Sequence record: KX266300
Reading direction: 5' to 3' (one strand)
Source: Enterobacteria phage ID11
DNA: 5,577 nt
Part shown: positions 1-5,577 of the stretch, piece after piece
Layout of the letters: each line of letters begins with the position of its first letter
Position numbering within the stretch: position 1 is the first letter of the stretch
Translations under genes and position numbers: made by a program
Notes under the pieces: generated by a model
What the model saw: the letters and a program-made list of their open reading frames with translations, nothing else
Databases searched by the model: none
Told to the model about the DNA's origin: nothing

Positions 1-3
1 TGC

Positions 4-33
4 TTGACTAATACTCAATCACCACTCTAATAT
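4..33 (+). promoter_or_regulatory. Candidate sigma70 promoter upstream of A (P_A-like), in the H-A intergenic region
   Basis: -35 TTGACT at 4-9, an 18-nt spacer, and -10 TAATAT at 28-33 (4 of 6 to consensus). The predicted start near 40 would exclude the ATG at 32 and include the GGAGG SD and ATG 59. The weak -10 makes this tentative. Confidence 0.3.
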
Positions 34-58
34 GCCTCCCATCAAACGGAGGCTTTTC

Positions 59-1723
59 ATGTTTAAAACACATTCTGACTACTTTAATAAACCTAACATC
101 GACGCTATCAAACCTCTCGTCGAAACTGCTGGTATGTCTGTTCTTACTCAATCCCCAAACCTCCGTATCTGGAAACAGTGCAATACTCGCATTAAACTAC
201 TGGAAGAAATCCTTGCTCACTACACAAATGGTATTCGCCGTGACGACAATGGTGACTTCTGGATGAATCCCAACTCTCAACTCGCAACCACTATCGCCTA
301 TCGTGCCCACCACAAAGGCCATAACCCTAAATTCAAACAATATCCAGAATCCTTTACTCTGGATGACATTATTACTGGTAAACCAATCCCTCAATCTGCC
401 CCTGACGAATTACAACTCTCCGATGAAATCGGTGAAGACTATCGCCTTACAGTCCTCTCCATAATCGAAGAATTGCAAGAATGCTACGACGTGCTCGGAC
501 AACTTGATATTAATAACACTATAGACCACAAACCCCTCGGTAATGACCACTGGGACTTACTCTATGAAAAACCCGTTTACAAACACTGGTATCAACTCGT
601 ATCAAAACGACCCCTTAAAGATATCCGCGCCGATTACAACTATGCAAAGGCGAAGGGTGTTAAGGATGAATGCTCAAAAATCTTGGAGGAATCAACTATG
701 AAGTCTCGACGTGGCTTTACCGTTCAAAGATTAATGAATGCTATGCGTACTGCCCACACTCAGGGCTGGTATGTTGTATTCGATACTCTTACTCTAGCCG
801 ATGACCGCTTAAAGGATTTCTATGATAATCCCAATGCTCTCCGTGACTACTTTCGTGATATTGGTCGTATGGTGCTTACTGCCGAGGGTCGCTCGGTGCA
901 TGACTCATCTGCCGACTGCTATCAGTATTTTTGTGTGCCAGAGTATGGTACACAGCACGGTCGTCTACATTTCCACGCAGTGCATCTTATGCGCACACTT
1001 CCTTTGGGCTCTCTGGACCCTAACTTCGGTAAGTTGGTACGCACTAATCGGCAAATAAATAGCTTGCAAAACACGTGGCCTTATGGTTACTCTATGCCCA
1101 TCGCAGTCCGGTACTCCCAAGATGCATTCTCTCGCGCTGGCTGGCTCTGGCCTGTGGACTCAAAGGGTGAACCCCTTAAAGCTACCTCGTATATGGCTGT
1201 AGGCTTCTACGTTGCTAAATACGTTAACAAAAAATCAGATATTGACATGGCCGCAAAAGGCCTAGGGAATAAAGAATGGAACAATTCACTCAAAACCAAA
1301 ATCAACCTCATACCCAAGAAAGTGTTCAGAATACGAATGTCCCGCAATTTCGGAATGAAACTGCTATCAATGTCTCACCTGTCAGCGGAAACCCTGATGG
1401 AACTGACCCAAGTGGGTTACGACGTGACCCCGTTCAACAACATCTTGAAGCAGAACGCCAAGAAAGAGCTCAAATCGAGGCTGGCAAAGAAATCTGTCGC
1501 CGACGTTTTGGAGGCGCAACCTGTGACGACCAATCTGCTAAAATTCATGCGCAATTTGACCCGAACAATCGGAGCGTCCAGCCTACAGAGTTTTATCGCT
1601 TCAATGACCACGAAATTAACAAGTACGGATATTTCTGATGAAACCAAAAACTACGTTGCTGCTGCAGGAATTGCTGTTGCTAACTTACGAATTAAATCGA
1701 AGTGGACTGCTGGTGGAAAATGA
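59..1723 (+). CDS. A: Replication initiation protein A (HUH rolling-circle endonuclease), 554 aa
   Basis: Translation aligns along its whole length with phiX174/G4 protein A as I recall it. HUH motif HFHAVH is encoded at 968-985 and the paired catalytic tyrosines (YVAKYVNK) at 1208-1231. GGAGG Shine-Dalgarno at 48-52 sits 6 nt before ATG 59. The ORF-track start at 32 is an in-frame upstream ATG with no SD. TGA stop 1721-1723 overlaps the C start codon (ATGA). Confidence 0.92.
500..529 (+). other. Viral (+) strand origin of rolling-circle replication; predicted A-protein nick between G506 and A507
   Basis: Exact match to the 30-bp origin CAACTTGATATTAATAACACTATAGACCAC conserved among phiX174-like phages (from memory). 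It lies inside gene A and encodes [10 protein letters not shown]. The A protein is known to nick CAACTTG/ATATT. Confidence 0.9.
698..1723 (+). CDS. A*: Protein A* (N-terminally truncated A from an in-frame internal start), 341 aa
   Basis: In-frame ATG at 698 opens the sequence MKSRRGF, which is where phiX174 A* begins. A strong SD GGAGGA at 685-690 lies 7 nt upstream inside the A coding sequence. The length matches phiX174 A*. Expression is inferred, not shown by sequence. Confidence 0.55.
1276..1638 (+). CDS. B: Internal scaffolding protein B, 120 aa
   Basis: Complete ORF nested inside A in another frame. Translation (MEQFTQNQ ... [15 protein letters not shown]) is clearly homologous to phiX174 B, including the conserved C-terminal FYRF..GYF. 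Weak SD AGGGA at 1264-1268. Confidence 0.9.
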
Positions 1724-1808
1724 GGAAATTCAATCTCAACTTAAAAAACTCGAGGTCGTCTTACTTCGCAACCTTTCGCCATCATCTCAACGTGCTGGCA
1801 AAGACTGA
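1638..1808 (+). CDS. K: Protein K (non-essential burst-size modulator), 56 aa
   Basis: Not in the ORF track because it is under 60 aa. ATG 1638-1640 overlaps the B stop (TGATG at 1636-1640). Translation [56 protein letters not shown] resembles phiX174 K (shared [12 protein letters not shown] core). It spans the A/C junction in the third frame; stop TGA at 1806-1808. Confidence 0.8.
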
Positions 1809-1974
1809 CGCCCTTGACGAGGAAAAATACCTAAACATGCTAGGTGCTCTCCTTAAAGACTGGTTCCGGTACGAAGAACATTTCGTACATGGTAAACAAT
1901 CAATGCTTGACATACTGAAAGAACGTGGCCTATTATCCACATCGTCAACTGACACAAACCACAAAGGAAACTGA
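1720..1974 (+). CDS. C: Protein C (ssDNA synthesis and packaging switch), 84 aa
   Basis: ATG 1720-1722 overlaps the A stop TGA 1721-1723. Translation [42 protein letters not shown]... is near-identical in pattern to phiX174 C. The track ORF at 1702 is only an upstream extension to a GTG. Confidence 0.9.
1907..1936 (+). promoter_or_regulatory. Candidate sigma70 promoter upstream of D (P_D-like)
   Basis: Perfect -35 TTGACA at 1907-1912, an 18-nt spacer, and -10 TATTAT at 1931-1936. The predicted start is about 1943-1945, roughly 30 nt before the D SD and ATG. Position inside C matches the known P_D arrangement in phiX174. Confidence 0.45.
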
Positions 1975-1975
1975 A

Positions 1976-2434
1976 ATGTCTAAATCAAACGAATCTGCTG
2001 TAGCCTTTCAAACCGCTATTGCTTCTATCAAACTTATTCAAGCCTCTTCTGTTCTTGACCTGACAGAGGACGACTTTGACTTCTTAACTCGCGACCGTGT
2101 CTGGATTGCTACCGACCGCTCACGCGCTCGCCGTGCTATCGAGGCCTGCGTATATGGAACACTGGACTTTGTCGGGTATCCTCGCTTTCCTGCTCCTGTT
2201 GAGTTTATTGCTGCCGTCATTGCTTATTATGTTCATCCCGTTAACATTCAAACCGCCTGCCTCATCATGGAAGGCGCTGAGTTTACCGAAAACATCGTCA
2301 ATGGTGTTGAACGCCCAGTTAAAGCCTCTGAACTGTTCGCCTTCACTCTTCTCGTTCGCGGCGGAAACAAAGATCTTATCGGTCACGCTGAAACAAACAT
2401 CCGTGAACAATTACGTGCTCAAGGTGTTATGTAA
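1976..2434 (+). CDS. D: External scaffolding protein D, 152 aa
   Basis: Translation from MSKSNESAVAFQTAIASIKLIQAS... is highly similar to phiX174 D over its full length. SD AAGGA at 1964-1968 lies 7 nt before the ATG. Start is 1 nt after the C stop (TGAAATG). The track ORF start at 1925 is an upstream in-frame extension. Confidence 0.95.
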   Translation: MSKSNESAVAFQTAIASIKLIQASSVLDLTEDDFDFLTRDRVWIATDRSRARRAIEACVYGTLDFVGYPRFPAPVEFIAAVIAYYVHPVNIQTACLIMEGAEFTENIVNGVERPVKASELFAFTLLVRGGNKDLIGHAETNIREQLRAQGVM

Positions 2435-2444
2435 AGACCTCTGA
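2154..2444 (+). CDS. E: Lysis protein E (single-gene lysis, MraY inhibitor family), 96 aa
   Basis: Nested in D in the +1 frame. N-terminal hydrophobic helix MEHWTLSGILAFLLLLSLLLPSLLIMFIPLTF carries the conserved Pro21, followed by a basic C-terminal region, as in phiX174 E. Stop TGA at 2442-2444 is 10 nt past the D stop. The track ORF begins at an upstream GTG (2097). Confidence 0.85.
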   Translation: MEHWTLSGILAFLLLLSLLLPSLLIMFIPLTFKPPASSWKALSLPKTSSMVLNAQLKPLNCSPSLFSFAAETKILSVTLKQTSVNNYVLKVLCKDL

Positions 2445-2476
2445 TCTTATCGTCTTCACTTTTAAGGAGTTATGTA

Positions 2477-2554
2477 ATGAAAAAATCAATTCGCCGATCT
2501 GGTGGTAAATCCAAAGGTGCCCGTCTCTGGTATGTAGGCGGAACGCAATACTAA
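2477..2554 (+). CDS. J: Small basic DNA-binding/packaging protein J, 25 aa
   Basis: Not in the ORF track (short). Translation MKKSIRRSGGKSKGARLWYVGGTQY is basic and shares the C-terminal RLWYVGG motif with phiX174 J. The 25-aa length is G4-type (phiX174 J is 38 aa). SD AAGGAG at 2464-2469 lies 7 nt before the ATG. Confidence 0.9.
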   Translation: MKKSIRRSGGKSKGARLWYVGGTQY

Positions 2555-2562
2555 TTACTTAT

Positions 2563-2587
2563 GTGGGACCGCGGTCCTACTCTATTT
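2563..2587 (+). terminator. Candidate weak intrinsic terminator or mRNA-stabilising hairpin in the J-F spacer
   Basis: GC-rich palindrome GTGGGAC-CGCG-GTCCTAC (7-bp stem 2563-2569/2574-2580, 4-nt loop) followed by TCTATTT. It lies between the J stop (2554) and the F SD (2588). phiX-type phages are known to have leaky terminators after J, F, G and H. Confidence 0.3.
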
Positions 2588-2599
2588 AAGGATACAAAA

Positions 2600-3883
2600 A
2601 TGTCTAACGTTCAAGCTTCTGCGGACCGTGTACCTCATGACTTATCTCACCTTGTCTTTGAGGCTGGTAAAATCGGTCGCCTCAAAACTATCTCTTGGAC
2701 GCCTGTTGTTGCTGGTGACTCTTTCGAGTGTGATATGGTTGGCGCTATTCGCCTTTCCCCTCTTCGTCGCGGCCTCGCTGTTGACTCACGTGTTGACGTC
2801 TTTTCTTTCTACATTCCACACCGTCATATCTACGGTCAGCAATGGATTGACTTTATGAAGGATGGCATTAATGCCGCTCCCCTTCCTCCTGTCACATGCT
2901 CTTCTGGTTGGGATGCTGCCGCTTATCTCGGTACTATTCCGTCCTCTAACCTTAAAGTGCCTAAATTCTTACATCAGGGCTATCTGAATATTTATAATAA
3001 CTACTTCAAACCGCCTTGGTCTGATGACTTAACTTACGCTAACCCATCCAATATGCCTTCTGAGGATTATAAATGGGGCGTACGTGTCGCTAACCTGAAA
3101 TCTATCTGGACTGCGCCACTTCCACCGGATACCCGTACATCTGAAAACATGACTACTGGTACATCCACTATTGACATTATGGGCCTTCAAGCCGCATACG
3201 CTAAATTACATACGGAACAGGAACGTGATTACTTCATGACCCGTTACCGTGACATTATGAAAGAGTTCGGCGGTCATACATCCTATGATGGTGACAATCG
3301 TCCTCTTCTGCTCATGCGTTCTGAGTTCTGGGCCTCTGGCTATGACGTAGACGGTACTGACCAATCTTCTCTCGGTCAATTCTCTGGTCGCGTTCAGCAG
3401 ACCTTTAATCACAAAGTGCCACGCTTCTATGTTCCTGAGCATGGCGTAATTATGACTCTGGCGGTTACTCGCTTCCCGCCTACTCATGAAATGGAAATGC
3501 ACTATCTTGTAGGCAAGGAAAATTTAACCTATACCGATATTGCTTGTGACCCTGCACTGATGGCCAACCTGCCACCGCGTGAAGTGTCCTTAAAAGAATT
3601 CTTCCACTCATCACCCGATTCTGCTAAATTCAAAATCGCTGAGGGCCAATGGTATCGTACACAGCCTGACCGTGTCGCTTTCCCATATAATGCTCTGGAT
3701 GGATTCCCGTTCTACTCTGCTCTCCCGTCCACGAAACTAAAAGACCGTGTACTGGTTAACACTGATAACTACGATGAAATCTTCCAGTCTATGCAGCTTG
3801 CACACTGGAATATGCAAACTAAATTTAACATTAACGTTTATCGTCACATGCCTACGACTCGTGACTCAATCATGACCTCGTAA
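2600..3883 (+). CDS. F: Major capsid protein F, 427 aa
   Basis: Translation from MSNVQASADRVPHDLSHL... aligns with phiX174 F throughout (for example GDSFE, LRLSPLRRGLA, YLNIYNNYFK, IWTAPLPP, IDIMGLQAAYA, DGTDQSSLGQFSGRVQQT, LPTTRDSIMTS). SD AAGGA at 2588-2592 lies 7 nt before ATG 2600. The track ORF start at 2561 is an upstream extension. Confidence 0.95.
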   Translation: MSNVQASADRVPHDLSHLVFEAGKIGRLKTISWTPVVAGDSFECDMVGAIRLSPLRRGLAVDSRVDVFSFYIPHRHIYGQQWIDFMKDGINAAPLPPVTCSSGWDAAAYLGTIPSSNLKVPKFLHQGYLNIYNNYFKPPWSDDLTYANPSNMPSEDYKWGVRVANLKSIWTAPLPPDTRTSENMTTGTSTIDIMGLQAAYAKLHTEQERDYFMTRYRDIMKEFGGHTSYDGDNRPLLLMRSEFWASGYDVDGTDQSSLGQFSGRVQQTFNHKVPRFYVPEHGVIMTLAVTRFPPTHEMEMHYLVGKENLTYTDIACDPALMANLPPREVSLKEFFHSSPDSAKFKIAEGQWYRTQPDRVAFPYNALDGFPFYSALPSTKLKDRVLVNTDNYDEIFQSMQLAHWNMQTKFNINVYRHMPTTRDSIMTS

Positions 3884-3892
3884 CGCAACAAA

Positions 3893-3998
3893 GGCCGCCC
3901 CTCTACTGGTCAGATACCTGCCCAATGTGGGGCGGACCGTGCCTACGGAGACACCCGAGTCTCCGATACATGGACGGCGAAAGCCGCCGTCCCTACTG
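3893..3998 (+). other. Complementary (-) strand origin, G4-type: three stem-loops plus a CTG primase start site in the F-G intergenic region
   Basis: The 136-nt F-G spacer (3884-4019) holds three hairpins readable from the sequence: 3893-3901/3929-3938 (9 bp with one bulged A, 27-nt loop), 3946-3952/3959-3965 (7 bp, 6-nt loop) and 3972-3979/3985-3992 (8 bp, 5-nt loop). CTG at 3996-3998 follows the last hairpin. The reverse complement of 3972-3997 is AGUAGGGACGGCGGCUUUCGCCGUCC, which matches my recollection of the G4 primer RNA 5' end. Confidence 0.7.
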
Positions 3999-4019
3999 CA
4001 AAGCCAAAAGGACTAACAT

Positions 4020-4553
4020 ATGTTCCAGAAATTCATTTCTAAGCACAATGCTCCAATTAACTCTACTCAGCTTGCTGCTACTAAAACCCCGGCTGTCACG
4101 GCACCTGTTTTATCTGTGCCTGACTTAAGCCGCTCTACTATTCAAATCAATGCAACAACCACAGCCGTTACAACTCATTCAGGCTTGTGCCATGTTGTTC
4201 GCATTGATGAAACAAACCCAACAAATCATCACGCTCTATCTATTGCAGGTTCGTTGTCAAACGTCCCTGCTGATATGATTGCTTTTGCCATTCGTTTTGA
4301 GGTCGCTGATGGCGTCGTTCCTACTGCCGTTCCGGCCTTATACGACGTCTATCCAATCGAAACCTTCAATAACGGCAAAGCAATCTCATTTAAAGATGCT
4401 GTTACCATCGACTCACATCCCCGCACCGTCGGTAACGACGTTTATGCGGGAATTATGCTCTGGTCTAACGCTTGGACCGCCTCTACTATCTCTGGCGTCC
4501 TCTCTGTTAATCAGGTAAACCGTGAAGCAACCGTCCTTCAACCTCTGAAATAA
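4020..4553 (+). CDS. G: Major spike protein G, 177 aa
   Basis: N-terminus [10 protein letters not shown] and C-terminus ...[18 protein letters not shown] match phiX174 G (MFQTFISRHN ... LQPLK). The interior is divergent but collinear, as expected for the host-range spike. SD AAGGA at 4008-4012 lies 7 nt before the ATG. Confidence 0.92.
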
Positions 4554-4563
4554 GGATTATCCT

Positions 4564-5577
4564 ATGTTTGGCGCTATCGCTGGCGGTATCGCCTCCGCAC
4601 TTGCCGGAGGCCTTACGGGTAAATTATTTGGCGGCGGTCAGTCCGCCAACTCTACCGGAATCCAAGGCAACGTCCTTGCTTCCGACAACAATGTTGTAGG
4701 TGCTAATGATGCTGGTATTAAATCTGCTATTCAGGGCTCTACTGTCCCTAACTCTCAGGAAGCTGCCCCCTCTGCTATCTCTGGTATCCTTGCCGACACT
4801 GGCAAGCATGCGCTCTCGTCTCTTACCAATGCTGGTACAAATAAACTTATGGAAGCTGTCGGCCTTTCTAAATCTGCCTCTGACAAGGGCAAAGACACAA
4901 AAGACTATCTCGCCTCCGCATTCCCCGAGCTCAACCCATGGGAACGTGCTGGCGCTGGTGCTTCTGGTGCAGGCATGCAAGATGCTGGTTTCCAAAATCA
5001 GAAAGAGCTAACCAAAATGCAGCTTGACAACCAAAAGGAAATCGCTAAGATGCAAAACGAAACTCAGAAGGAAATCGCTGGGCTTCAATCTGTTACATCA
5101 CGCGAAAATACTAAGGATACTGTCTATGCTCAAAATGAAATGCTCGCGTATAACCAAAAAGAGTCTATGTCACGCGTTGGCGCTATTCTCGAAAACACAA
5201 GCCTCACCAAACAACAACAAACTTCTGAAATTATGCGGCAAATGCTTACTCAGGCTCAAACCGCAGGTCAATATTTTACAAATGACCAAATCAAGGAGCT
5301 TACGAGAAAAGTTGGTGCTGATATTGATGCTGTTCGCGCTAACACTGCACGCACCTATGTAGAAACCGACCGCTCAAAACAGGAAGTACAAAACTCCCGT
5401 TATGCCTCTTCTCAGGTAGGCAAAACCGCTAAGGACGTGTCCAATGCAGTTACTGATACAGCTAGTTCTATTGTTGATTATTTTCGTGGTGTTGATCAAA
5501 AAGTGGCAGACGTTTACAACAACTATTTCAAAGATGGCAAATCGAAAGGAATAGAATCCAATCACCGCTCCAAATAA
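4564..5577 (+). CDS. H: Minor spike / DNA pilot protein H, 337 aa
   Basis: Gly-rich hydrophobic N-terminus [16 protein letters not shown], a central region [27 protein letters not shown] and the segment [22 protein letters not shown] are near-identical to phiX174 H. SD AAGGA at 4552-4556 lies 7 nt before the ATG. The stop is the last codon of the window. Confidence 0.93.

Follow-up and report, generated by a model that had tools for sequence, protein, structure and literature searches.

The stretch of DNA analysed here (5,577 nt, taken at its full length and called the window below) raises the question of whether it is a complete circular microvirus genome or part of a larger replicon, and, if complete, which phage it represents. 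The first-pass annotation, made from the sequence alone, had read it as an entire circular genome belonging to the G4 lineage and not to phiX174 itself, and had seen no novelty in it. The top matches of the window were exclusively Bullavirinae microviruses. The ID11 record AY751298.1, whose taxonomy line is Gequatrovirus G4, aligned over 5577 of 5577 bases from the same start coordinate with three substitutions, and the RefSeq G4 genome (NC_001420.2) aligned gap-free over 5577 nt at 96.70% identity, with 184 substitutions (3.3%). In ICTV practice the species threshold is about 95% whole-genome identity, and the identity to G4 places the window within the species Gequatrovirus G4. The window is almost certainly the full genome, presumably circular and single-stranded DNA, of coliphage ID11 (Gequatrovirus G4, Microviridae, Bullavirinae). 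It carries 2615 A>G together with 2361 C>G and 2578 C>T, the alpha_2A/F5 endpoint genotype of an adaptation experiment discussed below. It is an ordinary genome and already known.

Genomes of Bullavirinae are circular, single-stranded DNA molecules of about 5.3-6.1 kb with the genes A, A*, B, C, D, E, F, G, H, J and K on one strand. The window, at 5577 nt, has eleven intact genes on the + strand with overprinting, all of which start with ATG, end in a single terminal stop and occupy the annotated coordinates of G4, each in one copy:

59-1723, + strand: gene A, rolling-circle replication initiator, 554 aa (annotation of AY751298.1 and NC_001420.2; Pfam Phage_GPA, 204 bits)
698-1723, + strand: gene A*, from an internal start in A at 698 (annotation of AY751298.1 and NC_001420.2)
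1276-1638, + strand: gene B, internal scaffolding protein, overprinted inside A (Pfam Phage_B, 168 bits)
1638-1808, + strand: gene K, across the A/C boundary (Pfam Protein_K, 59.8 bits)
1720-1974, + strand: gene C, DNA maturation and packaging (Pfam Phage_C, 130.5 bits)
1976-2434, + strand: gene D, external scaffolding protein, A129G through 2361 C>G (Pfam gpD, 274.5 bits)
2154-2444, + strand: gene E, lysis protein, overprinted inside D, P70A through 2361 C>G (Pfam Microvir_lysis, 77.1 bits)
2477-2554, + strand: gene J, DNA-binding protein, 25 aa (Pfam Microvir_J, 60.8 bits)
2600-3883, + strand: gene F, major coat protein, 427 aa, T6A through 2615 A>G (Pfam Phage_F, 560.6 bits)
4020-4553, + strand: gene G, major spike protein, 177 aa (Pfam Phage_G, 122.3 bits)
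4564-5577, + strand: gene H, minor spike/DNA pilot protein, 337 aa (Pfam Microvir_H, 464.1 bits)

All 10 distinct products exceeded the gathering scores of microvirus families in Pfam, and the scores of D, G, F, H and J were all above the curated cut-offs; to our knowledge, Gokushovirinae have neither the external scaffolding protein D nor the major spike protein G. The coding share of the window is 94.9%, and 1392 bases lie within at least two genes. Searching the window with Rfam at gathering thresholds returned no matches, and ARAGORN predicted no tRNA or tmRNA genes in it. The first-pass annotation had listed all eleven phiX174-group genes once each on one strand, had given the sizes of J, A, F, G and H as tabulated here, and had noted that A is preceded by 58 nt and that the window closes with the stop codon of H. 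All of this agrees with our map, in which A begins at 59 and H, stop codon included, runs up to base 5577. The point of linearisation is the conventional G4 coordinate 1, which is the first base past the H stop codon.

Two replication origins were located in the window:

500-529, + strand: viral (+) strand origin, the 30-mer CAACTTGATATTAATAACACTATAGACCAC, inside gene A (exact match, 30 of 30)
3884-4019, + strand: F-G intergenic region, G4-type complementary-strand origin as predicted (134 of 136 bases as in G4)

The same 30-mer was found exactly in phiX174 (record positions 4299-4328), G4, ID11, ID41 and lillemer. In phiX174 and G4 it is recognised and nicked by protein A, and by analogy with G4 rolling-circle replication would involve nicking by protein A within its own gene. 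The F-G spacer, folded as single-stranded DNA, formed three main hairpins (about 3893-3938, 3946-3965 and 3972-3992) at -31 kcal/mol (z = -5.1), and none of the 200 shuffles was as good; the earlier description of this spacer as hairpin-rich was accurate. In coordinates shared with the window, NC_001420.2 annotates an 'RNA primer of replication' at 3970-3997 and an 'origin of compl. strand synthesis' at 3998. The spacer has the features of a complementary-strand origin of the G4 type, where host primase would prime synthesis at the hairpins as it does in G4.

The remaining steps of the life cycle may also proceed as in G4. Promoters ahead of A, B and D would give rise to overlapping transcripts, which leaky terminators behind J, F, G and H would attenuate; the F/G/H procapsid would be scaffolded by B and D and the DNA packaged by C and J; and lysis would be brought about by E. 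Three features bear on the promoters:

1-58, + strand: H-A intergenic region (no difference from G4 in 58 positions)
4-33, + strand: promoter-like site for gene A, TTGACT at 4-9, an 18-nt spacer and TAATAT at 28-33 (consensus scan)
1907-1936, + strand: D-promoter-like site, TTGACA, an 18-nt spacer and TATTAT, 11 of 12 matches (consensus scan)

The H-A region further contains, at 34-57, a GC-rich hairpin with a T-run, whose 3' arm holds the GGAGG ribosome-binding site of A, and its layout is also found in lillemer and phiX174. The consensus scan of the whole window gave 8 promoter-like sites compared with 7.8 in shuffles, which is no enrichment, so that the site at 4-33 is backed by its position and conservation and not by statistics. 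Among the scanned sites only those at 4-33 and 1907-1936 were judged credible, through position and literature. The D-promoter mutations 1910aG and 1911cT map to the latter site (Miller et al. 2016, PMC4958007); neither is present in the window, where the site is ancestral. The first-pass annotation was right that a short H-A region with a promoter-like -35 exists, but not that joining the ends recreates it, since the region and the site at 4-33 both lie wholly at the start of the window, inside 1-58. The only effect of joining the ends is that the stop codon of H comes to lie upstream of the -35 hexamer, at a distance of 3 nt.

The window differs from AY751298.1 by 2361 C>G, 2578 C>T and 2615 A>G, of which the first changes two overlapping products, D and E. 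Miller et al. (2016, PeerJ 4:e2227, PMC4958007) carried out a 100-passage adaptation experiment and deposited 338 isolates (KX266300-KX266637). In their supplement, the entry alpha_2A_F5_1 has exactly 2361.C.G, 2578.C.T and 2615.A.G. According to the same study, the F5 background (F5 being T6A in the coat protein) has 2615.A.G as its ancestral mutation, 2578.C.T is classed 'J.term', and 2361 C>G, found in 5 isolates from a single well, is listed among the changes suspected of affecting E. The per-well tree places 2361.C.G and 2578.C.T in 5 isolates, i.e. all of well alpha_2A, and the two changes co-arose in that one well. By the published mutation table, the window, which carries these three changes and no further differences, matches the genotype of the alpha_2A/F5 isolates; with the genotype already in print, the first-pass annotation was correct in expecting no novelty. 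The window is most probably the deposited record KX266300 or one of four identical sibling isolates, and no difference from these isolates is expected. This assignment is drawn from the mutation table and from the order of the accessions: KX266301, KX266303 and KX266304, which come from other wells, follow the sample list of the study, and that list opens with alpha_2A_F5_1. The analysis covered 333 of the 338 deposited isolates. Positions 2361, 2578 and 2615 go unmentioned in two other ID11 papers, PMC3922989 and PMC3183071.

The window could instead be a natural environmental ID11-like or G4-like phage, its three differences being natural polymorphisms, and close natural relatives do exist, for example the G4-clade isolate ID41, which differs from the window at 28 sites. 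We consider this very improbable. The three differences make up a published laboratory genotype, composed of an engineered or selected F5 background and two de novo mutations of one well. Among the 353 other G4-clade records compared, natural isolates included, 2361G and 2578T each occurred in none (2615G was found in 15). Moreover, a natural relative would be expected to have some extra neutral differences from the laboratory ancestor, and the window has none.

For the laboratory-evolved ID11 genome, the possible effects of the three substitutions can be considered together with the structure in which one of them lies:

2563-2587, + strand: J-F intergenic terminator hairpin ('J terminator'), GTGGGAC-CGCG-GTCCTAC followed by TCTATTT (RNA fold; carries 2578 C>T)

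The substitution 2578 C>T turns a G-C pair of the stem into a G-U pair, and the RNA fold of the J terminator is -10.8 kcal/mol in the window vs -13.1 kcal/mol in the reference ID11, i.e. about 2.3 kcal/mol weaker. The weaker terminator may allow more read-through into F, G and H. The change 2615 A>G is a pre-existing, first-step beneficial change of the capsid, and 2361 C>G, suspected by Miller et al. of affecting the lysis protein E, may delay lysis. In nearly all other lineages of that experiment, delayed lysis and higher yield were reached via D-promoter mutations (PMC4958007). We might speculate that 2361 C>G and 2578 C>T jointly formed a distinct route to the delayed-lysis, higher-yield phenotype, in which the terminator change rebalanced the dosage of F, G and H against the altered D and E products, though we hold this reading as tentative and rather less probable than its opposite. 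If true, a separate route to delayed lysis would be a small addition to a published experimental-evolution study and not a new biological system.

As to circularity, the window coincides with the ID11 and G4 records, which are annotated circular (bases 1-5577). When the window was rotated and compared with the differently permuted phage lillemer, a single alignment of 2452 nt at 83.4% identity spanned the end/start junction. This alignment indicates that the end-to-start join of the window is a natural adjacency, and together with the circular-annotated records it supports a circular genome. A search for terminal redundancy or assembly overlap found no repeat joining both ends of the window. 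The repeat families in the window are all short, imperfect and chance-like. Among 5,426 complete E. coli genomes megablast found no match to the window, and in the PLSDB plasmids its sole hits were six phiX174 units of 5386 bp, with about 76% identity. That the window is a fragment, chimera or mis-assembly from a larger replicon (prophage, plasmid, concatemer) is also very improbable: circular topology is not provable from a linear sequence alone, and some microviruses (gokushoviruses, not Bullavirinae) occur as prophages according to the literature, but the window is as long as the circular reference records and begins and ends where they do, it has no truncated or duplicated genes, no terminal direct repeats and no counterpart in the E. 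coli genomes or in plasmids other than phiX174 units, and its junction is collinear with lillemer. The first-pass annotation had proposed comparison with G4 and other Bullavirinae, including a check of the circular permutation, and had named flanking bacterial sequence, a missing gene or best hits outside Microviridae as signs against an entire genome; the permuted alignment ran across the junction and none of these signs was found.

Few phage genomes have been characterised as thoroughly as those of G4 and ID11. The practical value of the analysis is one of bookkeeping, in that the window can be labelled a complete, non-chimeric laboratory genome of ID11, whose three variant sites are traceable to a documented adaptation experiment and not to natural diversity or sequencing error. 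Its importance for discovery is very small.

Compared with known phages, the window is nearest to ID11 (AY751298.1; Rokyta et al. 2005/2006), with which it shares the length of 5577 nt, the start, the eleven gene coordinates and 5574 of 5577 bases, and from whose wild-type reference it departs at 2361, 2578 and 2615. G4 (NC_001420.2; Godson et al. 1978), the type of the genus Gequatrovirus, has the same length and gene coordinates. Its H-A and G-H spacers and its proteins C and J are identical to those of the window and the other proteins are 96-99% identical, except the lysis protein E, which is only 88.5% identical (11 of 96 residues different). The relation to phiX174 (Sinsheimervirus) is more distant. 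The eleven-gene architecture and the 30-nt viral-strand origin are the same, and the H-A spacer of phiX174, like that of the window, has a -35-like TTGAC, a GCCTCC/GGAGGC hairpin, a T-run and the ATG of A. The phiX174 genome, however, is 5386 nt long vs 5577 nt here, and megablast aligned the two over only about 18% of the genome, at about 78% identity and within gene A/B, whereas G4 aligned throughout; the earlier assignment to the G4 lineage and not to phiX174 stands on this contrast. The two phages also differ in complementary-strand priming, which in phiX174 goes via the PriA-dependent primosome, whereas in G4 primase acts directly at the hairpins.

The sequence is the whole genome of a laboratory-evolved isolate of a classic model phage; it has been published before, and is ordinary and already known. 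Through megablast against 50,697 phage records, 566 records were matched, nearly all named as Enterobacteria, Escherichia, Salmonella or Shigella phages or as Sinsheimervirus, and among the matches listed all belonged to Bullavirinae. The microvirus matches included one phage record each for 'Protaetiibacter' and 'Mycolicibacterium', hosts unexpected for Bullavirinae-like sequence; phiX174 contamination may account for both. The best match was coliphage ID11 (AY751298.1, circular, 5577 nt, species Gequatrovirus G4 in its taxonomy line), with 1-5577 aligned to 1-5577, and base-by-base comparison revealed three substitutions. Judged by nucleotide sequence, the precise strain is ID11.

Substitutions relative to AY751298.1
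2361, C>G: A129G in D; P70A in the overlapping frame of E
2578, C>T: J-F spacer
2615, A>G: T6A in F

Searching 353 G4-clade records with 61-mers centred on each site, we found neither 2361G nor 2578T, and 2615G in 15 laboratory clones; the phage collection includes 333 ID11 records for which E. coli C is the host. In the study of Miller et al. 2016 (PeerJ 4:e2227, PMC4958007), ID11 variants that each started with one of nine first-step beneficial mutations were adapted over 100 passages, and 338 endpoint isolates were deposited (KX266300-KX266637); the 333 records are five short of that number, and KX266300 is not among them. In their supplementary mutation table, isolate alpha_2A_F5_1 (well alpha_2A, background F5) contains exactly 2361.C.G, 2578.C.T and 2615.A.G, the same set as in the window, no more and no less. 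In the per-well tree, background F5 is 2615.A.G, and 2361.C.G and 2578.C.T occur jointly in five isolates; '2361cG (5 isolates)' is restricted to one well (PMC4958007). KX266301 (alpha_4A_J15_1), KX266303 (alpha_8A_F182_1) and KX266304 (alpha_1B_F178_1) are numbered in the order in which the paper lists its samples, beginning with alpha_2A_F5_1. From genotype and accession order, the window is probably KX266300.1 or one of four siblings identical to it. In well alpha_4C, also of F5 background, the starting mutation was reverted (2615.G.A, PMC4958007 supplement), which helps account for only those 15 deposited clones in the collection retaining 2615G.

The starting change, 2615 A>G, is a first-step beneficial capsid mutation (PMC4958007). 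The same study lists 2361 C>G among changes within gene E or immediately 5' of it that never occurred together with D-promoter mutations, and its authors group the gene E-associated changes as suspected lysis delayers, having assayed members other than 2361 C>G. Base comparison with AY751298.1 revealed no D-promoter mutation in the window, which fits the published non-co-occurrence pattern. The 2578 C>T change, at a site labelled 'J.term' in the tables of PMC4958007, falls on the 3' side of the J-F hairpin stem (2563-2580, with TCTATTT next); it turns a G-C pair into a G-U pair and makes the predicted stem less stable (-13.1 to -10.8 kcal/mol), from which we infer that read-through into F, G and H might be somewhat increased. 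Since 2361 C>G and 2578 C>T co-arose in a single well, each by itself is only a candidate adaptive change.

Genes in the window (ORF list and annotation of AY751298.1; Pfam families named all scored above the curated cut-off)
59-1723, +, A, 554 aa, Phage_GPA
698-1723, +, A*, annotation of best match
1276-1638, +, B, Phage_B
1638-1808, +, K, Protein_K
1720-1974, +, C, Phage_C
1976-2434, +, D, gpD
2154-2444, +, E, within D, Microvir_lysis
2477-2554, +, J, 25 aa, Microvir_J
2600-3883, +, F, 427 aa, Phage_F
4020-4553, +, G, 177 aa, Phage_G
4564-5577, +, H, 337 aa, Microvir_H

Translated at these coordinates, all eleven genes had an ATG start and one terminal stop, and the ten distinct products each exceeded the curated cut-off of the corresponding microvirus family. 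ORFs, translations and Pfam scores thus agree with the first-pass annotation of eleven genes on one strand, and its lengths for A, J, F, G and H were recovered unchanged; the window does start 58 nt upstream of A, and its final base is also that of the H stop codon. An ATG at 32, in frame with A, would add nine residues (563 aa); it sits within the -10 hexamer/hairpin region with no ribosome-binding site upstream, and GGAGG lies 6 nt before the annotated start at 59. The translation-initiation regions of D (1964-1983, AAGGAAACTGAAATGTCTAA) and F (2588-2607, AAGGATACAAAAATGTCTAA) showed 85% identity; both proteins begin Met-Ser, and both are highly expressed structural or scaffolding proteins.

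Fragment, chimera and larger-replicon readings were rejected, because length and end points equal those of reference records that are circular, no gene is cut short or present twice, the repeat search of the window revealed no repeat linking its ends, the junction is contiguous in a relative, and megablast against 5,426 complete E. coli genomes gave no match. For the junction, the last 250 and first 250 bases were joined into a 500-nt query, of which positions 1-490 aligned as a single piece within the record of phage lillemer (MN850599.1), which starts at another point of the circle and gives the opposite strand; a 2900-nt piece of the rotated window gave one 2452-nt HSP (83.4%) across the junction, and in lillemer, as here, H stop and A start are 58 nt apart. 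The earlier claim of an entire circular genome is therefore supported. In the plasmid collection (PLSDB), the only matches were six 5386-bp units with phiX174 length and gene names (NZ_OR345925.1, NZ_AP024892.1, NZ_AP024868.1, NZ_AP026443.1, NZ_AP028091.1 and NZ_AP024880.1), from E. coli, Vibrio, Cellulomonas and Edwardsiella assemblies, which are probably misfiled Illumina spike-in control DNA.

The 30-nt sequence CAACTTGATATTAATAACACTATAGACCAC was found exactly at 500-529 within gene A, and also in phiX174 (record 4299-4328), G4, ID41 and lillemer; we take it to be the viral-strand origin, following the established phiX174/G4 literature. The F-G spacer (136 nt), presumably the complementary-strand origin on the same grounds, folded as single-stranded DNA into three main hairpins (-31 kcal/mol; z = -5.1; 0 of 200 shuffles equally stable). 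It differs from that of G4 at 2 of 136 bases, and in the G4 RefSeq annotation the replication primer occupies 3970-3997 and complementary-strand synthesis originates at 3998, coordinates equal in the window.

The H-A spacer, identical in G4, contains a promoter-like TTGACT, 18-nt spacer and TAATAT at 4-33 upstream of A; this site lies wholly inside the window, and is not recreated by joining the ends as had been proposed. A strong promoter-like site (11/12 matches) is at 1907-1936. Both are presumed to function as in the phiX174/G4 literature. At 34-57, a GCCTCC/GGAGGC hairpin with a T-run was found; over 34-61 it forms a terminator-like GCCTCC-CATCAAAC-GGAGGC plus TTTT directly 5' of the gene A ATG, and its 3' arm is the Shine-Dalgarno sequence (ribosome-binding site) of A. 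The stem is the same in lillemer (loop ATTAACAC) and phiX174 (loop AAATCTT). The invariant stem with varying loop, together with the Shine-Dalgarno position, suggests a single element both terminating H transcripts and limiting A translation. The site at 1907-1936 matches what the experimental-evolution literature (PMC4958007) calls the D promoter.

The first-pass finding was correct as a whole: a whole microvirus genome of G4 lineage, with no novelty. The natural isolate ID41 differs from the window at 28 sites. Alignment to G4 isolate G4_1_FR (JF719729.1) stops at 5510 because the last 67 positions of that record (5511-5577) are N, and its gene H is annotated as incomplete. G4 (NC_001420.2) has equal length and gene coordinates, with 184 ungapped differences (96.70% identity); proteins C and J show no differences, identity is 96-99% for A, B, K, D, F, G and H, and E stands out as by far the most diverged (88.5% amino acid identity). 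In the E region, 12 nucleotide differences cause 11 amino acid differences in E, whereas the overlapping D is 98.7% identical, which is the usual asymmetry for an overprinted gene. In contrast to the 96.70% identity with G4, megablast aligned only about 18% of the window to phiX174, at about 78% identity, and the assignment to the G4 lineage rather than phiX174 is therefore right.

Follow-up and report, generated by a model that had tools for sequence, protein, structure and literature searches.

Bases 500–529 of the genome of coliphage ID11 almost certainly form its ori(+), the viral-strand origin for rolling-circle replication that phages phiX174 and G4 also carry; judged from the sequence, we place the probability of this reading at about 96%. 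Observed directly are the identity of the 30-mer, its uniqueness, its reading frame, its extreme conservation at the DNA level, and an enzyme with the catalytic motifs, and every sequence-level defining feature that we tested was found at this site. The phiX174/G4 origin in a phage of the G4 species, at G4 coordinates, is already known, and there is nothing new in the element itself. The gain is one of annotation: ori(+) is unmarked in both the ID11 record and the G4 record V00657 (the latter annotates the complementary-strand origin only), and both can confidently be given an entry for it, in ID11 at 500–529 with a predicted nick at 506/507.

The window, by which we mean the whole stretch of DNA analysed, is the complete 5577-nt genome of ID11 (an Enterobacteria phage; Bullavirinae, Gequatrovirus G4). 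It is 99.9% identical over its full length to the ID11 record AY751298 by megablast, with three base differences at 2361, 2578 and 2615, all far from the origin, and no database record matches it exactly. The first of these differences (C2361G) lies in overlapping genes, giving A129G in D and P70A in E, the second (C2578T) is in the J–F intergenic region, and the third (A2615G) gives T6A in F. The original G4 sequence (V00657) is 96.7% identical to the window, collinear with it, and shares its coordinate system. The features discussed here are as follows.

500–529, + strand: ori(+), the probable 30-nt viral (+) strand origin of rolling-circle replication, CAACTTGATATTAATAACACTATAGACCAC; an exact and unique match, identical to phiX174 and G4
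500–509, + strand: left domain, the putative cleavage/recognition decamer CAACTTGATA; a 10-nt invariant run whose core, C-N-ACTTGAT, is kept in distant microviruses
506–507, + strand: predicted nick, G506/A507, where A protein would join the 5' phosphate of A507; by homology to phiX174
510–516, + strand: A/T-rich spacer TTAATAA, origin positions 11–17; carries most of the natural variation of close relatives
517–529, + strand: right domain CACTATAGACCAC, origin positions 18–30, presumed duplex-binding; unique in the genome and holding the longest invariant run (517–528)
59–1723, + strand: gene A, the initiator endonuclease that would act on its own internal origin; annotation of AY751298 and Pfam Phage_GPA
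698–1723, + strand: A* coding region, from an internal start; annotation of AY751298 and V00657
968–982, + strand: HUH metal-binding motif HFHAV, A residues 304–308; located in the A translation
1208–1225, + strand: YVAKYV, A residues 384–389, with putative catalytic tyrosines Y384 and Y388 (YxxxY); equivalents of phiX174 Y343/Y347

The original prediction of a conserved 30-bp (+) origin inside gene A is borne out by an exact copy of CAACTTGATATTAATAACACTATAGACCAC at 500–529 on the + strand, in frame with the gene (CAA CTT GAT...), where its codons specify Q148–H157 counted from the ATG at 59. The 30-mer has a single occurrence in the window; 200 shuffles yielded no match to it, even when three mismatches were allowed. 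Neither half recurs: no other site in the genome lies within one mismatch of the left half CAACTTGATA or within two mismatches of the right half CACTATAGACCAC. The window thus holds the single copy expected of a phiX174-type ori(+); a second copy in the genome would end synthesis early.

The same 30 bases are found, 30 of 30 identical, at phiX174 4299–4328 and at G4 500–529, and phage Lilleput is likewise identical. Substitutions at positions essential for cleavage, which would have spoken against an origin, are absent, all 30 positions being those of phiX174. The phiX174 RefSeq record sets its rep_origin, 'origin of viral strand synthesis', at 4306, corresponding to A507 of the window, and a 2026 saturation-mutagenesis preprint describes cleavage and religation at G4305/A4306 inside the 30-nt ori+ of phiX174 (10.64898/2026.07.25.740675). 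Because both positions map onto the identical 30-mer, the nick in ID11 is predicted to fall at G506/A507, and window bases 506 and 507 are G and A. Homology therefore supports reading the element as a rolling-circle origin, through the 30/30 identity with the phiX174 and G4 30-mers and the correspondence of rep_origin 4306 with 507. With a 331-nt query around the origin, the BLAST alignment to phiX174 extends only to record position 4328, and in alpha3-type phages window 500–529 alone aligns.

The sequence also points to a cognate enzyme, with its catalytic motifs present, in ID11. The A protein matches Phage_GPA (PF05840) in Pfam with E = 3.9e-60, and the HUH motif, the tyrosines and the origin peptide (Q148 versus Q107) are all displaced from their phiX174 counterparts by a constant +41 residues. 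The phiX174 HUH residues H263/H265 are named in the preprint (10.64898/2026.07.25.740675), and the catalytic role of Y343/Y347 is given there and in a review (PMC5714925). No solved structure of an A-type initiator was found in the PDB. The A* start lies 169 nt downstream of the origin, so that only full-length A is encoded across it. An in-frame ATG at 32 would add nine codons (window 32–58) to the gene A ORF upstream of the annotated start at 59.

It is very improbable that the 30-mer is the relic of an origin, or that ID11 starts viral-strand synthesis at another site and retains these bases for packaging or for control by protein C. Inhibition by protein C does require an intact ori+ (10.64898/2026.07.25.740675), which points to roles beyond nicking, and the ID11 nick site is assigned by homology. 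A relic is nonetheless hard to reconcile with a 30/30 match to an experimentally defined origin, with the fact that neither half recurs in the genome, with the retention of all catalytic motifs in the A protein, and with the same 30-mer in G4, whose genome is 96.7% identical and collinear.

The conservation of these bases was examined in relatives of ID11. An initial set of 20 IMG/VR genomes had been fetched by the origin motif itself, so that its invariance there is circular and proves nothing alone. Relatives were re-selected by the catalytic motifs of A* only, which do not overlap the origin, and this gave 21 IMG/VR contigs: the original 20 together with a new circular genome, L056 (IMGVR_UViG_3300020045_001231). 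Twenty of the 21 bear one of two 30-mer types, and the frame and place of the element are the same in all 20 and in L056. The L056 origin, CAACTTGATATATTAGGCACTATAGACCAA, has the form CAACTTGATA-TATTAGG-CACTATAGACCA-A, with both halves intact and only positions 12–17 and 30 changed. A metagenome scan, in which 78 loci were picked by A* motifs and which was dominated by phiX174 copies, added one lineage, represented by L124 (CEUP01049914.1) and L130 (CEUY01487740.1), with A* identity of 44–45% and the origin CGACTTGATTTAAATAACACTATAGACCAC, changed at positions 2, 10 and 12. The L056, L124 and L130 origins all keep the G/A nick dinucleotide and positions 18–29. Six further loci (L113, L115, L126, L128, L131 and L132) come from contigs that are truncated or have about 1x coverage; they lack the origin region and were not scored as negatives.

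When the codons of 21 gene A sequences are aligned, 73% of the columns are variable, and the codons flanking the origin are highly variable among relatives. Within the gene, 517–528 (12 nt) is the longest stretch of nucleotides without variation, 500–509 ties with 1627–1636 for second place (10 nt), and among the 1264 30-nt segments of gene A in this alignment those starting at 499 or 500 have the fewest variable columns (8). The amino acid is invariant at 98 degenerate codon columns, 12 of which use a single codon throughout; these 12 comprise 6/6 such columns in the origin versus 6/92 elsewhere (hypergeometric P about 9e-7, which is not an exact probability, as the sequences are phylogenetically related and the columns share one tree). 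The 1627–1636 run immediately precedes the stop of B and the start of K (1638), and may represent the gene K translation-initiation region in the A/B overlap.

These patterns bear on whether the 30 bases are kept for an essential A peptide rather than as a cis-acting DNA site, an explanation that we regard as highly unlikely. The phiX174 and G4 groups and Vibrio phage PG19 share a conserved peptide here, and it is with this peptide that BLASTP starts to align distant A proteins, as a peptide under selection would predict. Selection on protein does not, however, account for the frozen synonymous sites (six of six origin codons), nor for a leucine that is always CTT, one of its six codons, and an aspartate that is always GAT, even at about 30% protein identity. 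Alpha3 (QLDNSNTIDH) and L056 (QLDILGTIDQ) moreover alter the peptide and keep the DNA halves, the alpha3-type changes being non-synonymous (I to N and N to S). In phiX174, synonymous mutations in these codons are detrimental, nine of them falling in A codons Q107–D115 (10.64898/2026.07.25.740675), which by arithmetic from the phiX174 gene A start at 3981 are origin positions 1–27. H116 (positions 28–30) is not among the codons for which the preprint lists synonymous changes as detrimental, in agreement with the natural variation at position 30.

Because the synonymous sites are frozen, the alpha3 changes are non-synonymous and the flanks are variable, we take DNA rather than peptide to be the primary target of selection, and the origin function of the DNA is the dominant constraint on the bases that also encode Q148–H157. 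The proposal that two codes overlap here is independently confirmed by the frozen synonymous sites. The origin shows clearly how a cis-acting DNA signal within a gene can take precedence over free codon choice, which matters for recoding or 'decompressing' microvirus genomes and for reading synonymous changes in ID11 evolution experiments.

In a model attributed to Baas, Fluit and Jansz, the origin has three domains: a decamer for recognition and cleavage, a spacer rich in A/T and, on the right, a binding sequence; work by van Mansfeld et al. in 1980 is said to be the basis for calling the left decamer the 'recognition sequence'. Following work of the 1980s, we take the domain boundaries to be positions 1–10, 11–17 and 18–30. 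Across Bullavirinae-like genomes and PG19, natural variation occurs at origin positions 2, 10–17, 21 and 30, and positions 1, 3–9, 18–20 and 22–29 are invariant. The spacer reads ATAGTAA in the alpha3 type, TATTAGG in L056, and TAAATAA in both L124 and PG19. The right domain diverges in distant lineages, and the left core is retained there. This pattern matches the three-part model and lends it indirect support.

Bases A507–A509 and the spacer together make up ATATTAATAA (507–516), the longest A/T-only run of gene A. The claim that the origin is the sole AT-rich island in its part of the gene holds locally, in that no other 30-nt segment between about 354 and 714 equals its AT-richness; it is overstated across gene A, where 82 of 1636 such segments (5%) are as AT-rich or more, in about eight clusters (for example, with starts at 59–73, 320–331, 1204–1221 and 1266–1283). 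That the A/T-rich block is instead a transcription signal, an internal promoter or terminator in gene A, is scarcely credible: TATA-like strings are present (TATTAATA and TATAGA), but a consensus scan of 380–720 on both strands gave no promoter-like or terminator-like site, there is no significant secondary structure (z = -0.91), and the conserved flanks that are not A/T-only (CAACTTG and GACCAC) are unneeded by a -10 box.

No hairpin was found at the nick site: the 470–560 segment folds as ssDNA with -6.2 kcal/mol (z = -0.91), 35 of 200 shuffles fold as well, and the centroid structure leaves the origin unpaired. Inverted repeats around the origin are weak ones only. An imperfect pair at 499–509/590–600 (ACAACTTGATA / TATCAACTCGT), 80 nt apart, includes the left decamer; being only 82% complementary, it was judged to be a chance match rather than a functional hairpin.

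In phiX174, the duplex is cleaved only when RF I is negatively supercoiled, and unwinding is driven by the host's Rep helicase. By analogy, the A protein of ID11, an HUH endonuclease, would bind the right part of the 30-mer on supercoiled replicative-form DNA, after which the A/T-rich middle of the origin would open. A would then cut the + strand between G506 and A507, with Y384 or Y388 becoming esterified to the 5' phosphate of A507, and the free 3'-OH of G506 would prime rolling-circle synthesis, carried out by DNA polymerase III and the Rep helicase of the host. Once a round is complete, the second tyrosine would cut the regenerated origin and the first would seal the displaced strand into a circle. 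It is from work on phiX174 that we infer where the nick falls, that A is covalently linked, that supercoiling is needed, which host factors take part and what each of the three sub-domains does, and the two-tyrosine cut-and-seal cycle is described in the review (PMC5714925) and the preprint (10.64898/2026.07.25.740675).

G4 itself belongs to the same species, has the same 5577-nt coordinate system, and carries the identical 30-mer at G4 500–529; there is no difference in the origin. The viral-strand origin of G4 and its cleavage by phiX A protein were reportedly mapped in 1978–79 (Fiddes, Barrell and Godson; van Mansfeld et al.). The phiX174 ori(+) shares the identical 30 nt, the gene A frame (Q107–H116), the position upstream of the A* start and the initiator type, but flanking gene A has diverged, BLAST aligning no more than about 68 nt (85% identity) around the origin; the two A* proteins are about 79% identical, and ID11 A is 41 residues longer at its N-terminus. 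In the alpha3/St-1 group the origin, CAACTTGATAATAGTAACACTATAGACCAC, is 28/30 identical and in the same gene A frame and place, but it has two substitutions in the spacer (position 11, T to A, and position 14, A to G) that change the peptide to QLDNSNTIDH, and its A* identity is no higher than about 52%.

In many other HUH/Rep origins the nick site is in a hairpin loop in intergenic DNA. Unlike these hairpin-type origins, the ID11 ori(+) is without a significant hairpin and is inside the coding sequence of its own initiator. The same separation of binding and nicking, a tyrosine-linked 5' end, and a 3'-OH primer are seen with pT181/pC194 plasmids, Ff gene II, and the geminivirus/circovirus nonanucleotide (PMC5714925). 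In the phiX174-type initiator, the two tyrosines permit continuous re-initiation (PMC5714925).

Vibrio phage vB_VpaM_PG19 lies outside the recognised subfamilies (PMC9431446) and shares 42% identity with ID11 in the A protein. At 375–404 of its genome (L141, OM055665.1) it has CTACTTGATATAAATAACACAATAGACCAC, 27/30 identical to the ID11 origin and in frame in the rep gene. Between the rep genes of PG19 and ID11 no nucleotide match is better than this one (26/28), and the protein alignment of the two phages starts at the origin peptide. We saw no reference to an origin in the paper describing PG19 (PMC9431446), and a single-protein search of IMG/VR gave no close relatives of the PG19 Rep.

An alignment-based search using Rep motif I yielded 17 more divergent IMG/VR contigs, some of them close relatives of each other. 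The core C-N-ACTTGAT occurs exactly once in 10 of the 17 (L152, L160, L161, L163–L167, L169 and L170), on the coding strand, at a distance of 190–340 nt upstream from motif I and in frame in every case, where it reads [Q/R/L]-L-D with leucine always CTT and aspartate always GAT. It is absent from the other 103 kb, and 0.07 occurrences would be expected by chance in this zone. In these 10 contigs the right half of the 30-mer has diverged, and the core is absent in the other seven of the 17 loci. Simple searches recognised no origin-like motif in several pequenoviruses, among them KP087943, KP087947, KP087950, KP087951, NC_026665, two Ciona contigs and two Manatee Spring contigs.

We tentatively suggest, at slightly less than even odds, that A-type rep genes far outside the Bullavirinae also carry the in-frame core C-N-ACTTGAT(A) as an ancient feature, which is present in PG19 (27/30) and in pequenovirus-like and other uncultivated microviruses at 27–39% Rep identity (versus PG19 A*), with the right half diverging along with the protein. 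This wider conservation is a lead and not a demonstrated rule, and may already be published. If true, it predicts the so-far unannotated ori(+) of PG19, pequenovirus-like phages and uncultivated microviruses, and it would support a modular origin in which the left half is read by a conserved catalytic site and the right half co-evolves with a lineage-specific duplex-binding surface. The nick-site core could then serve as a simple means of predicting origins in uncultivated phiX-like microviruses.

As for the other replication origin, the F–G intergenic region of the window (3884–4019) is 134/136 identical to G4, whose record annotates a primase RNA primer at 3970–3997 and the complementary-strand origin at 3998, which together indicate that the window also carries a G4-type ori(-).

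Several database records retrieved in these searches merit a comment. Many of the metagenome loci (among L060–L136) derive from FUFK010037421.1, a 327,964-nt contig with dozens of head-to-tail phiX174 units, in which the copies retrieved lie at intervals that are multiples of 5386 nt; a spike-in concatemer or an artefact of assembly is the most likely explanation. The record of Mycolicibacterium phage J1 (MZ417522.1; 24,953 bp) contains phiX174-like sequence with matches across the origin region, and that of Protaetiibacter phage SSC1 (MT947439.1; 5386 bp) is phiX174-like and of phiX174 genome length; both look like phiX174 contamination or chimeric assemblies, and not like phages of those hosts.

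Follow-up and report, generated by a model that had tools for sequence, protein, structure and literature searches.

Overlapping A/A*/B/K/C genes of the G4-type microvirus ID11: uneven constraint across the block and possible stop-start restarts at K and C

The genes A to C in the DNA analyzed here (a window of 5,577 nucleotides) are almost certainly the A/A*/B/K/C overlapping-gene block of phage ID11, a G4-type microvirus. Within it, extra constraint is uneven, being strong where A and K overlap, moderate where B lies inside A, and absent in the K/C overlap beyond that of C itself. Our explanation as a whole, which joins the identity of the block, selection on K and putative restarts of translation at K and C, has in our judgment a probability of roughly 85%. 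The arrangement is real but ordinary, and since it has been known from the work of Shaw et al. 1978 and Fiddes and Godson 1979, the finding is not new. It carries little weight as a discovery, the block being a founding example of overlapping genes and the GenBank record that matches the window annotating it already. Raw sequence alone was enough for a reader to recover the four genes along with the two junctions.

Identity and layout of the block

Over its full length the window is 99.9% identical to coliphage ID11 (AY751298), with 100% identity across 1200-2050. ID11 is classified in the Microviridae, Bullavirinae, species Gequatrovirus G4, and near-identity to this classified member, together with the gene order (B inside A, K over the A/C junction), places the window in the same species. 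The record annotates A at 59-1723, A* at 698-1723, B at 1276-1638, K at 1638-1808, C at 1720-1974, and D at 1976-2434, followed by E, J, F, G, and H, and the open reading frames of the window agree with this single-strand order (A, A*, B, K, C, D, E, J, F, G, H). The parts of the block are as follows:

59-1723, + strand: gene A, replication initiator (AY751298 annotation; Pfam Phage_GPA, E=4e-60, 203.9 bits)
698-1723, + strand: A*, in-frame internal product of A (AY751298 annotation)
1057-1100, + strand: region homologous to the phiX174 B promoter (phiX174 start mapping; predicted start near 1100)
1276-1638, + strand: gene B, internal scaffolding protein, entirely inside A in another frame (annotation; Phage_B, E=1.4e-49)
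1636-1640, + strand: TGATG, B stop and K start with one base in common (direct reading; all three clades)
1638-1808, + strand: gene K, 56-aa non-essential protein, in the third frame across the A/C junction (annotation; Protein_K)
1687-1746, + strand: block 97% identical between ID11 and phiX174 (sliding identity profile)
1720-1723, + strand: ATGA, C start overlapping the A stop (direct reading; all G4-like and phiX174-like genomes)
1720-1974, + strand: gene C, 84 aa, switch to single-strand DNA synthesis and packaging (annotation; Phage_C, E=2e-38)
1907-1936, + strand: D promoter, sigma-70, in the 3' part of gene C (consensus scan and phiX174 start mapping)

Read directly, B starts at the ATG of 1276-1278, and its stop (TGA, 1636-1638) shares its A with the start of K (ATG, 1638-1640), while the C start (ATG, 1720-1722) overlaps the A stop (TGA, 1721-1723). 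The coordinates originally predicted for B, K, C, and the end of A were right, both by this reading and by the AY751298 annotation, and the two stop-start overlaps, TGATG and ATGA, are present where they had been placed. All three forward frames are in use, as had also been claimed (numbering frames by position modulo 3, A occupies frame 2, K frame 0, and both B and C frame 1). The statement that every frame is coding at 1720-1723 holds for base 1720, which belongs to a sense codon in each of the three, and fails for 1721-1723 unless the A stop codon is counted. Pfam matches were judged against the curated gathering cut-offs, and A, B, K, and C were all above them, with 168 bits for Phage_B (PF02304; cut-off 27), 130.5 bits for Phage_C (PF12025; cut-off 25), and 59.8 bits for Protein_K (PF12283; cut-off 25, E=3e-16, K residues 1-52). 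Together with the ID11/G4 identity, these matches bear out the classic microvirus arrangement recognized in the original prediction.

The window differs from AY751298 at three positions, 2361, 2578, and 2615, all of them outside the A/B/K/C block. C2361G changes Ala129 of D to Gly and Pro70 of E to Ala, C2578T falls in the palindrome GTGGGACCGCGGTCCCAC between J and F and weakens it, and A2615G changes Thr6 of F to Ala; G4 has the AY751298 reference bases at all three. The window may be a laboratory-evolved or variant ID11, as it is an exact match to no deposited record. Records named as Protaetiibacter and Mycolicibacterium phages also match this coliphage family, likely through contamination with the phiX174 sequencing spike-in.

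The block in phiX174 was reportedly described by Barrell in 1976 and Sanger in 1977. Its gene order, frames, TGATG, and ATGA are those of ID11, K has 56 aa, and the A stop lies 85 nt after the B stop; identity to ID11 reaches 97% in 1687-1746 and is roughly 40-97% in the rest of the region. The G4 isolate GQ153922 is closer still, with the same gene coordinates as ID11, 96.5% identity over aligned positions 56-2455 (97.7% over 1200-2050), both junctions as in ID11, no structural difference, and only 2/56 differing residues in K. The alpha3-like phages (alpha3, WA13, NC35, and St-1) resemble ID11 in having B inside A and a K that starts at TGATG or TAATG and runs from the tail of A into the beginning of C. 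Unlike in ID11, their C starts 30 nt past the A stop, does not overlap A, and follows a strong Shine-Dalgarno site, and their K has 53 aa rather than 56. All of the alpha3-like genomes compared (L013, 2240-2270, and 12 other distinct ones) carry GTGA where G4 and phiX174 carry ATGA. We rejected this invariant GTG over the A stop as the start of the alpha3-like C, since the variation falls on C-frame second positions (6/9); from the alignment it looks like a relic and not a start.

Constraint across the overlaps and the K frame

Constraint was measured in 11 distinct G4-like genomes (79-99.5% identical), counting variable columns by codon position, with the following results:

A only, A third positions: 244/393 variable (62%), baseline
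A/B overlap, A third positions: 54/119 variable (45%), p=0.0014
A/K overlap, A third positions: 4/26 variable (15%), p=3.6e-6
C only, C third positions: 30/49 variable (61%), baseline
K/C overlap, C third positions: 16/27 variable (59%), p=1

This codon-position comparison across relatives, which had been proposed as a check, finds suppression in A/K, a moderate one in A/B, and none in K/C beyond C's own. The expectation of strong constraint on the overlapping nucleotides is therefore upheld for A/K, holds to a moderate degree for A/B, and fails for K/C. The A/K result was replicated in 13 distinct alpha3-like genomes, where A third positions vary at 2/26 sites in A/K versus 157/341 (p=5.9e-5); the phiX174-like clade (5 genomes, 96.8-99.7% identical) was too uniform for such a test, 0/78 sites varying in A/K. 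Within the A/K overlap, K third positions become the most variable class. OLGenie-style ratios, which are indicative only because they come from few sites (79-82 nt), uncorrected distances, and non-independent related pairs, put the dNN/dNS of K at 0.33 where it overlaps A and at 1.73 where it overlaps C, with a value near 0.85 for A in the A/K overlap and a C dNN/dSN of about 0.30 in the K/C overlap.

The block shared with phiX174 at 1687-1746 holds the tail of A, K residues 17-36, a Shine-Dalgarno-like GGTGG (1712-1716), and the C start, and its stretch 1691-1724 has only 2 variable columns among the 11 G4-like genomes. It and the block 1057-1100 both reach 97% identity between ID11 and phiX174, compared with roughly 40-95% in other parts of the region. 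Against alpha3, the clade with the C start elsewhere, identity in 1687-1746 falls to 30-47%.

B exceeds chance in this one genome and K does not. The B frame (120 codons) was stop-free in 3/20,000 synonymous-codon shuffles of A, whereas 8% of such shuffles, applied to A and C, left the K frame (56 codons) open. Since the single-genome test for K is not significant, the case for this gene rests on comparative data. A locus search with protein C alone returned 5 loci, and one with a protein D alignment as probe returned 19. The K frame is open in every locus reaching the region across the G4-like, phiX174-like, and alpha3-like clades, with 19 loci in one set, 9/9 more, and 18/18 from the viral collection, and with some duplicate genomes among the whole. 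An interruption of K alongside intact A and C, the observation that the original prediction had named as counting against its conservation, was sought in these relatives and never found; K is conserved. In contrast, minus-strand open reading frames of 45-76 codons in the same region (1207-1347, 1382-1519, 1417-1647, and 1782-1964) are broken in divergent relatives and were rejected as spurious. The 1-nt overlap of B and K is likewise kept in all three clades, and since two alpha3-like genomes have TAATG in place of TGATG, it survives a change of stop codon. A further signature comes from the alpha3-like genomes, in which K is the sole frame over the 27 nt that separate the A stop from the C start; there, 6/9, 3/9, and 0/9 sites are variable at K positions 3, 1, and 2, respectively, a periodicity that amounts to a plain coding signature in the K frame. 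A translated search with K matched 539 phage records, and all of the 60 matches listed were of the phiX174/G4 type; this search masked the leucine-rich N-terminus, and its coverage figures for phiX174 are thus too low.

Two details of alpha3-like K genes stood out. One genome from the viral collection (L039, 1838 onward) has lost its K stop, so that the protein goes from 53 to 62 aa, which fits weak constraint on the K C-terminus. For St-1 (NC_012868; L027, 1443-1619), RefSeq places the K start upstream (record position 2142) and not at the ATG of the conserved TGATG used in all other records, in what looks like an annotation inconsistency.

As judged from the aligned genomes, K is a conserved coding frame whose N-terminal half (the first helix, over the A tail) is under purifying selection in two independent clades, and whose C-terminal half evolves as a passenger of gene C; in the latter half, 17/28 residues differ between phiX174 and ID11. 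AlphaFold, run on K alone, predicts a two-helix hairpin (helices 3-22 and 29-46, pLDDT 84), and hydropathy gave no clear support for a membrane span in K (best 19-residue mean, 0.88). G4 itself is the phage in which gene K was first described, as a detected protein (Shaw et al. 1978, Nature 272:510, cited in PMC6542195), and mass spectrometry has detected all 11 phiX174 proteins (PMC8125068). Pavesi's review (PMC8227390), which notes that Fiddes and Godson 1979 analyzed the overlapping gene systems of G4 and phiX174, treats K and E as the younger frames and the A C-terminus as an overprinted extension; the claim that K is an overprinted gene with restricted distribution and unusual codon usage comes from Pavesi's work (PMC8227390). 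Under laboratory conditions, nonsense and missense variants of the phiX174 K carried no measured fitness cost (10.64898/2026.07.25.740675, a 2026 preprint).

Promoters and translation starts

Gene C carries the D promoter in its 3' part as well as coding sequence. At 1907-1936, TTGACA and TATTAT separated by an 18-nt spacer match the sigma-70 consensus at 11/12 positions, and we identify this promoter as that of D because the annotated phiX174 transcription start 358 maps to position 1945 of the window. The annotated start of the phiX174 B promoter (4899) maps to position 1100, within a block (1057-1100) 90-97% identical to phiX174, in which the consensus promoter scan called none. Two other embedded signals lie elsewhere in the window. 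Inside gene A, the 30-nt CAACTTGATATTAATAACACTATAGACCAC at 500-529 is identical to phiX174 4299-4328, spanning the annotated viral-strand origin (4306), and it is not found exactly in alpha3-like genomes. The F-G intergenic region (3884-4019), which we take to be the site of the G4 complementary-strand origin recognized by primase, forms three hairpins when folded as single-stranded DNA (-31 kcal/mol, z=-5.1, with 0/200 shuffles as stable).

The Shine-Dalgarno matches at the two junctions are poor. Among the 11 genes, predicted pairing with the 16S anti-Shine-Dalgarno sequence is weakest for K, with a duplex energy of -3.3 kcal/mol, and C reaches -4.9 kcal/mol with a gap of only 2 nt, compared with -9.5 for A (59), -9.3 for A* (698), and -8.7 kcal/mol for J. 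Conservation of these values extends over the G4-like genomes and to phiX174. The alpha3-like C start, which does not overlap A, is preceded by AGGAG with -7.4 to -10.3 kcal/mol and a 5-6 nt gap; the ribosome-binding site before C is thus weak in the phages with an A/C overlap and strong in those that lack one. Weak matches at K and C, and a strong site at the non-overlapping alpha3-like C, fit stop-start reinitiation and, with it, the translational coupling that the original prediction had raised as possible.

The geometry is that of coupled pairs, both TGATG (a 1-nt overlap) and ATGA (a 4-nt overlap) being same-direction stop-start pairs. Among E. coli pairs with such overlaps, 4/5 were strictly coupled by termination-reinitiation, and in the remaining 1/5 the downstream gene was initiated de novo (PMC6728339, Huber et al. 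2019). ID11 resembles these pairs in its 4-nt and 1-nt overlaps and uses E. coli ribosomes; it differs in that A, the upstream partner of C, is untranslated on most transcripts and in that its coupling is putative. In phiX174, removal of the overlaps lowered protein C (10.1101/2020.06.10.143693).

Ribosomes ending B would restart at the overlapping K start codon, and those ending A or A* would restart at C, adding to its weak and badly spaced binding site. The step from B to K probably takes place; B and K are on the same mRNA in all transcripts, and a restart would explain the very weak ribosome-binding site of K. For the contribution of ribosomes terminating A or A* to C we see about even odds, and it would operate only on A-promoter transcripts. 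Only on these would ribosomes translating A reach C, since the start of the B promoter maps to ~1100, past the starts of both A and A*; on B-promoter transcripts the A frame is untranslated, so C must start de novo there. A coupling through the opening of RNA structure was dropped, as the start regions have no significant structure (in 81-nt windows at the B, K, C, and D starts, folding was no better than shuffled, z -0.9 to +0.7). An Rfam scan of the whole window gave no match.

Competing explanations and implications

The overlaps could instead be no more than a side effect of compressing the genome to fit a capsid of limited size, with K and C initiated de novo and the shared bases without any regulatory role. 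We consider this rather unlikely, although several observations agree with it: most transcripts cannot couple C to A, given that the B promoter start is downstream of the A and A* starts; the K and C starts are not hidden by RNA structure; A and C are separate in alpha3-like phages; and 1/5 of the E. coli overlap pairs had de novo downstream initiation (PMC6728339). Against it stand the Shine-Dalgarno matches at K and C, the weakest or worst spaced of the 11 genes, and the strong, well-spaced site before C in the clade without an A/C overlap. The survival of the 1-nt B/K overlap through a change from TGA to TAA and the lower protein C output of decompressed phiX174 (10.1101/2020.06.10.143693) also count against it.

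Two other readings concern K itself. That the protein is unimportant, and that ribosomes moving over the C initiation region in the K frame serve to tune C expression, seems to us quite improbable. The K frame does pass directly through the C ribosome-binding site and start codon, its C-terminal half shows no purifying selection (the indicative dNN/dNS of 1.73), and the phiX174 variants without a measured fitness cost (10.64898/2026.07.25.740675) would agree with a dispensable product; but the same nonsense mutants would halt this ribosome traffic, yet they are tolerated (10.64898/2026.07.25.740675), and the amino-acid-level constraint on the N-terminal half in two clades, as well as the K-frame periodicity of the alpha3-like K-only stretch, count against it. 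The last reading, in which K is a chance open frame and A third positions in 1641-1719 vary little on account of a nucleic-acid signal (the C ribosome-binding region, DNA packaging, or replication) and not a protein, is effectively refuted. It draws on the 8% of synonymous shuffles in which the frame stays open in this genome alone and on the inclusion of the C initiation region in the most conserved block, 1687-1746. Against it stand a frame open in every locus reaching the region in three clades while minus-strand frames of 45-76 codons break in divergent relatives, coding periodicity where K is the sole frame (alpha3-like), and the reports of K as a detected protein (Shaw et al. 1978, cited in PMC6542195; mass spectrometry, PMC8125068).

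Our preferred reading is thus that of a conserved block with selection on K and putative restarts at K and C. Uneven constraint, selection on K, and the contrast between the C sites together lead to a concrete and cheap coupling experiment in a model phage. K is under purifying selection in nature, yet it is dispensable in the laboratory. One possibility, for and against which we see equal chances, is that K is effectively a short N-terminal peptide, with helix 1 (plus ~10 residues in alpha3-like phages) selected in at least two clades even though laboratory assays find K fully dispensable, and the rest an unconstrained read-through of C; as a separate point, the way in which C is initiated may have changed between stop-start coupling (G4, phiX174) and reliance on a ribosome-binding site (alpha3-like). 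If true, the short-peptide reading would imply a condition-dependent role of K in natural hosts that standard assays miss.

Follow-up and report, generated by a model that had tools for sequence, protein, structure and literature searches.

Gene E within gene D of a coliphage ID11 genome

The window, that is the whole stretch of 5577 nt analysed here, is 99.9% identical over all 5577 nt to the genome of coliphage ID11 (AY751298.1), a circular molecule of 5577 nt that belongs to Gequatrovirus G4 (Bullavirinae) and has the annotated gene order A-A*-B-K-C-D-E-J-F-G-H. In that record "protein E" is annotated at 2154..2444, inside "protein D" at 1976..2434. Translation of the window gives the same picture. 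Gene E runs from an ATG (2154–2156) to a TGA (97 codons, 96 aa) and its product starts MEHWTLSGILAFLLLLSLLLPSLLIMFIPLTFK, while gene D runs from the ATG at 1976 to a TAA at 2432–2434 and encodes 152 aa. The two start codons are 178 nt apart (2154-1976 = 3×59+1), which places E in the +1 frame of D, and the E stop ends 10 nt past that of D, inside the spacer which separates D from J (J, 2477–2554). The preliminary description of this DNA had located E at these positions in the +1 frame of D, with its stop in the D-J spacer 10 nt beyond the D stop, and had compared its 96 aa to the 91 aa of phiX174 E. All of these statements hold on the sequence; the E protein of G4 is likewise of 96 aa. Coordinates of the main features are collected in Table 1.

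Table 1. Features of the gene D/E region in the window
Feature	Coordinates	Strand	Evidence
Gene E, coding sequence (96 aa and TGA)	2154..2444	+	AY751298.1 annotation; PF04517; PDB 8g02_B and 8g01_B
E transmembrane helix, residues 9-29, ILAFLLLLSLLLPSLLIMFIP	2178..2240	+	Hydropathy; alignment; frozen D third positions
Pro21 codon CCG, essential helix-kinking proline	2214..2216	+	Invariant in alignment; ID52 P21A
His3 codon CAC, residue as in phiX174 Epos R3H	2160..2162	+	Translation; alignment; PMC4825663
E codon 70 GCG (Ala); CCG (Pro) in wild-type ID11	2361..2363	+	Comparison with AY751298.1
GAGG Shine-Dalgarno core of E, within D codons 56-57	2141..2144	+	Anti-SD pairing; conservation
E stop TGA in the D-J spacer	2442..2444	+	Same arrangement in ID11 wild type, G4 and NC19
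Gene D, external scaffolding protein, 152 aa, host of E	1976..2434	+	Pfam PF02925 (2.1e-82); annotation
D promoter, TTGACA, 18 nt, TATTAT	1907..1936	+	Promoter scan, 11/12 matches

When the E frame is opened mechanically, it starts further upstream, at a GTG (2097), and would yield a 115-aa product. This GTG was ruled out as a conserved E start by three alpha3-like relatives, in which a stop closes the frame 4 codons ahead of the ATG. Because of these upstream stops, and since all E proteins of relatives share the ATG and the M-x-x-W-T-L motif, we retained 2154 as the start of E.

The E protein matches the Pfam family PF04517 (Microvir_lysis) at 9.6e-22 with 77.1 bits, compared to a cutoff of 25, the full 40-position model being covered. 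It also matches PHROG 1472, of the lysis category, at 9.9e-45, and two PDB chains, 8g02_B ('Lysis protein E', 4.6e-25) and 8g01_B ('GPE', 3.9e-22). The 8G01 entry is the MraY-E-SlyD ('YES') complex, whose construct is named EcMraY-E(ID21) (PMC10914600). Four features expected of a microvirus lysis protein E were thus found: a position in the +1 frame of D, a profile match, an N-terminal helix with Pro21 and a basic, variable tail. The earlier reading of the locus as a phiX174-type lysis gene E carried by D is supported by the GenBank annotation, by both protein families and by the 8G01 and 8G02 chains. We consider, with a probability of about 0.97, that 2154–2444 is gene E of coliphage ID11, which encodes the single-gene lysis protein of the phage and is expressed from D/E mRNA in the D +1 frame. 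Gene E is already known here and already annotated in GenBank; E within D is a textbook case of overlapping genes and homologues have been solved bound to their target MraY, so that its identification carries little weight as a discovery. A Rfam scan of the whole window returned no family at threshold.

Selection on the E frame is visible in the silent sites of D

The +1 frame of D is poor in stops, the three that it includes lying within the first 112 nt. When the codons of D were shuffled synonymously 20,000 times, 3.5% of the shuffles left 115 or more consecutive +1 codons free of stops. The length of the E ORF is by itself modestly unusual and a modest signal (P about 0.035), and one could therefore ask whether the open frame is a chance by-product of D codon composition, without a functional product. 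The antisense frame of D provides an example of such an effect, as it is also open for 96 codons through codon choice alone. This minus-strand ORF (2120–2410, 96 aa), opposite D/E and codon-aligned with D, is open because D includes no TTA, CTA or TCA between codons 50 and 145. Antisense runs of 82–153 codons were observed in all relatives. As a gene, we rejected this ORF, which most likely arises as a side effect of codon usage.

For the E frame itself, the relatives give a different answer. Their loci were collected through the D homologue and not through E, which avoids a bias towards finding E. In every G4-like, phiX174-like and alpha3-like locus fetched, with one exception, an E ORF starts 175–178 nt into D, and its length is of 76, 91, 96 or 103 aa. 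The exception is a phiX174-like locus (L007, IMGVR_UViG_2534682327_000003, 1679–1699) where E codon 7 is a TAG (ATG GTA CGC TGG ACT TTG TAG), which we take to be the classical lysis-defective mutation am3 of phiX174; the entry, labelled an 'uncultivated viral genome', probably derives from a laboratory stock of phiX174. A variant arrangement was found in NC6 (5529 nt; locus L018, 401–712) and locus L002. The D-J spacer is absent in NC6, D and J overlapping by one base, and the NC6 E, of 103 aa, reaches 31 nt past the D stop into J and so overlaps two genes.

Since the second codon position of E is the third position of D, constraint on E should freeze the silent sites of D. We calculated the diversity of D third positions as the mean pairwise difference, only at codons whose D residue is invariant. 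Diversity was 0.44 at D codons 1–59, where there is no overlap, 0.16 at D codons 60–94 (E codons 1–35) and 0.33–0.43 under the E tail. It fell to about 0 at D codons 69–88, which correspond to E residues 10–29; in this segment only codons 70 and 85 were above zero (0.12 each). These values show that the E helix is under purifying selection and that the tail is near-neutral. The constraint of the overlap is thus directly visible, the silent sites of D being frozen only under the E helix. This fits the published view of the transmembrane region as the essential part of E, as worded in a passage of PMC4825663 that cites Tanaka and Clemons 2012.

Taken together, the conservation of ATG, GAGG and helix sequence in three genera, the D synonymous sites frozen exactly under the helix, the family and structure matches of E and the experimental lysis phenotypes in ID11 and relatives leave practically no room for a chance frame, in spite of the stop-poor +1 frame. 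It is homology and conservation, not ORF length, that place E beyond chance.

The helix is almost invariant whereas the tail is variable

The helix of E, LAFLLLLSLLLPSLLIMFIP, is almost invariant across three genera. It is preceded by a short N-terminus, MEHWTLSG, and forms the single hydrophobic segment of the protein (about residues 9–29), with a Kyte-Doolittle maximum of 2.79 (19-residue window) at residues 9–28. An alignment of 10 E proteins from the three genera contains 30 invariant columns, including W4, T5, L6, F12-L18, L20, P21 and S22-P29. Within the helix (residues 9–29), 17 of the 21 positions are invariant, P21 among them, and conservation reaches 90% or more at 2 others. The preliminary description had proposed a single N-terminal transmembrane helix with a conserved Pro21. 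Both proposals are borne out, the first by this one segment with its peak of 2.79 and the second by the invariance of the proline in all 10 sequences, phiX174 and G4 included. Consistently, the mutation P21A in the E of the related phage ID52 abolished lysis (PMC11126076). The tail has other properties. Residues 33–96 include 8 K/R versus 2 D/E, and identity to the tails of the other genera is limited to 16–28 of 61 residues.

Compared to known E proteins, the window E is closest to that of wild-type ID11 (AAW72843.1), with the same coordinates, length and genome context and 95 of 96 residues identical; the only difference is P70A. G4 E is of the same length, also stops 10 nt past the D stop and shares 33 of the 35 N-terminal residues (89% identity overall). 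It carries Phe19 in place of Leu19 and nine differences in the tail. The E of phiX174 (PDB 8G02) lies at the same place and in the same frame of D, with the same GAGG-9 nt-ATG arrangement, the helix FLLLLSLLLPSLLIMFIP and Pro21. It is nevertheless 5 residues shorter (91 aa), ends 5 nt before D does, carries Arg3 where the window has His3, and its tail is about 46% identical (28/61). The alpha3-like ID21 E (PDB 8G01) is identical at 32 of the first 35 residues, including MxHWTLSGILAF... and His3, which makes it the closest solved structure for the helix of the window E. At 76 aa it has a shorter and different tail, and its stop is located 50 nt before that of D.

Beyond the microviruses, RNA phages provide single-gene lysis proteins that are unrelated in sequence to E and have other targets. 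Q-beta A2 acts against MurA and LysM of levivirus M against MurJ. In line with PMC12506998, Q-beta A2, LysM and MS2 L share the strategy of E: a single small protein interferes with one step of the lipid II pathway, without any muralytic enzyme.

Proposed mode of action

By analogy with its homologues, the N-terminal helix of this E (residues about 9–29, kinked at Pro21) would enter the inner membrane and bind to MraY, in the groove that flanks its helix 9. Lipid I synthesis would then be blocked and growing cells would lyse. The basic and poorly conserved C-terminal tail would remain cytoplasmic, where in phiX174 and ID21 it engages the chaperone SlyD. The timing of lysis would be set by the amount of E, through the strength of the D promoter and the region of E translation start.

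MraY is the target of phiX174 E, and mraY mutations such as F288L lead to resistance; by cryo-EM, the kinked E helix was located in a hydrophobic groove beside MraY helix 9 (PMC11812184). For ID52-E, overexpression of mraY protects cells from lysis (PMC11126076). Inhibition of MraY by the present E allele can be inferred from these homologues. An older model, known from 'bacterial ghosts', has oligomers of E span the envelope as a transmembrane tunnel, instead of inhibiting MraY, and micrographs of E-lysed ghosts are still described with 'transmembrane tunnels' (PMC11126076). We regard it as very improbable here, since it has to face the solved complexes 8G01 and 8G02 in which E is bound to MraY, the resistance to E conferred by F288L-type mutations in mraY (PMC11812184) and the block of ID52-E lysis by mraY overexpression. 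In addition, a near-invariant helix is easier to reconcile with a specific protein partner than with a generic pore.

Native His3 and the role of SlyD

Lysis of slyD-defective hosts by phiX174 is not detectable (PMC3324380), and wild-type phiX174 E needs SlyD for stability (PMC4825663). The Epos changes of phiX174 are R3H (pos6, G575A) and L19F (pos5). Both raise the synthesis of E, and Epos alleles carried on plasmids lyse faster than wild type (PMC4825663); Epos mutants have been described as SlyD-independent (PMC11812184). In the window E the third residue is natively a histidine, encoded by the same CAC codon, which is the state reached by R3H in phiX174. His3 is native in the E proteins of ID11, G4, NC19 and the ID21-like phages, and G4 also has Phe19 (positions 455–457 of its locus, L016).

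Binding of SlyD by this E is likely, as judged by its homologues. Dependence on SlyD, to which the preliminary description had pointed, is transferred from phiX174 and appears uncertain, the evidence being mixed, because of the native His3 and because ID52-E still lysed a slyD knockout when expressed from a plasmid (PMC11126076). The latter result was obtained with arabinose-induced overexpression, and is not decisive, the text of the same article reading as if phiX174 E also lysed the slyD knockout. One may imagine that the gene is the same E but that SlyD is not needed in this lineage, where native His3, with Phe19 in addition in G4, would let enough E accumulate for lysis of slyD-deficient hosts; the SlyD dependence of the preliminary description would in that case be wrong. 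The native CAC codon for His3, the raised synthesis and SlyD independence associated with R3H and L19F in phiX174, the presence of both residues in G4 E and the lysis of the slyD knockout by ID52-E speak for this possibility. Conversely, ID21 E also carries His3 and still forms a SlyD complex stable enough to be solved (8G01), and induced plasmid expression of ID52-E can mask a stability requirement. On balance we hold a SlyD-free lineage to be possible but rather doubtful. Since G4-like E proteins natively carry a residue of SlyD independence, SlyD dependence should not be transferred to them by homology alone.

The E translation signal and the dosage of E

The E start codon is preceded by a GAGG at a distance of 9 nt. 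The GAGG is present in 8/8 relatives examined, and the GAGG-9 nt-ATG arrangement is kept. At D codon 56 (GAG) the synonymous GAA is never used and third-position diversity is 0.00, which hints that the Shine-Dalgarno (SD) sequence of E may be maintained by selection. The preliminary description had called this SD weak and had seen it as consistent with a low expression of E. The GAGG itself, with its 4-nt core and long 9-nt spacer, is indeed there. Its anti-SD pairing energy, however, is -5.9 kcal/mol, compared to -5.6 for D, -5.9 for F, -5.3 for G and -6.0 for H (kcal/mol), and is therefore equal to those of genes whose products are abundantly made. Low expression of E thus cannot be deduced from its SD; among SD traits, just the longer spacer sets E apart.

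We also considered a hairpin that would occlude the SD and lower E expression. In an 81-nt fold the GAGG pairs with 2130–2135, where two of the mutations that delay lysis (2131 and 2134) are located. The GAGG was unpaired with a mean probability of 0.25 (partition function over 100 nt), versus 0.29 +/- 0.14 in D-synonymous resamples, of which 38% were at or below the observed value. Since accessibility was indistinguishable from these controls, the hairpin was rejected as an explanation. Predicted structures around the E SD vary between relatives, and none of the published mutations 2094, 2131, 2134, 2147 and 2158 alters the predicted accessibility of the SD. The authors of PMC4958007 likewise found no strong support for such mechanisms.

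Experimental data from ID11 bear on the amount of E. Changes in the D promoter (1910aG, 1911cT) make lysis later by 5–8 min, and changes a short way ahead of E, 2131cT and one at 2134, by 12–13 min (PMC4958007). These delays show that lysis timing in ID11 is set by the dosage of E. The change at 2134 is written both tC and cT in PMC4958007; the window and AY751298.1 have a T at this position, with which tC is consistent. The D promoter, from which the D/E transcript is made, is wild type in the window (TTGACA at 1907–1912, 18-nt spacer, TATTAT at 1931–1936).

The window is an evolved genotype with a mutation read in both D and E

Three differences separate the window from AY751298.1: 2361 C>G, 2578 C>T and 2615 A>G. 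The first affects the first base of E codon 70, which is also the middle base of D codon 129 (2360–2362), and changes both proteins, E by P70A (CCG to GCG) and D by A129G (GCC to GGC). The second falls in the J-F spacer and the third in F, at residue 6 counting the initiator Met ("F5" to the authors of the study cited below). Miller et al. 2016 (PeerJ, PMC4958007) list 2361.C.G, 2578.C.T and 2615.A.G in their supplement for isolate alpha_2A_F5_1. In the tree of well alpha_2A, 2615.A.G is the starting background and 2361.C.G together with 2578.C.T is present in 5/5 isolates; no D-promoter mutation is given for this population (PMC4958007). Because its three changes exactly match the endpoint isolates of alpha_2A, the window corresponds to the genotype of a laboratory-evolved isolate. 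A 41-mer carrying 2361G was found in 0 records of a phage collection in which the wild-type 41-mer was found in 343.

In the nine other aligned E proteins, position 70 is a proline in 8/9, the remaining one, phiX174, having Gln. On the side of D, Ala129 is invariant in 16/16 relatives from three genera. The authors suspected 2361 C>G to delay lysis (PMC4958007), and P70A, in the supposedly dispensable tail of E, may have this effect. More specifically, 2361 C>G might retune the timing of lysis through the tail, for instance through SlyD engagement or E stability, a suggestion which we regard as tentative. If it were true, the E tail would be a timing dial and not an inert sequence. Alternatively, selection could have acted on the change in D, where the mutated alanine is otherwise invariant. 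The double-frame mutation P70A/A129G is in any case a candidate for altered lysis timing. At the RNA level, the local 81-nt MFE is -6.6 kcal/mol with the wild-type base and -11.2 with 2361G, and the anti-SD-like affinity is -3.5 and -5.0, respectively; an RNA effect was set aside, as these shifts are too small and context-dependent to interpret.

Other features of the window

A terminator-like hairpin, GTGGGAC-CGCG-GTCCTAC with a T-rich tail, follows J at 2563–2580. The 2578 C>T change lies in this hairpin, where it turns a G-C into a G-U pair and lowers the predicted stability from -13.1 to -10.8 kcal/mol. Mutations at 2575, 2577 and 2578 are labelled 'J.term' in the tables of PMC4958007, and read-through past the J hairpin into F may be under selection.

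The F-G spacer (3884–4019) harbors three strong ssDNA hairpins, with an MFE of -31 kcal/mol (z = -5.1; 0/200 shuffles were as stable). This spacer is presumably the place of the primase-dependent complementary-strand origin of G4. Inside gene A, at 500–529, we found CAACTTGATATTAATAACACTATAGACCAC, which we take to be the conserved 30-nt viral-strand origin nicked by protein A in phiX174 and G4. In gene A, an ATG at 32 extends the open frame 27 nt (32–58) upstream of the annotated start at 59, and a GGAGG precedes this annotated start.

Follow-up and report, generated by a model that had tools for sequence, protein, structure and literature searches.

Introduction

The origin of complementary-strand synthesis in phage G4 is the classic model for the recognition of a start site by primase on SSB-coated DNA. 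It was described by Fiddes, Barrell and Godson (1978), Bouche, Rowen and Kornberg (1978), and Sun and Godson (1993, 1998), as cited in PMC6783573 and PMC13037366. According to the account of G4ori in PMC6783573, the primer is made with primase and SSB only, and three stem-loops, flanked by SSB-free regions of ~30 nt, are followed on their 3' side by a 5'-CTG-3' whose thymine is the start of synthesis. In the same account, the full-length G4 primer measures 28 nt; C first appears in it at position 9, and an 18-nt stretch without adenine follows. A "mini-hairpin," GCGAAAGC, is placed in G4 hairpin I at the primer site in PMC13037366; the mode of primase recognition is still debated, and the rearrangement of the mini-hairpin put forward in that paper is a model. 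The G4 origin is still used as a biochemical tool, in the form of M13Gori templates (PMC6783573).

Primase-dependent minus-strand origins of phages alpha3, St-1, and phiK were reported by Sims, Capon and Dressler in 1979 (cited in PMC13037366), and the differing location of the origin in the G4 and alpha3 clades has been in the literature since that year. The primosome assembly site of phiX174 performs the same task, starting complementary-strand synthesis on SSB-coated viral DNA, and is also a DNA hairpin. However, primase can act at it only after PriA, PriB, PriC, DnaT, and DnaB/DnaC, whereas SSB and primase suffice for the G4 type. Shlomai and Kornberg are said to have placed this PriA primosome assembly site in the F-G spacer of phiX174 in 1980.

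Here, we analyze the spacer between genes F and G of Enterobacteria phage ID11, which is almost certainly a G4-type origin of complementary (minus) strand synthesis. This is the function that the initial annotation of the DNA had proposed, and it is supported both by near-identity to G4 and by the fit to the published details of G4ori. The feature is already known: it is a textbook element, and ID11 is a strain of the very species that served to define it.

Results and Discussion

The window analyzed (the whole stretch of DNA under record KX266300, 5577 bases) is a complete microvirus genome. A megablast comparison with ID11 record AY751298 gives 100% coverage and 99.9% identity, and the window is also matched to hundreds of laboratory isolates of ID11, which is classified in the species Gequatrovirus G4. 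Only three positions differ from AY751298, 2361 (G/C), 2578 (T/C), and 2615 (G/A), and none of them is in the F-G spacer; one each lies in the D/E overlap, in the J-F spacer, and near the start of F. The annotation of AY751298 contains eleven genes, all on the + strand, with protein F ending at 3883 and protein G starting at 4020, which leaves a 136-nt spacer at 3884–4019. The non-coding gaps of the genome measure 58, 1, 32, 45, 136, and 10 nt. The F-G spacer is therefore the longest, with the next at 58 nt, in agreement with its earlier description as the sole long non-coding stretch. Annotation, gap length, and the covariance-model match presented below together assign the complementary-strand origin (oric) and the gene G ribosome-binding site to the + strand of this spacer. 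The gene G Shine-Dalgarno sequence, which we interpret as AAGGA at 4008–4012 (+), 7 nt upstream of the ATG at 4020, is inside the spacer but outside the origin structure. A mechanically called ORF of 67 aa (3925–4128, +) opens with an ATG within hairpin III and extends, out of frame, into gene G. In the origins of the alpha3 group, the region homologous to its start reads GTGTAGGG, with GTG for ATG and an in-frame TAG two codons on; this ORF is therefore very unlikely to be a gene.

The closest counterpart of the element is the F-G spacer of G4, which lies in the same position, has the same length of 136 nt, and carries the same base as ID11 at 134 of 136 positions. The similarity to the G4 origin region that had been predicted for ID11 is thus found, and with short flanks included, it amounts to 98.9% identity over 186 nt. 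The two phages are identical in hairpins I and III, the GCGAAAGC loop region, the CTG, the predicted primer, and the 3' flank. The only differences are two positions of hairpin II, 3952 and 3955. C at the first of these in ID11, versus T in G4, gives a C-G pair in the former and a T.G wobble in the latter, while the difference at 3955 falls in the loop. These two substitutions are not expected to cause a functional difference. The most perfect version of hairpin II is that of ID11. The sequence and structural features that characterize the G4 oric are all present in ID11: a non-coding spacer on the + strand of a Bullavirinae genome with homology to G4, a stem-loop I tipped by GCGAAAGC with stem-loops II and III 5' of it, and a CTG 3' of the stem-loops that predicts a primer of up to 28 nt starting with AG. 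Because the spacer is near-identical to that of G4, where priming has been shown, we infer that ID11 behaves as G4 does. Our literature search found no priming or primer-mapping experiment on ID11, and a search for open-access mutational analyses of the G4 oric returned citing papers only.

When folded as single-stranded DNA, positions 3884–4019 form three hairpins with a total of -31.0 kcal/mol (z = -5.12), located at 3893–3938, 3946–3965, and 3972–3992. The three-hairpin structure drawn in the initial annotation is thus reproduced. All three lie on the + strand. Stem-loop III (3893–3938) is long and imperfect, with an outer stem formed by GGCCGCCCC and GGGGCGGACC; it folds at -11.6 kcal/mol alone and shows compensatory pairs. 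Stem-loop II (3946–3965) has a 7-bp stem, CGGAGAC-ACCCGA-GTCTCCG, folds at -6.1 kcal/mol, and is specific to the G4 clade and variable. Stem-loop I (3972–3992), GGACGGCG-AAAGC-CGCCGTCC, has an 8-bp stem, folds at -10.1 kcal/mol, and would be copied into the primer. Its tip, read from the sequence, is the unusually stable mini-hairpin motif GCGAAAGC (3977–3984, +). None of 200 dinucleotide shuffles of the spacer folds as stably. Across 1395 sliding 136-nt segments of the genome, the mean is -12.1 kcal/mol (sd 4.7), and no segment outside the spacer is as stable. The GC content of the spacer is 59.6% versus 45.9% for the genome, and the fold is still an outlier after regression on GC, with a residual of -10.6 kcal/mol (sd 3.7).

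The minus strand of the spacer folds about equally well (z = -4.9), so folding does not tell which strand is functional. We assign function to the + strand because it carries all genes and because the mRNA-sense strand is the one packaged by microviruses. The second most stable 136-nt fold in the genome, at 4565–4700 (-28.6 kcal/mol), is at the start of gene H; the surrounding stretch 4554–4710 folds at -29.1 kcal/mol (z = -3.1) and is GC-rich coding sequence at the 5' end of that gene. The gene H fold was considered as an origin remnant and rejected, as it gives no match to the origin model.

The start site is a CTG at 3996–3998 (+), 3 nt past the stem of hairpin I, which bears out its earlier placement just after the last stem. 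This trinucleotide, read from the sequence and invariant in 22 aligned origins, would be the primase initiation site, with the first base of the primer opposite T3997. A CTG by itself is uninformative: 138 occur on the + strand of the genome, three of them within the spacer. The total of 138 compares with ~87 expected under uniform composition, and codon usage, such as CTG for Leu, likely contributes to the excess. The hexamer CTACTG that holds the start site (3993–3998) recurs in hairpin III at 3903–3908; this second copy is not kept in the alpha3 group, which has ACTCCCGG there.

The primer predicted for ID11 in the initial annotation, the reverse complement of 3972–3997, is AGTAGGGACGGCGGCTTTCGCCGTCC; its sequence is exact, and as RNA it forms, as claimed, a hairpin, with 8 bp at -16.6 kcal/mol (z = -4.4). 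Reading leftwards from T3997 gives AGUAGGGA, followed by CGGCGGCUUUCGCCGUCC, which is 18 nt long and free of A, and then AU, in exact fit to the published G4 primer. The template for the predicted primer, 5'-pppAGUAGGGACGGCGGCUUUCGCCGUCC(AU)-3' (26–28 nt, obtained as the reverse complement), would accordingly span 3970–3997, read leftwards for a product of minus-strand sense. For ID11, we infer both the sequence and the extent of this primer from the DNA. Immediately 3' of the start site, the conserved flank CTGCAAAGCC (3996–4005, +) corresponds to CTGC[A/T]AAGCC, which is invariant in both clades, and it probably belongs to the SSB-free region to which primase binds.

The conservation of the element was examined in an alignment of 22 origins, of which eight belong to the G4 clade and 14, St-1 and phiK included, to the alpha3 clade; pairing was evaluated over the 21 distinct sequences. 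The F-G spacer is common to the eight G4-clade phages, with a mean column identity of 98%. In alpha3 (X60322), in contrast, the F-G spacer is just 33 nt, and it is the 135-nt G-H spacer at 4960–5094 that is homologous to the F-G spacer of ID11. A BLAST comparison of the alpha3 G-H spacer with the F-G spacer of ID52 gives 81% identity (E 3e-23). The origins of alpha3, St-1, and phiK share with ID11 hairpins I and III, a CTG at the same offset, and CTGC[A/T]AAGCC, and their length of ~135 nt is similar. They differ in their position, at the G-H rather than the F-G junction, in the loop of hairpin I, which is GTTA, GCAA, or GTAA rather than GAAA, and in one stem pair, A-T rather than C-G.

Pairs were counted against the ID11 structure. 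All cells of hairpin I (100%) are paired in the 21 distinct sequences, and there is one compensatory change, C-G in the G4 clade versus A-T in the alpha3 clade. In hairpin III, 86% of cells are paired in the outer stem, where columns 13-51 and 14-50 of the alignment form compensatory pairs. These two double changes are independent and occurred within the alpha3 clade, from C-G to T-A in four sequences and from G-C to A-T in two. Hairpin II, however, is paired in only 60% of cells across both clades. It is not formed in the alpha3 group in the 22-origin alignment, and within the G4 clade, it has two mismatches (alignment columns 64-84) in ID12, ID52, and vB_1081. Hairpin II is thus clade-specific and already weakened in some G4-like phages. 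Because it is not conserved outside the G4 clade, the phrase "three hairpins" overstates what the origin requires.

Covariation was tested with 500 shuffles, a control that ignores the relatedness of the sequences. Neither the covariation score nor the count of cells with double changes is reached in any of the 500 shuffles, and pairing drops by half when the partner columns are slid. Because the control ignores relatedness, we give more weight to the individual compensatory events, most of which are single events on a tree. Outside the stems, the CTG and the C[A/T]AAGCC that follows are invariant in the 22 origins. The loop of hairpin I (3979–3983; columns 98-101) occurs as GAAA, GAA, GTA, GTTA, GCAA, and GTAA and always has the form G...A. 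This closure is consistent with a sheared G-A mini-hairpin, as predicted in the literature.

Variation among close relatives was also assessed. The F-G spacers of ID11 and ID52 share 94.9% identity, whereas third codon positions of F and G are ~79% identical. The E-J spacer (2445–2476) and the J-F spacer (2555–2599) are 41% and 67% identical in the same comparison; J in ID52 directly adjoins D and E or overlaps them. The identity of ID11 with alpha3 is 76% for the origin core, as compared to 66% for gene F, 51% for gene G, and 59% for gene H. A non-coding element that is better conserved than its neighboring genes points to function, and these values indicate that the spacer is under purifying selection. 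A 100-passage evolution experiment yielded 338 endpoint isolates of ID11 (PMC4958007). All ID11 records, these 338 isolates included, match 3860–4045 at ≥99% identity. In the sampled isolates KX266321, KX266410, and KX266500, the sole variation in 3860–4045 is an A to G change at 3864 in gene F. The change at 3864 is the "F421" background, and the sampled changes leave the origin untouched.

The presence of an element of ~120 nt at F-G in one clade and G-H in the other, with a core that is 76% identical between the clades as compared to 51–66% for the flanking genes, raises the idea that the origin is a movable cassette. It may have been transferred or relocated between lineages after their divergence, rather than having been held by strong purifying selection alone, although we regard this history as rather unlikely. 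If it were true, hairpin II would have been added in one lineage without being essential, and ID12, ID52, and vB_1081 would be in the course of losing it.

A covariance model (R1) was built from the 22 origins and used for wider searches. It gives one match per G4-type or alpha3-type genome, at 142–152 bits, and matches the window at 3891–4021 with 145.6 bits. Weak minus-strand matches at 3817–3940 (18 bits) and 3972–3992 (9 bits) were considered as a second element and rejected, as they reflect the self-complementarity of the inverted repeats. A strict pattern scan of viral contigs returned 15 of them, all cultured G4-like or alpha3-like genomes except for three uncultivated alpha3-like contigs, which carry the element upstream of gene H. 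The element was thus seen in these two clades only, and the scan revealed no new lineage. Looser scans of metagenome and genome collections returned at least 120 and 83 loci, respectively, mostly in GC-rich bacteria. These loci were rejected as origins: among the 160 that were listed and screened with the covariance model, none exceeds ~18 bits, as compared to 142–152 bits for the genuine matches. They are best regarded as chance matches because the pattern is too short for databases that large. A search of Rfam at the gathering threshold over the whole window gave 0 matches, as expected for an element that acts at the DNA level.

Plasmid G sites, or ssi, of the R1, R100, and F-type plasmids are described as being primed by DnaG alone on SSB-coated DNA. 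They would share this working mode with the ID11 origin but have no detectable sequence similarity to it. When 72,556 plasmid records were searched for G4-type G sites, the matches were at chance level only (E ≥ 0.4). The placement of the ID11 origin and plasmid G sites in one sequence family is not supported by these sequence comparisons.

The hairpins could also act mainly on the polycistronic mRNA, where they might terminate transcription or stabilize the 3' end after F, or else regulate the translation of gene G. Both neighbors of the spacer are highly expressed, the spacer is on the transcribed strand with the Shine-Dalgarno sequence of gene G inside it, and its GC-rich hairpins would form in mRNA too. 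Weak terminators have been described in phiX174 after genes J, F, G, and H. However, a scan for promoters and terminators on the + strand of the ID11 spacer found nothing, and we therefore reject termination as the main function. No terminator-like site was detected on the + strand from 3700 to 4200, and a T run comes after none of the three hairpins; the sequence next to hairpin I is CTACTGCAAAGCC. A terminator would also leave the invariant CTG and its CTGC[A/T]AAGCC flank unexplained. Moreover, the alpha3 group carries the element at a different gene junction, G-H, and the near-identical G4 sequence is an established primase origin. A main role in the mRNA is therefore very improbable, although the hairpins may have a secondary, minor role at the mRNA level.

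Even less credible is a phiX174-type primosome assembly site, in which PriA would recognize a fork-like hairpin and DnaB would be loaded to allow priming at many sites. This reading draws on the fact that phiX174 has the same gene order and uses a PriA-dependent site, and that its F-G spacer also folds strongly. The hairpin of phiX174 is AT-rich, however, and different in form, and its F-G spacer is 41% identical to that of ID11 over a heavily gapped alignment, about the level of chance. The covariance model finds nothing in the phiX174 genome (best 5.4 bits, E 3.3). The ID11 spacer thus lacks the similarity to the phiX174 F-G hairpin that a site of that type would display, and the phiX174 site has neither sequence nor structural similarity to the ID11 origin. 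In addition, the near-identical G4 origin needs SSB and primase only. The distinction from phiX174 and its PriA site drawn in the initial annotation is borne out by these comparisons.

Structure arising by chance or from composition, with no specific function, would be favored by the elevated GC content of the spacer, but it can be dismissed with near certainty, given the departure from dinucleotide shuffles (z = -5.1), the residual that remains after adjustment for GC, the excess conservation over neighboring third codon positions, and the compensatory changes.

Conclusions

The G4-type origin suggests the following mechanism for ID11, which combines the observed structure, statistics, G4 near-identity, and conservation with protein requirements and a start site taken from the G4 literature. 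The circular viral + strand would enter the cell and be coated by host SSB. The F-G stem-loops would stay folded and would exclude and phase SSB, leaving short SSB-free stretches on both sides. E. coli DnaG would then bind directly, without PriA, DnaB, or RNA polymerase. The RNA primer would be begun opposite T3997 and copied leftwards through stem-loop I, giving a hairpinned product of ~26–28 nt. Extension of this primer around the circle by the DNA polymerase III holoenzyme would yield the double-stranded replicative form.

The comparison of 22 origins separates the parts of the element that selection appears to have preserved, namely hairpins I and III, the G...A closure of hairpin I, the CTG, and CAAAGCC, from hairpin II, which has not been preserved. 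This outcome is in line with previous comparative studies and is not fundamentally new. For ID11 itself, a phage widely used in experimental evolution, the intact origin only confirms G4-like replication.
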